Source of the DNA: Alphaproteobacteria bacterium
GTDB lineage: Bacteria; Pseudomonadota; Alphaproteobacteria; Rs-D84
Reading direction: 5' to 3'
NCBI GenBank assembly: GCA_017618175.1
Contig: JAFZUT010000022.1
Location: 14,723-78,722, forward strand
DNA length: 64,000 nt
Part shown: positions 1 through 64,000 of the stretch, one piece after another
How the letters are laid out: every line of letters starts with the position of its first letter
How positions within the stretch are numbered: position 1 is the first letter of the stretch
The notes under the pieces: model-generated
Seen by the model: the letters and a program-made list of their open reading frames with translations, nothing else
The model's database searches: none
Told to the model about the DNA's origin: nothing
Made by a program: the position numbers and the translations under genes

Positions 1-358
1 ATGGCGCATGCTTTGCGCTTGCCACAAAGAAATCACCACGCCCGGAATCAATCGCAACAAATGCGTCCGGCGCAGCGGCCAAATACAAATCAAACGCACT
101 TATACCCACAACCGGAATATTTAACCCCAGGCTTAACCCCTTGGCATAGGCGATTCCCATACGAATTCCGGTAAAACTGCCGGGGCCGATGACAACGCCA
201 ATTGCGGTAATGTCCGTCCATTTTGCGCCACACTCGGTTATGAAATTTTCCGCCGCCGCGGGCAGGGCGATTGACTGTTTTTCCACCGCGACGGCCTTGT
301 GATGACCATCCAATACAAATTCCAAACCTGTGCCCGAAGTATTTATAATGAATATCAT
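1..358 (-). CDS. tsaB: tRNA t6A biosynthesis protein TsaB (YeaZ), N-terminal part; the C-terminus lies left of the window
   Basis: My translation of the minus strand from the ATG at 358 gives MIFIINTSGTGLEFVLDG...AIGVVIGPGSFTGIRMGIAYAKGLSLGL. GPGSFTGIR is the TsaB/YeaZ signature. Confidence 0.8.
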   Translation of the reverse strand, partial: MIFIINTSGTGLEFVLDGHHKAVAVEKQSIALPAAAENFITECGAKWTDITAIGVVIGPGSFTGIRMGIAYAKGLSLGLNIPVVGISAFDLYLAAAPDAFVAIDSGRGDFFVASAKHAP

Positions 359-367
359 ATTATGCCC

Positions 368-2125
368 CTAAATACTGACACCGAAACCAATGCGTTTTGA
401 AAATCCGGCCGATTGTTGAATCGCCAACAAATCGTCAATTTTTTGAATTGTAAATTCGGTTGGCGCATCTTCGCCATCGTTTTCCAGTAATCGCCGGCGC
501 AGAATCGCCGTCAATTCGCGTTGTAATTGGCGAACGCCCGATTCCGCCGTATATTTACGAATAATGTGACGAATTGCGTCATCATCAATCTTAATGTTTT
601 CAATATTCCAACCGGTATCATTTGCGGCACGCGCAATTAAATGCTCGCGGGCAATTTGAACCTTTTCATCTTCACTGTATCCCGGAATTTCGATAATTTC
701 CATACGGTCTTTTAGCGCGCTGGATAAATTCAAACTGTTTGCGGTCGCAATAAACATTACATTAGACAAATCAAAGTCCACTTCCAAATAATGGTCACGG
801 AACGCCTTGTTCTGTTCTGGGTCCAATACCTCCAACAGGGCGGATTCCGGGTCGCCGCGCCAATCGCGTCCCATTTTATCAATTTCGTCCAAAACGATAA
901 CCGGATTATTCGATTTTGCGCGTTTCAGTGCGTCCATAATGCGGCCCGGTTGCGAACCAATATATGTTTTACGATGCCCGCGGAAATGCGCCTCGTCACT
1001 TACACCGCCCAACGATATGCGGGTGTATTTCCGGCCCAATGCCGTGGCAATGGATTTGCACAATGATGTCTTGCCAACACCCGGCGCACCGACCAAGCAT
1101 AAAATGCTGCCTTTTGGTGAACCGGTTTTTTTCATAACGGCAATGTGTTCCAGTATGCGTTCTTTGACTGGGCGCATGCCGGAATGTTCGCTGTCCAATA
1201 TTTTGCGTGCCGCATTCAAATCAATTTCGGTTTTGTCCGCTTTGCCCCACGGCATAGCCAATAATTCATCCAGATATGTTTTAATAAGCCCGCCTTCGTT
1301 TGACATAGGCGACATATTGCGCATACGTTTCCATTCACCCATTGCCTTTTCTTTTACATCGTCCGGCATGGGGGATTTTTCGATTTTTTTGCGCATACTG
1401 GCCGTATCGGCTTCGCCATCGTCTTCGCCCATTTCTTTTTGAATTGCGCGCATTTTTTCTTGCAAAATCGCTTCGCGCCGACCTTGATCCATCTGCATAC
1501 TTATACGGCGATTTATCGAATCTTCGACCTTGGACGTTTCGTAAACGATGCGCACCTGTTCGAACAGCATAACCATCTTTTCATACCAAGACGGTGTGGT
1601 CAATATTTTAACGGCGGTATCTGTCCCGATTTCCATTGTTTGTATAATAGAATCAATAAATGCAGGCATTGGATAGTTTTGAATCACGCTGCGCAGTTTA
1701 TCAATTTTAAACTTGCGGAACAGTGACATAGATTGAACGGTTTCAAAAATCTTTTCGCGCAGTTGGATTGTGCGTTCGTCATCCATATCGTTATCCATTG
1801 GGACTTCGACAACCCGCGCGGAAAAAACGCCATCATTTATTTCAATATCACTTATTTTAACAACACTTGTCGTACGAATAACGGTGTGAATAGAACCATC
1901 CGGCATACGTAACACCTGGGCAATTTCGCCGATGGTACCATATTCATAAATATCGTCAGGGCTGGATGGATATGCATTGCTGTGTTGCGGTGCGATAATT
2001 ACCCGCTGGCGCGTGGTGGCGGCGATATCGACACATGCGATAGATACAGGGTTATCTACATAGATTGGCACCGTCATCCCCGGATGAACAACCAAATCAC
2101 GACAAGGTAAAATAAATTCTTTCAT
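368..2125 (-). CDS. Lon-family protein with a LON N-terminal domain and AAA+ module but no C-terminal Ser-Lys protease domain
   Basis: 585 aa. The Lon N-domain starts LPCRDLVVHPGMTVPIYV. Walker A is GAPGVGKTS and Walker B is VIVLDEIDKM, followed by ALLEVLDPEQN and GVRQLQRE. The ORF stops where the protease domain would begin, and tsaB starts 10 bp downstream. Confidence 0.85.
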   Translation of the reverse strand: MKEFILPCRDLVVHPGMTVPIYVDNPVSIACVDIAATTRQRVIIAPQHSNAYPSSPDDIYEYGTIGEIAQVLRMPDGSIHTVIRTTSVVKISDIEINDGVFSARVVEVPMDNDMDDERTIQLREKIFETVQSMSLFRKFKIDKLRSVIQNYPMPAFIDSIIQTMEIGTDTAVKILTTPSWYEKMVMLFEQVRIVYETSKVEDSINRRISMQMDQGRREAILQEKMRAIQKEMGEDDGEADTASMRKKIEKSPMPDDVKEKAMGEWKRMRNMSPMSNEGGLIKTYLDELLAMPWGKADKTEIDLNAARKILDSEHSGMRPVKERILEHIAVMKKTGSPKGSILCLVGAPGVGKTSLCKSIATALGRKYTRISLGGVSDEAHFRGHRKTYIGSQPGRIMDALKRAKSNNPVIVLDEIDKMGRDWRGDPESALLEVLDPEQNKAFRDHYLEVDFDLSNVMFIATANSLNLSSALKDRMEIIEIPGYSEDEKVQIAREHLIARAANDTGWNIENIKIDDDAIRHIIRKYTAESGVRQLQRELTAILRRRLLENDGEDAPTEFTIQKIDDLLAIQQSAGFSKRIGFGVSI

Positions 2126-2170
2126 AGCACTATTAAATATAAACTATTTTCACAACTTTTCAAGACTAAT

Positions 2171-2201
2171 AAAAAACCCCCAGACAATGGGGATTTTTTT
2201 T
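2171..2201. terminator. Bidirectional intrinsic terminator
   Basis: CCCCC-agacaat-GGGG hairpin flanked by an A-run on one side and a T-run on the other. It sits just after the stop of the 2220-2447 ORF. Confidence 0.6.
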
Positions 2202-2219
2202 GAATCGTCACGGCGACTT

Positions 2220-2447
2220 TTAATGACGGCGGCCATTAAAACCATGCTGCGCGGCACCCCCAGAACGCTTTGACAGGTACCGTGCCGCAATAATAACCAA
2301 CCATTCAACCGCCAAAAGCCCCAAAAATGCAAATTTACCCTGGGCCATTGACACCCAACCCAACACATAAACCAACTGTGCAATGAAAGAAATATATAAT
2401 ATTCCAAACACACCACTAAAAAACACTTTTTTTACTTTTCCTAACAT
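2220..2447 (-). CDS. Small hydrophobic protein (75 aa, two predicted TM helices)
   Basis: Hydrophobic ORF with an AAGGG Shine-Dalgarno-like element upstream and a terminator downstream. I recognise no family. Confidence 0.45.
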   Translation of the reverse strand: MLGKVKKVFFSGVFGILYISFIAQLVYVLGWVSMAQGKFAFLGLLAVEWLVIIAARYLSKRSGGAAQHGFNGRRH

Positions 2448-2484
2448 TTTTATTACCCTTTTGTTCCTGTTATATTTTTTTTCA

Positions 2485-2790
2485 TTTTGCCGGGTTTCTG
2501 GTGCCAGGCACCCGGCATGCCCCGCAAAAAGCTAAACGAACATAATCAACAATTGCCAATTATATTCAACCTAACTATTAGGCAGCCATTGCAAGACGAA
2601 CATTATCGTTCGCATTCATTTTTTTATTGGTTTTTAACGACACCATGTCGGATTCAGCCATTTGCCTTTATTGCGCCTGTCGAAACTTATACACCCCCAT
2701 ATTTTTTATTGGTGGAGGTGCCGGGTACCGCCCCCGGGTCCAAAACGTCTATTCCGCAACGGGTTCAGAATCATCGTCACTTTCGTGACC
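2485..2790 (-). ncRNA. ssrA: Two-piece (circularly permuted) tmRNA: acceptor piece about 2790-2710, 11-nt spacer, coding piece about 2698-2485
   Basis: The minus strand reads ...GGACCCGGGGGCGGTACCCGGCACCTCCACCA, then ataaaaaatat, then GGGGGTGTATAAGTTTCGAC.... GGGGGTG pairs with CACCTCC and includes a G3:U70 wobble, and the acceptor piece ends in ACCA. The tag reading frame GCG AAC GAT AAT GTT CGT CTT GCA ATG GCT GCC TAA TAG (2613-2575) encodes ANDNVRLAMAA. The 5' and 3' ends are approximate. Confidence 0.85.
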
Positions 2791-2795
2791 TATTG

Positions 2796-2823
2796 ATTAT
2801 AATCTTTATACTGGAAATTGCAA
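2796..2823 (-). promoter_or_regulatory. Sigma70-type promoter for ssrA
   Basis: TTGCAA (2823-2818), 16-nt spacer, TATAAT (2801-2796) on the minus strand, about 7 nt upstream of the first tmRNA hairpin. Confidence 0.6.
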
Positions 2824-2831
2824 GTTTTTAA

Positions 2832-4564
<1,733 letters not shown>

Positions 4565-4632
4565 AAATAATTACTTTGCTTTTTGGTTTTGCACCTGTTA
4601 TGATATGGCATGTTCAATCTAAGGAGAAAAAT

Positions 4633-5256
4633 ATGACCTCATTAAAAGGTACACAAACCGAAAAAAATCTGCTTATTGCATTTGCCGGCGAATCCCAGGC
4701 ACGCAACCGTTATTCATTCTTTGCGTCACGTGCGAAAGATGAAGGTTACCAGGCAATTTCTAAAATATTTTTGGAAACTGCGGAACAAGAACGCGAACAT
4801 GCATCCCGTTTGTTCAAATTCTTGGAAGGTGGCGAATTGGAAATAACCGCGGCATTTCCGGCGGGAAAAATTGGTACAACACTTGAAAACCTCCAGGCGG
4901 CGGCATACGGTGAACACGAAGAAAATACCAATATGTATCCGCGTTTTGCACAAATCGCGGCCCAGGAAGGTTTTGATTCGATTGCATCGGTATTAAAGAA
5001 CATTGGTTATGCGGAACGTTATCATGAATCACGTTTTCGTGCATTGATTGATGCAATTGAAAACGGTACATTGTTCAAACAGGATAAAATTGTTATGTGG
5101 CGTTGCACAAATTGCGGTATGTGGCACATTGGAACCGAGGCACCATCAGTTTGCCCGGCGTGCCTGCACCCCCAGGGATATTTTATCAGCGAAGGCACAA
5201 TTTCCCGTTGCGACACGAACGAAGGTTTCTGTGAATACGCAAAAATCGATGATTAA
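4633..5256 (+). CDS. rbr: Rubrerythrin
   Basis: AAGGAG Shine-Dalgarno before the ATG at 4633. Ferritin-like diiron motifs (ESQARNRY, EQEREH, EHEE). C-terminal rubredoxin-like CTNC...CPAC. Confidence 0.9.
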   Translation: MTSLKGTQTEKNLLIAFAGESQARNRYSFFASRAKDEGYQAISKIFLETAEQEREHASRLFKFLEGGELEITAAFPAGKIGTTLENLQAAAYGEHEENTNMYPRFAQIAAQEGFDSIASVLKNIGYAERYHESRFRALIDAIENGTLFKQDKIVMWRCTNCGMWHIGTEAPSVCPACLHPQGYFISEGTISRCDTNEGFCEYAKIDD

Positions 5257-5274
5257 ATATAAACATATATAAAA

Positions 5275-5306
5275 ATAAAAACCGGCGCAGAAATGCGCCG
5301 GTTTTG
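5275..5306. terminator. Bidirectional terminator between convergent genes
   Basis: CCGGCGCA-gaaa-TGCGCCGG hairpin with flanking A and T runs. Confidence 0.8.
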
Positions 5307-6014
5307 TTATCTTGATTTTTGATGAATCATATAATTGCGCAAATTGTTTGCGTATCTGTTCACTTTTCTTTGAACTTTTGTCGGCATGGTTTCAATATCA
5401 AATGTGTCCAGAATCTTTTGCGCATCGGCAGGGTGTTTCTTTAAGTGTCCCAGTATAATATTTTGTGCGACATTTATGTCTGTGACGGATTCTGGGTTCA
5501 TCATCATTTTGTCAAAAATCCCGGGATTATGTTTCGAAATGTGTTGCACCAGAATTCTTTCCAATTTTTGATTATTGATTTTATCAGTTAAATCCAATTG
5601 GTAATCTGGTTCGATCAAATATCTGCTGGTGGCCGTGCGTATTTCCCATATGTCTTCTTTTAGCCATGTTTTGATCATTGGATGGGAATATATACACCAT
5701 CCGTATGTAAGACAAACCAAAAAAGCCAAGCCCCCCGAAACCAATTCCGGATATTTAAGTTTATCTTCATTGATACCGAATCCTACAAAAGCGGCGGTCG
5801 GTATAAGTGTCCACAGCCATTGATTCAACAAACCACTGCGCACCATTAAAAACGGGGGCAGGCTTTCTGCGCGTTTTTTATCGCGCGCCACGCGTTGCGC
5901 TTCGGCCTTGGTGGCTTTTTCCAATGCCTTGGCAACGCGTTCTTGTTCTTGCTGTACTATTCTTTCCTGTTCGGCGTTGTATCCCGGAAATTTAATTTTT
6001 TTATTATTATTCAT
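5307..6014 (-). CDS. Hypothetical membrane protein (235 aa)
   Basis: Charged coiled N-terminus followed by two hydrophobic segments. No family recognised. Confidence 0.6.
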   Translation of the reverse strand: MNNNKKIKFPGYNAEQERIVQQEQERVAKALEKATKAEAQRVARDKKRAESLPPFLMVRSGLLNQWLWTLIPTAAFVGFGINEDKLKYPELVSGGLAFLVCLTYGWCIYSHPMIKTWLKEDIWEIRTATSRYLIEPDYQLDLTDKINNQKLERILVQHISKHNPGIFDKMMMNPESVTDINVAQNIILGHLKKHPADAQKILDTFDIETMPTKVQRKVNRYANNLRNYMIHQKSR

Positions 6015-6023
6015 GTTTTGTCC

Positions 6024-6473
6024 TTATTTTTTAATTTCTAATTCATCTAAAAACCGGTCCAGTTTACGCAAAGAACTGTTTTGGCAACCGCGTCCGCGCC
6101 AAGACAATATTTCTTCGCCGGTTTTCTGGTCCGCAATTGAAACGCTAAATTTCCACCACCAAAAACCGTTAAACACGCACCACCACGGCATAAAAGATTC
6201 TGTGCTGTATGATGAACGAAAAATGTATCTGGTGTTTTTAGGTAACACAGTTGTATCACTACTGCTTAGACCGTCTTTACCAGAATTTCTTTGTTTTCCG
6301 ATGCGAACATCGTAACCGCGCTTTTCCAGGTGTTCTTTCATTGCACGTTCGAAACCGGTTCCGGCCGGGTCCGCGTGGACAATTGTATTGGGTTCCATCG
6401 TTCCCGGTTTGATATACACGCTGTTGCACGCGGTCATTAAAATCAGAGAAAATAACGCAATAATTTTCTTCAT
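6024..6473 (-). CDS. Putative lipoprotein (149 aa)
   Basis: The internal start gives MKKIIALFSLILMTAC with a lipobox. The longer ORF-track start (6608) runs through the tRNA fragment, so I rejected it. Confidence 0.6.
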   Translation of the reverse strand: MKKIIALFSLILMTACNSVYIKPGTMEPNTIVHADPAGTGFERAMKEHLEKRGYDVRIGKQRNSGKDGLSSSDTTVLPKNTRYIFRSSYSTESFMPWWCVFNGFWWWKFSVSIADQKTGEEILSWRGRGCQNSSLRKLDRFLDELEIKK

Positions 6474-6541
6474 CGTAATTCCAAATGCGGGGCGCGGGCA
6501 CAACAAATTCAAACCGTCTCTGCGTGACAATTTGAATTTAT

Positions 6542-6586
6542 TGGCGCACCCGGCGCGATTCGAACGCGCAATCCCCGCCTTCGGAG
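6542..6586 (-). pseudogene. 3' half of a split tRNA-Arg(CCG): anticodon loop, 3' anticodon stem, variable loop, T arm, acceptor 3' strand and CCA. This is one island junction.
   Basis: Minus strand reads CTCCGAA GGCGG GGATT GCGCG TTCGAAT CGCGC CGGGTGC GCCA. The sequence upstream of it (…GTCCTGAAA) is not tRNA-like. Confidence 0.85.
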
Positions 6587-6671
6587 TTTCAGGACTTGCA
6601 AGATACACGACCTATACTTTCCCTAGATTTCCGCGGGTTTTGGCAGGTGCTAGTTTTTTGCTAAAACTATC

Positions 6672-6692
6672 TGGCTAACCTATGGCTAACTT
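6672..6692. repeat. Left-arm copy of the 21-bp repeat TGGCTAACCTATGGCTAACTT (two GGCTAAC units)
   Basis: Identical 21-mer at 12893-12913. Probably integrase arm-type binding sites. Confidence 0.6.
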
Positions 6693-6728
6693 TCTGGATA
6701 AAACCAAATAAATTTTTCGCAAGTTTTC

Positions 6729-6805
6729 TGGCGCACCCAGCAGGATTCGAACCTGCAACCTTGTCCTTCGGAGGGACACGCCATATCCAGTTAGGCCATG
6801 GGTGC
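6729..6805 (-). tRNA. Complete island-borne tRNA-Arg (anticodon CCG)
   Basis: Minus strand reads GCACCCA TG GCCT AACTGGATA TGGC G TGTCC CTCCGAA GGACA AGGTT GCAGG TTCGAAT CCTGC TGGGTGC GCCA. All stems pair. By hand alignment there are 17 differences from the split host copy, mostly compensatory changes in stems. Confidence 0.9.
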
Positions 6806-6905
6806 ACTTGCTTGTATTATATATAAAGTTAAATAAAAAGCAAATACCCAATGTAATTTTTTATAAGCAAAGTATAGTCATTTAAGTTTTCGTCGCTATA
6901 CGCCG

Positions 6906-6915
6906 CCCCCCCCCC
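6906..6915. repeat. Poly-C tract (10 C) in island intergenic DNA
   Basis: cgccg-CCCCCCCCCC-ggccg, read directly from the sequence. Confidence 0.9.
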
Positions 6916-6950
6916 CGGCCGCGAATAAATTCGCGTCAGGTTCTTTCCAC

Positions 6951-6979
6951 TTTTAAAAATATATTTTTTATGATATAAT
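6951..6979 (+). promoter_or_regulatory. Extended -10 promoter driving the island structured RNA
   Basis: TGaTATAAT at 6971-6979, with a weak -35 TTTAAA 17 nt upstream. Confidence 0.55.
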
Positions 6980-6985
6980 TCGCAT

Positions 6986-7205
6986 TGAATCCAAGAGATT
7001 GGGTTCAGGGTTATCTCAAACCCGGTATCTTCGGTGCGAAAGCATCGTAATCTGATGTTATCGGTGTTTTCTGCACCGTTATCAGCCCTGACTTATGGTC
7101 GGGGAGTCGTTGGTTATAAAATAGGGGAAACCCGAAAACCACGAAATCATTAAGATACTGATTTGAGAACTCCCTGACCGCTCTTTCTTGGGCGGTTTTT
7201 GTTTT
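6986..7205 (+). ncRNA. Structured RNA of unknown class, either a stand-alone sRNA or a riboswitch-like leader of the 7222 gene
   Basis: Promoter upstream and an intrinsic terminator at 7176-7205. A long-range closing helix pairs TCAGGG/TCTCAAA (7005-7020) with TTTGAGA/CCCTGA (7162-7177). Three GNRA-capped hairpins are present: CCAA-GAGA-TTGG, GGTGC-GAAA-GCATC and GGG-GAAA-CCC. There are also hairpins at 7051-7084 and 7086-7104. Confidence 0.55.
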
Positions 7206-7221
7206 GATATAGAGGCAAACG

Positions 7222-8253
7222 ATGGTAATAAAATCAACATTATTTATAATAACAATAGCTTTTACAGTGTTTCCCATAAAAATTAAGGCGATTGAAAATA
7301 ATACTGTACAATCGAATAAGACAGAACAACAATTTAAGCGACAGTTGGCAAACCAACTCGGTTTATACAATATAAATACCGATGATATAAAAGCACCATC
7401 ATACAATGAATTTCGTTATGCTTTACAAAAACTGACTAATTCGGTTCAATCTTGGTCTACAAACAATCAAGAAAAAGTAATTGAAGCACTGGGAATGTAT
7501 ACCGTCACATTTGGTGTCAACAATATGATTACGTACTGCAAACCTCACTATTCAATGGATAAATTAACCAAAGTATACGATTCTCAAATTATCAGTAAAA
7601 GAGAAACGGCAAAAAATATAATTGTTAAAGCTGGCGGAACAGATTTATTAAAAATATTCGATGATTTATATAACAATAATTCGGCGCTTTTTGCTACCAG
7701 TGTGAATACAGATTATTTGTTGGCAAGAAAGGAATCAGAAATACAGGGTATCGCGAACTTAACAAAAGACCAATATTGCAAATCCTTAGATGATGCGGCG
7801 TATATAGTACCGAGTACTATTGAAAAATTAGCCAAACAAGTGTTAAATCAAGCTAAACAAACAGCAAACCAAACCAAGAGTTCTAATGTTAACAGGTCTA
7901 ATGGTTATATAAATCAACCATACTCGGGCACAACAAAAGTAACCAACAATTATTCACAATACTCTCGTAATTCAATTAGTAATCATGCTTCTGACAGAGC
8001 TATTGGTCGTGCTTTAGGGTGGGCTATTTTTCCTATCCTTATACTAATTTTGGAACTGCTTAGATATATTAAAAATTTATTACGAAATGCTACCAGTAAT
8101 ATGGGCGAACAGGTTAAACAAAAATATATAAAACATAAAAACGAGCAAGAAAAATACCGCAAATATCTGAGAGATTGTGATAAACGTGGCAAAACACCAC
8201 TAAGCTATAAACAATGGAAATTTGCATATGCCGACAAGAAGGTAAAAAAATGA
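7222..8253 (+). CDS. Island cargo protein A: signal peptide, about 260-aa ectodomain, one TM helix, conserved basic C-terminal tail
   Basis: GAGG Shine-Dalgarno. Starts MVIKSTLFIITIAFTVFPIKIKA. TM helix WAIFPILILILELL. Tail KYRKYLRDCDKRGKTPLSYKQWKFAYADKK. AT-rich. Confidence 0.75.
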   Translation: MVIKSTLFIITIAFTVFPIKIKAIENNTVQSNKTEQQFKRQLANQLGLYNINTDDIKAPSYNEFRYALQKLTNSVQSWSTNNQEKVIEALGMYTVTFGVNNMITYCKPHYSMDKLTKVYDSQIISKRETAKNIIVKAGGTDLLKIFDDLYNNNSALFATSVNTDYLLARKESEIQGIANLTKDQYCKSLDDAAYIVPSTIEKLAKQVLNQAKQTANQTKSSNVNRSNGYINQPYSGTTKVTNNYSQYSRNSISNHASDRAIGRALGWAIFPILILILELLRYIKNLLRNATSNMGEQVKQKYIKHKNEQEKYRKYLRDCDKRGKTPLSYKQWKFAYADKKVKK

Positions 8254-8747
8254 AAAAAATTGTAAGTTTAATAGTAGTAATTGTTGGGTGTATCGGGGTT
8301 CAAATTTATTCTAACGCCCAGAATATAAAATCATATGATACTTATGAACGTGATTCTATGCCTGTAGTACCGTATCCACTTAGCGAGCAGCAACATAATG
8401 TGACATTTGACTGGAATAAAGCAAAAGCTCGTTATGCCGCCAGAAACGAAGATTATGTAGGATATTATTTAGCACCCGAAGCTGGGAAATTGAATTTATG
8501 GGATGAATTTATGGATAAAAATTGGCGTTGGGCAACACCAGTTGTGCTTATTTTAATACTGGTCATCGTCAATTTTATACTGATATACATGAGTTATTTA
8601 AATAACAAATATGTTGAGCCATGCCGAAAAAGAACACAGAAACAAATAACGAAATACAGAAAATATTTGATGGATTGTGACAAACGCGGGAAAACACCGC
8701 TAACCTATAAGCAATGGAAATTTGCGTATGTAGATAAAAAAGCATAA
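8250..8747 (+). CDS. Island cargo protein B: signal peptide, short ectodomain, TM helix, and the same C-terminal tail as protein A
   Basis: ATGA overlap with the upstream gene. Starts MKKIVSLIVVIVGCIGVQIYS. TM helix VVLILILVIVNFILIYM. Tail KYRKYLMDCDKRGKTPLTYKQWKFAYVDKK. Confidence 0.75.
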   Translation: MKKIVSLIVVIVGCIGVQIYSNAQNIKSYDTYERDSMPVVPYPLSEQQHNVTFDWNKAKARYAARNEDYVGYYLAPEAGKLNLWDEFMDKNWRWATPVVLILILVIVNFILIYMSYLNNKYVEPCRKRTQKQITKYRKYLMDCDKRGKTPLTYKQWKFAYVDKKA

Positions 8748-8757
8748 AAACGTTCAT

Positions 8758-8800
8758 TTTCCCAAAATTCCCACTATATTGTGTGTGGGAATTTGGGAAA
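8758..8800. terminator. Long perfect hairpin between convergent island genes
   Basis: TTTCCCAAAATTCCCAC (8758-8774) pairs with GTGGGAATTTGGGAAA (8785-8800). Confidence 0.65.
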
Positions 8801-8808
8801 TAGCGACT

Positions 8809-10614
8809 TTATGCTGAGTGTTCGGATAGTATACGCTGGACCTTGGATTTAGAAATACCGGTTTCATCGGCTATCTCGATAATGGTTTTACCAGAATTGC
8901 GAAGTTCTATAATGCGTTTATGGACGGATTCCGCGGGTGTGTCCTGCAATACCCATTTTAAACCGACAGTTTTTCCATATTCGTCTTTAACCGATACCAG
9001 TTTGGCGGCAAATGGCTTTACATCATCGCCACATATTCCCCTGGACTTATGATATTCAACCAATATGTCCGCGCCATCACTAGTTTTATGTGCTGGTGAA
9101 ACTTCCAAGGCGATAGAACTGTTTAAAATGGCTTCTATTGCAGACGAACCTCGCGGGCCACGATTTTTATCTTTTCCCGTGTGATGCAACCACAATATTG
9201 ATTTGCCCTTGCTGCGCATCTTACGCGACCAAGCATTATAACCCGTCCAACTGTCCGCATCATTTTCATGACCGGCGGTGTATAGAGAAAATATATTATC
9301 AATTATTATCAAACTAACGTCGTTCGTAAAAGCCTCTATATGTTTTTGTCCTTCTGTTTTTGCAATATCTGGCATAGTCGCATTATCCTGAAGCCCCGAC
9401 AAAAACAATCTTATGTTCTCACGAATTACGATTTTGCCTTCAGAAGCAAAGCCGTTTATCAATAAATTGAGGCGTGTTTGCATCTCGTTAGCATCCATTT
9501 CACCATCAATATATAATACTTTGCGTGGTTTGTTTGCTCGAAAGTTCAAAAATTCAAATCCGCCAGCAACTGCACAAGCAATAGCCAGTGCCATAAATGT
9601 TTTGCCGGCGCCCCTTTCGGCATATAGCAATGATAAACCGTTTTCCGGAATCATTGGATATAGGACATATTCTGTGGGCGGAAGCTCTTGTCGCAAAAAA
9701 TCAGCAGCATTTATAATCCGATAACCACCGGTTAATGGGCGCATAGTAAGCGCCAGCACAGCCACTATCTCGGATTTAACTTTATCTAGCCCCTGATATA
9801 CCGCAATATCATTAAAATCGGACATGCCATGCGTAGTTATATTCGGAATACATAATTGCGCATTTATGGAATTAGCGGCATTAGTTGCATAATCAACACC
9901 TGTATTTTTGTCCTTTTCCCAATCATTATCGGCAGCGATTACTATACGAGCATTCGGATATTTAGCACGTATGGATTGAGCAACCGGTTCTAAATTACCG
10001 GCATCCATAGCCGCAACTGTATATTCACCCACAGCGGCATAAATACTGGCGGCGGTAGCAAAACCTTCACATATAACAATTGTGTCGCCTGGGGTACCAA
10101 ACGGACAAAAACAACCCTTTTTACGGCCACCAGCCATAAATCTTTTATCGCCATTTGTCGAGATATATTGTAGCGACCACAATTTATCGTCTGTATCATA
10201 CAGTGGAACAACAAGCGAATCTGTTTTAGGATTGTATTTTGCGGGGCCGGCAGATACACATTTGCATTTTAAATATGGGTGTGCATCGGGTGCTGTGCCC
10301 ATCTTGTCGTATTCGCGTTGAGCAGTTTCGGCCACGGTTTGTTGTGCCTGTTGTTGTTCTTTGATAAATAATTCACGTTGTTTGGCGATTTTAATATTCA
10401 AATCGCGTTTTTCGTCCGGGCTTAATTCATATGTGGAATCTGGAAAAGCGTAGAATCTATCGCCTGACACCCAATCTCCAAATGCGTATCCATCTCCGCA
10501 TTGTATTAACCAATACTGATTGTGGTGGCCCCAGCGTGTGAACCCGTCAGGTATAATTTGTCTTGGTAATTCAATTTGGTGTGCGTTTAATGCGTTTATT
10601 AAAAACTGTTCCAT
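8809..10614 (-). CDS. Bifunctional primase-helicase: Toprim primase domain, RepA/AAA_25-like RecA-fold ATPase and C-terminal HTH
   Basis: Toprim motifs VICEGFATAAS and VIAADNDWEKD. Walker A YAERGAGKTF. Walker B-like LIIIDN. C-terminal IIELRNSGKTIIEIADETGISKSKVQRIL. Confidence 0.8.
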   Translation of the reverse strand: MEQFLINALNAHQIELPRQIIPDGFTRWGHHNQYWLIQCGDGYAFGDWVSGDRFYAFPDSTYELSPDEKRDLNIKIAKQRELFIKEQQQAQQTVAETAQREYDKMGTAPDAHPYLKCKCVSAGPAKYNPKTDSLVVPLYDTDDKLWSLQYISTNGDKRFMAGGRKKGCFCPFGTPGDTIVICEGFATAASIYAAVGEYTVAAMDAGNLEPVAQSIRAKYPNARIVIAADNDWEKDKNTGVDYATNAANSINAQLCIPNITTHGMSDFNDIAVYQGLDKVKSEIVAVLALTMRPLTGGYRIINAADFLRQELPPTEYVLYPMIPENGLSLLYAERGAGKTFMALAIACAVAGGFEFLNFRANKPRKVLYIDGEMDANEMQTRLNLLINGFASEGKIVIRENIRLFLSGLQDNATMPDIAKTEGQKHIEAFTNDVSLIIIDNIFSLYTAGHENDADSWTGYNAWSRKMRSKGKSILWLHHTGKDKNRGPRGSSAIEAILNSSIALEVSPAHKTSDGADILVEYHKSRGICGDDVKPFAAKLVSVKDEYGKTVGLKWVLQDTPAESVHKRIIELRNSGKTIIEIADETGISKSKVQRILSEHSA

Positions 10615-10826
10615 TATTGCCCCCTTTGGTCTGAATTAACTTGATTGCGTTTTTGTTGGTCCAAGTACGCCATAACTTCATCACAGTCGTATAAAACCCG
10701 CCCGCCAATTCGGGTCCATGGTATAGGGCAAATTTTACTGGTGCGCCACCGTTCAATGGTATTGCGTTTTATGTGTAACAAGTCGGCCAATTCGCCGGTT
10801 GTTAAATAACGATTTGCAAAAATCAT
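10614..10826 (-). CDS. AlpA/excisionase-family HTH protein (70 aa)
   Basis: LTTGELADLLHIKRNTIERWRTS...GGRVLYDCDEVMAYL matches the excisionase-type HTH pattern. It sits directly upstream of the primase gene. Confidence 0.7.
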   Translation of the reverse strand: MIFANRYLTTGELADLLHIKRNTIERWRTSKICPIPWTRIGGRVLYDCDEVMAYLDQQKRNQVNSDQRGQ

Positions 10827-10903
10827 GTATTCTCCTTTTGTGTTAATTTTACAATTTAACTGTGGCCACCGTTGACATTGTTAAAAGCAATGTAAATCGC
10901 TAT

Positions 10904-10937
10904 TAAAAAAATACGACCGCTAAGAATCGTATTTTTG
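10904..10937 (-). terminator. Terminator after the int-orf212 unit
   Basis: AATACGA/TCGTATT hairpin followed by a 7-T run on the minus strand. Confidence 0.55.
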
Positions 10938-10996
10938 TAACTTGTTATTTTTACTAGACAAATATAAAATTATATACGAATTGTATATGAACCAGA

Positions 10997-11635
10997 TTAG
11001 ATTCTACGATTCGCGTTGCGAAACTTTTCAAATATTTTTGGAAATCTCATGATTATTTGCTGTTTCGTGGCATTAGGTTGGTATGCGCCTTTGCGAAATC
11101 CAGTATACCAGGTCGTAACAGTATTAAATGTTGGAATCTGTATCTTAAATTCTGGCAATACGTCTTTAAGCAAATTATATAACGATTTGGCCGGTATATG
11201 GTTGTAGGTTTTATAGCAATAAAAAGCAATATCGTGTGCCGGGCTATCACGCCTGACAATAGAGTTTGATTCTTTTGGTAATGGTGGAAATGCTTCACGC
11301 AATTTATCGGCCAACAAACAAACGCCGTAATAATATTGACCGCACATAGCGATAACCATATCATCTGGTACGTGCATCTCCATGTCCGGGGCAAAACTCG
11401 TTATTTCCGCATCTTCTATTTTTCCGGTTTTATCATTTTCTACGCTAGCAACCGCTATAATTTCATTATTGTTTGGTAAAAACTCTTCAAAATCAGGTGT
11501 CAGATATCCGTACAACAACGTTTCGGATTTTGACAATAATTCATCGTTTTCTAGGATGAGTTGCTTGGACGGTTTTATATTCCTAAACGCTATCCAATAC
11601 AACGACTCTAACAGGTCGTAATATTCTTTTTTCAT
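10997..11635 (-). CDS. Island hypothetical protein (212 aa), coupled to the integrase gene
   Basis: 4-nt ATGA overlap with the integrase stop codon. No motif recognised. Confidence 0.6.
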   Translation of the reverse strand: MKKEYYDLLESLYWIAFRNIKPSKQLILENDELLSKSETLLYGYLTPDFEEFLPNNNEIIAVASVENDKTGKIEDAEITSFAPDMEMHVPDDMVIAMCGQYYYGVCLLADKLREAFPPLPKESNSIVRRDSPAHDIAFYCYKTYNHIPAKSLYNLLKDVLPEFKIQIPTFNTVTTWYTGFRKGAYQPNATKQQIIMRFPKIFEKFRNANRRI

Positions 11636-12840
11636 TGTGCTACTCCTGTGTTTGGTGGGGTTATTTTTGCGGCGGCAACCATCTGGTCTGCGGCCCGTTG
11701 AATACTTTGCCGCACCGGGTCTTCGGTAAGGCGTGCGTAAATTGGTATTACGGCCGGCGACTTATCGCCCAATGCTTTGCCGATAATCTCGTTTGAAGAG
11801 CCTGTGATTGCTTGATAACTGGCAAATGTGCGCCGCAAATCATGCAAGCGCAAATCGGTTAATCCGGCGCGTTCTTTCATTGTGCGCCACGCGACTTGCG
11901 GGTTTTCAAGATGCCCACTGCGTGATTGTTTGCTTGGGAATAACCAAGTGCTAGTTTTGAAAGTTTCCATTTCGTGTAATAAATCTATGGCCTGGGTGGA
12001 TAATGGTACGATTTGTGGTTCACCATTTTTTGTTGTTTTTATATATGCGACCCTGCGTTCAAAATTTATGTCCGACCATTGCAGAGCTTGGATATTGCGC
12101 CTGCGTTGGCCCATAAAAAGGCTTAATAGTATGAAATTACGCGATGCCGCATTTGGAATTTTTGCGACTTCTTGGAAAAACACGCTCAATTCGTCGGGTT
12201 GTAAAAATCTGTCGCGTTTATTTTCAGGAAACAGTTTTATTCGCGCGGCGGGATTTGTGCACGGGAATCCCCAATCTATGGCTTTGTTGAACATTTGTCG
12301 CATAAGTTTTAATCCGCGGTTAGCCGAATAAACGCTTTTTGTGCGTCGCCATATTTCGTTGTGCATGCGTTCCATGTCGGCACGTGTCAATGTCAACATT
12401 GTTGCCCTTTTTATAGTGTCCGGAACATAAAGACGCATAGATATTTTATCCATTTTCTGCGATTCCGCTTTTTTTCGCATGACAGAATAGTCAGGGAAAT
12501 AGTATTGGTCGAAAAATTCCTGCACGGTTATGGAATCACGAATCTTGCGTTTGGCATCGTTAGGATTTTCGCCACGGTTGGTTTGCTCTATTAGTTCGGC
12601 CATACGCTTCCGCGCGTTTTTTAATGACGTATTATTGGCGTCGCCGATTTTATGAAATATTGTGCGATTGCCAACCTTTTTGAGCAAATAATAAATCTTG
12701 TTGCTTGAACTGACACGCAACACAAGGTTTTTGATTGTCGTGTCGTAATATACCAACCGTTGTCCGGGTTGCGCATACGGTAATGATTCTACGGTGGCTT
12801 CGGTGAAATTAAATCTGCGTTCTTTTGTTGTTGTAGGCAT
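11632..12840 (-). CDS. int: Tyrosine recombinase / phage-type integrase with an N-terminal arm-binding domain
   Basis: R...HDLRRTFAS...IPIYARL catalytic pattern. Start chosen at MPTTTKERRF because it has an AAGGGGA Shine-Dalgarno. The longer ORF (to 12870) would overlap the GGCTAAC repeats. Confidence 0.85.
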   Translation of the reverse strand: MPTTTKERRFNFTEATVESLPYAQPGQRLVYYDTTIKNLVLRVSSSNKIYYLLKKVGNRTIFHKIGDANNTSLKNARKRMAELIEQTNRGENPNDAKRKIRDSITVQEFFDQYYFPDYSVMRKKAESQKMDKISMRLYVPDTIKRATMLTLTRADMERMHNEIWRRTKSVYSANRGLKLMRQMFNKAIDWGFPCTNPAARIKLFPENKRDRFLQPDELSVFFQEVAKIPNAASRNFILLSLFMGQRRRNIQALQWSDINFERRVAYIKTTKNGEPQIVPLSTQAIDLLHEMETFKTSTWLFPSKQSRSGHLENPQVAWRTMKERAGLTDLRLHDLRRTFASYQAITGSSNEIIGKALGDKSPAVIPIYARLTEDPVRQSIQRAADQMVAAAKITPPNTGVAQ

Positions 12841-12860
12841 CGTTTTTCCCCTTTGGGTCT

Positions 12861-12913
12861 GGCTAACCATTCTGGCTAACCGGACGCGTGGGTGGCTAAC
12901 CTATGGCTAACTT
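12861..12913. repeat. Right-arm cluster of four GGCTAAC units, including the 21-bp repeat copy at 12893-12913
   Basis: GGCTAAC at 12861, 12874, 12894 and 12905, directly upstream of int. Confidence 0.6.
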
Positions 12914-13033
12914 ATTTAATAAATTTCCCGCCTACCGCATAAAGCATTTTACAACGGTAAAGCCGTAAAGCTAGGGAAAAATATAAAGTTTTATAAATCC
13001 TACGAAAGCCGCAGAAAACAACGAGTTTTTAAA

Positions 13034-13072
13034 TTCGGAGGGCGATGCTCTATCCAGTTAAGCCACGGGTGC
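13034..13072 (-). pseudogene. 5' half of the split tRNA-Arg(CCG): acceptor 5' strand, D arm, 5' anticodon stem and anticodon loop. This is the other island junction.
   Basis: Minus strand reads GCACCCG TG GCTT AACTGGATA GAGC A TCGCC CTCCGAA, followed by non-tRNA sequence (TTTAAAAACTCG...). Confidence 0.85.
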
Positions 13073-13121
13073 GTACGCCACGGGGTATTATATTGTTTTT
13101 ATCGTGAAATGCAAGCCCTAA

Positions 13122-13829
13122 TCATCGTATCTTGCCGCGGGTTTGCGTTATCGTGCGAATATCGCAAATGCGTTTTTTATCCATTACTTGGCCACTAATT
13201 TTCGCCCAATGCTCAATCAATTCGGGAAAATCACCGGCCGGATATTTAATCCATGCCCGTGCCAAGAACATATTTGTCGTGGTCAATGTTATCGCACTTA
13301 TATCAATCAACCCGTCAAAACGCCAATCATTAGAAATTATGATGTTTCCCGCGTGCAAATCGTTATGATACAGTGCGACATTTGTTCCCAAAATCTTGTT
13401 AAACATAAAGTCTTGATTCGATGCGAACATTTCTCGTGTTTGTTTGCATGGCGGAACCGAGATTTGTGAAATTTTATATATCATATCAAATGCGTCATGG
13501 TAAATATTGTGAACCAGATCACGCGGAAAACCCAAATCTAACCATTCCGCCAAAGTCTTGTTTGGGTTGTATTCATATGTTGTAAAATAAACCCCATTAT
13601 GATTATTGATTTGCATTTTCGGCGTCCGGATTCCGGCACGGCGCATAGCGTTTGATACATATCGGTCGCGGTGGCACATCGTTTCATTGTCAAATTTACA
13701 TATGATTTTTTTGTTTGGTGTGTGTGCAATTAAAACGCGCGAATCCAAGCCCAAAACATCCGGTTCGGTTATATCGTGAACATTTTTAATGGTGTTTTCT
13801 ATTGCATGCACATATGTTGGATTTTTCAT
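13122..13829 (-). CDS. Phosphotransferase-family (APH/choline-kinase-like) small-molecule kinase
   Basis: HNDLHAGNII catalytic loop and a DGLIDIS motif. Start taken at MKNPTYV to avoid overlap with prfB. Confidence 0.65.
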   Translation of the reverse strand: MKNPTYVHAIENTIKNVHDITEPDVLGLDSRVLIAHTPNKKIICKFDNETMCHRDRYVSNAMRRAGIRTPKMQINNHNGVYFTTYEYNPNKTLAEWLDLGFPRDLVHNIYHDAFDMIYKISQISVPPCKQTREMFASNQDFMFNKILGTNVALYHNDLHAGNIIISNDWRFDGLIDISAITLTTTNMFLARAWIKYPAGDFPELIEHWAKISGQVMDKKRICDIRTITQTRGKIR

Positions 13830-13836
13830 CTTTTCA

Positions 13837-14908
13837 TTATCCCCGTTGCAATAAATCAATCATAAACCGGTCCAAATCGCCGTCCAATACTGCGCCGGAA
13901 TCCGCGGTTTCGGTTCCCGTACGAACGTCTTTGACCAATTGATAGGGGTACAGGACATAGTTTCGAATCTGGCTGCCCCATTCAATTTTCTTTTGGGCGG
14001 CCTTGGCGGCATCTTCGGCCGCGGCACGTTTTTGCATTTCCAATTCGTACAGGCGTGAACGCAGAATCTTCATCGCCATATCTTTATTTTGAAATTGGCT
14101 GCGTTCATTTTGGCACGTGACGACAATTCCGGTTGGAATATGGGTTATGCGCACGGCGCTGTCGGTTTTATTGACGTGTTGGCCGCCGGCACCAGACGAA
14201 CGATATGTGTCAATTCGCAAATCTTTTTCGTTTATTTCAATTTGTATAGAATCATCAACATCCGGCCACACATCCACAGACGCAAAACTGGTCTGGCGTT
14301 TGCCGTTCGCGTTAAAAGGCGAAATTCGCACCAAACGATGTACACCGATTTCATTGCGTAGCCATCCATACGCGCGTTCGCCAACAATACGCAGTGTCGC
14401 GCTTTTAATTCCGGCCGTGTCACCTTCGTGTTCTTCAACAACTTCGACCGAAAATTCGTGACGTTCGGCCCATCGCGTGTACATACGCATCAACATTTGC
14501 GCCCAATCTTGGGCCTCGGTCCCACCGGCACCCGCCTGGATAAACAAGAACGCATTGTTCCCGTCCGCCGGGTTGTTGAACAGAGTGATATATTTTGCCT
14601 GTTTTACGCGATCCGCCAATTTTTCGATTCCACCTATAACATCCGCATCGTCGGGCGCAATCGCATACAGTTCTTTCAGGTTTTTATATTCTTCATCCAT
14701 CGCGGAAAATTCGTTCAATTCGCGTTCCAACGCCGATTTTTTTTGTAACAACGCGCGCGCCGCATCCGGATTATTCCATAAATCAGGCGCCAAAGATTTC
14801 TGTGTTAATTCGGCAATTTGTTCCCGTAATTTGTCGGGGTCAAAGAAACCCCCTAAGTGTTTTAAGGTTTTCTTGAATATCGTTCAAAACTTCATTTGCC
14901 AAAATCAT
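13837..14908 (-). CDS. prfB: Peptide chain release factor 2, expressed through a programmed +1 frameshift
   Basis: ORF0 runs from the ATG at 14908 to CTT TGA at 14845-14840. The +1 frame continues DPDKLREQIAELTQKSLAPDLW.... SPF and GGQ motifs are present. Confidence 0.9.
14840..14854 (-). promoter_or_regulatory. RF2 autoregulatory +1 frameshift site
   Basis: Minus strand reads AGGGGG TTT CTT TGA C, the canonical Shine-Dalgarno-like element followed by CTT-TGA-C. Confidence 0.9.
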
Positions 14909-15007
14909 ACTTTGATATTACCAATAAAAATTCTAAAATCAACCGTAAATCAAGTGTTGCGTTTTTTATTCATATATGATAGAATTTGACACAAGAGAGA
15001 GGTTTCA

Positions 15008-16246
15008 ATGAAACATTTATTCAAAATATGTGGTTCAATTTGTGCGTGCCTGGTGGCGGTATCGGCATATGGCGTGTCGGCGGGAACGGTTGCGAATAAC
15101 GCGGCGCGTGGCGTTGTCACCAATGTGACCAGTACTTCGAATAACATCCGTGGAAATCAAGGCTTGGCAAACGCATATAAACAGAATATGCGCAACACAT
15201 ACTATATGGTAAATGTCCCCGATGTGGACAGTGCGTGCCGCACCAAAATTGATAAATGTTTAACCGATTATTGTGGCGATATAACCGTTGTCCCAGGCCA
15301 GGTTTCCGGTCGTTGCGCATACGCCACGGAAAGTGAATTGTACAATTATGTTTTGTTATGCCTGCGTAATGATACTTCGTTATTGTTACCGAATTATGCG
15401 GCCAACACCAAGATGGGAATCGGTGGTTTGAACACCGCGGCGCATCTTTGTCCATCGTATGTTCAACAAGAATTGATGGCGTGGTTGTCTATGTCAAATA
15501 TGGCAAACGAATTGACCAAGGCGCATTCGCCGCAATGTCTTGAACGGCGCCAAGAATTAGAGGCCGCAATGACGTGCCATTCGGTGGCATTGGCGTATGG
15601 CAACGAAACATCCAGTATGTTAATGTCACAATTGACCGATTTTTGTGGTGCGGGCGTGCCGGGCGGTTCTGCGGAAATGGTGTCACGTTTTGCGAACGCC
15701 GGTAATGTCGGCGCAAATATTTGGGGTTGGGCGGAAAAAATTGTAAGTTTGGATTTGAACAAAAAGGCATCCGATTGGGAAACGGCGGTTGATGCAGTTT
15801 TGGCATCATACACGAATCGGATGAATTTGGCGTGTGGCGAAGATATGCAATTAAATTTGCCGGTGCGCGATAATTCGAATAATACTTCGGCATTGCAAAC
15901 GGCCGCGGCGGTCGCGGTTGGTGTCGCATTCCCAGACGCGCAAAAAAAAACTGATGCCGGCGCCGGAAATGTAAAACTTTATATGGAAATAAAATCCCGT
16001 ACAGATATATATGATTATAAAACTGCGAACACCGTGGTCCAGGCGGGGCTGACCAATTCGGTTTTGACCCAGAACGCATTTTTTACATCGTCACAAATGG
16101 ACGATATGCAAACCGCGTATAAAAATGGTACCAATGTGTTCATCTTGCGCGACAGCACGCGTTGCTTTATTGTGCCTGTGGCCGAAATGACATCTGCAGA
16201 AAAGTCTATGGTGGCACAACAATTTAATACATGTATCTATAAATAA
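15008..16246 (+). CDS. Secreted Cys-rich protein (412 aa), paralog family with the 48985-51369 protein
   Basis: Signal peptide. CRTKIDKCLTDYC shows the same C-R-x5-C-x4-C spacing as CRESYATCMDQMC in the 794-aa protein. Confidence 0.7.
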   Translation: MKHLFKICGSICACLVAVSAYGVSAGTVANNAARGVVTNVTSTSNNIRGNQGLANAYKQNMRNTYYMVNVPDVDSACRTKIDKCLTDYCGDITVVPGQVSGRCAYATESELYNYVLLCLRNDTSLLLPNYAANTKMGIGGLNTAAHLCPSYVQQELMAWLSMSNMANELTKAHSPQCLERRQELEAAMTCHSVALAYGNETSSMLMSQLTDFCGAGVPGGSAEMVSRFANAGNVGANIWGWAEKIVSLDLNKKASDWETAVDAVLASYTNRMNLACGEDMQLNLPVRDNSNNTSALQTAAAVAVGVAFPDAQKKTDAGAGNVKLYMEIKSRTDIYDYKTANTVVQAGLTNSVLTQNAFFTSSQMDDMQTAYKNGTNVFILRDSTRCFIVPVAEMTSAEKSMVAQQFNTCIYK

Positions 16247-16269
16247 TTTTGTTTTTGGTTTAATATAAT

Positions 16270-16300
16270 AACGGTTGTCACGGCAACCGTTTATTTTTTA
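16270..16300 (+). terminator. Intrinsic terminator
   Basis: ACGGTTG...CAACCGT hairpin followed by a T-run. Confidence 0.65.
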
Positions 16301-16387
16301 TTTGGAATAAAAACCGATTCGTGGTATAATGCAATGAACCAATTTGAGGATTTGGCTCACAGCAACAAATGTAAATGGAGAATTGCT

Positions 16388-17266
16388 ATGAGAATCAGGT
16401 CCTCGATAATGTTGGGCATATTATTATCTTTTATGGTTCTGTGCGCGGTTCGCGCGGATTCCACGGTCACATCCAAATCGTATGTAGATTCACGTGATGC
16501 GTTAAAGCAGGACAAAATCTCGGCTGCCGGTGACTTTTATAACCCCCAAGGCGGCTCATCAATTGTTACGCGCACCGAGACTCCGGGTGCACTTGCCGAA
16601 TTATGGATTGCGTATACAAACGAAGATATGTTTGGGACGATATATGGCACGGCTACACATTCTGATAGTGTGCCGACCTCATTTGTTGTTGCCGAAAATT
16701 TTGCCAATTTGTTTCAAAGAGTTGAAAATGTTGAAAACACTATACCCTACGTTGATAATTTTCAAACAAGAATCCCGGCAAGGGAAACCGGCGCGGTTGT
16801 CGTATATAATGGTGTCGATGGAAACGGTCAAACACAATTTGGTGAATTGGCGGTCTTTCCGGCGGACGACACATACAACGCGGGAACCGATGCCGACAAA
16901 TTGGCAACCATGGGTGCCGTTATGGCCAGTATGGCAGCGTCCGGATCCCAACCGGCGTTGTCCGGAACCGGTGGCGCAATCGTTACGTATGGTGCAAGCG
17001 TGGGCGAAACGGATGAAAGGGCGATTTTGAATGGGCAATATGAAGCGAGTAAAAGCGCTCATATCCCGACCGCGGGCGCGGTGGCGGCGGCCGTTCAAAC
17101 GATTGGCAATCAACCAATCAGTGTTATGGAATGTGCCAACCCAGAGTGTACATTGTGGAATATATCGCAACGCACGGTATTGTCGCCGAATAACAATGCG
17201 CCTTATTCCGGCAGTGCCTTCGTTAATCCAAATGATTACACCGGATACACACCGTATAATCCATAA
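16388..17266 (+). CDS. Secreted hypothetical protein (292 aa)
   Basis: GGAG Shine-Dalgarno. Signal peptide MRIRSSIMLGILLSFMVLCAVRA. Thr/Gly/Ala-rich. Confidence 0.65.
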   Translation: MRIRSSIMLGILLSFMVLCAVRADSTVTSKSYVDSRDALKQDKISAAGDFYNPQGGSSIVTRTETPGALAELWIAYTNEDMFGTIYGTATHSDSVPTSFVVAENFANLFQRVENVENTIPYVDNFQTRIPARETGAVVVYNGVDGNGQTQFGELAVFPADDTYNAGTDADKLATMGAVMASMAASGSQPALSGTGGAIVTYGASVGETDERAILNGQYEASKSAHIPTAGAVAAAVQTIGNQPISVMECANPECTLWNISQRTVLSPNNNAPYSGSAFVNPNDYTGYTPYNP

Positions 17267-17336
17267 TAAAAATAATTATGACACACGTCCGTTTTCTTTT
17301 GAAAATGGACATATTTTTTGATATAATATATCTGCT

Positions 17337-18491
17337 ATGAAAATATCGCGCAGGAATCTTTTGCAAATAACCGGCGTCGGAATTGTTGTCGCCGGAATGT
17401 TGCCACGTACCGCATTTGCGGCACGTAATTCATTAAAGTCTATGCGTACGGGGGTTCAGCCAAACGGTAAAACACGACTTGTTATTGAAACGGGATTGCG
17501 TCCGTCTTATACAATCGTTTATGGTGAAAATACATTGACGGTAAAGTTATCAAACACGACGGGAAATGATTCTGTGTCGGCAAAATTGGCGTCCGGAACT
17601 TTGGTGAAAACCGTGACCCAGACGCAAATTGGTGACGCATTGAACATTGTTGCAGAATTGCGCAAGCCCATTGCCGAAATTCCAAAAAATCAAATTATGG
17701 TTTTGGAACCGAATGGCGATAATGATTATCGATTGGTGTTGGATTTTGTTGCGGGTGCGGGCACAAAATCAACCGCAGCAACCGCCGCGGCCACGAGCAA
17801 TTCGAACGCAACGCGCAAACGCATAATCGTGTTGGATCCCGGTCACGGTGGCAAAGACCCGGGGTGCATAGGGCGGGGCGGCACGAAAGAGAAAACGGTT
17901 GTGTTATCGGTTGGTCGCAAATTGCGCAGCGCACTGCAAAACGCGGGCTTTGCGGTTTATATGACGCGGGGCGATGATACATACCTGAAATTGGCGGACC
18001 GTGCGGCAATTGCGGAAAAGAGAAAGGCCGATTTATTTATATCTATTCACGCGAACGCGAACCCAAGTCGTTCAATGAAGGGGTTTTCCATCTATACGCT
18101 TTCGGAAAAGGCGTCGGACGAAGAGGCACAAAAACTGGCGGATGCCGAAAATGCGGCGGATAAGATTGATGTTTCTGGGTTCGAGAGTTTTTCCAAAGAT
18201 ATTCGTATCGCACTGTCGTCATTACAACAACACGCGGTTGCGGAAATGAGTGAAGAATACGCAAACGGTTGTGCGTCCGCATTCAAACGCGCCGGCGTTG
18301 AACAACAACCCGGCCCCGCGGTGCGTCATGCGCCGTTGGCGGTTCTGCGTTCGACCGTGCCGGGTGCATTGATTGAATGTGGACACCTGTCGAATGCGGC
18401 GGAAGAAAAATTGTTAAAATCGGGCGCACACCAAGATAAATTGGTCGCAGCCATCGTCCGTTCCGTCAAAAATTACGATTTTGAGGTATAA
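17337..18491 (+). CDS. amiC: N-acetylmuramoyl-L-alanine amidase, AmiC-type (Tat signal, AMIN domain, Amidase_3)
   Basis: RRNLLQITG twin-arginine signal. The catalytic domain contains VLDPGHGGKDPG...FISIHANA. Confidence 0.85.
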   Translation: MKISRRNLLQITGVGIVVAGMLPRTAFAARNSLKSMRTGVQPNGKTRLVIETGLRPSYTIVYGENTLTVKLSNTTGNDSVSAKLASGTLVKTVTQTQIGDALNIVAELRKPIAEIPKNQIMVLEPNGDNDYRLVLDFVAGAGTKSTAATAAATSNSNATRKRIIVLDPGHGGKDPGCIGRGGTKEKTVVLSVGRKLRSALQNAGFAVYMTRGDDTYLKLADRAAIAEKRKADLFISIHANANPSRSMKGFSIYTLSEKASDEEAQKLADAENAADKIDVSGFESFSKDIRIALSSLQQHAVAEMSEEYANGCASAFKRAGVEQQPGPAVRHAPLAVLRSTVPGALIECGHLSNAAEEKLLKSGAHQDKLVAAIVRSVKNYDFEV

Positions 18492-18533
18492 AGCCCTTGC
18501 AAAAGATTTTTGTGGCGGTATAATGCCCGCACC

Positions 18534-18624
18534 GGAGATATGGCAGAGCTGGTTGAATGCGCGCGACTCGAAATCGCGTATACAGGAAACTGTATCGAGG
18601 GTTCGAATCCCCCTATCTCCGCCA
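18534..18624 (+). tRNA. tRNA-Ser (anticodon CGA)
   Basis: GGAGATA...CGCGA CTCGAAA TCGCG, a long variable arm, GAGGG TTCGAAT CCCCC TATCTCC GCCA. A TTGCAA/TATAAT promoter lies upstream. Confidence 0.9.
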
Positions 18625-18626
18625 TT
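18606..18626. repeat. 21-bp direct repeat, copy 1 (3' end of tRNA-Ser)
   Basis: AATCCCCCTATCTCCGCCATT. An identical copy is at 18778-18798. Confidence 0.9.
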
Positions 18627-18635
18627 CAAATAAAA

Positions 18636-18660
18636 GCGTCCCCAATGGGACGATTTTATT
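18636..18660 (+). terminator. Terminator after tRNA-Ser
   Basis: CGTCCC-caat-GGGACG hairpin followed by a T-run. Confidence 0.7.
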
Positions 18661-18777
18661 TGAACGGAAGATACGGTCGGCTGAGAACCCGCCGCAACGT
18701 AGTTGCAGGGTGCGGAACAAGCGCACAAAGTGCGCGCAGTGAAAGGGGCCCGCGAAACGCAGTTGAGTGGGAATTAC

Positions 18778-18798
18778 AATCCCCCTATCTCCGCCATT
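18778..18798. repeat. 21-bp direct repeat, copy 2
   Basis: Identical to 18606-18626. The two copies flank a 151-bp insert. Confidence 0.9.
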
Positions 18799-18831
18799 TG
18801 ATTTTTTATTTTTACGCTGTATAATCGTTAT

Positions 18832-19176
18832 ATGAAAAGTTTTAACGAAAGTGTTTATGAAATTGTCGCAAAAATTCCGGCCGGGCGTGTGGCGACCTTT
18901 GGTCAAATTGCGCGTATGATTGGTCGCCCGCGTATGGCGCGATTCGTAGGATACGCATCCAATAACAAGGCATATTGGCACCTGCCTTGGCACCGTGTGG
19001 TTTTCAAAGACGGAACACTTATTGGCGAACCGTTCCACGACCAACAATATCGTGACCTAAAGGCCGAAGGCGTCAAATTCACGCGTGATAAAAAGGTAAT
19101 TATGAAAAAATATCAATGGCAACCCAGTGGCGAATCGATGCCCGCCGATATTCGCGACTGGCCATTAAAGTTTTAA
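18832..19176 (+). CDS. Alkyltransferase-like (ATL) protein: MGMT-family DNA-binding domain without the acceptor Cys
   Basis: IPAGRVATFGQIA helix. PWHRVV replaces the PCHRV active-site motif. Confidence 0.75.
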   Translation: MKSFNESVYEIVAKIPAGRVATFGQIARMIGRPRMARFVGYASNNKAYWHLPWHRVVFKDGTLIGEPFHDQQYRDLKAEGVKFTRDKKVIMKKYQWQPSGESMPADIRDWPLKF

Positions 19177-19206
19177 TAAAATGGGCGCATTGCGCGCCCA
19201 TAATAA

Positions 19207-19959
19207 TCACTGTTTCTTTTTGGGTTTCTTTTTATCGTTTGTAATCATTTTTTGATTTGTGATTTTGTTCAAAATCATATCGGGACTGATATGTTTGAAC
19301 GCCAAAAACCAATCGCGCCCGTTGCCCGATTTTGCCCGCGTGCGCGCATCATGGGTTGTATTTGGTGCCGGCACAATAACGTCTTCGCCGGGAATCCATT
19401 CTGCGGGCGTGGCAACACGAAATGCGTCAGATGTTTGCAATGCAATCAAAGTTCGTTTAATTTCTGTGATATTGCGACCAACCGACTTTGGATAATACAT
19501 AATCGCGCGAATCACGCCACGTGGATCGATAATAAATACCGCACGTACGGTATCTGTATTACCCGATGCATCGTGAATCATACCGTATTTGCGGGCGACC
19601 ATACCGGCATTGTCCGCGACAATTGGAAATTCAATTTCCATATCTTTCCAACCCTGGAAAGTTATGTCGTGTTGAATTGCCTGAATCCACGCAATATGTG
19701 ACGCATTTGAATCAACCGACAATCCCAACAGTTCTGTGTTCAATGCGTGAAATTCATCCCGCATAGATTGAAACGTCATAAATTCTGTGGTACATACGGG
19801 TGTAAAATCGCCGGGATGAGAAAAAAACACAACCCATTTCCCGCGATAATCGTGCGGAAAGTGTATGTATCCGTTTGTGGTGTTCGCACCGAATTCTGGT
19901 GCGATTTCGCCGATGGTCGGCATATGTGTGCATTCGCAATTGTTCATAAATTTGTTCAT
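19207..19959 (-). CDS. Peroxiredoxin (Prx6/1-Cys-like)
   Basis: FSHPGDFTPVCTTEF peroxidatic-Cys motif. AAGGGGG Shine-Dalgarno before the ATG at 19959. Confidence 0.85.
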   Translation of the reverse strand: MNKFMNNCECTHMPTIGEIAPEFGANTTNGYIHFPHDYRGKWVVFFSHPGDFTPVCTTEFMTFQSMRDEFHALNTELLGLSVDSNASHIAWIQAIQHDITFQGWKDMEIEFPIVADNAGMVARKYGMIHDASGNTDTVRAVFIIDPRGVIRAIMYYPKSVGRNITEIKRTLIALQTSDAFRVATPAEWIPGEDVIVPAPNTTHDARTRAKSGNGRDWFLAFKHISPDMILNKITNQKMITNDKKKPKKKQ

Positions 19960-20029
19960 ATAAAACCCCCTTGGTTGTTTTATATGATAAATTATTCGTT
20001 TAATAATTTCCCCAAGAGAGAATTCTTAT

Positions 20030-21064
20030 TTAGTTTGTATCAATCACACCGGCGTGATAAGTGTTACCGTTATATGTCAAATTCAAACTGGCCGTGCCGC
20101 CATTGCCAGATTCCAACGGCACATAGCATGTGACGCCATTTTGCCGTACGTTTATGGCAACCGTTGTCACCTTGGTCGCAAACAATGGAAATGTTAGGCC
20201 CGTATTGGTTTTCAATTGTGTGGCCCACGAACACAGGTCCGGACACGCACCACCATAGGCGTGATCGCACGATGTGGCATCCGGTTGACATGCAACAGTT
20301 CGCATTGTATCAGAAGAATTCAGTTTCCAAGCACTTTCATAACCTGTTGTAACTTGCGTAGTTCCTGTTGGACACGTCTTGTCCATATTAGAAGCGCCAA
20401 CGAACATATTGTTCATATAGGAGGCAGGGATAGACATACCAGTTATCCCATTGAATAAATTATATGGCACGTATCCAGTTAAACTTGTACAATTGTTAAA
20501 CATGTAATTAAACATACCGGTCCTTGCGGCACCCGTTATTCCACTAAATAATCCCGATGGTATGGGTCCCCGAAGATTTGTACAATCTTTGAAAGTTTCA
20601 TAAAATAATGGCATAGTATTACCAATAGGCGGAAACAGAGCGCCCAAGCTACCACTGATGCCGGTAAGATAACTGTTATTTACACGAAGTACCGAATAAC
20701 TACGACCGTTTTTTGTTGAATATTCTGTGAAACTCCCACTAAGTCGGATAGTACTTGCTTGATAGAATCGATGAGTTATACTGTACGTTTGATTTGTTTT
20801 ATCTCTGGTAACGGTTTGAATGTTGCTATTATCGCCCCAATCTATGTATAATGTTCCTTTGGCATTAATATAAAAACTGAAATCAAAACCATCAGAAGGG
20901 TCATCAGATGTCACGGTCATCGTAAATTGGACGGGGACACACGAATTGTCGGAAAGGGTAATTTGGTCACTTGTGCACGCGACCGCAGGCGCGATTCGGA
21001 ACGCGCCGAAAACACCGACACAAATAACAGTCAGCACACGTAAAAAACGCGCAAAATTCAACAT
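20030..21064 (-). CDS. Secreted repeat protein with about 26-residue surface-protein repeats and a C-terminal domain shared with the giant adhesin
   Basis: Signal peptide. Repeats of the form FKDCTNLRGPIPSGLFSGI and FNNCTSLTGYVPYNLFNGI. The C-terminus LFATKVTTVAINVR...LNLTYNGNTYHAGVID is the shared domain. Confidence 0.7.
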   Translation of the reverse strand: MLNFARFLRVLTVICVGVFGAFRIAPAVACTSDQITLSDNSCVPVQFTMTVTSDDPSDGFDFSFYINAKGTLYIDWGDNSNIQTVTRDKTNQTYSITHRFYQASTIRLSGSFTEYSTKNGRSYSVLRVNNSYLTGISGSLGALFPPIGNTMPLFYETFKDCTNLRGPIPSGLFSGITGAARTGMFNYMFNNCTSLTGYVPYNLFNGITGMSIPASYMNNMFVGASNMDKTCPTGTTQVTTGYESAWKLNSSDTMRTVACQPDATSCDHAYGGACPDLCSWATQLKTNTGLTFPLFATKVTTVAINVRQNGVTCYVPLESGNGGTASLNLTYNGNTYHAGVIDTN

Positions 21065-21167
21065 ATTATGATATTTGTTAGTATATTCCTTTCCTTGTTA
21101 TAATTTAAGGCTAGCAAAAATGCGCCAAACGGCGCAAGTAAATATATTATATATTTTAATATTTATT

Positions 21168-23096
21168 TTATATCTGGGGTGATAATGCGGAATATATCAC
21201 ACCCAAATCGGTCTTAATCAAACCTGCAACCAATTTGTCGGCATTGTCGGTTTGCCGCGCCGCAGCCATAATTTTATCGAAACTGCGAACGAATTGTGTT
21301 GCCTGGGAACGGAAAACAGAATCAGATTTTAACAATTCGCGAATTTGTTTTTTGTTTGCCGCACGGATAATTTTCGACATCCATTTTGCAAATATGGTTT
21401 TGTCGCCGTCATGATATTTTTTCCAAACAACATCGGGAATTTCACCGCCCATGGCACGGGTCAGGTCGATTGTTTGTTCATACATCTTGTCAAATTCGTG
21501 CGTGCTGGATTCCAAGAAATCGCGGCCGCTGGCGCGTGGCATCGGTGCGGATGTGCCGGCGGATTTTATTGCCTCCATCGGTGCGGCGGCACGCGCAACC
21601 ATCATTTGTTTATTCAACGTCTGCATTGTATCCACGGCCTTGGCATAATCGCTCATCAAATCTATCATTTGTTGCCGTGACCCACCGGCCAAGTTTTCTA
21701 ACTTTACCGCAGAATCTGCAACCGCAATTGTTGCCTTTTCAACCGTATCACGTATAGTGGCAATTTTTTCATCCAATTCGGACACAATTTTGCCCAACCC
21801 AATGCCTGCATCGCCCGATTGCCGCGCCAATTCGGGCAGGGCCTCGTAATATTTATCAATCAATTCAGACAAAGGCTTCAATTGCGCGGTTGTATCCATT
21901 GACATTTTTATTAATCCTTGGGATTGGCCGGTCAATTGAGTGTGGGCCGCGTTCATTTCTATCAATGTTTCGCGCACGCCCGTTGCCATGGATTTGACCG
22001 ATTCAGAAAATGCGTTTGCCGCGGTTTTTGTGTCTTTTAATGTATCGTTGGCAACCCCGGATACTGTTTTTAATTCGCCGACAACATCGCCCGCAAAATC
22101 CTTAATTTCGTTTTCAAAATGGTTTGTTAATCCAGACAGTTCAGTTGATATGCCGCGTACCGCACTTTCGGTTTCGGTCGCACTGGTCATCAAAGATTCA
22201 ACCGCATCTGTCAATTTCTTGATTTGCTTTTCAATTGAAGATTCAGACAATAATACCTGGGCACCAACAACGTTCGCCGTGTTGGTAAGGGTGTTCATTT
22301 GTGCGGTTAATTGTTTTTTGCTCTGTTTGCCGAATGTATCAAGTTTTGTTAGGTATGTATTCACGATTTTGTTGTTTTCGCCAAGAACGTCCTCATAATT
22401 TTCGGCGGATTCTTTGATTTGGTTAAACCCATCAAGACTTGTCTTGGTCAATTCGGCTATTGCGCCCTGGATGGTGTTGGCGTCTTCGGCCATTTTTTGG
22501 AATTGTTCAGTGTTCGTTTCCAATGCGGTATTTAATTGGTTGCCCAGGTTCACCGCCCCATCGGCCCATTGCGCGATTTTTGCATCAATCTGGGCGATTT
22601 TATCATTCGAATCGTTGGTTGTTTCGGTTATCTTGGTCAATGTTTCACCAACCGTTTGCGCAAACCGGTCGGTCGCGTTCGTCACATTATCCCACGATTC
22701 AGATGTTACCAATTGCGTCAATCCAGAAATACTGTTATCCATGCGCCCCGTCATTTGAACAACACGCTGAATCGCTTCATTTGCGGTGCTTACCAATTCT
22801 TGATTGCGTTGTGCCAATTCATCGCGTAATTTCTGGGCATCGGTTATTTGTGCATTCATTGTTGCATGCATTGATTGAAAGCACGCGGCAATTTGTTTAA
22901 TTTCATCGGCCATTATTGTTTGCAGAACGCGTGATGCATCCGCAATGCGCGCACGGTCGGGTTCCGTCATTATAGAAACGACAGACTTCATAACGCGTTG
23001 AGATTTGCGTGATATGAAAAAAAGCATCATCATCGCGATAAATGCCAAACCCATAATTGATGCACCGACTATAACGAAAACATTGTTGAAATCCAT
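21168..23096 (-). CDS. Membrane-anchored long coiled-coil protein (642 aa)
   Basis: N-terminal TM helix, then about 450 aa of heptad-like Ala/Thr/Gln/Glu-rich sequence, then a globular C-terminus. No family recognised. Confidence 0.65.
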   Translation of the reverse strand: MDFNNVFVIVGASIMGLAFIAMMMLFFISRKSQRVMKSVVSIMTEPDRARIADASRVLQTIMADEIKQIAACFQSMHATMNAQITDAQKLRDELAQRNQELVSTANEAIQRVVQMTGRMDNSISGLTQLVTSESWDNVTNATDRFAQTVGETLTKITETTNDSNDKIAQIDAKIAQWADGAVNLGNQLNTALETNTEQFQKMAEDANTIQGAIAELTKTSLDGFNQIKESAENYEDVLGENNKIVNTYLTKLDTFGKQSKKQLTAQMNTLTNTANVVGAQVLLSESSIEKQIKKLTDAVESLMTSATETESAVRGISTELSGLTNHFENEIKDFAGDVVGELKTVSGVANDTLKDTKTAANAFSESVKSMATGVRETLIEMNAAHTQLTGQSQGLIKMSMDTTAQLKPLSELIDKYYEALPELARQSGDAGIGLGKIVSELDEKIATIRDTVEKATIAVADSAVKLENLAGGSRQQMIDLMSDYAKAVDTMQTLNKQMMVARAAAPMEAIKSAGTSAPMPRASGRDFLESSTHEFDKMYEQTIDLTRAMGGEIPDVVWKKYHDGDKTIFAKWMSKIIRAANKKQIRELLKSDSVFRSQATQFVRSFDKIMAAARQTDNADKLVAGLIKTDLGVIYSALSPQI

Positions 23097-23183
23097 TTCC
23101 TTTGCCCCCCAAAATAATACAGATATGTTCTTGCAGTTATGGATACTTTATACTAGAATTTATGGAACAAAGCAAGGACATAA

Positions 23184-25799
23184 ATGATAAAAAAAGACAT
23201 CCTTTCGCCTGAACAAGAAATCGCCGCGGAACCAACATTGAATGTTTGGGTCCAGGCGAACGCCGGCACCGGAAAAACCAGTGTTTTAACGGCGCGATTG
23301 CTACGAATATTGTTTCGCAGTGATGAACCAATCGGTGGAATTTTATGCCTAACCTATACAAATGCGGCGGCCGGGGAAATGAAAAATCGTATCTTGGCGG
23401 CATTGCGGGGATGGGCGATGGCAAACGATCAAGAACTGCGCGAATTACTGGGGGGGATTTCAATACATAATCCACCGACCGATGATGATATCGCCCACGC
23501 GCGCAGAATATTTTTCAAATATATTGATTCGCCCGATTTATTAAAGATAAAAACAATTCACGGTTTTTGTGAAGAGGTTCTGCATCGTTTCCCAACCGAG
23601 GTGGGCATATCTCCGTCTTGGTCTTTGATATCTGATGCACCACAAAAAGTGTTATTAAATGACGCATTAAATAACCTTATAAATTCGCCAACAAATGATG
23701 CTCGCACGGTCAGTGCTTTTAATCATATTGTTGGCGTTATGTCCGAATATAAATTGGATGATTTATTGGATAATATTGAACGACAATACAAGAATTTTTT
23801 TGTGGTAAATAATTTTGATAATTATAGGAATTATTTCATTGATACAATTGAGAAAATTCTAAAAATAAATACCAAAAAAAACATCGAAAAAGCCCCAAAT
23901 AAACTAAAAAAAATATTGGAATTTGCACGTGCCGAAAAAAAGCCGACACGGACATTAGAAAATCTTATTTACTTGACCGAAAAATACATTGATAACAGCA
24001 TAGATTTTCAAGAATACAAATTTGCATATTTAACAAAAACCGAAACACCAATTCAAAAAGGATTAAACTATGAATATTTGTCGGCGGAACGCGAACGTGT
24101 TTTGGCGGCAAATGCATATCAAATAAATAAACAAATTTATATGGCAACGGTTGCATTGTTTGATTTATCTGCGGCGTTCGCAAAGAAATATGCAAAATTG
24201 AAACAAAACCTTAATGTTTTAGATTTTGAAGATTTGATTTTATATACACATCGTTTGTTTTCTAATCCTGAAAATATGGGTTGGGTTTTGTCGCAAATGG
24301 ATTTTTCTTTGTCACACATATTGGTTGACGAAGCCCAAGATACAGGCCCCTTGCAATGGGAATTGTTGCAAATGTTGTCGGGTGATTTTTTTGCCGAAGG
24401 CGACCGTTCAAAATTGCCACGATCTTTGTTTGTTGTAGGTGACACTAAACAATCTATCTATGGGTTCCAAGGTGCGGATCCAAACGCATTCGCGTCCAGC
24501 CGGGCCCAGATTGCGGCACAAATTAAAAACAGTGCGCGACAAATTCGTGAGGTCCCATTGACCCAAAGTTTTCGTTCTGTTGAACCAATACTTAAAACCG
24601 TAGATATGTTTTTCGGCGATGCAAATGTTGCGGTGCAGACGGGTTTTGTAAATAACCCGCACAAATGTTTTCGCATTTGTGAACGTGGCTGTGCCGTGGT
24701 TCACGAATTGGCAACACCGGGCGACAGGGAAACCTCTGTCGCGCGCAAAGAATATATTCGTGAAATAGGGGACAAAATAGAAAAAATCTTGGCGGATGGA
24801 AAATATGAACCGCATGACATAATGATTTTGGTGCAAAATCGTAACCCGTTTGCGACCCCTATGGTGAATGAATTAAAGCGCCGCGGTATAGATGTTGCCG
24901 GCAGTGATCGTGTTATTTTACCGAATTTCCCGGTCGTGCGTGATTTGATGAATTTGTTACGGTTTTGTATTAACCCGGCGGATGATTACAGTTTGGCATG
25001 CGTATTAAAAAGTCCTTTGTTCGGTCTAAATGATGCCGCCGTTTATAAAGTGTGCACAACGCGAAACCAAGAAAATACGCGGCGGCGCACTGATGCGGGT
25101 GGATTTATGCCTGTGACGATTTTTGAAATTCTTGAAACAATGCACCCGGAAATATATTCAATACTGAACGATTTTATAGAAAAATCACGTGTATGGGGAC
25201 CATACAGTTTCTTTACGTATGTTCTTAATTCTAATGATACGCGTAAAAAATTTATTGCCGCACTTGGTGCACAAATAATCGACCCGTTGGAAGAATTTAT
25301 TACAATATGCTTGGCATATGAACGCACGCGCCCCGGCACATTGCGACACTTTATCAAATGGTTTATAACCGGAAACAGTGAAATAAAACGCGATATGGAT
25401 TCTGGTGCCGGTGTACGCATTGTCACCATTCATGGCAGCAAAGGTCTGCAATCACGTGTAGTGTTTTTAATAGATACTACGGCCATGCCCAAGGCAAGAT
25501 ATATCTATAATTTACCCGACAAGAATATGCCGGTTTGGATTTGGACACCGCGTGCGCCTTCGGGTTTTAGTCCTGAATTTGAAGAAATTCGCAGGTCTGC
25601 GTTTGATAAAGATATAGAAGAGAGTTATCGGTTGTTGTATGTGGCGATGACGCGCGCCCGTGATGAACTTTATATCTATGGATTTACCCCGAACAAATCT
25701 GCACCAGAATTATCGTGGCACAATATGTTATGGAACACATTGTTGCCCAAGGTTGGGGCGACAAATAACGCAATCAGGATTTCAAACTATGACGAATAA
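23184..25799 (+). CDS. addA: AddA-type (UvrD/RecB superfamily 1) helicase lacking its nuclease domain
   Basis: WVQANAGTGKTSVLTARLLRIL Walker A, LCLTYTNAAAGEM, ILVDEAQDT, VGDTKQSIYGFQGA, VAMTRARDELYIYG. Confidence 0.8.
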   Translation: MIKKDILSPEQEIAAEPTLNVWVQANAGTGKTSVLTARLLRILFRSDEPIGGILCLTYTNAAAGEMKNRILAALRGWAMANDQELRELLGGISIHNPPTDDDIAHARRIFFKYIDSPDLLKIKTIHGFCEEVLHRFPTEVGISPSWSLISDAPQKVLLNDALNNLINSPTNDARTVSAFNHIVGVMSEYKLDDLLDNIERQYKNFFVVNNFDNYRNYFIDTIEKILKINTKKNIEKAPNKLKKILEFARAEKKPTRTLENLIYLTEKYIDNSIDFQEYKFAYLTKTETPIQKGLNYEYLSAERERVLAANAYQINKQIYMATVALFDLSAAFAKKYAKLKQNLNVLDFEDLILYTHRLFSNPENMGWVLSQMDFSLSHILVDEAQDTGPLQWELLQMLSGDFFAEGDRSKLPRSLFVVGDTKQSIYGFQGADPNAFASSRAQIAAQIKNSARQIREVPLTQSFRSVEPILKTVDMFFGDANVAVQTGFVNNPHKCFRICERGCAVVHELATPGDRETSVARKEYIREIGDKIEKILADGKYEPHDIMILVQNRNPFATPMVNELKRRGIDVAGSDRVILPNFPVVRDLMNLLRFCINPADDYSLACVLKSPLFGLNDAAVYKVCTTRNQENTRRRTDAGGFMPVTIFEILETMHPEIYSILNDFIEKSRVWGPYSFFTYVLNSNDTRKKFIAALGAQIIDPLEEFITICLAYERTRPGTLRHFIKWFITGNSEIKRDMDSGAGVRIVTIHGSKGLQSRVVFLIDTTAMPKARYIYNLPDKNMPVWIWTPRAPSGFSPEFEEIRRSAFDKDIEESYRLLYVAMTRARDELYIYGFTPNKSAPELSWHNMLWNTLLPKVGATNNAIRISNYDE

Positions 25800-26235
25800 A
25801 ATACAAGATTTGATAAACGCAAAATCACGTCAAGAATACGCCACGACCGCCGGCCGGGCAATGCATACACAAATGCAGCATATTTTTTATACGGGCCACG
25901 GTTGGGTGGGAAATGCGAATATAACAAAACGAATTTCTGGGATTTCTGAATTGATGGAATATATGGGCGTTCTTTCACGGACCGAGGTACCCATTGCCGG
26001 CACAGTAAACGGGAAATTTATAAGTCGGCGCATAGATCGACTGTATGTAAATAACGATACAAAAAAAGTGGTTGTTTTAGATTATAAAACAGACGCAGAT
26101 AAAAATTTATTCTATAAAAAATATTGCGAACAATTAACAGAATACTATGAATTATTAAAGCAAATTTACAAGGGATTCAATATCGAATGTAAAATACTTT
26201 GGCTTGGCGATTTTACACTGGAAAACATAATATAA
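25789..26235 (+). CDS. Stand-alone PD-(D/E)XK (RecB-family) nuclease domain, apparently the detached C-terminus of AddA
   Basis: GRAMHTQMQ, EVPIAG, RIDRLYV, VVLDYKTD and YCEQLTEYY motifs. It overlaps the addA stop codon by 11 nt in another frame. Confidence 0.65.
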   Translation: MTNKIQDLINAKSRQEYATTAGRAMHTQMQHIFYTGHGWVGNANITKRISGISELMEYMGVLSRTEVPIAGTVNGKFISRRIDRLYVNNDTKKVVVLDYKTDADKNLFYKKYCEQLTEYYELLKQIYKGFNIECKILWLGDFTLENII

Positions 26236-26252
26236 ATGGGTATAATACGGGC

Positions 26253-27902
26253 ATGCTTATAAACCTGAATGTTTCAAATATTGTTTTGATTGATAAACTG
26301 AATCTTGAATTTGGTTCGGGGTTAAATATTTTAACCGGTGAAACAGGTGCGGGAAAAAGTATATTGTTGGATGCGTTATCGCTTGCACTGGGGGCACGAT
26401 CTGATATTGGTTTGATTCGCCATGGTTCAAATACGGCAACCGTTGTTGCGGAATTTGATGCAATCAATGACGCAATAAAAGAAATATTTGATGAATTTGG
26501 AATTGAATATGATGACCATATAATTTTACGTCGCACACTTGGCACCGATGGCAAAAGTCGCGCGTGGGTAAATGACACACCTGTATCAATTAAAGTGTTG
26601 AAAAACATTGGTGACGAATTGGTCGAACTTCATGGGCAATTCGCAAATCATGCGTTATTGAATCAATCTATGCATCGAACCGCATTGGATGAATTTGCAT
26701 GTAAAAATATAAAAGATTTCAATGAATTATTAGAAAGTGTTCATAATGCGTATAATGAATACCACGATGCAAACACACGTTTATGTGCCGTCCAAGATTT
26801 ATTAGACCGTGCCGCCACCGAACAAGAATACCTTGAACACAATGTCCACGAATTACGCGCATTAAATGTTCGCCCCGGCGAAGAAGAAGAATTGGCGTCC
26901 AGACGTGCCGATATGATAAATGCCGAAAAAAATGCGGCGATTTTAACCGAGGCAACCAATGCAATCGGTGCCGGCGGAAACACATTGGATGCACAAATAT
27001 TTGCAGTTGCACACATTTTGGAACGCATCAAAACCGACCCAAATCCATACAGTGAACAAATAGATGCACTGTACAATGCGGCGGATTTGGTTGCCAATGT
27101 AGCGGGCGCAATCGCACCGGATGATATAGATACCGCAACCGTTGATTCAATAGAAGAACGTTTGTTCGCAATTCGCGCAGCGGCACGAAAACATCACGTT
27201 GCGGCGGATGATTTACCAAACAAATTGATAGAGATGGAATCCGCATTAAACGCGATAAATAATTCCGATGCAGAACTTAAAAAATTAAAAACCGTTGTTG
27301 CGGCCGCAAAGCAAAAATATGATGAATCGGCAAAAAAATTAACGGTTGCACGTCATGTGGCCGCGGATGAATTGCGTGCGCGCCTGCTTCGTGAATTGCC
27401 CGATTTGAAACTTGGTGGTGCAGATTTTATGGTTAAATTTGCAACCACCACGCTCGGCGCAAACGGTGTTGATGATATCACTTTTATGATAAAGACAAAT
27501 CCGGGTATGCCATTTGCACCACTGCATAAATCGGCATCTGGCGGTGAATTGGCGCGTTTAATGTTGGCAATGCGTGTTGTTTTGACGGGTGCGCGTGCCG
27601 CACATACATTTGTCTTTGACGAGGTTGATACGGGTATCAGTGGCGCCACCGCATCCGCCGTTGGCGACCGGTTGAACCGACTGGCACATGATTCCCAGGC
27701 ATTAGTTATAACTCATTCGGCCCAGGTTGCAGGATTTGCCGACAAACATTTCAAAATTGAAAAGATAACCGACGGTGAAACAACCACAACACGTGTTTAT
27801 GAAATAACCGGTGACAACCAATTGAATGAAATTGCGCGTATAATCAGTGGCGCCGAAATAACACCTGAATCATTGGCCACCGCAAAGACGTTGTTAAAGT
27901 AA
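26253..27902 (+). CDS. recN: DNA repair protein RecN
   Basis: LTGETGAGKSILLDAL Walker A. Long coiled coil. SGGELARLMLA signature and FVFDEVDTGISG. Confidence 0.9.
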   Translation: MLINLNVSNIVLIDKLNLEFGSGLNILTGETGAGKSILLDALSLALGARSDIGLIRHGSNTATVVAEFDAINDAIKEIFDEFGIEYDDHIILRRTLGTDGKSRAWVNDTPVSIKVLKNIGDELVELHGQFANHALLNQSMHRTALDEFACKNIKDFNELLESVHNAYNEYHDANTRLCAVQDLLDRAATEQEYLEHNVHELRALNVRPGEEEELASRRADMINAEKNAAILTEATNAIGAGGNTLDAQIFAVAHILERIKTDPNPYSEQIDALYNAADLVANVAGAIAPDDIDTATVDSIEERLFAIRAAARKHHVAADDLPNKLIEMESALNAINNSDAELKKLKTVVAAAKQKYDESAKKLTVARHVAADELRARLLRELPDLKLGGADFMVKFATTTLGANGVDDITFMIKTNPGMPFAPLHKSASGGELARLMLAMRVVLTGARAAHTFVFDEVDTGISGATASAVGDRLNRLAHDSQALVITHSAQVAGFADKHFKIEKITDGETTTTRVYEITGDNQLNEIARIISGAEITPESLATAKTLLK

Positions 27903-27904
27903 AG

Positions 27905-29143
27905 TTATTTAATTTGCGCAATACCATCTGCAAATTCAATGGACGTGATTGTTTTGGCAAAGTTTGTGCTTGAAACAATTTTGTTGTTCGCATCACGTGC
28001 AATCGCATAACCCCGTGCCAAAACGTTTTTATACCCCAATGACTTTAACATTTGTCCGCTGTGTTCCAATCCGCGGCGTATGTTCATCATTTTGTAATTC
28101 AATATATCTGGCATACGCGCCACTATATCCATTTTGCGTTTCGCATCGGTCATTTTTGCATTTATAATTATTCCAAGTGTACGTGTTATATCGTCCAATC
28201 TTTGCGCGCGTTCCATAACCATTTGTCGCGGACTTTTAATTGTTATGTTTTCAATACGATTCTTGGCACCGGTAATACGCGCGGCAAATCCAGATGATAA
28301 ACGATGCCCCATGTTTTCTAAATCTTGGAACAGTGATATTTTTGTTGGAACAACGGCTTCGGCCGCACCGGTTGGCGTGGGCGCGCGGTGGTCCGCGGCA
28401 AAATCGACCAACATCCAATCGGGTTCGTGCCCAACACCGGTTATAACCGGAATCTTGCTGTTCGCAACGGCGCGCACAACAATTTCTTCAGAAAATGGCA
28501 ACAGGTCTTCCAGCGATCCACCGCCACGTGCAACAATAATAACATCAACATTTTTTGCACGGTTAAAGTATTCAACACCGGCGGCAACTTCGGCGGCGGC
28601 GGTTTGGCCTTGGACCGTGGCGGGGTACAGAATAACATGAACCGGGAAACGTTCGCGCAGACGGTTTTGAATATCTTGAAATGCGGCACCGGTGGGACTT
28701 GTCACCACACCAATTGTAGTGGGCAGTTTTGGCAATGGTTTTTTACGCGCCGCATCAAATAATCCCTCGGCCGCCAGTTTTTGCTTGCGTTCTTCCAACA
28801 TTTTAAGAATCGCCCCAACGCCGGCCATTTCAATACTGGACGCCACAATTTGATAATTACTGCGTGCCGGATATGTGGTAAGTTTGCCGGTAATAATAAC
28901 CTCTAACCCGTCGCTTAGTGCAAAATTTATTGGTGTTCCGCGCCATATAATCACAGACATTGCAGCATTTGAATCTTTGATGGTCATATAAATATGCCCC
29001 GATGTTGCGCGCGTAATTTGGGACAATTCACCACGAATTTTAATCACCGGAAACGCCGTTTCGACCACGTTCTTTAACAATGCCGATGCATCGGTCACAG
29101 AAAAAATCATATCGGGTTTAACAAACGGTTCCGGTTTTTGCAT
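27905..29143 (-). CDS. xseA: Exodeoxyribonuclease VII large subunit
   Basis: OB-fold N-terminus (IRGELSQI...GHIYMTIKD). Catalytic region VIIVARGGGSLEDL. Confidence 0.9.
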   Translation of the reverse strand: MQKPEPFVKPDMIFSVTDASALLKNVVETAFPVIKIRGELSQITRATSGHIYMTIKDSNAAMSVIIWRGTPINFALSDGLEVIITGKLTTYPARSNYQIVASSIEMAGVGAILKMLEERKQKLAAEGLFDAARKKPLPKLPTTIGVVTSPTGAAFQDIQNRLRERFPVHVILYPATVQGQTAAAEVAAGVEYFNRAKNVDVIIVARGGGSLEDLLPFSEEIVVRAVANSKIPVITGVGHEPDWMLVDFAADHRAPTPTGAAEAVVPTKISLFQDLENMGHRLSSGFAARITGAKNRIENITIKSPRQMVMERAQRLDDITRTLGIIINAKMTDAKRKMDIVARMPDILNYKMMNIRRGLEHSGQMLKSLGYKNVLARGYAIARDANNKIVSSTNFAKTITSIEFADGIAQIK

Positions 29144-29153
29144 ATTTTTATTC

Positions 29154-30266
29154 CTATAACTCGGTCAATGGCCAACGTGGACGCGGCGCAATCGGTTCGC
29201 GCACAATATTTCCAATTTTATAATTTTCCAATCCCGCCCATGCAATCATCGCGCCGTTGTCGGTGCATAATTTCATTGGTGGTGCGGCAAAGATCATATT
29301 ATTATCGCGTGCCAATTTTTCCATCGCTGTGCGTATCGCGCTGTTTTTCGCAACACCGCCCGCCACAACCAATGTTTTAGGTTGTGCGGCTTTGACCGCA
29401 TCCGTTTTCATCGCGTGTTCCAAACGATTAATTATGCAATCAACGACGGCCGCCTGAAACGAAGCACAGAAATCATTGATAAATTCATTAGAATAGGGCG
29501 CATCATACTTTGATAAAAACGTGCGCGCCGCGGTTTTGATGCCACTGAACGAAAAATCACAACCGGGTTTATCGGTCAAAGGTCGTGGAAAATCGAATGC
29601 ACGCGGGATTCCCATTGACGCGTGTTTATCAACAATCGGTCCGCCGGGATACCCAAGTCCCAACATCTTTGAAACTTTATCAAACGCTTCGCCGGCACTG
29701 TCGTCCAATGTTTGTCCAATCAATTCGTATTTGCCTACGCCACGAACCAATAAAATCTGGCAATGGCCACCGGATGCCAGCATAAGCAAATATGGAAATT
29801 CTACCGCCACCGGTGCTGCTGAATCATCCGCCGTTGCCGCGGCCAGGCGCGGAACCAACGCGTGACCTTCCAAATGATTCACCGCAACCAACGGTTTTCC
29901 GGTTGATTGCGCAATACCGGTTGCCGCCATCCAACCAATCAATACACCACCAATCAATCCCGGACCGGCGGTTGCCGCGATAACATCTATATCATCAATT
30001 GTCATATTTGCCCGCGCAAGTGTTTCACGAATAACCGTATCAATTGCTAAAATATGTGCGCGCGCCGCCAATTCGGGCACAACGCCACCATACCGTTGAT
30101 GTTCGGGAATTTGAGAATAAATTATATGTGCCAAAATGTTTTTATTAGAATCCACAATCGCCGCAGATGTTTCATCGCACGAAGATTCAATGCCCAAACA
30201 CACCGTGCCGCGCGCGCCCGACACAGATGTCCCCATATCCATTTGAATAATTTTATCGTTCGTCAT
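29154..30266 (-). CDS. tsaD: tRNA N6-adenosine threonylcarbamoyltransferase TsaD
   Basis: LGIESSCDETSAAI, VNHLEGH, ASGGHC and GVAKNSAIR motifs. Confidence 0.95.
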   Translation of the reverse strand: MTNDKIIQMDMGTSVSGARGTVCLGIESSCDETSAAIVDSNKNILAHIIYSQIPEHQRYGGVVPELAARAHILAIDTVIRETLARANMTIDDIDVIAATAGPGLIGGVLIGWMAATGIAQSTGKPLVAVNHLEGHALVPRLAAATADDSAAPVAVEFPYLLMLASGGHCQILLVRGVGKYELIGQTLDDSAGEAFDKVSKMLGLGYPGGPIVDKHASMGIPRAFDFPRPLTDKPGCDFSFSGIKTAARTFLSKYDAPYSNEFINDFCASFQAAVVDCIINRLEHAMKTDAVKAAQPKTLVVAGGVAKNSAIRTAMEKLARDNNMIFAAPPMKLCTDNGAMIAWAGLENYKIGNIVREPIAPRPRWPLTEL

Positions 30267-30955
30267 TTTTGTATTTCCATCAGCATTATACCCAATTTAT
30301 TTTGGTTTTCCATCATTTGATTCACATATTTATGAAAGTCCACATCGACAACACTCTTTTTATGCCACGAAGCGTGCCGCAACCGCCCATCCGGCAACAG
30401 AAAGCCCATATGTCGTACCGCTAAATCGGTGCCAATTCTTTCGGGCGCACGCCCTGGCGCATTTACGAACAAAACTATTTTGGGTTCGGTCACAGTAATA
30501 TTCCGGGCATATTTATACGGAATATATTCCAAATTCACGGTTTGTTTTTCAAATTTCGTATCAATATTATGATTTATCTTGAACCAATTTTTCTTATCTA
30601 TGGTAACGGTGCGAACGGCGGTCGGCGCATATTGCGCCGAAACATTTTTTACCAGTTTCGAATTATTTTTTATCCAGTCTGTTTCAATAAAATGATTTCG
30701 GTTTGTAAATTCGATTTGGCCGTTTTTATATCGTATTTGATTCAGTTTTTGTTCGTCACCGCCTGCCAAAACCGTTTCCACAAACGTAGTGCAATCAAAC
30801 GCATCAAAACCTATCAATGGGTCGGCGTCTGGTGCCACGCCTTCGCCCAATGGGTCACGAACATATTTCACGCCCAAATATTCTGCACCAATAAAATCGT
30901 GATAGTTTTGACAAGAACACCCAAAAATCAAAATGGTCAGCAGTACACGCCACAT
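30263..30955 (-). CDS. DUF1460-like (amidase-like) lipoprotein
   Basis: MWRVLLTILIFGCSC lipobox. FDCTTFVETVLA motif typical of the family, assigned from memory only. Confidence 0.6.
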   Translation of the reverse strand: MWRVLLTILIFGCSCQNYHDFIGAEYLGVKYVRDPLGEGVAPDADPLIGFDAFDCTTFVETVLAGGDEQKLNQIRYKNGQIEFTNRNHFIETDWIKNNSKLVKNVSAQYAPTAVRTVTIDKKNWFKINHNIDTKFEKQTVNLEYIPYKYARNITVTEPKIVLFVNAPGRAPERIGTDLAVRHMGFLLPDGRLRHASWHKKSVVDVDFHKYVNQMMENQNKLGIMLMEIQK

Positions 30956-31278
30956 TAGATATTTTCTTTCAGTTGCATACCCATAAAACAAAGTTCCGTT
31001 GCATCCCGCACGGCCATATCATTTGAATCCGGCAATGTTGCCATTTTATCGACACACTTTACCAATATATCTACCTTATCATCGGATGCGCGCAGTATTT
31101 TGACCGCGGCCACACGGCGTTCAATTGATGCCGCCCGCCAATCTTTAAGGGTCCCCGATTCCAAAGAGGTTGTTTTTTGAATACGAACAAAAACCGAAAC
31201 CACAAACAACAAGGCAAAAATACCCACAACAAAAATTAAACTTTTCTTCAAAAATTTCATAAGTTGTCTCCTTTCCAA
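30955..31278 (-). CDS. Small membrane-anchored hypothetical protein (107 aa)
   Basis: N-terminal TM helix. TAATG overlap with the downstream gene. Confidence 0.5.
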   Translation of the reverse strand: MERRQLMKFLKKSLIFVVGIFALLFVVSVFVRIQKTTSLESGTLKDWRAASIERRVAAVKILRASDDKVDILVKCVDKMATLPDSNDMAVRDATELCFMGMQLKENI

Positions 31279-31287
31279 ATGTTTTTT

Positions 31288-31650
31288 TTATTCACATTTT
31301 ACCAGCCACGCATCATAGTCCGGATTTTGTACCGGATTTTTGCCCGGATTATTGCGGTCCATCCAGTTCCCATAAATCTTGGTGCCTTCACCAGATTTAG
31401 AAATTTCAACAAAGGCATAAAAATTTTCGGCCTTGAACGGGTCGGATTGTTTGCACGCCCGCACAACAATTGCCAATTTTTCGAAAACAACCTCTTGCCC
31501 AACCGGAATATTCAATGTTTGCGTTTTACCCGCGGCCTTGTTCATAACCTGAATAACGGCGGTGTTGCGGTTGGTGTACGCGTTCGCCACAATCGGTAAA
31601 AAACACGCAAGACACGCAACAAAAAAACAATTATTTTTTAACATGCCCAA
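31288..31650 (-). CDS. DUF2155-like periplasmic protein (alphaproteobacterial family)
   Basis: Signal peptide. Contains VMNKAAGKTQTLNIPVG...LAIVVRAC...YDAWLVKC, which matches the family pattern from memory. Confidence 0.6.
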   Translation of the reverse strand: MGMLKNNCFFVACLACFLPIVANAYTNRNTAVIQVMNKAAGKTQTLNIPVGQEVVFEKLAIVVRACKQSDPFKAENFYAFVEISKSGEGTKIYGNWMDRNNPGKNPVQNPDYDAWLVKCE

Positions 31651-31699
31651 ATACTATCGCGATATCGTGCCTAAGTCAAACCGAAAATTATACGCAATA

Positions 31700-31731
31700 A
31701 AAATCCCCACGTTTGCGGGGATTTTTTTTTT
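31700..31731. terminator. Bidirectional terminator downstream of rplS
   Basis: CCCC...GGGG hairpin followed by a 10-T run on the plus strand and an A-run/T-run on the minus strand. Confidence 0.6.
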
Positions 31732-31746
31732 CGAAACACGTAAAAA

Positions 31747-32136
31747 TTACTTCGCGGTCTTTTCGTTTGCCGTTGCGTTCAAATCTTCCACAATACGCGC
31801 CTTTTTACCGGACAATTTGCGCAAAAAGAACAATTTTGCGCGGCGTACGCGACCGATACGAACCTTTTCAATCTTTTCGATTGCCGGGCTGTACAACGGG
31901 AATTTGCGTTCCACGCCCACACCATAAGATTCGCGGCGAACCGTGAACGAAGCGGTGTTACCCATGCCCCCATCGCGTGCGATAACAACGCCTTCGAACA
32001 ATTGAATACGGAATTTGTCGCCATCTTTGATTTTCACATGCACGCGCAGTGTATCACCCGCCTTGAAATTTGGGATGTTTTTTCCGGCCTTTAATTTTTC
32101 AACATTTTGTTGTTCTATTTTTTTAACAATGTTCAT
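31747..32136 (-). CDS. rplS: 50S ribosomal protein L19
   Basis: [30 protein letters not shown]. Confidence 0.95.
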
Positions 32137-32822
32137 TTTTTGTTTTCCTTTATTAAGTCCGGACGTCTTTGTTTAGTTAAATCGTCCGATTGTTGTTTCC
32201 GCCACCGTTCTATATTGCCGTGGTGACCGGACAGCAGGACTTCTGGGACACTTTGTCCACGCCATACCGACGGGCGGGTGTATAACGGCCATTCCAGCCC
32301 CCCGATTTCGAAACTTTCATTTGCGGTCGCGTCCGCGCCACCGCCGACGACATTATCAACCAAGCGAACGCAACTGTCAATAAAAACTTGCGCAGCAATT
32401 TCGCCCCCCGAAAGGATGTAATCGCCAATTGATAATTCCATAATATTGTACGCATCGATGACCCGTTGATCGATTCCTTCGTACCGACCACAGAGCAGGG
32501 TATAGGTCGCATCCTTTGGGTTTTCTGCAAACCCGCGCACCATTTTTTGATCTAAACGTGGCCCGCGCGGTGAAAAGTATATAATTTTCCCCGGATTTTT
32601 TACTGAATCCAATGCATCACCCAACACATCGGGACGCATAACCATACCGGCCCCGCCACCGAATTGCGCGTCATCGACACTGCCATACTCATTTATGGCA
32701 AAGTCACGAATATTTATCACTTTATACGACCAAATGCCATCCGCCAATGCACGACCGACCACCCCGGCGCCAAGCGTTCCGGGGAACATTTCTGGAAAAA
32801 CGGTCAGTATATTAAAGTGCAT
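32133..32822 (-). CDS. trmD: tRNA (guanine37-N1)-methyltransferase
   Basis: [14 protein letters not shown] and [11 protein letters not shown] motifs. Confidence 0.95.
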
Positions 32823-32825
32823 TTA

Positions 32826-33098
32826 TTACCTTGATTTTTGATTTGTTTTTTCCGCCATATTTTGTTTTTGCGATTGGCATTCGGCGCATACACTGGCCAT
32901 AGAAACAAGATACGTGCCACGTTCCCAATCGGGAACATGAAAAGATGATTCGAACAAGACACTTCGACTTTTATTGTTGCTGCTGGTTTTTATATCAAAT
33001 GCCTGGCTGCGCATATAATCCACAACGGGGCATTTTTTTACCCTTTCATCGCAATCACGATTCATAACATTTTTGCCATTGATATAAAACTGTTTCAT
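32826..33098 (-). CDS. Small Cys-containing protein (90 aa) inserted between rimM and trmD
   Basis: Tightly packed in the operon. CDERVKKC ... CAEC could form a zinc site. Confidence 0.5.
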   Translation of the reverse strand: MKQFYINGKNVMNRDCDERVKKCPVVDYMRSQAFDIKTSSNNKSRSVLFESSFHVPDWERGTYLVSMASVCAECQSQKQNMAEKTNQKSR

Positions 33099-33111
33099 AT
33101 GTTTTGTTCCC

Positions 33112-33573
33112 CTATACAAAAATCTTGCCTTGATTGAAATCCACAGACGCACCACGAAACGCAACCATATCTCCGTTGTCCAATTCCATAATATCGCCGG
33201 CACCAAAGTTTTGAAAGCATGCCACGCGCCCAATTTCCGCGCCATCACGCACGACCGTCATACCGATTAAATCGGCCTGGTAATATTCGCCATCATGGGC
33301 GGCCGGCAAATCTTCGCGATTTATAAAGATTTCTGTTCCGCGCAGTGTTTCCGCCATATTTCTTGTGGTAACGCCATCAATCCGCGCAATAACAACATTG
33401 GTGTTTGGTAATGCGCGCACAAAGTGAAACGCGTCCGTTGCAACATTATCACCAAATACGGGCAAATTTTTCAAATCACCCGGTGTGGCGGTAAAGGTTT
33501 GCACGCGCACTTCGCCCCGAATTCCCTGGGGTGCGACTATTTTTCCAACCAAGATGCGTTTATTATTTTCCAT
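33112..33573 (-). CDS. rimM: Ribosome maturation factor RimM
   Basis: LVGKIVAPQGIRGEVRV followed by a PRC-barrel C-terminus. Confidence 0.85.
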   Translation of the reverse strand: MENNKRILVGKIVAPQGIRGEVRVQTFTATPGDLKNLPVFGDNVATDAFHFVRALPNTNVVIARIDGVTTRNMAETLRGTEIFINREDLPAAHDGEYYQADLIGMTVVRDGAEIGRVACFQNFGAGDIMELDNGDMVAFRGASVDFNQGKIFV

Positions 33574-33811
33574 GATTTTGTTTCTTTAACCACATATTAT
33601 ACCGTGCGCAATTAAATCCGTCTTTGTTGATATTTGGACATTCGGCAAAGAAATCTTCGCCGGGATACACGAACATATTTTCGCGAAACCGGATGCCCAG
33701 ACTCTCGGCCTGTTTTCTGCGCGCGTCCAATTCGTTTTGAAATTCAGGGCAATGCGCCCCATCATATGGGCAAACATGGTCGCGAATCTGTTCTGGTGTG
33801 GGATCTGGCAT
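33563..33811 (-). CDS. Small Cys-rich protein (82 aa) upstream of rimM
   Basis: Overlaps the rimM start by 11 nt. Contains CPYDGAHCPEF...ECPNINKDGFNC. Confidence 0.5.
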   Translation of the reverse strand: MPDPTPEQIRDHVCPYDGAHCPEFQNELDARRKQAESLGIRFRENMFVYPGEDFFAECPNINKDGFNCARYNMWLKKQNHGK

Positions 33812-33823
33812 GATATTTAGTCC

Positions 33824-34072
33824 TTATCTTTCATGCACGCCGGGCATTTGCAATAATTTGTCCCGTATATCCAAAAGGTATTCCAATTCATCTATACGGT
33901 TTTTGTGTGCGTATTGCAACATTGGCCAAAGGTTCATGAAATAACTGTCGCGCATAATTTGGCCGAAATCCGGGTCATCAAATTTGACCGAATTGAACAC
34001 GAACGCCAACGCCTTTTGACGCAGGCGCGGTGGATATTCGTGATATGGTTGCTTATACACGACAGTCGGCAT
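33824..34072 (-). CDS. Small hypothetical protein (82 aa) downstream of rpsP
   Basis: 18-nt gap after rpsP and 12-nt gap to the next ORF. Coding-like composition. Confidence 0.5.
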   Translation of the reverse strand: MPTVVYKQPYHEYPPRLRQKALAFVFNSVKFDDPDFGQIMRDSYFMNLWPMLQYAHKNRIDELEYLLDIRDKLLQMPGVHER

Positions 34073-34090
34073 CTGTTAAACCTTTTATTA

Positions 34091-34546
34091 TTATTCGGCG
34101 GCCGCCTCGGTTGCCGGTGCTTCTTCTGTGGCCGGTGCCTCGGCCGGTGCTTCGGTTGCGGCCTTGGCGGCGGCTTCTGCGGCGGCTTTTTCTTCGGCAA
34201 TCTTGGCTAACTTGGCTTCTTTATCTTTGATTTTCTGCAAAGTTTTTTCAGATTTTTGATTTTTCTTGGTTTGGTTTGGAATTTCACGTTTTGCGACCAA
34301 CCCGGCGTTTGCCAAGAAACGATACACGCGGTCGGACGGCTTTGCGCCCTTGGCCATCCAAGCCTTGATTTCATCAATTTTCAAAACGACGCGTTTATCA
34401 TTATCGCGTGCCAACATCGGGTCGTATTTACCAACGACCTCTAACACATTGCCCGAATTACGCGCCACGCGGGAATCCACAACAACAATGTGGTAATAAG
34501 GGCGTTTTTTTGCGCCATGACGCGCCAAACGAATAACAGTTGCCAT
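34091..34546 (-). CDS. rpsP: 30S ribosomal protein S16 with an Ala/Glu/Lys-rich C-terminal extension
   Basis: MATVIRLARHGAKKRPYYHIVVVDSR. Confidence 0.9.
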   Translation of the reverse strand: MATVIRLARHGAKKRPYYHIVVVDSRVARNSGNVLEVVGKYDPMLARDNDKRVVLKIDEIKAWMAKGAKPSDRVYRFLANAGLVAKREIPNQTKKNQKSEKTLQKIKDKEAKLAKIAEEKAAAEAAAKAATEAPAEAPATEEAPATEAAAE

Positions 34547-34730
34547 ATTTATACTCCTTTTTGGGTTTGTTAAAAACTGTTTTATCCACAAAGAAAACCG
34601 CCATCAAGGATGAAAACTCATCGGATGATGCACCTTATGCATGCCGCATACAGGAATGATTCAAATGGCAATCTTTGGGATTTGCGTTCGTGATTATGTA
34701 CCGAAAATCCACAAAAGTCAAGTCTTATAA

Positions 34731-34757
34731 TAAAAAACGGGCGCGATTTGCGCCCGT
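34731..34757 (-). terminator. gdh terminator
   Basis: CGGGCGC/GCGCCCG hairpin followed by a T-run on the minus strand. Confidence 0.75.
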
Positions 34758-34776
34758 ACCAACCACTAACCATTAA

Positions 34777-36030
34777 TTAGCACCAACCGCGAAGTTTCAT
34801 CGCCGCCGCAACGCGTTTAATGGAATACATATATGCGGCTTCACGCATGCTGACCCTGTATTCACATTTGATTTTATAAATCGCGTCAAATGCCGTAATC
34901 ATCGCATTGCGTTCTTTGTCTTCGACTTCACTTTCCGGCCAATAATAACCATATCGATTTTGCACCCATTCAAAATAAGACACCGTCACGCCACCGGCGT
35001 TCGCCAAAATATCCGGCACAATCATCGCACCACGTGCCGCCAAAATCTGTTCGCCTTCTAATGTGGTTGGGCCATTTGCGCCTTCGACAATCAAATTTGT
35101 TTTAATCAACGGTGCGGTGTCTTTGTTGATTGTGTTTTCCATCGCGCACGGCGACAACACGTCAACATTCAACCCCCAGAATTTATCGGCATCTATGACG
35201 GATGCGCCCGGGAAATCTTTGATAGAACCTGCGTTTTTATCTTTATATGCCATCAATGCGTCAATATCGATTCCGTTTTCGTTGAACAAAATGGTGTTCC
35301 ATTCGGCAATCGCAACAATTTTCGCACCCATATCTGCCGCGCATTTGGCGGTAAAACTGCCCACGTTGCCGAAACCTTGGATTGCGATTTTTGCACCACG
35401 AATATCTTTATTTTGGGTCTTTAACGCAGATGCGATTGTAATCGCAATACCCAAACCCGTCGCGCGTGTACGCCCCAGTGACCCATTAAGTTCAACTGGT
35501 TTGCCGGTAAATGTGCCGAATGAATTATTGCCCGACAATTTAATATACTCGTCAATCATCCAAGACATAATTTGGCCATTGGTATTAACATCTGGTGCCG
35601 GAACATCGCACTTTTCACCCAAAATAGGATAAATCGCATCGATATATCCGCGGCACAGCCGTTCCAATTCACCCGCCGATAATGTTTTTGGGTCAACGAT
35701 AATACCACCTTTGCCGCCACCATATGGCAGGCCAGTCACGGCGCATTTGAACGTCATCCAAATAGACAACGCGCATACTTCATCGCGTGACACCATTGGG
35801 TGGAAACGGATGCCACCTTTGCTTGGGCCCAACGCAGTATTATGTTGTGCGCGGAACCCGGTAAATGTTTTAATTGAACCATCATCCATTTTGACCGGAA
35901 TTTGAACTTCGACAATGCGCGCCGGATTTTTTAAAATTTCATAAACATTTGGTTCCAACCCCAATTTATCACACGCAGATTTTACACGTGCCTGGGCGGC
36001 AACCAACGGATTCAAATTTTCAACTGACAT
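34777..36030 (-). CDS. gdh: Glutamate dehydrogenase (Glu/Leu/Phe/Val dehydrogenase family)
   Basis: GPSKGGIRFHP and LPYGGGKGG motifs. GFGNVG Rossmann motif. Confidence 0.9.
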   Translation of the reverse strand: MSVENLNPLVAAQARVKSACDKLGLEPNVYEILKNPARIVEVQIPVKMDDGSIKTFTGFRAQHNTALGPSKGGIRFHPMVSRDEVCALSIWMTFKCAVTGLPYGGGKGGIIVDPKTLSAGELERLCRGYIDAIYPILGEKCDVPAPDVNTNGQIMSWMIDEYIKLSGNNSFGTFTGKPVELNGSLGRTRATGLGIAITIASALKTQNKDIRGAKIAIQGFGNVGSFTAKCAADMGAKIVAIAEWNTILFNENGIDIDALMAYKDKNAGSIKDFPGASVIDADKFWGLNVDVLSPCAMENTINKDTAPLIKTNLIVEGANGPTTLEGEQILAARGAMIVPDILANAGGVTVSYFEWVQNRYGYYWPESEVEDKERNAMITAFDAIYKIKCEYRVSMREAAYMYSIKRVAAAMKLRGWC

Positions 36031-36051
36031 TTGATTTCTCCTTGCAAAAAA

Positions 36052-36125
36052 TGGTGCGGGCGAAGGGAATCGAACCCTCGTCTAAAGCTTGGGAAGCTTT
36101 CGTGCTGCCATTATACCACGCCCGC
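36052..36125 (-). tRNA. tRNA-Gly (anticodon CCC)
   Basis: Minus strand reads GCGGGCG...AAAGC TTCCCAA GCTTT...GAGGG TTCGATT CCCTT CGCCCGC ACCA. Confidence 0.9.
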
Positions 36126-36185
36126 GCACTGTTGGACATTTTATACCCCATATCAATGATTGTCCAGAATAAAAAATTCGGTGGG

Positions 36186-36662
36186 CTATCTGTTACGGCC
36201 TTTATTATAAGATGTCATATCCGTCCAACCGTTCACACGAACATGTTTGCGGCGTTTGTCGCCCAAATTATCATATTTCTTTTTTGATTTACCGCTGGAA
36301 CGACTGCCTCTCTTCTTGTGATTTTTCATCATTTGTTCCAACAGTTCTGGGTCCACATGGCAGAAATATTGTTCGTCCGTGTCATCACCCTTGGCGACAT
36401 TGCACCAACTATGCATTGGTGCCAAATTTCCAATCTGGGTCGGGCCGCCTTTGGATTCCGGCATAACGTGGTCCCATGAAAAATCATCCATATTGAATAT
36501 GGGTTTGCCGCACGCCGCGCATTTCGGTAAATCGCCACGGACAATTAATATTTTTAACAAACTTTTAACCTCGGCCGGGGTTAATGATTTCCAGTATTTT
36601 AATATGCCGCCCAATATGGCCTGAACTTCATTTTCTGTCATATCTTTATACCATTTTGTCAT
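36186..36662 (-). CDS. Stand-alone HNH endonuclease with a basic C-terminal tail
   Basis: CAACGKPI...FSWDHVMPESKGG...NLAPMHSWCNVAKG. TAATG coupling to the LysM gene. Confidence 0.7.
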   Translation of the reverse strand: MTKWYKDMTENEVQAILGGILKYWKSLTPAEVKSLLKILIVRGDLPKCAACGKPIFNMDDFSWDHVMPESKGGPTQIGNLAPMHSWCNVAKGDDTDEQYFCHVDPELLEQMMKNHKKRGSRSSGKSKKKYDNLGDKRRKHVRVNGWTDMTSYNKGRNR

Positions 36663-37834
36663 TATTTCTTTGTTGGAATTTGCAATAATTGATCTGTGAA
36701 AATCAAATCTGGATTTTGAATACTGTTGCGTTCGGCAATAATACTGAACAACACACCACGGCGCAAGAAATTGCGCGCAATAATCCACAAACAATCGCCA
36801 CGGCGCACGGTATAGAACGTATCGTTATCGCCCGTCATTTCTGGCATAATAAAGTTATGATTAACGGTCGCAATTGTTTGTCCGTCACCATCGTGCAAAC
36901 GCACGGTAAGATTGTATTCTTGACCCGGTTTTAATTCGCCTGCATCGGCACCGACACCAAAATGTTTATAATCCGAAACACGTGAAAATCCAATATATTT
37001 ATCATCCAAAGACAAAGATACGCGAAGGCGGGGCAATGCATCACCCGTCACAATTATGCGCCCCGTGTCCAAATAATCGATTTTTGAAACGGTCAAATCG
37101 CCATCCTTTAAAATAGACGGTGATTGCAAAACGCGACTGCCGTCACGCGTCATCAACAAAGATACAGAATTACGATAATCTGCATCGGATATGTAAAGGA
37201 ACACTTTATCGGCAGACTTCATTTTTGGTTCCACACCCATAAGTGACAAAGTATAATTTCCAGGTTTCAAACCATTTGCCGGTGCATAAACAAACTCACC
37301 ATTTTCATTCGTTCGTTCCGTTGCGACAATTTTGTTGTTGATTAAAATGGAAATATTTTTGTTTGGTTGCCAACGCCCCGCGACAACAATTCCTTTTTCT
37401 TTGACACGCACAATATCAAATGTTGGAATATCAGCCGGCGTTGAAATGTTTTTAACCGTGTCGCGGGACACGGTTTCAACGGGTACAGGATTCGCATTCA
37501 ACACGATAACACGTTGCGGTGTACCGATACGAATAAAGATAACCCAAATTGCGACAAACAATACAATCAATGCACACAGTATTGGAAACCAATATTCGCG
37601 TAACAAAGATTTATTCTGGTCACGCGGCGTATGTTCGCGTGTAACAACAACCTTGGTCTTTTTTGGTTCTTCGGTTTCGTGCGAAAACACATTTATAGAA
37701 CGCAAAAATCTGCGTGTAAAATTGCGACGACGATTCAACCAACTGTTCTGTTGGGCGATTGCTTCATCAATCATATTATCGGTGGAACGTTTTGTCTTGC
37801 CAATAACCATAGTATTGTTGTTTGCCATAATCAT
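36662..37834 (-). CDS. LysM-domain membrane protein
   Basis: One TM helix. C-terminal LysM domain YTVRRGDCLWIIARNF...LIFTDQLLQIP. Confidence 0.8.
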   Translation of the reverse strand: MIMANNNTMVIGKTKRSTDNMIDEAIAQQNSWLNRRRNFTRRFLRSINVFSHETEEPKKTKVVVTREHTPRDQNKSLLREYWFPILCALIVLFVAIWVIFIRIGTPQRVIVLNANPVPVETVSRDTVKNISTPADIPTFDIVRVKEKGIVVAGRWQPNKNISILINNKIVATERTNENGEFVYAPANGLKPGNYTLSLMGVEPKMKSADKVFLYISDADYRNSVSLLMTRDGSRVLQSPSILKDGDLTVSKIDYLDTGRIIVTGDALPRLRVSLSLDDKYIGFSRVSDYKHFGVGADAGELKPGQEYNLTVRLHDGDGQTIATVNHNFIMPEMTGDNDTFYTVRRGDCLWIIARNFLRRGVLFSIIAERNSIQNPDLIFTDQLLQIPTKK

Positions 37835-37933
37835 TATCTCCTGAGGATGGTTTTACTAATGGACAAAATAGCATAAAAAAGTTTTCTTTGTCAACTTATT
37901 TGTGATATAATTCGCTTAAATAATGGGGGAGAA

Positions 37934-39013
37934 ATGAAAAAGATAGGTATTATGACCACAGGTGGCGATTGCAGCGGCCTGAACAGTGTAATAAATCGTA
38001 TCGTTTTAGGTGCGCGAAACCGCGGATGGCGGACGTTTGGCATAATTGATGGAACAGATGGCCTGTGCCATATGCCGGCAAATGCAATAGAATTAACGCC
38101 GGAATCGGTGCCGGTTGAGATGGCGCGTATGGCCGGCAGTTTTCTGCACAATGGTAATTCAGGCATTATGAATTTTGAAACCGCAATCAAAATGGGACGT
38201 GTTGACCAATTTAACAAGAATCTTAAACGGTCATTGGCGACATTACACCTTGATGCATTAATTTTGATTGGCGGCAACGGCAGTTTTTCGTTGGCCTATA
38301 AAAATAATGATATTTATTCGAAATTGTCTTTGGTGTGTATTCCAAAAACCATAGACTTTGATATACCGCTTACCGACCGCACAATTGGGTTTGATACGGC
38401 GGTGAATGAATTGGTAAAATATTGTGACCAAGTTTTATTAACGGCACGCAGTCATCATCGTTGGTTTGTTGTTCAAACGATGGGACGCGAATGTGGACGC
38501 CTTGCGCTGAACGCGGGGGTGGCGGTTGGCGCAGACGCGATAATTGTACCCGAAATAAAATTCAACGTTGATGATTTGGTGGAACACGTGCGATGTGTCC
38601 CGCGCGATTACGGCATCATTATGGTATCCGAAGGTATCACATTGCGCGGACATTCGGGTCGCCCGGCCGATATGATATCACGCGCATTGACCGCGGCGGG
38701 AATTACAAACCGTGCGGCATTTCCAGACTATATCCAGCGTTCCGGTGACACAACCGCGGCGGACCGTATTACCGCGGCGAAAATGGTGACGTGTGCATTG
38801 GATGCAATTGAAAATCGTGAAACAAATGTTATAACTGCACTGCAAGATAATGTATGTAAAACGGTTTCGTTGGCGGATTTTTATGCGGCGGGGGACATTT
38901 CGCGCGATCCAAATATTCCAGACCTTTGTACATCAAACGCGTATATAGAACCGGACGACCCACTGTTGGATGTCGCCACCGCGATGAATATTTATATCGG
39001 TGAAATGAAGTAA
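37934..39013 (+). CDS. pfk: 6-phosphofructokinase
   Basis: IGIMTTGGDCSGLNSVI, LILIGGNGS and MGRECGRLAL. Confidence 0.85.
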   Translation: MKKIGIMTTGGDCSGLNSVINRIVLGARNRGWRTFGIIDGTDGLCHMPANAIELTPESVPVEMARMAGSFLHNGNSGIMNFETAIKMGRVDQFNKNLKRSLATLHLDALILIGGNGSFSLAYKNNDIYSKLSLVCIPKTIDFDIPLTDRTIGFDTAVNELVKYCDQVLLTARSHHRWFVVQTMGRECGRLALNAGVAVGADAIIVPEIKFNVDDLVEHVRCVPRDYGIIMVSEGITLRGHSGRPADMISRALTAAGITNRAAFPDYIQRSGDTTAADRITAAKMVTCALDAIENRETNVITALQDNVCKTVSLADFYAAGDISRDPNIPDLCTSNAYIEPDDPLLDVATAMNIYIGEMK

Positions 39014-39036
39014 AAAAAGCGGGGTTTTCACCCCGC
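39012..39036 (-). terminator. dnaK terminator
   Basis: GCGGGG/CCCCGC hairpin followed by a 7-T run on the minus strand. Confidence 0.7.
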
Positions 39037-39057
39037 AACTAACACTAACCACTAACG

Positions 39058-40953
39058 TTACTTTTCCGAAAAGTCCGCGTCACGCGCATCACCAGATTTG
39101 TTTTCTTTTGATTCCGCGCCACCTTCGGCATTTTGTGCCGCCTGTTGTGCCTTGTACACGGCTTCGCCCAATTTCATAGCTTTTTCGCTTAACGCGTCGG
39201 TCTTGGCTTTCAATCCTTCCGCCGTTGCGTCCGCTTTGGCCAATTCATCGGCCAAATCTTTTTTCGCGGCTTCGATTGCGTCTTTTTCTTCCGCACTAAT
39301 CTTGTCACCGTGTTCTTTTAACGATTTATCAATCGCAAAAATTGCGGTTTCGGCGGTATTTTTTGCCTCGGCCAATTCGCGTTTCTTTTTATCGACTTCG
39401 GCATTTGCGGCGGCTTCATCAACCATACGTTTGATTTCTTCTTCACTTAATCCACCATCAGATTTAATTGAAATCGCCTGTTCTTTGCCGGTGCCTTTAT
39501 CTTTGGCCGACACGTGAACAATGCCATTTGCATCGATATCAAAAGATACTTCGATTTGCGGCATTCCACGCGGGGCGGGGGCGATACCTTCCAAATTAAA
39601 TTGACCCAACAATTTGTTGTCCGCGGCCATGTCGCGTTCACCTTGGAACACGCGGATAGTCACGGCCGATTGATTGTCTTCGGCGGTTGAAAACACCTGG
39701 GATTTCTTGGTTGGAATTGTGGTATTGCGGTCAATCAGTCGTGTGAACACACCACCTAATGTTTCAATACCCAATGACAACGGGGTCACATCCAACAACA
39801 ATACGTCTTTGACATCACCCTTTAACACACCACCTTGAATTGCGGCACCCATTGCAACAACTTCGTCCGGGTTCACGCCTTTGTGCGGTTCACGGCCAAA
39901 GAATTCTTTAACGGTTTCAACCACTTTCGGCATACGGGTTTGACCACCGACCAAGATAACTTCGTTGATTTGTGATTTTTCGATACCCGCATCTTTTAAT
40001 GCTTTCTTGCATGGTTCGATGGTACGTTCAATTAAATCCGCAACCAAAGATTCCAATTTTGCACGCGTCAATGTCGTATTAAAGTGCTTTGGACCACTGG
40101 CGTCCGCAGTAAGGAAGGGCAGGTTGATATCGGTCGATGTCTTGGACGACAATTCAATTTTTGCCTTTTCGGCGGCCTCTTTCAAACGTTGCAATGCCAA
40201 TTTATCGCCCGACAAATCAATGCCGGTTTGTGATTTGAATTCATCAATCAAATATTTCAAAACACGTGCGTCAAAGTCCGAACCACCCAATGCAGTATCG
40301 CCGTTTGTGGATTTGACTTCAAACACGCCATCGACAATTTCTAAAACAGACACATCAAATGTACCACCCCCAAGGTCGTACACAACAATCGTGCCGTTTT
40401 TGTTTTTATCCAACCCATATGCCAAAGCGGCTGCGGTCGGTTCGTTCACAATACGCAACACGTTCAAACCCGCAATACGACCGGCATCTTTGGTTGCTTG
40501 GCGTTGGGAATCGTTAAAGTACGCCGGAACGGTAATAACCGCATCGGTCACTGTTTCACCCAGATACGCCTCGGCATCTTTTTTCAGTTTTGCCAAAATC
40601 ATAGCAGAAATTTGTGATGGGGCATATTTTTTACCTTCAATTTCAACCCACGCGTCACCATTATCGCCCGCAACAATTTTATATGGAACGCGCGCCATAA
40701 TCTCGCGCACGGCAGGACTATCGAAACGCAGCCCCATTAAACGTTTGATTTCATAAATGGTGTTTTCTGGATTAGTCACCGCCTGGTTTTTTGCGGTAAT
40801 ACCAACCAATTGTTCACCGTTTGAAGTAATCGCCACCACAGACGGCGTTGTGCGACCACCTTCGGCATTTTCAATGATTTTTGGATCCGCGCCATCCATA
40901 AAGGCCATGGCGGAATTTGTTGTACCCAAATCAATACCTAATACTTTTCCCAT
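39058..40953 (-). CDS. dnaK: Chaperone DnaK (Hsp70)
   Basis: [22 protein letters not shown] and [11 protein letters not shown]. Start is the ATG at 40953 with an AGGAG Shine-Dalgarno. The ORF-track start is an upstream GTG. Confidence 0.95.
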
Positions 40954-40991
40954 TTTGTTCACTCCTGTTTGAATCTTTCTTGGTATGACAC

Positions 40992-41021
40992 AGATATAGT
41001 GCCACCAAACCCCATTTCAAG
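40992..41021 (-). promoter_or_regulatory. Sigma32 (RpoH)-type heat-shock promoter of dnaK
   Basis: Minus strand reads CTTGAAA, then N, then CTATATCT with about 18-nt spacing. This resembles the alphaproteobacterial CTTG-N17-CYTATNT consensus. Confidence 0.5.
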
Positions 41022-41059
41022 ACCATAGGAATAAAATTTAATGGTTGGTATTAGTGATT

Positions 41060-41083
41060 AAAAATGCGGGGCAAATGCCCCGC
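41060..41083 (-). terminator. rplY terminator
   Basis: GCGGGGC-aaat-GCCCCGC hairpin followed by a T-run on the minus strand. Confidence 0.65.
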
Positions 41084-41109
41084 AAACATATTTATATCGA
41101 CAACACCAA

Positions 41110-41733
41110 TTATTTCTTGGCCGGTGCCGCCGCGGCAGCGTCAGCCGCAGGCTTCTTGGTGTCGGCTTCTTCTGGCATTTTACCACCAATTGTGGCGAAC
41201 GCCAATTCTGCCTGGTGCAGGCCCAACGACACGCCATCCGGCAATTTCAAATCAGAACCGTGAACGGTATCACCAATGGTCAAATCGGCCAAATCCAAAA
41301 CGATTTTTTCCGGCAATTTATCAACCAACGCCACAACCGAGACTTTACGGACCGCAAAGTTCAAAACGCCACCCAATTTCAAACCTTTGGACGTTTCGGC
41401 GTTGATAATTTCAACCGGAACAGACACGCAAACCGGCTTTTTCACATCGATGCGTTTAAAATCGACGTGAACGATTTTGTCGGTCACCGGGTGATATTGA
41501 ATATCCATCAACATGGCGTCTTCTTTACCATTTTTTGTTGTGATATTGAAAAGTTTTGTTCGTAATGCCGGAATCACGGAAATCGGTGCAAAGTCACGAC
41601 CGGAAATCTCAATCGCGACCGGATCTTTCTTTTCACCATAGATAACGGCGGGGATGTTTTTGTTGTTACGAATTGCACGTGCGGCCCCCTTGCCGGCAAC
41701 ATTGCGAATTTCTGCCTTTAATTCAATTGCCAT
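41110..41733 (-). CDS. rplY: 50S ribosomal protein L25/Ctc (general stress protein form)
   Basis: MAIELKAEIRNVAGKGAARAIRNNKNIPAVIYG with a long Ctc-type C-terminal domain. Confidence 0.85.
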   Translation of the reverse strand: MAIELKAEIRNVAGKGAARAIRNNKNIPAVIYGEKKDPVAIEISGRDFAPISVIPALRTKLFNITTKNGKEDAMLMDIQYHPVTDKIVHVDFKRIDVKKPVCVSVPVEIINAETSKGLKLGGVLNFAVRKVSVVALVDKLPEKIVLDLADLTIGDTVHGSDLKLPDGVSLGLHQAELAFATIGGKMPEEADTKKPAADAAAAAPAKK

Positions 41734-41827
41734 TTTTTTATCCTTTTGCTTGCAATTTTTAATTCTGCACAACCTCCAAGGGTGTTGTGCGCGGCCCATT
41801 ATGAACCAAAACAAACGAAAAATCAAG

Positions 41828-42397
41828 TTATTTATTACCGTTACGGCGTAAAATCAAAAAACGCGCGCGACCATATTTTTTATCCCGCAAAACATCCCAT
41901 TTTGTTTCATCGGGGGAATATGGCACATTTGATTCAATTTCTTGGACAACAACGGTGCCGGCCCGCGCACATTCCGCCAATTTTGTGACGAATTCAATGC
42001 CCAAATCCGCATTTTCGTATGGCGGGTCAACAAAGACCAATTCCGCCCGCGGTCCATATTTACATATGCGTTCAATTGCATCATTCTGGTCAATTTTGTA
42101 TCGGGTCCAATCCGTATTCAACCCCGAAACATTTTTCTGCACTGTTTTAATAGACTCGTCCGCCACATCGGTAAATATCACCGTGGCATCCGGACACCGT
42201 GACAAAATCTCAATTCCCAACACCCCGGAACCCGCAAAGGCATCCCATACGGTCATCTTTTGCCAATCATACACAAATCCCGTCAGCATATTAAATATTG
42301 CGCCACGTGCCATGTTTTGTGTCGGTCGCGCGCCCGTGGGCAACGCCAATTTCCGCCCACGATATGCCCCAGAAATAATTTGCAATTTAGAATCCAT
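41828..42397 (-). CDS. rsmD: 16S rRNA (guanine966-N2)-methyltransferase RsmD
   Basis: IISGAYRGRKL...RPT..., DAFAGSGVLGIE and VFVDPPY. Confidence 0.85.
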   Translation of the reverse strand: MDSKLQIISGAYRGRKLALPTGARPTQNMARGAIFNMLTGFVYDWQKMTVWDAFAGSGVLGIEILSRCPDATVIFTDVADESIKTVQKNVSGLNTDWTRYKIDQNDAIERICKYGPRAELVFVDPPYENADLGIEFVTKLAECARAGTVVVQEIESNVPYSPDETKWDVLRDKKYGRARFLILRRNGNK

Positions 42398-42415
42398 GCT
42401 GTAAACTTTACAATT

Positions 42416-42868
42416 ATGAATATAATGAAGCAAGTTTTAAATTTGGCACGTCACGCCGCCGCGTGCGGCGATGTCCCAATTGGCGCGGTGATTGTCCGCG
42501 ACGGGGAAATTATTGCCCGTGGCGAAAATATGGTTCAACGGAAACAAAACCCGACACTGCACGCCGAAATCGTTGCAATCAACCGTGCGTGTAAGAAATT
42601 GGGACAAAAATTCTTGGATAACTGTGATATCTATGTTTCATTGGAACCATGCGCAATGTGCGCGACCGCAATATCTTTTGCGCGAATCCGCAATATATAT
42701 TTTGCGGCACGGGACGACAAGGGCGGCGGCATAACCGCAAACGCCCGCGTGTTTGACAACGACAAACACCTTTGGCACCCGAACATAATTCAAATGCCAG
42801 AATACGCAGACGAATCCGCCGAATTGTTACGAGAATTTTTTCTTGCACGGCGCAAAGTACTAAACTAG
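42416..42868 (+). CDS. tadA: tRNA-specific adenosine deaminase
   Basis: HAEIVAI...SLEPCAMCATAI zinc-binding CDA motifs. Confidence 0.9.
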   Translation: MNIMKQVLNLARHAAACGDVPIGAVIVRDGEIIARGENMVQRKQNPTLHAEIVAINRACKKLGQKFLDNCDIYVSLEPCAMCATAISFARIRNIYFAARDDKGGGITANARVFDNDKHLWHPNIIQMPEYADESAELLREFFLARRKVLN

Positions 42869-44332
42869 ACTCTTTCCGGTCATATCCGCCGGTTTTTTTA
42901 CACCCAACAATTTTAATATTGTCGGTGCAACATCCGCCAAACCGCCATTTTTAATCTTTTTATATTTGGGTTCGCTTACCAAAATCGCGCGAACCTTATT
43001 ATTTGTATGTGCCGTCCACGGGGCCTTTGCCTTATTATCCCACATTTTTTCGGCGTTTCCATGGTCGGCAATAATCAACATTTGCCCGCCCAATTTCAAA
43101 ACCGCCGGGACAATCTGCGCCAGTTGTTCATCCAAACATTCCATCGCCTGAACAGTCGCCCGCTCATTTCCGGTATGTCCAACCATATCGCCATTGGCAA
43201 AGTTCATCATAACAACATCAAATTTTTTAAGTCTTGGCAACAATGCCCGTGTGATTTTCGGCGCGGACATTTCGGGTTTCATATCAAACGTTGCAACCGC
43301 CGGTGAATCAATCAAGACCTTTTCTTCGCCCGGAAAATCGATTGTGCGTTCTGCGTCCATAAAGTATGTGACGTGATTATATTTTTCTGTTTCCGCAATA
43401 CGCAATTGGCTAAGGCCCGCCACCGCCACAACATCGCCCAAGGTATTTTCCACCGGAATATCATTTAACAGTGCAGGGCATTTTTCGTTTAATCCTTCGC
43501 CATATTGGGAAAAGCACAGTATATGCGCGCCCGTGTCCAACATAGCACGCACAATCTGGCGCGCGCGGTCACTGCGATAATTACCAAACACAAACCCGTC
43601 ACGCCGGGTAATCGGCACCGCGTTTATAAGGGTCGGCTTGAAAAATTCATCGGTCACACCATCAACATAGGATTGTTTTATCGCGTTTTCTATTGTATCG
43701 GCACGCAAATTGGCCCGGGCGCGCGCAATCGCATTAAATGCCAATTCTGTACGGTCCATATTCTTGTTGCGGTCCATTGTATAATAACGTCCCGACAATG
43801 TTCCAAAGAAAACTTGGTTTTTCACGAAATATGGCGCCAACATACGTTTAATTGTCCGGACATATTTCATTGCAGACCGCGGCGGCGTATCGCGCCCATC
43901 GCCAATAAAATGGATACAAACGCGCAGGCCCGCATCCAAGATATATTTTACGATTTTCATTTCATCGCGCACATCGGCATGAACGCGACCATCGGACATC
44001 AACCCCGCAAAATGCACAATTCCGCCATCGCGTTTAACATCCGCGATAAATTTATTTAACGATTTATTTTTCGCCCAATCTTCGCGCGCAAACCGCAACA
44101 GATATTGCGAAACTACGCGTCCGGCCCCAATGCAAATATGCCCAACTTCGGAATTTCCCATTAAATTTTCCGGCAGTCCAACGGCGGTACCACTGGCACG
44201 CAACAAAGAATTTGGATATTTCTTTATCAATCCGCGGAAAAACGGCATTTTGGCACGTGCCACCGCATTATGTGCACGATTCTCGCTGTAACCCACGCCA
44301 TCCAATATACATAAAACAACCGGACCCGACAT
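42860..44332 (-). CDS. gpmI: 2,3-bisphosphoglycerate-independent phosphoglycerate mutase
   Basis: VVLCILDGVGY, GNSEVGHICIGAGR and ADHGNAE. Confidence 0.9.
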   Translation of the reverse strand: MSGPVVLCILDGVGYSENRAHNAVARAKMPFFRGLIKKYPNSLLRASGTAVGLPENLMGNSEVGHICIGAGRVVSQYLLRFAREDWAKNKSLNKFIADVKRDGGIVHFAGLMSDGRVHADVRDEMKIVKYILDAGLRVCIHFIGDGRDTPPRSAMKYVRTIKRMLAPYFVKNQVFFGTLSGRYYTMDRNKNMDRTELAFNAIARARANLRADTIENAIKQSYVDGVTDEFFKPTLINAVPITRRDGFVFGNYRSDRARQIVRAMLDTGAHILCFSQYGEGLNEKCPALLNDIPVENTLGDVVAVAGLSQLRIAETEKYNHVTYFMDAERTIDFPGEEKVLIDSPAVATFDMKPEMSAPKITRALLPRLKKFDVVMMNFANGDMVGHTGNERATVQAMECLDEQLAQIVPAVLKLGGQMLIIADHGNAEKMWDNKAKAPWTAHTNNKVRAILVSEPKYKKIKNGGLADVAPTILKLLGVKKPADMTGKSLV

Positions 44333-44457
44333 AACTTTTTCCCCTTTTGAGTTTTTTAACACTGATAAGCATATCATACCGCTTTTTTGATTGCAAAACA
44401 AAAAGAAAGATTGTATAAAAAGAACTAGGAAACGCGTCCTTGACCAGGAGGAAAATT

Positions 44458-44871
44458 ATGGCAGGCAAAACATATATCCCAAGCACCGTTGATCAACACA
44501 TTGGCCGGCGTATGCAGTTGCGGCGCACAATGTTGGGGCTTTCTTTGAAAGATTTGGCACAAAAATGTGGTGTGACATTTCAACAGATTCAAAAATATGA
44601 AACGGCGGACAATCGTATATCTGCATCGCGTTTGTTTGAAATTGGTTCCGCGATGCAAACCCCGGTATCATTTTTCTTTAACGGATTGCCGGGCAATATG
44701 CCGGACGAAACGCGCGCAAATCGGTCGATACACCTGCATCAACCCGACGCAGACGACCCAATGTTGCGCACAGAAAGTTTAGAATTGATACGGCTTTATT
44801 GGCGATTGGCAACCGACGAACAACGCGCAGCCGTCATAAAAATGCTTAAAACATTTACCGGCGAAGATTAA
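44458..44871 (+). CDS. XRE-family HTH transcriptional regulator (alphaproteobacterial type)
   Basis: AGGAGG Shine-Dalgarno. HIGRRMQLRRTMLGLSLKDLAQKCGVTFQQIQKYETADNRISASRLFEI. Confidence 0.85.
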   Translation: MAGKTYIPSTVDQHIGRRMQLRRTMLGLSLKDLAQKCGVTFQQIQKYETADNRISASRLFEIGSAMQTPVSFFFNGLPGNMPDETRANRSIHLHQPDADDPMLRTESLELIRLYWRLATDEQRAAVIKMLKTFTGED

Positions 44872-44892
44872 GGCAATCATTATTAAAATTTA

Positions 44893-44918
44893 ACACCGCC
44901 GTTTGGCGGTGTTTGTTT
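44893..44918. terminator. Bidirectional terminator
   Basis: ACACCGCC-gttt-GGCGGTGT hairpin followed by a T-run. Confidence 0.75.
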
Positions 44919-44945
44919 ATATAAACCACATGTTCACGACACAGA

Positions 44946-46796
44946 CTAATTGTCTGCTGATGGTGCTGCGCAAGAAGAACATCTCTCCATTGCTTCAACA
45001 CGCGTTACCAAAGCGCTGTAATCTGACGACAATGCGCTGTATTGGCTTTTCAATGTTGCCAATTCTGACGCCAAACCTGGATTCGCCGCCGTCCCATTAC
45101 CATTGACGGTGGTTTCAAGATTGCTTGCCCGTGTCTGCAACGAAGTAATGTTCGATGTATTGGTTGCAACCGTCCCACGCAAACCACTAGAGGCCGTTTT
45201 ACCAACAATTGTCGTCAAACCACTTGCGGTTTCACTGCCATCGGCGGCGCCATACACGGTCGTGTTCAATGTTTGTGTATTTGTCAACGCGGTCGATGCA
45301 TTACTGGATGCCGTATTCGCCGTGCTCAACGCACTGGACGCATTGGACGCCGCTGTGTTAGCCGTGGATTCAACCGTTCCCAACGCAGTCTTGGTTGCAT
45401 AGGTATTTGATGCATTCGTTTGAGTCAAATATGTCGATGCCGCGGCCGATGAATCCAATTTATTGGACAAATCGTTGGTATTTGCCGCCACCTGTTTAAC
45501 CAAACCACTGGTTGCATCACCAACCGTTGTTTCCAACGCGGTAATTTTGCCATTTGCCGTGGTCAAATCACTGCTGTCCGCCTTGCCAGACAATGCGGTT
45601 GTCACGCTAGATTGATATGTTGTAAATGTTGTCGTGTCAACCTTGCCGTTTGCGGTTTGTTGCGCGGTTTGCGCCGCACTGGTCGCATTATCCGCCGTAC
45701 TCTGTGCCGTATTGATTGCCGAACTTATGGAACTAACATTTGTTCCGCTTATTGCCTTGCATACATAATATGTCGCATTGGTGGTTTGATTCGTACACAT
45801 CAAATATGCACCGTCACAGGCACCGCTGGTACGGGTATCTACGATTTGCATGCATGTATCCTGCACTGTATCGGTCGCAACAGTTGTTTCATCGCACATG
45901 GTCCTGGTATTCGTCAAATAGCCCGCCGCCGAAGATGTTGCCGCCGTATAAACACTGGTTGTATTCTTGACAGTTTTATTCAGGTTGGCCGATGTAATAC
46001 CATCACAAACGCCAACCCCGTCATTACCATTTGTTCCGTTTGCACCATCATTGCCATTATACACATAATCGTATGTTGGGTTTTCATTATTGCAATCTGT
46101 CTTGGCTATGCGAACACCATTCTTACCAGATTCTGCACACTGAACCGTTTCGTTCGGTCCGCATACAGTGGATGTTATCGTTGATTGACACGCCGCACCG
46201 GTTGCGCCTGTTGCACCATCTGTACCATTATACACAACATCCTGAGTTGGATTGGCGTTATTGCAATCCGTCTTGGTATATATAACACCGGACTTGGTCG
46301 CAACAGGGCACTTCTGGGTTAAATCAGGTCCGCACTGTGTGGTGGTCAACGTCGATTGACACGCCGCACCGGCTGCACCCGTTGCACCATCTGCACCGTT
46401 GTACACAACATCCTGCGTTGGATTGGCGTTATTGCAATCCGTCTTGGTATATATAACACCGGACTTGGTCGCAACAGGGCACTTCTGGGTTAAATCAGGT
46501 CCGCACTGTGTGGTGGTCAATGTTGATTCACACGCCGCACCGGGCGCACCATCAACGCCATTTGTTCCGGGGGCACCGACCAATGATGCCAAGAAATCGG
46601 CCTCGGTTCCGGTGTTGCCGGCATTTAACCAAATCTGGTATGCAGACGCACCATCGGCACCCGCCGCACCGTTGGTCCCGTTCGATGGGATTGGCACAAT
46701 AATATTACCAATAACCCTATCTGCCGCGACCGCCGGCGCACCGACCACCATGGCCAGCGCCATACACACGCCCCAAAAAGTCATTTTTTTGTACAT
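44946..46796 (-). CDS. Secreted fibre-like protein (616 aa): collagen-like triplets, tail-fibre-like motif, three 57-aa Cys modules and a Ser/Thr/Ala/Asn-rich stalk
   Basis: Signal peptide. GAAGADGASAYQIWLNAGNTGTEADFLASLVGAPGTNGVDGAPG. Three repeats of GAAC(E/Q)STLTTTQCGPDLTQKCPVATKSGVIYTKTDCNNANPTQDVVYNGADGATGAA. A long low-complexity C-terminal half. Confidence 0.8.
   Translation of the reverse strand: MYKKMTFWGVCMALAMVVGAPAVAADRVIGNIIVPIPSNGTNGAAGADGASAYQIWLNAGNTGTEADFLASLVGAPGTNGVDGAPGAACESTLTTTQCGPDLTQKCPVATKSGVIYTKTDCNNANPTQDVVYNGADGATGAAGAACQSTLTTTQCGPDLTQKCPVATKSGVIYTKTDCNNANPTQDVVYNGTDGATGATGAACQSTITSTVCGPNETVQCAESGKNGVRIAKTDCNNENPTYDYVYNGNDGANGTNGNDGVGVCDGITSANLNKTVKNTTSVYTAATSSAAGYLTNTRTMCDETTVATDTVQDTCMQIVDTRTSGACDGAYLMCTNQTTNATYYVCKAISGTNVSSISSAINTAQSTADNATSAAQTAQQTANGKVDTTTFTTYQSSVTTALSGKADSSDLTTANGKITALETTVGDATSGLVKQVAANTNDLSNKLDSSAAASTYLTQTNASNTYATKTALGTVESTANTAASNASSALSTANTASSNASTALTNTQTLNTTVYGAADGSETASGLTTIVGKTASSGLRGTVATNTSNITSLQTRASNLETTVNGNGTAANPGLASELATLKSQYSALSSDYSALVTRVEAMERCSSCAAPSADN
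46029..46541. repeat. Three tandem 171-bp (57-codon) repeats inside the 616-aa fibre gene; the two 5'-proximal copies are nearly identical
   Basis: DNA at about 46200-46370 and 46371-46541 matches almost base for base. The third copy (46029-46199) is divergent. Confidence 0.85.
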
Positions 46797-46831
46797 TTGA
46801 CTTCCTTTTTGTTTATTTCACAATCCTTTCC

Positions 46832-48082
46832 TTACTCGACACAGATTACATCATATTGCGCTGCCTCTTCTGTACTTGCAGAAGTATTTTTTACAACCTG
46901 AATATCACTGCACGGCGTGTCACCCGGGTCACCTTTCAGGTCTTCTTTGGCGGCCAAAACCGCGACCGTGGTGTTGCCTTCTTTTAATACATATGAGAGC
47001 ACCCCATCGACCGTTTCTTCGGCGAACGTGACGTTTTTGGACAACTTGTTTGCCAGACCAGTGTTCGCCTGGGATGCCAAGCTGTATGTTGCCACCAACC
47101 CAGTGTTTTCATTATTAACCTGGTTCGCGGTTGTGTTTGCGGTTGATTGTGCCGCGCTTGCCGCACTGGCCGCATTTTCCGCCGCGGTTTGTGCAGTGCT
47201 GATTGCCGTAGAAATTGCACTGGCGTTTTCTGTGGTTATCGCCTTGCAGATATTATACGCCGCACCGGTATCTTGGCGTGTGCATTCCATATATGTCCCG
47301 CCGTTGCCACTGCAAATATCTTTGTTGGATGAAATAATCGGCGTACATGTATCCTGGTAATTGGTGGTATTGGTGCCACCGTCGCACATCGTTTGTTGTA
47401 ACGCCACATAACCCGCCGCGGTCGCCGTTGGCGCGGTATATGTCTTGGTATATGTTTTTACCGCCGTTGCCGCATTTGCAACATCATCGCAAACACCAAC
47501 GCCATCCGGGATTTCAAATGATTGACTGGTTGAACCACATGTATATTGTGCGGTCGTTTTATGTGTTGCCGCATTGTGCGCCGTTGTAAATGTTGGTACA
47601 CATGGGTCCTCGGCATCGGCACCGTTTGCCACCGTGAACGAACCAATTGTTTCATTTGTACAACTGTTTTTCATGGTCGTTCTAACCGCATCTTTGCCAT
47701 CAACGGTTGTAGTGGTGGTTTCTGCGGTAATCGCGCATGTTTGACCGGCCGGTCCTTGTTCACCTTGGGGTCCTTGTTCACCCTGTTCACCCTTGAACGG
47801 AACACCACCGCCCGGGCATTCCGGGAACGATGTACCATTATAGATATATAACAAACCTTCTTCACGGTTATAGTATGCATCACCTTGGACCATACCGGTC
47901 AGGCCGGCCAACTCGTCACAATCTGCGACCTCACCACGATATGTAATACCCACACCCGGCACACCCTGGGGACCACGTTCCACAACGATGCTGCCGATGA
48001 CACGATCTGCGTGCGCATTTGCACCAATCAACATTGCAACCGTTGCACAGATTCCGCCAAAGATTATTTTATTTGTTTTCAT
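46832..48082 (-). CDS. Secreted collagen-like/fibre paralog (416 aa)
   Basis: Signal peptide. The same ADRVIGSIVV N-terminus. GPQGVPGVG and GEQGEQGPQGEQGPAG triplets. It shares the central block DGVGVCD...AAGY...MCD...QDTC...CKAI...TAQ with the 616-aa protein. Confidence 0.8.
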   Translation of the reverse strand: MKTNKIIFGGICATVAMLIGANAHADRVIGSIVVERGPQGVPGVGITYRGEVADCDELAGLTGMVQGDAYYNREEGLLYIYNGTSFPECPGGGVPFKGEQGEQGPQGEQGPAGQTCAITAETTTTTVDGKDAVRTTMKNSCTNETIGSFTVANGADAEDPCVPTFTTAHNAATHKTTAQYTCGSTSQSFEIPDGVGVCDDVANAATAVKTYTKTYTAPTATAAGYVALQQTMCDGGTNTTNYQDTCTPIISSNKDICSGNGGTYMECTRQDTGAAYNICKAITTENASAISTAISTAQTAAENAASAASAAQSTANTTANQVNNENTGLVATYSLASQANTGLANKLSKNVTFAEETVDGVLSYVLKEGNTTVAVLAAKEDLKGDPGDTPCSDIQVVKNTSASTEEAAQYDVICVE

Positions 48083-48126
48083 TTTCGCTTCCTTTTGTTC
48101 CTAAATTATTGTTTGTTTATTTGTTT

Positions 48127-48951
48127 TTATTCCTTGCAGACAAGATCGTACTTGGTGGCACCATCCGCCCCAGAATACGCCGTATCTTGTTCTAATTCTA
48201 TACCGCCCGGACATGGGATTGCGCCATCCGCGCCCTTGGACACTGTGTATTGACCCAAAACCTTGGTATCATCATTCACACAGGTTATCGTGACACGCGT
48301 ATCGCCATCCGCGGTGATTGCCGATGAATATTTAGGTTCACACGCATCCGCACCGGTCGTGCCCGTGGCACCGGTAATTTCGTCCAAAGAAACCAAATCT
48401 ACCCACGCTTCGCCAGAACCCTTGACGCGCCATTGAATCGCGGTAGTGGTTTTTTGTAATTCTATATTTTTACCGTCCGCACCGGCAAAATCCGATTTGT
48501 TTGCGAACGTTTGCCACGAATCATCTGAATCTTGATATTGCAAATCACCGGTTGAATCAACATACCGAATGGCCGCAGTCGGTTTTATCGCCGCAATTTT
48601 TTCATCTACTTCAGAATTTATAATATCACGCACCGCATTTTCATCAACACCGGCGTTTGCCAAATCGGCAACATCTTGGGCCAATTGGTCCAGTTTATCT
48701 TTCAAATCCCCCACTTGGGCCGCCGATGCCGCCGACGGCAGTTTTGGTTTAGTACTGATATTGGTTGGGCCCGGCAAAGTGGCCATACGCGAAGACGCAG
48801 ATGTTGTCGCCACCGGATTCGACACCGATTTTACAGATTGCGTCGCGGGGTTGACCCTTAGACTGCCCGACCGAGATGTAGAAGCCGCAATCGCGACCCC
48901 CGCACCAATGGTCAAAGCAAACACACTTACCACAAGTTTTTTACCAAACAT
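48127..48951 (-). CDS. Secreted protein (274 aa) sharing the Cys module and C-terminal YD(L/V)(V/I)C(K/V)E ending with the 416-aa protein
   Basis: Signal peptide, GATGTTGADAC, and the ending ...KYDLVCKE compared with ...QYDVICVE. Confidence 0.7.
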   Translation of the reverse strand: MFGKKLVVSVFALTIGAGVAIAASTSRSGSLRVNPATQSVKSVSNPVATTSASSRMATLPGPTNISTKPKLPSAASAAQVGDLKDKLDQLAQDVADLANAGVDENAVRDIINSEVDEKIAAIKPTAAIRYVDSTGDLQYQDSDDSWQTFANKSDFAGADGKNIELQKTTTAIQWRVKGSGEAWVDLVSLDEITGATGTTGADACEPKYSSAITADGDTRVTITCVNDDTKVLGQYTVSKGADGAIPCPGGIELEQDTAYSGADGATKYDLVCKE

Positions 48952-48984
48952 TACCTTTCCTTTTTGCTCGTTTTATCCAGTTCA

Positions 48985-51369
48985 TCAATTGGCAATGATG
49001 TAACACACACCATCCAAATAATACCCTGTACCCAATTCGCCGCATTTGTAACGATACCACCCATCATACAACACACAGGTCTGGGTTGCCTCGTTCCATT
49101 CTGCAAATTTTTCATCTTTATCTTCGCCCAATCTTTCATATTCTTGGCACGCAAGATACGCACTGTTTTTATAACAATATCCATAGTCGGCACCGGTGGC
49201 CTTGCCAGAAGTATTGTCGGGCAAATATCCCCCAAATGCCGTATTATAGAACGATTGCAAATATGTAGAGTTGGGTTCGGGCTGTGGCACCCACATACCA
49301 CCCAAATCATTACAAACCTCGGCCAGTGATGAACTTAACGCGTCACGAACCCCGGCAATCAAAGAATCAATCTGTACCCGTATCTGGGGCATTTGGTTAC
49401 CCAAATCGGTATAAGTTTTGATTTCGTTTGTTTTTAACGGGTCACGACAATTTTGCAACGCAAAATTCTCCAACGTTTCACGCAAATTGTTGGTACCACT
49501 GCCACTAAATGTCATACTGCGACAATTATATGGATATGAATATGTGGTATTATCAGGCGTACACAGTTTCGTCACATATTCTTGCAGGGCGTTTTCGCAC
49601 TTTTCGACAACATTCAAAGAATCCACCGTTTCAACATAATTCAACAAAGACGCAAGTCCGCATGTTTTCGCATTACTGGTCAAATGACCACGGTTATCGA
49701 ATGTGCAGGTGCTGGTTTCTGTTTGGCTGCCATACAATGCGGCACAGGTCGTCACCTTTTCGCGACACATATCACGCGCAGTATACCGTCCCAGTGCCGC
49801 GGCCGTAGTTGCCGTGTTTTTATCAAAATTCTTTAATGCGTTTGTTTGGGTATCATAACATTCCGCCATCGTGTCCACACAGGACGATTTGACTTCTTCA
49901 ATCTTTGCGCTTTGTGCCTGGGCAATTTCAATAATTGCATTCCGTTTGAATTCCGTCCATACAAAGTCCGCAATATCACGACATGTATCCAATTCACGCG
50001 TCACATATTTACGATAATTTTCCAAATATTTATCGTAACTGGGGTTTTGTTGCAACACATCACCATTGATATCACCGCTTAATGATATAGTCTCTTCCAA
50101 CTTAAATAACCGCGGGCTGTAAATCGGTTCGCCCGTTGCGCCATTGATATATGCCCCCGTAGGGTCCAAACAACGTTTATAGTTTGCACCACACGCGGTA
50201 TCCGCCAAAATCGCATCACGAACCTTGGCAATGCATTCGTTCACGTCCGCCGAATTGTGCGAACGGTATTCTTCCAAACGTGCCTCGCGCAAGTATTTTT
50301 CGGCCGTACGTACGGCCTGGGCCACGGTTTCGCGTTTTTTGTTCAAATTCTTTTCATATATGTTGCAATCTTGGGTTATCAAAATATTGTACGAACTGCG
50401 CGACATAGAAAACATCGCATCACTGCTGCAATTATTTTGGGTTAAACGGACACATTGATTCTGTGCCGCATTAAACAATGCCGTGCCTTCCAACGTGGAC
50501 ATATCTGTGCCACTGGACGAAAATATGGAACTGGCATCGCTTGACCAAATGTCATCAAAATCTGTGGTAAAGTCTAAATCCAATATCCCCAAAGAACCAG
50601 ATGAAGACGAATAAGACGAAGACGATTTTCCCGACAACAAATCATTGATTGCATCCAACGCCTTGGCGGCGGCACTGGTATCTTTCTTGATAGCCAACTC
50701 GCCAACGGTCGGGGAATACATTGCTTCAACTTCGGCCGCGGTTTTATCAACAACATTCAAATTGTTATCTTGGAACTGTTGCAACATAATCATTGCCTGG
50801 TCCAAAGAATTTTCTATGTCACGGAATTTTGTAAAACGATCACTGCAAAAACACCGGCGATATGTTTCATTGGCGTTTGCACACATTTGATCCATGCAGG
50901 TTGCGTACGATTCGCGACATTCGGCGTATCCGCCACCAATCTTGCTAACATCATTATATACCGCGGTGGCGCGGGCGGTTGCACTGCGCGCAACGCCCTT
51001 GGGGCCCGATGCGACATTTGCACCCGCACGCGCGTTTGTTGTGCCGGACTTGGCACTGCGTGCACGCGCGGTTGGCACCGCACTGCGTGTAGAAGAATTT
51101 GCACGCGTATTTTGAGAATCAACCCTTACGGCGGTCAATGTTGTCGCACTGCGACCGCCATTGGCATTTACGCGCGTCGGCCCAATTATGCGTATACGTG
51201 TCGGCGACGCAGTCGCACGACGTGATTGAGTGTCAGTGTTGACCTGTCGCGATACAGATTCCGAATCGGACACGCGCGGATTGGGTGCTTGGACCGCACA
51301 GGACACATCGACAAAAAACATTGCCAAAAAGGTGCAAAACCAAGAAAAAATCCCTTTCGTCCTTAACAC
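48985..51369 (-). CDS. Large secreted Cys-rich protein (794 aa) with an Arg/Ser/Thr-rich N-terminal region
   Basis: Signal peptide and more than 30 Cys. The CRESYATCMDQMC motif is shared with the 15008 ORF. Confidence 0.75.
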   Translation of the reverse strand: MLRTKGIFSWFCTFLAMFFVDVSCAVQAPNPRVSDSESVSRQVNTDTQSRRATASPTRIRIIGPTRVNANGGRSATTLTAVRVDSQNTRANSSTRSAVPTARARSAKSGTTNARAGANVASGPKGVARSATARATAVYNDVSKIGGGYAECRESYATCMDQMCANANETYRRCFCSDRFTKFRDIENSLDQAMIMLQQFQDNNLNVVDKTAAEVEAMYSPTVGELAIKKDTSAAAKALDAINDLLSGKSSSSYSSSSGSLGILDLDFTTDFDDIWSSDASSIFSSSGTDMSTLEGTALFNAAQNQCVRLTQNNCSSDAMFSMSRSSYNILITQDCNIYEKNLNKKRETVAQAVRTAEKYLREARLEEYRSHNSADVNECIAKVRDAILADTACGANYKRCLDPTGAYINGATGEPIYSPRLFKLEETISLSGDINGDVLQQNPSYDKYLENYRKYVTRELDTCRDIADFVWTEFKRNAIIEIAQAQSAKIEEVKSSCVDTMAECYDTQTNALKNFDKNTATTAAALGRYTARDMCREKVTTCAALYGSQTETSTCTFDNRGHLTSNAKTCGLASLLNYVETVDSLNVVEKCENALQEYVTKLCTPDNTTYSYPYNCRSMTFSGSGTNNLRETLENFALQNCRDPLKTNEIKTYTDLGNQMPQIRVQIDSLIAGVRDALSSSLAEVCNDLGGMWVPQPEPNSTYLQSFYNTAFGGYLPDNTSGKATGADYGYCYKNSAYLACQEYERLGEDKDEKFAEWNEATQTCVLYDGWYRYKCGELGTGYYLDGVCYIIAN

Positions 51370-51428
51370 TTCACTCCCTTCAACCGCGATTATAGTAAAA
51401 ATCCCAAATTTGAATCAACCTGTTTTTT

Positions 51429-52016
51429 TTATTCTATACAACAATTCACAGTTTTTTTAACCCAATCGCCCAATTTCTGGACGGCTGAACGCGATTCAAC
51501 CATTTCTTTTTTTACATCTTTTGATTTTTTCGCATCTTTATCCAAAACGGCACTGTAAAATTCAGGTTCCGTTTCCTGAACACCGCTAAGGTCTATCATT
51601 TTCATATTTAATCCCCAAAACAGTGAATATAATTCGTATGCGCGTTCAAACATTTTATATGCGTCTTTTTTATTACCGGCACCCATTGCCTTGGTGCCAA
51701 CTTCATACAAACGCATAGATGCCGCCAACAAATGCTTTGATATACACCAAACTTCGTTACCTTGTTTGCCGGTTTTATCAACGATTCGTTCCATCAATTC
51801 TTTGCGCATATTCCGCACAACATTTATCAAATCGTAAAATCCCGGCTGTTTTGTTTTGGCGCCACTGAAAAAGAAATGTTCTTCTAATGACACCAAGTTC
51901 ATCAAAGCAATAGACAAATCTTGGTCAGAAGACAAATCCAAAGGATTTATCTTTTTTGATTCATCAACTTTTTTAACCATTTCTTCCAAAGACATTTTCT
52001 TTGTGCTGTTTTTCAT
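51429..52016 (-). CDS. Hypothetical soluble protein (195 aa)
   Basis: Compact helical-looking ORF 18 nt downstream of the membrane protein gene. No motif recognised. Confidence 0.6.
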   Translation of the reverse strand: MKNSTKKMSLEEMVKKVDESKKINPLDLSSDQDLSIALMNLVSLEEHFFFSGAKTKQPGFYDLINVVRNMRKELMERIVDKTGKQGNEVWCISKHLLAASMRLYEVGTKAMGAGNKKDAYKMFERAYELYSLFWGLNMKMIDLSGVQETEPEFYSAVLDKDAKKSKDVKKEMVESRSAVQKLGDWVKKTVNCCIE

Positions 52017-52034
52017 CTTTTTCTCCTTGTTAAC

Positions 52035-52526
52035 TTACGCGGCTAATTTGGCAACAATAAAACTTGCAATAAATAACATAACCAACGCCAAAACGACCTT
52101 TTCAAATGGGAAATGCGCATGATTATTATTGCGACGTTTCATAAATTCATATAACTTTTGCGATAAAATATAAATTGCACCGCCAACCATGGCCCAGAAC
52201 AAAAATGCATCAATTATCCAATAACACCGGTTGTAGGTTAAATGTTTTATATACAGACCCGCAATCACCGAAAAAGACAACAATATTAAAATAATATCAC
52301 GTCCCCAAAAATGCCAATTTTTCTTGTCAAACCACTTGATAAGCCAATATCCCATTAAAACCAAAAATGCACCAACCCAAATTGCAACCGCATTATCACA
52401 AACCCCAAGTTTTCTTGATATAGATAACGTGGCGCCAATGGCAATTGTGCACACCGCACAGGCAGGATTTGCAAAAGATTTACCCGTCAAAAACGCCCCC
52501 GTCAAACCAACTAACAGTTTTTTCAT
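52035..52526 (-). CDS. Polytopic membrane protein (163 aa) with an N-terminal CAVC motif
   Basis: Four to five hydrophobic helices. NPACAVCTIAIG...GVCDN. Confidence 0.6.
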   Translation of the reverse strand: MKKLLVGLTGAFLTGKSFANPACAVCTIAIGATLSISRKLGVCDNAVAIWVGAFLVLMGYWLIKWFDKKNWHFWGRDIILILLSFSVIAGLYIKHLTYNRCYWIIDAFLFWAMVGGAIYILSQKLYEFMKRRNNNHAHFPFEKVVLALVMLFIASFIVAKLAA

Positions 52527-52579
52527 TTCCTTTCCTTTTTTTGTCTTTTTGTAATCTTACAAAAATCATTCGCATGGGG

Positions 52580-53428
52580 TCAACATGATTTTACGACCCC
52601 GCGCATATGCGCGCTGCGTGCACGCGGATTTTTTTCAACCTCTTGTTTTGTGGGTGTTTGCGCGCGCATTAATTCAAATTTTGGTTGTGATGTTTGTGGC
52701 ATACGTGGGTCACCCGGCGTGACCGTCCAATCGCGAAAAGTACCTTTGACGACCCTGTCTTCCAACGAATGAAACGTCACACAAATGCATTTGCCTCCAA
52801 TGTTTAATAAACCCGGCACCGAATCCAACGCGCGTTGCAATTCACCCATTTCATCATTTACAGCGATACGCAACGCCTGAAAGGTTGGGGCAATATCACG
52901 CGGATTATGAATCAAATCACGCAATTCAAATGTGGTCGTGGGCATTTTTTGTTTTATTGCATTTGCAATCGCCACCGCCGGTTTAACATCACCATAATCG
53001 CGCAGGATTTTTGTTATATCAGCCACCGTCCATTGTTCAAACATTTCACAAACCGTTGGCCCATTGCCCGACATACGCATATCCAACGGCGCATCGGCAC
53101 GAAAGGAAAACCCACGTTCCGGATTATCAATTTGCATTGAAGAAATCCCCAAATCGAAAACAATCGCATCAAATTTATCGGTCAATTCCGCCATTGCCGA
53201 AAACGGTCGTGGCACAAACTCAAATCTCGCGCCAAATTCTTGTTTGATTTTTTGTGCGTCATCCAACACATTGGGGTCGCGGTCAAACGCCAAAACATTC
53301 GCACCCGCATTCAAAAACGCCCGCGCATACCCGCCCGCGCCAAATGTCGCATCTATGACGCGTGCACCACGAATATCGCCAACCGCATTCATAACCGCAT
53401 CCAACAAAACCGGAATATGCTTTATCAT
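52580..53428 (-). CDS. rsmH: 16S rRNA (cytosine1402-N4)-methyltransferase
   Basis: HIPVLLDAV...DATFGAGGY...DLGISSMQID...SLEDR. Confidence 0.9.
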   Translation of the reverse strand: MIKHIPVLLDAVMNAVGDIRGARVIDATFGAGGYARAFLNAGANVLAFDRDPNVLDDAQKIKQEFGARFEFVPRPFSAMAELTDKFDAIVFDLGISSMQIDNPERGFSFRADAPLDMRMSGNGPTVCEMFEQWTVADITKILRDYGDVKPAVAIANAIKQKMPTTTFELRDLIHNPRDIAPTFQALRIAVNDEMGELQRALDSVPGLLNIGGKCICVTFHSLEDRVVKGTFRDWTVTPGDPRMPQTSQPKFELMRAQTPTKQEVEKNPRARSAHMRGVVKSC

Positions 53429-56400
53429 TCTATTGTCACCTTTATACCCAATCCTGTAAAATCTTTAATTGTGTTCTTGCCCAATTCGACACCGCCACGT
53501 AATTCAATTGTTGTTTTCTTGTCACCCGAATACAGATTTAATGCAACGCGCGTTTTCCCGACGGGCAGGGTGCTTAACGCCTTTTTCACATCCGCCAACA
53601 CAGATTGCGCCCGAATATCCAATGTAATCTTTTTCGCAATTCCCGCCACCCATTGCGCCAACGGCATAATAGAATCAACAAACACAGACACACGGTCATC
53701 ACGATTGGACAGGCGCCCAGAAATTACCACCTCGGTTTCCGTTCCTAAAACCCCGGTTAAATTCGCAACCGCATCACCAAACGCAACCGCATCAATATTG
53801 CCAAACCCATCGGATGCATTTATGGTTATCATTTCTTTGCCGGTCTTGGTTCGCCGATGCGAATAAGAATTCACATTTGCGGCGATTCGCACATTTGTAC
53901 GGTCCGGCATTTCGGCCAATTTCGTACTGGTCGCCAAACGCGCCCGACTAATCAAATGTTTATATTGATCCAAGGGATGCGCCGATATATAAAAACCCAA
54001 TGCTGACAATTCATTTTCCAATTTTTGACCGAACGTCCACGGTGTGGTTTTAACCAAATTCTTGGCCAAGCGATCTTCGGCAACATCGTCTTCAACCGTG
54101 TTTGCAAACAGCGATAACATATTTGCACTTTCTTTGGATTTTGCAGCATAGGATAAAATCATATCTGCGTTCATAAATATTTCTGCACGATTTGGATTGA
54201 TAGAATCCAACACACCAACCTTGGCAAAGGCCTCTAAAACACGCTTGTTTATTATCGGCGCACAACGTTTTGCAAAATCGGTTATGTTTTTGAATTTGCC
54301 CTTGGCACGTTCTGCAATAATCGCATCGGTTGCCGCAACACCAACACCCTTAATCGCGGCCAAAGCATAAATTATTTTGCCACCATCAACCGTGAACAAA
54401 GATTCACTTCTGTTAATATCTGGCGCAACAATTTGAATACCAAAGTTTGACTTTGCATCATCAACAAACAACGCCAATTGGTCGGTATCGTTCATATTAC
54501 TGGACATAGATGCCGCCAAAAATTCCGCCGGGAAATGCGCCTTAAGGTACGCACATTGATTTGCCACAATAGAATAGGCAATAGCGTGCGATTTGTTAAA
54601 TGCATACTTTGCGAATTCTTTGAACTTTTCCCACAAATCCTTGGCGGTCGCTTCATCCAAAGTTCCTTCTTTTTTACACCCATCCAAAAACTTAACTTCC
54701 AATTTCGCCAACAAATCCAATTTCTTTTTACCCATCGCCTTGCGCACAGTATCAGATTCGCCACGCGTGAATCCCGCCAAAGCGCGCGTCAATTGCATAA
54801 CCTGTTCTTGATAGACGATAATACCATAGGTTTCTTTTAATATTGGTTCTGCGCGCGGATGAACATACCCGATTTTTTCTTCACCATGCATACGCGCAAT
54901 AAATTGCGGAATAAATGCAATGGGCCCCGGTCGATTTAACGCATTTAACGCAGAAATTTCCAAAAAGTTTGTAGGATGCATCTTGCGCAATGTCTGTTGA
55001 ACAAACGGGGCATCAAATTGGAATATACCTTCGGTCATACCCGATTGCCACAACGCCAATGTTTTTTTATCATCGGTTGGAATATCGTCCAGATTTATAT
55101 TTTGTTGATGCGTTTTTTGGATAAGTTTTGTTGCATACTTTAACACAACCAAAGTTTCCAAACCCAAAAAGTCAAACTTTATCAACCCGGCCGATTCCAA
55201 ATAATGGCCATCAAATTGACACGAAGGCAACGGGTTTGCCGGGTCACGATAAACCGGCGCAATTTTTGTCGTTGGCCGGTCGCCAATAACAACACCACAC
55301 GCATGTTGCCCAAGGTTCCTAAATGAACCTTCTAATTCTTCGGCAATAGACACAACCTTGGCCATATCGGTGTCCGCGTTCAAAACATTTTGAATTTCTT
55401 GTGATGTATCAACGGCATCTTTTAACTTCTTTGCCTCCATTGGTATCATTTTGGAAAGCCGATCTGATTTAGAATACGGTATTCCATAAACACGTCCAAC
55501 ATCACGAATTGCGCCACGCGCCTGAAGACTGCCAAACGTTATGATACGACACACAGAATCGTGCCCGTATTTATCACAAATATATGCCAAAACTTGTTCA
55601 ATTCCGCCGGGTTCAAAATCAACATCGAAATCCGGCATAGAAATACGGTCTGGATTCAAGAACCGTTCAAACAACAATCCATACTGCAACGGGTTAACGT
55701 GTGTAATTCCCAACGCCCACGCAACGATGGACCCAGCACCCGAACCACGTCCCGGTCCGGTTAAAATATCGTGTTTTCTGCACCAATCGATATAGTCTGC
55801 AACAATAAGAAAATATCCCGGGAAACCCATCCCAATAATAACATCTAATTCATAATTTGCCTGTTCAAAATATGGGGCGGTGTCTGTAATGTTGTGTTGT
55901 TTCAATCGCGCGGTCAAACCATCCATTGTATTGTCGCGCAACATTTTACACTCGTCATCAAAATTATCACCAAAACGTGGCAACAACGGTTTTTCATGAA
56001 CATTTACAAAGAACGCACAACGCCGTGCTATATTGATTGTGTTTTCAATCGCTTCGGGCAAATCCGCAAAAGTATCAATTAGTTCCGCAGAACTCTTAAA
56101 GTATTGTTCCGATGATTTTCGTGGCCTGTCCGGGTCAATAACCTTGGTTTGATTAAGAACACAACTTAATGCATCTGCGGCCTCGTAATCGCCCGGACCG
56201 GCAAAACAAACATCATTTGTTGCAACAATTGGAATGTTCAAAGATTTTGCAACTTCTAAAAATGCCGGTTCTGTTTTTATCTCGGCCTCTAATCCGTGAC
56301 GTTGAATCTCGATATAAAACCGGTCACCAAATATTTTAACAAAATGTTCTGCATGATTCCGCGCCAAATTATCCTGGGCATTTAATATTGCCATACCAAT

Positions 56401-56832
56401 CGGCCCGGTATGCGCGCCCGACAAACAAATAACACCGGCCGAATGCGATTCCAACTCATCAAAAGTAATATATGGCCCCAGATGATGATTCTCGCCACGC
56501 ATATACATAACACGACTTAGTTCACACAAATTCAAATACCCATCATGATTTTGTGCCAACAAAACAACCTTGGACAAAGAAGATGTGCGCAACATTTTGG
56601 GGTCGGCCGTATGATGGTTCAATGTTATTTCTACGCCAACAATTGGTTGAACGCCGGCGGACGGCATAACATCCGAAAATTCCGCGCATCCCGACATCAT
56701 ATTCGTGTCGGTTAATGCACACGCAAACATATCATTTTCCAAACAAAGTTTTGGAATTTTTTTAACCTCTATGGTGCTGGCCCCGATGGACAGACGACTG
56801 TGCGTGCGAAGATGAATAAATGTTCCTTTCAT
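53425..56832 (-). CDS. dnaE: DNA polymerase III alpha subunit
   Basis: FIHLRTHS PHP domain, GPGRGSGAGS, and a polymerase core, length about 1135 aa. Start taken at the ATG at 56832. Confidence 0.95.
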   Translation of the reverse strand: MKGTFIHLRTHSRLSIGASTIEVKKIPKLCLENDMFACALTDTNMMSGCAEFSDVMPSAGVQPIVGVEITLNHHTADPKMLRTSSLSKVVLLAQNHDGYLNLCELSRVMYMRGENHHLGPYITFDELESHSAGVICLSGAHTGPIGMAILNAQDNLARNHAEHFVKIFGDRFYIEIQRHGLEAEIKTEPAFLEVAKSLNIPIVATNDVCFAGPGDYEAADALSCVLNQTKVIDPDRPRKSSEQYFKSSAELIDTFADLPEAIENTINIARRCAFFVNVHEKPLLPRFGDNFDDECKMLRDNTMDGLTARLKQHNITDTAPYFEQANYELDVIIGMGFPGYFLIVADYIDWCRKHDILTGPGRGSGAGSIVAWALGITHVNPLQYGLLFERFLNPDRISMPDFDVDFEPGGIEQVLAYICDKYGHDSVCRIITFGSLQARGAIRDVGRVYGIPYSKSDRLSKMIPMEAKKLKDAVDTSQEIQNVLNADTDMAKVVSIAEELEGSFRNLGQHACGVVIGDRPTTKIAPVYRDPANPLPSCQFDGHYLESAGLIKFDFLGLETLVVLKYATKLIQKTHQQNINLDDIPTDDKKTLALWQSGMTEGIFQFDAPFVQQTLRKMHPTNFLEISALNALNRPGPIAFIPQFIARMHGEEKIGYVHPRAEPILKETYGIIVYQEQVMQLTRALAGFTRGESDTVRKAMGKKKLDLLAKLEVKFLDGCKKEGTLDEATAKDLWEKFKEFAKYAFNKSHAIAYSIVANQCAYLKAHFPAEFLAASMSSNMNDTDQLALFVDDAKSNFGIQIVAPDINRSESLFTVDGGKIIYALAAIKGVGVAATDAIIAERAKGKFKNITDFAKRCAPIINKRVLEAFAKVGVLDSINPNRAEIFMNADMILSYAAKSKESANMLSLFANTVEDDVAEDRLAKNLVKTTPWTFGQKLENELSALGFYISAHPLDQYKHLISRARLATSTKLAEMPDRTNVRIAANVNSYSHRRTKTGKEMITINASDGFGNIDAVAFGDAVANLTGVLGTETEVVISGRLSNRDDRVSVFVDSIMPLAQWVAGIAKKITLDIRAQSVLADVKKALSTLPVGKTRVALNLYSGDKKTTIELRGGVELGKNTIKDFTGLGIKVTIE

Positions 56833-56904
56833 ACAACGCACACTAGCAAATTTTAACACCCAAGGCAATCACATATTTTGAAAAAATTCATTTTTTTGTT
56901 AATT

Positions 56905-56926
56905 AAAAACCCCGGTTTTACGGGGC
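56905..56926 (-). terminator. secA terminator
   Basis: CCCCG/CGGGG hairpin followed by a T-run on the minus strand. Confidence 0.6.
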
Positions 56927-56933
56927 TTTTAAT

Positions 56934-59543
56934 TTATTTTAATTTTCCACAGCAATGTTTATATTTCAATCCTGAACCACACGGGCAGGGCGCATTGCGT
57001 CGGGCCTCGCCGGCGACATTCAAAGATTGGTCATGTTCATTGCGTTGCTTTTCGGTCGCATCAACATCAGCACGTGTTAATTCCATACGCGAAATATACG
57101 CCACCGACATAATCTTAAAATTATTGATTGTGTTTTTGAACAAACCCAACGCCTCGCGCTTATATTCATATAATGGATTTTTTTGTGCATACCCCCGCAG
57201 CCCAATACCGGTCTGCAAATAATCCATTTGTTGCAGATGTTGTTTCCACACAGAATCCAACGCACCCAACATCATTTGTCGCGATGCGGTCTGCATCATC
57301 TCTGGTCCATATTTGTCGGCTTGGTTTTGATACCGCTGCATCGCCAAACCCAACAAAGTATCATACGCCTTGCGGTCGGTAAGTGTTTCATCCTGTTTCC
57401 AATTTTCCAAATCGGTAATATCCAACGCAAAAATACGAACCATTGCGTCATGAATACCTTTGATATTCCAATCCGCCGGCTGAACCCTTTCCGGGATATT
57501 ATTCTCGCAGATTATTTCAACAACATCCGCTATCATCTCGTGCGCCAAAGGTGTCAAATCATTTGATGTCATCAAATCATCACGTTGTTTGTAAACAACC
57601 CCGCGTTGTTCATTCATAACATCATCATATTTTAACAATTCTTTACGCGCCTCGAAATAACGGGCCTCAACACGTTTTTGTGCTTTCTCTAATGCCTTGG
57701 TAATCCATGGATGCGTAATCGCTTCACCCGGCTTTAACCCCAGTGTTGTAAGCATTCCCGACAGACGCGCCGCACCAAATATACGCATCAAATCATCATC
57801 CAACGCCAAAAAGAATTTTGAATCACCCGGGTCGCCTTGACGTCCGCTGCGCCCGCGCAACTGATTATCTATGCGCCGCGATTCATGTCGTTCTGTCCCA
57901 ATCACATATAAACCACCCGCATCCAAAACAATCTTTTTATTCTTTTCGATTGTGTCGTATATTTCTTTCTTTTTCTTATCGTAATCTGGGGCGTCTTTAT
58001 CCAAATCGGCAATCAAATCTTCGGCATTTCCACCAAGTTTAATATCGGTTCCACGCCCCGCCATATTTGTCGCAATGGTAATCGCACCGGGCGCACCCGC
58101 CTGGGCAACAATTTTTGCTTCGGATTGATGGTGTTTCGCATTCAACACCGCCGGATTTACCCCCAACCGTTTGCGAACCACATCGGCCAATTCTTCGGAT
58201 TTTTCAATTGAAACCGTTCCCACCAGAACCGGCTGTTTTCGTTTAAGGCAATCAGCAATTTGATTGACAATCGCATCATATTTTTCATTTTTATTAAGAT
58301 AAATTTCATCATGATGATCCACGCGCGCGACCGGACGATTGGTTGGAATTGAAACCACGCGCAATTTATAAATCTCATCGAATTCGGCGGCTTCGGTCAT
58401 GGCGGTTCCGGTCATACCGGCCAAAGTTTCATACAAACGGAATAAATTCTGGTAAGAAATACTGGACACGGTTTGATTTTCCGGTTGAACTGTGACATGT
58501 TCTTTGGCCTCAATCGCCTGGTGCAGACCGCGACCAAATCGCCGCCCGGTCATTACGCGCCCGGTAAATTCATCAACAATTAAAATCTCACCATCACGCA
58601 CAACATAGTTCACATTTTTTTGGAACAAATGATGCGCCAACAAAGATTGCTGAATATGCATAACCAAGGCGGCATTTTCGGGCGCATACAGATTATCGCC
58701 AACCAACAACCCCGCATCCGCAAGCAGGCGCGTCACAGAATCCACACCGCCCTCGGTCAATGTGACATGGCGGTCTTTTTCATCCTTTTTATAATCATCC
58801 GGCGAAAGTTTTGCCACAACCGCATCAACCTTGTTATACAATTCACTAATATCTTCGGATGGGCCAGAAATAATCAGTGGCGTGCGCGCCTCGTCAATCA
58901 AAATACTATCAACTTCGTCAACGATACCAAAGAACAGGGGCCGCAACACCTGTTGCGACTTTGAAAACTTCATATTGTCACGCAAATAATCAAAGCCCAA
59001 TTCAGAATTGGTCACATATGTAATATCACACGCATATGCCGCACGGCGTTCGTCATCGGTCATATCATGCTGAATAATTCCAACGCTCAGGCCCAAAAAT
59101 TCATAAACTTGACCCATCCATTTTGCGTCACGCGATGCCAAGTAATCATTAACAGTAATCAAATGCGCGCCTTTGCCATACAGCGCCTTAAGATACAATG
59201 CCAAAGTCGCGACCAATGTTTTACCTTCACCGGTCTTCATTTCTGCAATTTGACCGTTGTTCAAAACCATTCCCCCAATCATTTGAACATCAAAGTGCCG
59301 CAAACCTATGGTTCGAACCGATGCCTCGCGCACGGCGGCAAATGCATCAGGCAAAATATTTTTCTCTTTTTCCCCATTCGCAATACGCCCACGCAAGACA
59401 TCTGTTTGCGCCCGTAATTCTTCATCACTCATCGCATGATATTTGGGTTCCAAATCATTTATCAATGAAACGGTTTTATCATAAGATTTAACCAAACGAT
59501 CGTTCGCCGAACCCAATATTTTTTGAATAATATTCATAGCCAT
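56934..59543 (-). CDS. secA: Preprotein translocase ATPase SecA
   Basis: EMKTGEGKTLV, DEVDSILIDEARTPLIISG, and a C-terminal zinc motif CPCGSGLKYKHCCG. Confidence 0.95.
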   Translation of the reverse strand: MAMNIIQKILGSANDRLVKSYDKTVSLINDLEPKYHAMSDEELRAQTDVLRGRIANGEKEKNILPDAFAAVREASVRTIGLRHFDVQMIGGMVLNNGQIAEMKTGEGKTLVATLALYLKALYGKGAHLITVNDYLASRDAKWMGQVYEFLGLSVGIIQHDMTDDERRAAYACDITYVTNSELGFDYLRDNMKFSKSQQVLRPLFFGIVDEVDSILIDEARTPLIISGPSEDISELYNKVDAVVAKLSPDDYKKDEKDRHVTLTEGGVDSVTRLLADAGLLVGDNLYAPENAALVMHIQQSLLAHHLFQKNVNYVVRDGEILIVDEFTGRVMTGRRFGRGLHQAIEAKEHVTVQPENQTVSSISYQNLFRLYETLAGMTGTAMTEAAEFDEIYKLRVVSIPTNRPVARVDHHDEIYLNKNEKYDAIVNQIADCLKRKQPVLVGTVSIEKSEELADVVRKRLGVNPAVLNAKHHQSEAKIVAQAGAPGAITIATNMAGRGTDIKLGGNAEDLIADLDKDAPDYDKKKKEIYDTIEKNKKIVLDAGGLYVIGTERHESRRIDNQLRGRSGRQGDPGDSKFFLALDDDLMRIFGAARLSGMLTTLGLKPGEAITHPWITKALEKAQKRVEARYFEARKELLKYDDVMNEQRGVVYKQRDDLMTSNDLTPLAHEMIADVVEIICENNIPERVQPADWNIKGIHDAMVRIFALDITDLENWKQDETLTDRKAYDTLLGLAMQRYQNQADKYGPEMMQTASRQMMLGALDSVWKQHLQQMDYLQTGIGLRGYAQKNPLYEYKREALGLFKNTINNFKIMSVAYISRMELTRADVDATEKQRNEHDQSLNVAGEARRNAPCPCGSGLKYKHCCGKLK

Positions 59544-59702
59544 AACTTTTCCTTGTCTTTTGTCAAATCTTGGTATAGCAAATTTTGTGTCTTGCGGTCA
59601 AGATACTTTATGATATAATACGTTTAGAAAAATAAACAAGCCACAATTGAAAATTTTATTCAAAATTGTGCATTTTCGGGACAACAGGGGGCCGACAAAA
59701 AA

Positions 59703-59918
59703 ATGAAAGAATCAATAAAACAATTACAACCAACAAGTATAACCAGCGAAGTTTTCGTAATATCACCCGCCCAGTTGGAATATTTGGCTGATGTGTTCAG
59801 CAAGAATTTTGCCGACACAATGAATATGCGAACATTTTCAAGTCGCATATACGAAGTCGCATTGGCATCATTGCGCAACGCATTAAAATCCACCAAGAAA
59901 ATGGGTGAAAAACAATAA
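59703..59918 (+). CDS. Small hypothetical protein (71 aa)
   Basis: Extended -10 promoter (TGATATAAT at 59611) upstream and a terminator downstream. The Shine-Dalgarno is weak. Confidence 0.4.
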   Translation: MKESIKQLQPTSITSEVFVISPAQLEYLADVFSKNFADTMNMRTFSSRIYEVALASLRNALKSTKKMGEKQ

Positions 59919-59949
59919 ATATCTAATTGATACAACACATATTTTTTCA

Positions 59950-59980
59950 AAAACCCACACGCAAAAATGTGTGGGTTTTA
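59950..59980. terminator. Bidirectional terminator
   Basis: CCCACAC...GTGTGGG hairpin followed by a T-run. Confidence 0.7.
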
Positions 59981-60001
59981 TCGGTATTTTTTATAACAAT
60001 T

Positions 60002-60631
60002 TTACCGGGTTTTACCCAAAATCGCACGATGCATTCCAATTGCATTTAACATTTTGAAATGATCTTCACGTAATTTTGAATATTTGACATATGGCACAAA
60101 CCCCCATCCGGCGTAAACGGCGCTGTCGCATTCCGTCATGCCCAGTTTAGATATATTTAATGAATCCGCACACGGAATACTGGCCCCGCCATAATTTTTA
60201 TTAACATAAATTTTACCATCACCGATAACATTAAACGACAAAGCAAAACGGGGTCGCAAAGTATCTTTGACAATAGAAAAGCCTATTGGCGTCCAACCGT
60301 TCGTAAGGTTTGGTGGAACACGCCAATCCAATACGACTATTTTATCCATATGCAAATATTTTCTTATCGTATCCATGGCCGGATAAGATATTTCCCCGGT
60401 GGCATTATTTATTTTTATCATCAATCGTACCGTATCCATTGGCGGTATTGGCACAATCGTGTCACCCGGCGTCACCGGCGTGATTGTATCACCGGGCGTT
60501 GGTGGCACAATGGTGTCAGTCGGCACATTCGGTGTGGGGGTGGGATTTGGTTCCGGAATCGGTTGCTTTTTACACGCCGCCGCCAACGCCATCAAACCCG
60601 CCAACATAAATATTTTCTGTTTTTTGTTCAT
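60002..60631 (-). CDS. Lipoprotein with a Pro/Thr-rich linker
   Basis: LMALAAAC lipobox. PGDTI(T/V)P repeats. Confidence 0.7.
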   Translation of the reverse strand: MNKKQKIFMLAGLMALAAACKKQPIPEPNPTPTPNVPTDTIVPPTPGDTITPVTPGDTIVPIPPMDTVRLMIKINNATGEISYPAMDTIRKYLHMDKIVVLDWRVPPNLTNGWTPIGFSIVKDTLRPRFALSFNVIGDGKIYVNKNYGGASIPCADSLNISKLGMTECDSAVYAGWGFVPYVKYSKLREDHFKMLNAIGMHRAILGKTR

Positions 60632-60705
60632 TTAACATCCTTTTTGATCAGCATACAGAAATATTTTGTGTTGTCAATTTGTTAATGTATTATTTTTATC
60701 ACGAA

Positions 60706-63700
60706 TTAATCGGCGACACTGTCATCATATACCGAATATGTTGTATCGTTATATTTTAATCTTAATTTTTTATTTATATTATCGGACATATTCTTTAATG
60801 ATGTTGACATATTCCCATAGAATACAGTATCACCAACCTTGACATGCAAAGACGGGTTGGTTTTGGACGCCCCGCGCAGATACATGTGATTTTCACCCAG
60901 ATGCAAAACACGTCCACAATCGTCGGCTTCGTCCGCACCGGCACCATACCCAATGGTGGTCAGTCCCGTCGGGCACACATTGCACGCCAATGTGGAACCT
61001 TGGGAAACTATGCCACCCGTCGCCCAACCGCCGGGACCGACATTTGCGCACGCGGCACGTGCCGTCGCAACACATTGACCCGCGCTGCACGTTGTTTTGC
61101 ACGAAGATTCATATGCATGATCCGCCGCGTTCGAACCACTGTTCGTGTACCCATTTGCGGTCGCGCACGCCGTACACGCCGCCGCCACATTATTGGAATA
61201 AGTATTTGTCGTACACACATATATACCCTGGGCCGTTGTTTCATTAAATGTAAATGACCCACCCGGGCAATAATTACCCGCCGTACAATCAACACAAGTT
61301 GTCGCATTCGCCGGCAAATATTGGGTTGCCGGACACGTTATTGCATCCGCCGAACATACCGGTTGGTTATTTGCATCGTATGTCAAAGTATATCCCGAAC
61401 CACATGACCAATTTGCGTAATATGTTATATCACCATGGGCGCGATTGCCAATTGTAATGGATTGACCGGCATTATAGCATGTTCCGGTTCCATTCGCGCC
61501 TGTGCACCAACCATTAAATGTGGCGTGTGCGGGTGGGGTCTGGTCCGCATTGCTAATACTGGTACCAACGGTATATGTATAATCCGCCGGCATAGACGCA
61601 TTATTATCTACCGGACTGGTTGCATACATATATGTAATATCATATTGTTTCGGGGTATATTGCGGACGCACCAAGAAGGTATCATCCGCACTATACGCAC
61701 TGCATACCCCGGTCGTATTCACAATACACCAATCTGTACCACCGGTATTTCCCCATGGGCTGACACTGGAATTGGCCGCGTGCGTTAAATCAGGGTCTTC
61801 CAACGCCGCGCTTTCGGCATCAATTGTCCAACCACCGAATGTAAAGCAATTATCGCAATATTCGCCCTGAACATTCCATATTTTGCGGCAACCGGTTTGA
61901 CTGTTATACGGATCCGCCGCCAATGTCACATTATCGCCATAATGCACCGGGTTCGTTGCGGTCGGTGCCGTGCCGGCAAAATTCCATCCCGCTTCGCCAT
62001 CGCTGCACAGATATTGCATTGTATAATCGGTTGCCGCACAGGTATAAGATACCGTTGTGGTGCCCGCCGTTCCGGTGTATGTGCCACTGGTGCCGTATCC
62101 TGTGTCACATGTCACCGCACATGTTGGGGTATTGGTCGTCGTGTTCGATGCGGTGCCACCACCATTCGTAATATCACATGTCACATCGGACCACATCGCA
62201 TACAGACGCGTTGTACCACTGCTGATTATATTCTGGATACTGGCACCCGGCGCATAGGATATACCGCCACCATTACTTTGCATGTTCCAACCTGTAAAGA
62301 TTTTGGAACCATTATTGATGTTGCATGTAGTGGCGTTCCAACTTGGCGCCGTACATGCACCATCATATGTACAGGTCAATGTTCCCTCGGTTGTGCCACC
62401 CGCACCACCACATGTCCCGGTTCCTCCGTTCTTGTTCAGTTTGATTGTTATGGTATTTGCCTCGCACACTGTGCCGGCCGCATTTTCCGTATATCCGGTA
62501 TCGCAAGACCATTTGGCATAGAATGTTTTATCGTCATAATCTGTTGTGGACACACTTTGCGGTGTGACACAATTATTGGTCAGGCCACTGTTAGTGCACC
62601 AACCGACAAATTGACTGTGGGCACGTGTCGGCACACCTGTGATATCCGCCCCCACACCGTATGTGTATTCGGTCGGATAATCACCGGTATATGCCGTATT
62701 CGGACAGGTTAATGCCGTTCCTGTTGCACTTGGCAAGAATGTTTTGCTGACCGTATCATACAACCCGCAGACATTATTATATTTAACAGGGATACCATTA
62801 AATTTCACATTTTCATTTGCATCCTTTATAACGAAACCAAACAATTTGAATATACCAGAAGCAGTTGTTGTGCCACCATTATTCATTCCAAATATTGACA
62901 TAGTCGCATCCGGTGTAAAGGTGGACAAAGTGGGTGTATTACCTAACCGGGTTCCATTCACATAAACTTTGTTTGCGTTTTGTTCAATATTGTAAACAGT
63001 ATTTACCGCAGGAGTAATTGTTCCGCCCTGGTCAACGTTATTATATTGTAAGTAGAACTTAGATAAATACTGCAACCCGAACCCTTTAACTTTATATGAA
63101 TTTCTGGCACCATAAACCATTTTGACCCCAGAGCCCAAATTACCCGTTGTCTGAATCTTTGTTTGAACAATATAATTACTTGATGGCACAACGCCTGTAT
63201 CAATATACGAACTACCATTACCTTGTATATATTCAACACGTGTATATCCGGCTGGGAGCGCGCTGCCACCATTAAATTCATAGTTTATATTATACACATC
63301 CGGATTACATGCACCGGCGATATCGGTTCCGCCCTGGGTATAATGAGTGTCGCAGTTATAATGTGCATATATTGTTGCCGCGGCGGTCACGGTCAATGTG
63401 GTACTTAACACACTGGGGCTTGCACTGGAACCCACCGGCGATAATACATTATCCGGGGCCAAATAGTATCCGGCAAATGTCGCATTTGTCTTGGACGGCG
63501 CCGGTGTCGTTGTCACCTGGGTTTGACAAGAATTGTCACTGAACCATTTTGTATCGCCACTCTTTTTATACAATGTCGTGTTCGCCGTTGAACCGCCACG
63601 TGTTGTGTTATCAACCGTTATCGCATTGCAATTTGTGCTCTTACACGCATAGTAGGTGTCGGTATCGTTTGGAACAGTATATGATGTTGTTGTACCGCTG

Positions 63701-64000
63701 CACGACGCGGACGTTCCCCACCCACCGGTAAATGTATATCCGGTTTGCGCCAGGCCGCTTGCACTGCCAAAATCACAAGACGTATTGAAATAACATGTCA
63801 CCGATGCCGGGTTCGTTCCGGTTGTTCCCTGAATCGTTCCCGAACCACCGTTTTTGTTCAGTGTGACGGTCTTATAGCAATCCGTATTGGCATCACTGCC
63901 GGCGACACTGCTGCTGTAATTACTGGCGGCGCCGGTCGCACACGCGGTAATACCACCGGTGGTCATATGACTTGCGCTGTGCGTGCCACCATAATAGATA
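60706..64000 (-). CDS. Giant surface repeat protein (more than 1090 aa; N-terminus beyond the window) with Listeria-Bacteroides (Flg_new/InlB-B)-type repeats and an embedded beta-sandwich-like domain
   Basis: Repeats of the form VTLNKNGGSGT...Y.F.GW.... The frame is still open at the window edge. Central EYIQGNGSSYIDTG domain. C-terminal domain shared with the 20030 ORF. Confidence 0.8.
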   Translation of the reverse strand, partial: IYYGGTHSASHMTTGGITACATGAASNYSSSVAGSDANTDCYKTVTLNKNGGSGTIQGTTGTNPASVTCYFNTSCDFGSASGLAQTGYTFTGGWGTSASCSGTTTSYTVPNDTDTYYACKSTNCNAITVDNTTRGGSTANTTLYKKSGDTKWFSDNSCQTQVTTTPAPSKTNATFAGYYLAPDNVLSPVGSSASPSVLSTTLTVTAAATIYAHYNCDTHYTQGGTDIAGACNPDVYNINYEFNGGSALPAGYTRVEYIQGNGSSYIDTGVVPSSNYIVQTKIQTTGNLGSGVKMVYGARNSYKVKGFGLQYLSKFYLQYNNVDQGGTITPAVNTVYNIEQNANKVYVNGTRLGNTPTLSTFTPDATMSIFGMNNGGTTTASGIFKLFGFVIKDANENVKFNGIPVKYNNVCGLYDTVSKTFLPSATGTALTCPNTAYTGDYPTEYTYGVGADITGVPTRAHSQFVGWCTNSGLTNNCVTPQSVSTTDYDDKTFYAKWSCDTGYTENAAGTVCEANTITIKLNKNGGTGTCGGAGGTTEGTLTCTYDGACTAPSWNATTCNINNGSKIFTGWNMQSNGGGISYAPGASIQNIISSGTTRLYAMWSDVTCDITNGGGTASNTTTNTPTCAVTCDTGYGTSGTYTGTAGTTTVSYTCAATDYTMQYLCSDGEAGWNFAGTAPTATNPVHYGDNVTLAADPYNSQTGCRKIWNVQGEYCDNCFTFGGWTIDAESAALEDPDLTHAANSSVSPWGNTGGTDWCIVNTTGVCSAYSADDTFLVRPQYTPKQYDITYMYATSPVDNNASMPADYTYTVGTSISNADQTPPAHATFNGWCTGANGTGTCYNAGQSITIGNRAHGDITYYANWSCGSGYTLTYDANNQPVCSADAITCPATQYLPANATTCVDCTAGNYCPGGSFTFNETTAQGIYVCTTNTYSNNVAAACTACATANGYTNSGSNAADHAYESSCKTTCSAGQCVATARAACANVGPGGWATGGIVSQGSTLACNVCPTGLTTIGYGAGADEADDCGRVLHLGENHMYLRGASKTNPSLHVKVGDTVFYGNMSTSLKNMSDNINKKLRLKYNDTTYSVYDDSVAD

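Follow-up and report, generated by a model that had tools for sequence, protein, structure and literature searches.

The 64-kb window, that is, the whole stretch of DNA analysed, derives from a Candidatus Enterousia-like alphaproteobacterium, as its closest genomes are those of Ca. Enterousia and an alpha-type permuted tmRNA is present. Enterousia genomes are mostly smaller than 1 Mbp (PMC12306168). Within the window, a host tRNA-Arg(CCG) gene is split by an island measuring 6,454 bp from core to core, which comprises an integrase gene (int), an ORF that overlaps it at ATGA, an alpA-like gene, a primase gene, two cargo ORFs and a complete tRNA gene (Table 1). All six island ORFs are intact.

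Table 1. Features of the island and of the host tRNA gene that it splits.
Feature	Position	Strand	Basis
Inverted repeat right after the host tRNA 3′ end, possible host terminator hairpin	6501..6543	-	Repeat search; function inferred
attR: core CTCCGAA (6586-6580), then displaced host 3′ piece	6542..6586	-	Sequence, reconstruction, empty-site contigs
P arm: arm-type repeat GTTAGCCA, two direct copies between cargo tRNA and core	6672..6690	-	Repeat count
Complete island tRNA-Arg(CCG), encoded CCA	6729..6805	-	ARAGORN; Rfam tRNA 64.8 bits; all stems pair
Putative cargo tRNA promoter TTGCTT-N16-TATAAT	6843-6816	-	Read by eye
Two cargo ORFs: 343 aa (7222-8253) and 177 aa (8214-8747)	7222..8747	+	ORF calls
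Primase-helicase, 601 aa, replication module	8809..10614	-	Toprim_3 + AAA_25 + C-terminal HTH; PHROG 2249 DNA primase 5e-66
AlpA-like HTH_17 protein, 70 aa, candidate excisionase/regulator	10614..10826	-	Pfam HTH_17 2.8e-12; PHROG 66 excisionase/regulator 1.8e-09
orf212, ATG overlapping the int stop as ATGA	10997..11635	-	ORF calls
Tyrosine integrase, 402 aa, arm-binding N-terminal domain	11632..12840	-	Pfam, PHROG
P′ arm: arm-type repeat GTTAGCCA, four direct copies between core and int start codon	12860..12911	-	Repeat count
attL: host tRNA-Arg(CCG) 5′ piece	13034..13072	-	Identical to 5′ part of intact empty-site genes
Putative host tRNA promoter TTGCAT-N16-TATAAT	13087..13114	-	Read by eye

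The 5′ piece of the host gene, read on the minus strand from 13072 to 13034, is GCACCCGTGGCTTAACTGGATAGAGCATCGCCCTCCGAA, and holds the acceptor 5′ strand, D arm, 5′ anticodon stem and 7-nt loop. The 3′ piece, from 6586 to 6542 on the same strand, is CTCCGAAGGCGGGGATTGCGCGTTCGAATCGCGCCGGGTGCGCCA, in which the loop is followed by the 3′ anticodon stem, variable loop, T arm, acceptor 3′ strand and CCA. The core shared by the two pieces is exactly 7 bp long and corresponds to the anticodon loop, CTCCGAA, which at attL forms the final 7 nt of the 5′ piece (13040-13034). A reading made from the sequence only had claimed that the pieces join through this heptamer into a canonical 77-nt tRNA-Arg(CCG) and that neither junction is itself tRNA-like. 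Both points hold, as ARAGORN calls the joined gene as a 77-nt tRNA-Arg(ccg) with fully paired acceptor (7/7), D (4/4), anticodon (5/5) and T (5/5) stems, while ARAGORN and Rfam call no tRNA at either junction, including attL, which reads ...CGCC CTCCGAA TTTAAAAACTC. The putative host promoter has stayed upstream of the orphan 5′ piece, from where its direction is now into the island, toward int; a consensus promoter scan gave no match at this position and the -35 hexamer fits at just 3-4 of 6 bases, and we infer its role.

Islands of the canonical tRNA-integrating kind, with crossover in the anticodon loop and integrases of the P4/CP4-57 type, were reportedly described by Williams in 2002. In such islands, attP carries the anticodon stem-loop and the tRNA's 3′ half and the gene is regenerated on integration, leaving an intact gene at attL and a direct-repeat fragment at attR. 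The island in the window shares their integrase superfamily and the anticodon-loop crossover, but its attL contains no intact tRNA gene.

Instead of a regenerated host gene, the island carries a complete tRNA-Arg(CCG) of its own that differs from the host copy at 17 of 77 positions, mostly at paired stem sites (7/67, 27-30/42-44, 52-53/63-64), and has an identical anticodon loop. The sequence-only reading had described this gene and its 17 differences, on which ARAGORN, Rfam and the alignment agree, although it gave the distance to the junction as 143 bp where the measured gap to the core is 142 nt. The compact module of tRNA, arm, core, arm and int that it proposed was likewise recovered, with arm-type repeats flanking the core on both sides. 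The GTTAGCCA octamer occurs seven times in the window, six of them in the P and P′ arms, where about one occurrence per 64-kb window would be expected by chance, and none of 100 shuffles reached seven. Relatives of the island carry the same arm-type repeats. We also looked for a state-dependent switch of the int promoter, and none was evident: a putative tRNA promoter lies upstream of int in the integrated and circular forms alike, and no terminator was predicted between the two.

The integrase matches the Pfam families Arm-DNA-bind_3 (1.7e-08) and Phage_integrase (5.9e-21) as well as PHROG 1 (integrase, 1.2e-53), and its residues R211, H333, R336 and Y368 are invariant across 31 homologues. 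The product of orf212 has no Pfam or PHROG match, and relatives also have a gene at this position. The two cargo ORFs share a C-terminal 99-nt repeat of 81% identity and are without Pfam, PHROG or PADLOC matches. Among the six island ORFs there was no PHROG match to virion structural, packaging, lysis or repressor genes. A phage origin was considered and set aside, as IMG/VR contains neither a close relative of the integrase (≤31% identity) nor the cargo-type tRNA. The island presumably travels by means of a helper phage or another vehicle, although neither a helper nor a transfer function was found for it.

The sequence-only proposal that a 6.45-kb element interrupted a functional tRNA gene within its 7-nt anticodon loop is borne out by uninterrupted copies of the rebuilt gene. 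An intact 77-nt gene, identical at 77/77 positions and situated at the same locus between the same flanking genes, is present in five independent island-free metagenome contigs (L011, L254, L255, L256 and L260), which thus have the predicted empty attB. Alignment of L011 to the window extends on both sides of the island with an overlap of exactly 7 nt, and island-free strains of the same species have flanks that are 98.5-99.7% identical. The occupied junctions were found at 99.9-100% identity in at least six independent assemblies, and two Logan contigs break off precisely with the final base of the core, which is what an occupied/empty branch in the assembly graph should produce.

It is exceedingly improbable that the insert is an assembly chimera, or what is left, decayed and immobile, of a canonical tRNA-regenerating element after loss of the 3′ half. 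In favour of such a reading, a circular attP junction (GTCCTGAAACTCCGAATTNNAAAACTCG) was not detected in IMG/VR or JGI metagenomes, and a regex search across related loci other than L263/L264 found neither attP nor hybrids of host and cargo tRNA halves. Against it, however, all island ORFs are intact, presence of the island is polymorphic among near-identical strains, independent assemblies reproduce the junctions and the two Logan contigs end at the core. Moreover, the architecture is kept in at least ten islands whose integrases are 53-88% identical to that of the window.

These related islands reside in different host species and share gene order as well as architecture, a conservation that points to selection. 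In 10/10 of them the anticodon of the cargo tRNA equals that of the split target, seven being Arg-CCG and three Arg-UCU, and the cargo tRNA lies 130-144 bp from attR wherever both were measured. Across the islands compared, the split halves covary with the host, and the cargo tRNAs of five of six Arg-CCG islands are identical to each other at 71-77 of 77 positions; the cargo of L019 is the exception (57-63/77). Replication genes vary, with relatives encoding DUF3631 or, in L268, a replicase with a faint DUF3987 match, and defence-like cargo is present in relatives. More distant integrase relatives (≤48% identity) belong to canonical islands in which the tRNA is regenerated. In these, int is the neighbour of the displaced 3′ fragment and lies on the other strand, whereas in the clade of the window it is co-directional with, and adjacent to, the 5′ half. 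The non-regenerating islands may have one origin or more than one: a quick neighbour-joining tree clusters them, but with a canonical-orientation member, L096, in their midst.

Two further ideas about the cargo tRNA were tried on this set. The differing anticodon stem of the cargo tRNA (GTCC/GGAC) might shield it from the island's own integrase, a notion we rejected because in L263/L264 one related island is inserted inside the cargo-type tRNA of another, and because the cargo stem of L019 is host-like. As a reason for carrying a whole tRNA, misfolding of a hybrid between the host 5′ half and the island 3′ half found partial support only: such hybrids would form 6-7 of 7 acceptor pairs, and 3/5 anticodon-stem pairs in the main clade as against 5/5 in L019.

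Taken together, we consider it very probable that the 6,454-bp element is a self-replicating, satellite-like island that undergoes tRNA-dependent integration, its cargo tRNA-Arg(CCG) replacing the split host gene. The arm-binding tyrosine integrase would recombine an attP that has just the 7-bp anticodon loop CTCCGAA in common with attB. Because attP lacks the 3′ half of a tRNA, integration would leave both parts of the gene dead, with the 5′ one beside int at attL and the 3′ one at attR. The complete cargo tRNA, which lies 142 bp from the core and is probably transcribed from its own promoter, would compensate, so that an integrant keeps a CGG decoder, and precise excision would rejoin the halves and give back the host gene. 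Of the 39 host ORFs in the window, 31 contain CGG, and the host uses this codon 5.6 times per 1000; the host, sampled here through an 85-kb contig, presumably has no other CCG isoacceptor, and the cargo tRNA is presumably both expressed and needed.

The sequence-only reading had gone further and suggested that, if the genome has no other CCG isoacceptor, the island would be stabilised much as by an addiction module. On this view it destroys the sole CGG decoder and supplies its own, making its loss lethal. This we regard as unlikely. The host gene is indeed dead while the island is present, and deletion by routes other than Int would take away the only working copy; in L014, furthermore, the displaced 3′ half holds an insertion of ~68 nt in the T arm, so excision could not restore the tRNA there. 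Site-specific excision nevertheless rebuilds an intact gene, exactly the one that island-free strains of the same species carry, and loss by this route is therefore not penalised. In the phage systems that have been studied, the cognate tRNA is needed for survival of the integrant and is not a post-segregational killer (PMC10865867). The cargo tRNA is thus better read as the condition that lets an integrant survive, with dependence on the island arising only secondarily, once the split halves decay as in L014.

It is very unlikely that the match to the target is incidental and that the main role of the cargo tRNA is a different one, for instance escape from defence nucleases that cleave tRNAs or a supplement to codon supply. 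Countering tRNA-targeting defences is a proposed function of phage tRNAs (discussed in PMC10865867), and the defence-like cargo of relatives would suit such a role. An incidental match is nonetheless difficult to reconcile with anticodon agreement in all ten islands across two target specificities. An altered anticodon loop would be expected for nuclease evasion, yet that of the cargo is the same as the host's, and codon supplementation sits poorly with the island genes using CGG less than the host does (3.4 versus 5.6 per 1000 codons).

The tRNA-dependent integration proposed here is a mechanism already described in 2024 as "tRNA-dependent lysogeny" and shown experimentally for mycobacteriophages (Guerrero-Bustamante and Hatfull, mBio 2024; PMC10865867), found here in a small non-phage island. 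Actinobacteriophages of this type include Fionnbharth K4, cluster L, Cain, Gaia, BrutonGaster, OneUp and Mollymur, and prophage Lj965 of Lactobacillus johnsonii is cited as a similar case (PMC10865867). In both settings a lambda-type tyrosine integrase with arm sites uses an attB in a tRNA gene, and no junction rebuilds the tRNA because the attP/attB core is very short (8-17 bp in actinobacteriophages, PMC10865867; 7 bp in the island). As in the phages, the island and its relatives carry a complete tRNA with the anticodon of the target, canonical elements occur among close relatives that have related integrases, and when the target changes the cargo tRNA changes too. Between the canonical and tRNA-dependent phage relatives Omega and Gaia, the attP orientation is inverted (PMC10865867). 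Unlike these phages, the island is 6.45 kb long and without virion, lysis or repressor genes, it lives in a Gram-negative alphaproteobacterium whose genome is reduced, and its cargo tRNA, at a fixed distance of 130-144 bp from the core, belongs to the att module. That integrants require the tRNA is an experimental result in the phages and a prediction for the island.

In Sinorhizobium meliloti, tRNAs have been substituted by prophage-related sequences (Int J Mol Sci 2024, PMC11476347; 2025, PMC12429752). Compared by description, this case likewise involves an alphaproteobacterial host and an inactivated tRNA replaced by an element-borne tRNA of the same isoacceptor, but the elements are prophage-like, 3-89 kb in size, and reside in a large, tRNA-redundant genome. 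In gene content and order, the island resembles the PICMI satellites found in Vibrionaceae (Barcia-Cruz et al., Nat Commun 2024; PMC10803314), which are also ~6 kb and encode int, an ATGA-overlapping ORF (iolg in PICMI), alpA, a primase and small cargo that can be anti-phage (PMC10803314). PICMIs, however, lie downstream of fis between 17-bp repeats, have a DUF3987/DUF5906 primase and lack a tRNA (PMC10803314), whereas the island targets a tRNA-Arg anticodon loop, has a Toprim_3 + AAA_25 primase and resides outside the Vibrionaceae. Induction and packaging by a helper phage is a further mark of PICMIs, and no helper came to light for the island. It also differs from P4-like satellites, in which int, alpA and the alpha primase are accompanied by genes for capsid size and helper control (psu, delta, sid, ash/eps), as orf212 and the 343-aa and 177-aa ORFs (orf343 and orf177) have no PHROG match.

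The island would extend tRNA-dependent integration from temperate actinobacteriophages to a minimal satellite-like element, and to uncultured gut Alphaproteobacteria with genomes mostly below 1 Mbp, as a strategy conserved across a clade whose members change cargo tRNA and target together (Arg-CCG, Arg-UCU). Such islands will escape island finders that search for a directly repeated tRNA 3′ fragment, and tRNA annotation of these metagenome-assembled genomes will report the island-borne gene as the organism's Arg decoder. The 400-bp module of tRNA, attP and int is a candidate self-complementing integration cassette. More tentatively, and with the balance leaning somewhat against it, islands in these sub-megabase genomes may replace tRNA genes in relay fashion, each newcomer killing the resident Arg decoder and installing its own. 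The cargo tRNA would become attB for the next island, as in L263/L264, while orphaned host halves would decay, as in L014. If so, carriage of a whole tRNA would free an island from the need for host-matching stems, one lineage could colonise species whose tRNA bodies differ at ≥15 of 77 positions, and the host's only CGG (or AGA) decoder would end up owned by a mobile element.

The minus strand at 13072-13034 carries the 5′ portion of a tRNA and ends in CTCCGAA, and that at 6586-6542 begins with the same seven nucleotides and continues through the 3′ part to CCA. When joined through this shared core, the two pieces, which are base-for-base those described in the sequence-only reading, form a 77-mer that ARAGORN calls as tRNA-Arg(ccg) with all four stems paired (7/7, 4/4, 5/5 and 5/5). 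The island between them measures 6,454 bp from core to core. Its integration leaves two non-functional tRNA halves: neither ARAGORN nor Rfam calls a tRNA at attL (the junction beside the host 5′ half) or at attR (beside the 3′ half), as the earlier reading had held. That reading had also assigned the island its own complete tRNA-Arg(CCG), and a cognate, structurally sound gene does lie beside attP where it was placed. This cargo tRNA differs from the host copy at 17 of 77 positions, the number previously counted by hand, and most of the changes affect both members of a stem pair; it adjoins the core as proposed, although the gap between its end and the attR core is 142 nt rather than 143 bp. 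The reconstructed attB is ...CATCGCC CTCCGAA GGCGGGG... and the predicted attP junction is ...GTCCTGAAA CTCCGAA TTTAAAAACTC..., such that identity between the two sites is limited to the 7-bp anticodon loop.

Using exact-protein look-up of the flanking genes, we retrieved five independent island-free contigs from ENA and JGI samples (L011, L254, L255, L256 and L260). All five hold an intact tRNA between adjacent flanking genes, 77/77 identical to the reconstruction, which supplies the uninterrupted gene that the sequence-only reading had proposed to look for. Positions 1-931 of L011 correspond to 13964-13034 of the window and positions 925-2862 to 6586-4666; because these halves overlap by exactly 7 nt and are 98.5-99.7% identical to the window, L011 represents an island-free strain of the same species. 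Occupied junctions are reproduced in six assemblies (ERZ27256916, ERZ27256899, ERZ28653445, ERZ28653966, ERZ28653971 and ERZ28018702) and in Logan SRR12529217, and are thus not assembly chimeras. Logan contigs of SRR12529217 and SRR12529212 stop at 13034, the final base of the core, and the SRR12529217 island contig begins 30 nt ahead of it; an assembly graph of k=31 (an assumed value) would produce this pattern if occupied and empty forms coexist. On the attR side, Logan contig L012 (SRR12529217_642971) starts at window position 6571, 15 nt into the displaced 3′ half; with an occupied/empty branch alone, the contig should begin at the core, 6586. The circular junction, which the earlier reading had suggested seeking in sequence data, was not detected in IMG/VR, JGI metagenomes or the fetched loci.

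Apart from the two cargo ORFs, all island genes lie on the minus strand, and no virion, packaging, lysis or repressor genes were found among them. The window contains seven GTTAGCCA octamers, which are arm-type repeats, and six of them are at the island ends; approximately one would be expected by chance. The cargo ORFs (343 aa and 177 aa) had no match in any library searched and look like paralogous membrane or secreted proteins. They share a 99-nt C-terminal repeat (8152-8250 and 8652-8750; 81% identity) encoding KYRKYL.DCDKRGKTPL.YKQWKFAY. Between these ORFs and the putative promoter of the cargo tRNA, the minus strand has 11 consecutive G residues (6906-6916) after a short hairpin. ERZ27256899 breaks at this run, with contigs ending at 6915 and starting at 6888, and two related islands (L263 and L268) likewise have G- or C-rich stretches ahead of their cargo tRNA; the run could be a phase-variable tract or merely reflect assembler difficulty.

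Features of the island and of related islands (positions without a locus prefix refer to the window)
Feature	Position	Strand	Details
Four GTTAGCCA arm repeats	12860-12911
int	11632-12840	minus	Arm-DNA-bind_3 + Phage_integrase
orf212		minus	ATG overlaps int stop codon as ATGA
AlpA-like gene		minus	HTH_17
Primase-helicase		minus	Toprim_3 + AAA_25
Two cargo ORFs		plus	Function unassigned
Putative cargo tRNA promoter			TTGCTT-N16-TATAAT, read by eye
Cargo tRNA-Arg(ccg), complete	6729-6805	minus	ARAGORN + Rfam, 64.8 bits
Two further GTTAGCCA repeats	6672-6690		Between cargo tRNA and core
Variable slot with defence-like genes	L019:13525-15997; L015:13573-16827; L016:11426-15441; L263:4738-5766
Tandem insertion	L263:550-910; L264:1340-1700		Logan SRR17409829; Logan SRR17409848

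Homologues of the integrase at 53-91% identity are common in metagenomes, and the fetched loci are built alike: the host 5′ half is followed by core and arm, then by int and further genes, and finally by cargo tRNA, arm, core and the host 3′ half. Six of these islands combine an Arg-CCG target with an Arg-CCG cargo tRNA (L014, L015, L016, L017, L019 and L268) and three an Arg-UCU target, split at TTTCTAA, with an Arg-UCU cargo tRNA (L021, L271 and L269); with the window included, the cargo anticodon is that of the target in 10 of 10 islands. The L268 contig ends inside the cargo tRNA, with attR off the contig, as is the 5′ junction of L269. Additional loci contain the 5′ junction only, in Arg-UCU (L018, L020 and L265-L267), in Arg-CCG (L094 and L095), or in tRNA-Gly-UCC, split after CTTCCAA (L022). 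In the latter (L022:7450-7743, JAISGC010000064.1), an int 57% identical to that of the window lies beside the tRNA-Gly(UCC) 5′ half, and no tRNA was found in the 10 kb downstream, up to the contig end.

The chromosomal locus is syntenic in L014-L017 and L019, five of the six other Arg-CCG islands, which lie between prfB (78-94% identical across host species) and a lipoprotein gene; L268 has a different gene neighbourhood. The split halves vary by host, with covariation in the acceptor, anticodon and T stems, and the main-clade cargo tRNAs are mutually identical at 71-77 of 77 positions. Among the islands measured, insert length ranges from 6.45 to 10.06 kb, and the spacing between cargo tRNA and attR core stays within 130-144 bp throughout. 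The relatives' replication modules differ; the encoded protein either contains DUF3631 or matches DUF3987 faintly. Their variable slot resembles the defence hotspots of phage satellites, with defence-like cargo that includes an OLD-family ATPase with DUF488, a UvrD/GajB-like helicase with a zinc ribbon, a KAP NTPase and a PLD-family nuclease.

The more distant integrase relatives, at 48% identity or less, behave canonically and regenerate their targets, which include Asn, Met, Thr, Leu and other Arg tRNAs. In each of these, int is immediately preceded, on the opposite strand, by a tRNA fragment that extends from the anticodon stem-loop to the 3′ end, and the regenerated tRNA is at the far end where the locus is long enough (e.g. 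L026 and L040); in the non-regenerating clade, tRNA and int are co-directional. In a quick neighbour-joining tree the non-regenerating members group together, with L096, of canonical orientation at Arg-UCU, among them, and therefore single and multiple origins are both possible. L096:1-262 (Ga0310786_10100843) encodes an int 50% identical to that of the window and has the same GTTAGCCATAGGTTAGCC arm repeats; the anticodon stem-loop and 3′ half of its tRNA-Arg(UCU) immediately precede int and are on the other strand.

The mechanism is that of tRNA-dependent lysogeny, named and shown genetically for mycobacteriophage Fionnbharth and others, in which common cores are 8-17 bp, lysogens need the cognate phage tRNA to survive, some close relatives are canonical, and related phages that differ in target differ correspondingly in tRNA; prophage Lj965 is cited as a further case (PMC10865867). 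The same behaviour has been noted for Sinorhizobium prophage-like elements (PMC11476347, PMC12429752). What differs here is the vehicle, a 6.45-kb island; the host, an uncultured reduced-genome alphaproteobacterium; and the tRNA-attP-int module, which is tight and conserved. The gene order, including the ATGA-overlapping gene, is like that of PICMI satellites, but the island does not share their integration at fis, their primase family or their host family (PMC10803314). We found no description of tRNA-dependent integration in satellites or other small islands in the literature searched.

An alpha-type, permuted, two-piece tmRNA (window 2486-2827; 172.8 bits) helped assign the host to the Alphaproteobacteria, and the nearest genomes are metagenome-assembled genomes of Candidatus Enterousia, a gut lineage with genomes mostly below 1 Mbp (PMC12306168). 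The cargo tRNA would supply CGG decoding; this codon has a frequency of 5.6 per 1000 and is used by 31 of the 39 host ORFs in the window. In a genome with a single gene of this kind, integration without the cargo tRNA would be harmful or lethal. The orphan 5′ half still has the putative host tRNA promoter ahead of it, from which transcription may continue into int, as no terminator was predicted between the two. Excision, probably with the AlpA-like protein, would rebuild the host gene.

The sequence-only reading had likened the stabilisation of the island to an addiction module. However, precise excision would restore the gene, and strains that lack the island carry exactly this gene, so that restoration returns the locus to its normal condition. 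The cargo tRNA is thus better read as licensing integration than as holding the island post-segregationally. Lock-in can arise secondarily: in one Ca. Enterousia sp. genome (L014:17040-17180, JAZROX010000027.1) the displaced 3′ half at attR has a T-arm insertion of ~68 nt, such that excision could not remake a working tRNA. L263 and L264 contain a second, related island, with an int 69% identical to that of the window, whose insertion point is the anticodon loop of a cargo-type tRNA-Arg(CCG); the 1.25 kb upstream of this point matches the interior of the L017 island at 70-77% identity. This arrangement of one island within the replacement tRNA of another is a tandem or relay insertion. A cargo tRNA can thus itself be used as attB, which allows tandem arrays and serial replacement.

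Follow-up and report, generated by a model that had tools for sequence, protein, structure and literature searches.

What is a structured RNA of about 220 nt doing directly upstream of two cargo genes in a mobile element? The question is raised by a window of 64,000 nucleotides, by which we mean the whole stretch of DNA analyzed here, from a member of the order Rs-D84. This order, with the genus Candidatus Enterousia, comprises genome-reduced Alphaproteobacteria of animal guts (PMC12306168). The RNA lies in an integrative island, among a tRNA-Arg gene (6729-6805), a primase-helicase gene (8809-10614), an HTH_17 gene (10614-10826), and an integrase gene (11632-12870). A sequence-only reading of the window had described it as a promoter-to-terminator structured RNA of the island, of unknown class, and had suggested that it could be a riboswitch-like attenuator or an independent sRNA. 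We find that it belongs to an undescribed leader family, which occurs across the order, ends in a terminator, and is under selection for two folds, and we propose, with reasonable though not high confidence, that the family acts in cis as a transcription attenuator that is off by default. The kind of mechanism, an attenuator or riboswitch-like leader, is a known one; the architecture, the distribution, and the set of genes are new.

The outline of the RNA as first drawn holds up. On the forward strand, a sigma-70 promoter (6952-6979) combines a -35 box TTTAAA, a 16-nt spacer, and an extended -10 box TGaTATAAT, giving 10 of 12 matches plus the TG extension. An intrinsic terminator lies at 7176-7205 of the same strand, with a stem formed by 7176-7183 and 7190-7197 (GACCGCTC-TTTCTT-GGGCGGTT, 7176-7197) and a U-tract at 7196-7205 (TTTGTTTT). 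The predicted RNA between them is 219 nt long (6987-7205), and its first base is a conserved G at 6987. The minimum free energy (MFE) of 6986-7205 is -91.1 kcal/mol, compared to -57.9 +/- 4.1 kcal/mol in dinucleotide shuffles (z = -8.07), and none of 200 shuffles folds equally well. The Shine-Dalgarno sequence and start codon of the first cargo gene, which had been placed at 7211-7224 on the forward strand, are indeed there (AGAGG at 7211-7215, ATG at 7222). The distance from the model end to the start codon is 16 nt. The placement of the RNA directly ahead of two cargo genes stands.

The RNA is not peculiar to the island. BLASTN recovers paralogues both from the window's own genome, of 0.89 Mb, and from the majority of genomes in the genus, and a MAFFT alignment of 22 copies reveals a conserved core with clearly compensated helices, for which RNAalifold gives 61 pairs, 30 of them with a compensatory change. 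A covariance model (R1) detects the RNA in 96 of 101 genomes of Candidatus Enterousia, each with 1 to at least 22 copies; of 201 genomes of the order Rs-D84, 183 have it, and so do 17 of 23 genera. The window's own genome holds about 11 copies by the covariance model, most of them outside islands. Rather than an element of this island, as had been supposed, the window copy is thus one representative of an order-wide, multi-copy leader family.

Collecting homologues and looking for covariation, the check that the sequence-only reading had called for, bears out the helices. In an alignment of 103 copies, the principal fold, which we call fold A, has 96.4% of its cells paired and compensatory double changes in 53 of 61 pairs. 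Slid controls reach at most 49% paired, and none of 500 shuffles attains the observed values, the shuffles being controls that leave phylogenetic relatedness in place. Strong arguments for a real structure come from the slid controls and from how many distinct pair types occur.

All helices of fold A in the window copy are on the forward strand. The 5'-terminal hairpin, P0 (6987-7006, GAAUCCAA-GAGA-UUGGGUUC), has compensatory changes in all eight of its pairs and 98.6% of cells paired. It is followed by segment a (AGGG, 7007-7010), which pairs with 7172-7175 to form P1a; at alignment columns 60:458 of this helix, 79-81 copies have G-C and 7 have A-U. Next come the 5' strands of P1b and P1c (7014-7031), with 7014-7019 pairing with 7163-7168 in P1b and 7023-7031 with 7152-7160 in P1c, so that the 3' strands of the two helices, also supported by covariation, occupy 7152-7168. 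These strands are hypervariable among copies yet invariably complementary: most positions show four pair types, compensatory changes are present in 15 of 15 pairs, and 97-99.7% of cells are paired. The long-range closing helix of the first description is retained in P1a and P1b, both supported by covariation, and P1c is a further part of it.

Within this closing helix are the hairpins P2 to P5. P2 (7032-7047, CGGUGC-GAAA-GCAUCG) has 98.6% of cells paired and double changes in five of six pairs, and P3 (7062-7078, CGGUG-UUUUCUG-CACCG), with a U-rich loop, has 92% of cells paired and double changes in all five. P4 (7085-7105) consists of segment b (GCCCUGAC, 7085-7092), a loop of variable length, and the complementary part of segment c (GUCGGGGA, 7098-7105), with 95% of cells paired and double changes in five of eight pairs. 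The P5 arm (7107-7144, stem UCGUUGG/CCACGA) is common to both folds of the RNA. It carries a conserved asymmetric internal loop, UUAUAAAAUA (7114-7123) opposite GAAAA (7134-7138), and ends in a tip hairpin, P5b (GGG-GAAA-CCC, 7124-7133). A single long P2/P3 helix, joining the GAAA loop with the U-rich loop, is attractive in single sequences; across the 103 copies it is 78.5% paired, compared to 78.0% in shuffles, and the two-hairpin form was retained.

This fold corrects the earlier picture in some respects. Five or more hairpins had been counted inside the closing helix, where we find four (P2, P3, P4, and P5 with its tip P5b), and the GAGA-capped hairpin that was placed among them is P0, which lies outside the helix at the 5' end. 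Three GNRA-capped hairpins are indeed present in the window copy, but as a defining trait they fail, being only partly conserved in the family: the P0 loop is of GNRA type in at least 77 of 103 copies, the P2 loop is GAAA in 43 of 103, and the P5b loop is GNRA in 42 of 103 and UUCG-like or absent in the others. The defining feature is not the density of GNRA loops but a second, mutually exclusive fold.

Two candidate coding features were rejected. A minus-strand open reading frame (ORF) at 7011-7406 (131 aa, TTG start) overlaps both the RNA and the cargo gene, is not conserved in other copies, and appears spurious. A leader peptide could be imagined from an ATG in the P4 loop; this ATG has no Shine-Dalgarno sequence, and neither its presence nor its frame is conserved. 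Element lengths are spread evenly over the three mod-3 classes, and a conserved ORF is absent from the 103-copy alignment.

The position of the RNA relative to genes is strikingly constant. A same-strand ORF lies downstream in 103 of 103 copies and starts no more than 35 nt past the terminator in 92 of them, the median gap of 18 nt leaving no space for a separate promoter. At the upstream end, 89 of 100 copies have a TANNNT -10 box whose last base lies 6-7 nt ahead of the conserved first G. The terminator has 92.9% of cells paired, and 91 of 103 copies have a U-tract (at least five U in 8 nt) behind it. The forward strand of the window has no promoter-like site between 7205 and 8553, and the cargo genes there can therefore be transcribed by read-through only. 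The first of these (7222-8253, forward strand) encodes 343 aa and the second (8214-8747, forward strand) 177 aa, the latter with a likely start at an internal ATG near 8250. Both proteins have an N-terminal signal or anchor sequence, and neither has a Pfam or PHROG family.

What the leaders precede is, in contrast to their own constancy, diverse. The downstream proteins are mutually unrelated and include secreted fibres, lipoproteins, glycosyltransferases, and restriction/methylase enzymes, with signal-peptide-like N-termini in 54 of 101 by a simple heuristic. Most of the 87 downstream proteins compared to Pfam have no family at all. The families that do recur are GT2 (4), OMP beta-barrel (3), Flg_new (3), Mrr (2), and DNA methylases (2), and there are single cases of GT8, UvrD with PLD, GmrSD, acyltransferase 3, RgpF, superinfection immunity, and ankyrin. 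In the window's genome, 7 of the 11 leaders precede members of a secreted 'TTQDYVD...ATKQxKI' family. Leaders 80-88% identical to the window copy precede genes dissimilar to the window cargo, and no homologues of the window cargo proteins stand behind related leaders in the loci fetched. The occurrence of near-identical leaders before unrelated genes points to the leader as a portable module.

A portable, multi-copy element invites explanation at the level of DNA, as a MITE-like mobile repeat or as a recombination site, folded from a single strand, that travels with gene cassettes. The ties to accessory genes and islands would fit, as 11 of 96 copies have a tRNA gene within 400 nt, and the hypervariable yet complementary arms recall integron attC sites. 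We nevertheless regard this explanation as very improbable. Paired cells hold 647 G-U or U-G combinations against 52 A-C or C-A, a 12-fold excess which indicates that the strand that folds is the sense RNA. The copies are not inserted independently of genes but keep to one orientation and to a fixed short distance from the start codon that follows, all 103 being co-oriented with the ORF; the promoter is set to start transcription at the first conserved base, and an intrinsic terminator with its U-tract is conserved. Terminal inverted repeats were not seen at the element ends in the alignments.

The same regularity of position bears on the second half of the earlier suggestion, that of an independent sRNA. 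The RNA might be a trans-acting sRNA, either the stand-alone 219-nt transcript or an Xcc1-like 3' product of about 90 nt cleaved from the P1 duplex, with expression of the downstream gene incidental. It has a promoter and a terminator of its own, and its relative sRNA-Xcc1, called trans-acting, was seen in Northern blots, and by mapping of its ends, as a separate RNA of 88 nt (PMC2996969). Against this, every copy is immediately followed by an ORF on the same strand, at a distance too short for a second promoter. The variable P1 strands were considered as addresses of trans targets, and a blastn-short comparison to the whole genome gave chance matches and conserved parts of paralogues, with no complementary targets beyond these. 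Some 10 paralogues per genome with differing variable helices and the same core are also a better fit to control in cis. We therefore think an sRNA quite unlikely, and of the two possibilities first raised, the attenuator is favored.

That preference draws on the second fold, fold B, in which strands of fold A find other partners. Segment c in its full length (GUCGGGGAG, 7098-7106, forward strand) can pair with segment d (CUCCCUGAC, 7170-7178, forward strand), forming the closing helix of an Xcc1-like three-way junction. Segment d thereby has a choice of partners, a (through 7172-7175, in fold A) or c (in fold B), and it ends in a GAC (7176-7178) that also forms the base of the terminator stem. 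The junction is completed by P5 and by P6 (7144-7164, forward strand), in which AAAUCA (7144-7149) pairs with UGAUUU (7159-7164) and the P1c 3' strand lies in the loop. At the 5' side, 7008-7012 can pair with 7019-7023 to form Pa. Each of c:d, P6, and Pa is incompatible with fold A. Folded alone, 7098-7178 takes the three-way junction as its MFE structure (-26 kcal/mol, z = -3.0).

Covariation indicates that these alternative helices are selected as well. In the 103-copy alignment (A2), which was fitted to fold A and in which the fold-B columns sit in well-aligned conserved blocks, c:d has 98.2% of cells paired, P6 has 95% with double changes in five of six pairs, and Pa has 94.3% with double changes in all five, a result that none of 500 shuffles reaches. 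Pair 316:453 is AU in 60 copies, GU in 20, UA in 15, and GC in 2, and the fold-A partner of column 316 is unpaired in 29 sequences. Covariation also ties b, c, and d into a triple, with combinations such as C-G-C, U-A-U, and G-C-G, and in a short paralogue (C10:7098-7255) all three strands are coherently replaced (b, CUCCACC; c, GGUUGGAGG; d, CCUCCAACC). Alternative pairings of this kind could also serve folding or processing.

The two folds differ greatly in stability. Of 97 copies, 93 are more stable in fold A than in fold B, with a mean advantage of 15 kcal/mol; fold A already leads by 10-13 kcal/mol at the stage when the terminator 3' arm has yet to be made, and off is therefore the default state. 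Without the three basal pairs claimed by fold B, the mean energy of the terminator hairpin rises from -11.7 to -5.3 kcal/mol (from -12.4 to -6.1 kcal/mol in the window copy), and 3 nt separate the terminator stem from the U-tract. Since fold B and the terminator overlap by 3 nt only and a GC-rich stem of 5 bp stays, antitermination by fold B alone is perhaps partial.

We think it probable, on this combined evidence, that the element is a cis-acting, default-off transcription attenuator. The promoter, the terminator, the covariation of both folds, the position before ORFs, and the energy ranking are observed, and as expected of an attenuator the leader has a terminator between promoter and ORF and a covarying exclusive pairing. 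In our model, transcription would start at about G6987 from the promoter at 6952-6979, and the emerging RNA would take one of two exclusive folds. In the ground state, fold A, 7007-7031 would zip onto 7152-7175 (P1a, P1b, and P1c) and 7085-7092 would pair with 7098-7105 (P4), leaving 7176-7197 free to form the full terminator hairpin. Transcription would then end at the U-tract with release of a 219-nt RNA, leaving the cargo genes (7222-8747) silent. In fold B, pairing of 7098-7106 with 7170-7178, together with P5 and P6, would build the three-way junction of sRNA-Xcc1 type, and 7008-7012 would fold back on 7019-7023. This fold takes the three basal pairs of the terminator and would set a rigid junction at the foot of its stem, from which we infer that it causes read-through into the cargo genes. 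A putative effector, either a small ligand or a protein, would tip the balance toward fold B, and its likeliest candidate binding site is the conserved asymmetric P5 loop (UAUAAAAUA opposite GAAAA).

The attenuator must be weighed against a constitutive expression cassette, in which a promoter and a stable 5' structure protect the mRNA and insulate the gene, and a leaky terminator fixes expression at a low level. Under such a scheme there would be no regulated switch, and c:d, P6, and Pa would be co-transcriptional folding intermediates or relics of an Xcc1-like ancestor. The portability of the leader fits a cassette, as do the absence of a nameable effector, the strong preference for fold A, and the small overlap between fold B and the terminator. 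The helices of fold B, however, appear to be under continuing selection, as seen in the three pair types at 316:453, the b-c-d triple, Pa, and P6, and a relic would decay. Moreover, a good U-tract terminator is kept in 91 of 103 copies, which would be costly if gating were unwanted. On balance a constitutive cassette seems unlikely to us, and we retain the attenuator as the working model.

If the gate is regulated, its reach would be considerable. The genomes of these gut and rumen bacteria of Rs-D84 are about 0.9 Mb and nearly without classical regulators, and the same 220-nt RNA stands before some 10 unrelated accessory genes per genome. A regulated attenuator would then be a main control point of the variable surface and defence repertoire, and the family would constitute a new riboswitch-like orphan class, very richly documented by covariation.

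Comparison to known RNA families places the leader only in part. Against Rfam 15, the window copy has no match at the gathering threshold, and only chance-level sRNA matches appear at E <= 10. The models of curated riboswitch aptamers give no match at either level, in agreement with the original reading, which could not match it to the conserved cores of nine riboswitch types. Nor do the downstream genes, across 87 proteins, belong to one ligand-linked pathway as those of a metabolite riboswitch would, and in the absence of a common metabolic theme no ligand can be guessed from them. Two signals and one class of factor were set aside on genome content: c-di-GMP and (p)ppGpp as ligands, as the window's genome has no GGDEF or RelA/SpoT domains, and a specialised NusG paralogue of the RfaH, LoaP, or UpxY type as antitermination factor, as the genome has a single NusG. 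The family is missed by Rfam 15 and merits a curated model.

The one relationship that does emerge is to sRNA-Xcc1 (RF02221), an RNA of integron cassettes in Xanthomonas campestris, known since 2010 (PMC2996969). The 3' 80-90 nt of the leader align by cmscan over the whole 87-position RF02221 model, with its outer helix corresponding to c:d, hairpin 1 to P5, and hairpin 2 to P6. Scores are below the RF02221 gathering cut-off of 53 bits: full-model matches occur in 6 of 20 other copies at 30-40 bits, 3 of the 11 copies in the window's genome reach 31-40 bits, and the best score among relatives is 40.4. The window copy itself has no match to RF02221 at E <= 10, and the positive control, phage Aaphi23, scores 86.1 bits. 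By sequence and model alignment, then, the 3' module is a distant relative of sRNA-Xcc1 and, by the Rfam criterion, not a member. The description of the RNA as being of unknown class holds insofar as the window copy has no Rfam match, but not for its 3' 80-90 nt, for which a subthreshold relative exists.

The likeness extends to detail. The closing helix GUCGGG.../...CCCGAC of sRNA-Xcc1 is c:d here, its asymmetric loop (U)AUA(C/A)AAUA opposite GAA(A) with a tetraloop tip is P5, and its second hairpin is P6. The internal loop of RF02221 hairpin 1 is AUACAAUA opposite GAA, a feature present in the leader family, where the P5-loop consensus is UAUA(A/C)AA(U/C)A opposite GAAA; the window loop has A where RF02221 has C. 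The junction as a whole, a 9-bp closing helix with two hairpins, is found in the leader, and the helix and hairpin 2 covary in the 103 copies. The Enterousia RNA is nonetheless 2.5 times longer than sRNA-Xcc1. Unlike the latter, it has a 5' module of about 110 nt (P0, a, the P1 strands, P2, P3, and b) that is able to undo the Xcc1-like junction. It also has, past the junction, an intrinsic terminator of its own, and it occurs in about 10 copies per genome. A stand-alone transcript of about 88 nt is not what we see, as the predicted span is 219 nt and the 5' module begins at the predicted start.

Members of the sRNA-Xcc1 family occur in temperate phages, plasmids, and islands and have been called trans-acting sRNA. 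Inspection of their surroundings shows that Xcc1 elements, too, sit as leaders of accessory genes. The RF02221 member of phage Aaphi23 is flanked by the q antiterminator gene and ant and stands 38 nt ahead of the ant ATG, and in Xanthomonas integron cassettes sRNA-Xcc1 is upstream of symE (bioRxiv 10.1101/2025.06.18.660453). If the gate is regulated, the leader family would also give sRNA-Xcc1 a testable function. It is conceivable, and we offer this only tentatively, that the Xcc1-type junction serves as sensor in a widespread and unrecognised class of cis-regulators that are carried by the mobile DNA of Proteobacteria, on integron cassettes, temperate phages, and islands. If so, the junction would bind a ligand, a protein, or RNA polymerase itself, and the Enterousia leader, with its masking 5' module and terminator, would be the first form with a legible expression platform. 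The RNA named sRNA-Xcc1 would then be a leader and not a trans-acting sRNA, and a single signal would gate surface-fibre, envelope-modification, restriction, and defence genes of a whole gut order.

Beyond sRNA-Xcc1, the closest parallels are functional. With riboswitches and attenuators of the terminator/antiterminator type, the leader shares a promoter-proximal position, an intrinsic terminator directly before the ORF, mutually exclusive pairings that have a strand in common with the terminator, and a default off state. In the pbuE adenine ON-switch, for comparison, a ligand-stabilised P1 withholds the 5' arm of the terminator. The leader differs from these systems in having no Rfam aptamer match, in the 3-nt extent of its terminator overlap, and in preceding functionally unrelated genes in place of one pathway.

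Two further systems are comparable by description. The Brt leaders of Bartonella are RNAs specific to that genus, about 200 nt long, and each precedes a trp regulator gene. Like the Enterousia leaders, they are multi-copy, lineage-restricted, structured RNAs of about 200 nt with their own promoter and terminator in a host-associated alphaproteobacterium; in contrast, Brt copies precede homologous genes, whereas Enterousia leaders precede unrelated ones. The putL and putR sites of HK022 and the Bacillus EAR element are cis-acting processive antiterminator RNAs, and with these the leader shares a compact multi-hairpin form, a promoter-proximal position, and a location on mobile elements ahead of terminators and of cargo or late genes. 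By analogy, and as a hypothesis only, the leader may resemble these antiterminators.

An integrative island (6542-13072) has the window leader at one of its ends. Its minus-strand genes are those for a tyrosine integrase (11632-12870), for an HTH_17/AlpA-like protein (10614-10826), and for a primase-helicase whose C-terminus bears an HTH (8809-10614), together with an unknown ORF of 212 aa (10997-11635). The same region carries a complete tRNA-Arg(CCG) gene (6729-6805, minus strand). Across the leader family, a tRNA gene is found within 400 nt upstream of 11 of 96 copies, against a chance expectation of about 2% (taking roughly 40 tRNA genes in 0.9 Mb of genome), which points to an enrichment of leaders at variable spots linked to tRNA genes.

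Between the tRNA-Arg gene and the promoter of the window leader are a run of 11 C residues (6906-6916), embedded in a GC-rich stretch, and, 3' of it, the palindrome CGCGAATAAATTCGCG (6920-6935). This tract could be slippage-prone or form a hairpin. The two cargo proteins encoded behind the leader are approximately 90% identical over the last 30 or so residues (...KYLRDCDKRGKTPLSYKQWKFAYADKK), with coding segments at about 8152-8241 and 8652-8741, and are unrelated outside this tail.

In the genome from which the window derives, 7 of the 11 leader copies precede paralogues of a single secreted protein family, recognizable by the N-terminal motif T(I/V)TTQDYVD...ATKQxKI. These seven leaders are located, by contig and position, at C2:21394, C16:5867, C9:55354, C7:16322, C17:18380, C16:11012, and C9:20216. 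A short variant of 158 nt (C10:7098-7255) stands before a gene for a 75-aa XRE-type HTH protein. Its P5 hairpin arm is reduced, and its strands b, c, and d, which correspond to 7085-7092, 7098-7106, and 7170-7178 of the window leader, are all swapped coherently, reading CUCCACC, GGUUGGAGG, and CCUCCAACC, respectively; the variant scores 31 bits against RF02221, the Rfam sRNA-Xcc1 family. A weaker copy (74 bits) at C23:16556-16786 on the minus strand is followed only by a short ORF that runs about 30 aa to a stop. The start of this ORF, MEKIDLVYMWVDGNDKKW, looks like that of a Stealth-type capsule phosphotransferase, and the ORF is probably a decayed cargo gene.

As for regulators, this genome, which is 96% complete, yielded a single NusG and neither a GGDEF nor a RelA/SpoT domain.

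In another Enterousia genome, a sub-threshold match to the T-box leader was seen at positions 2932-3195 of locus L036 (E = 2.8e-5), with a score of 39.5 bits where the cut-off is 93. T-boxes would be unusual in Alphaproteobacteria.

Among phages, a full-scoring sRNA-Xcc1 element, which carries no annotation in the database record, is present in Aaphi23 (NC_004827.1, 16602-16686). The element is flanked by a Q-like antiterminator gene and an ant gene and is preceded by a promoter-like site, TTGACA and TAGTAT separated by 18 nt.
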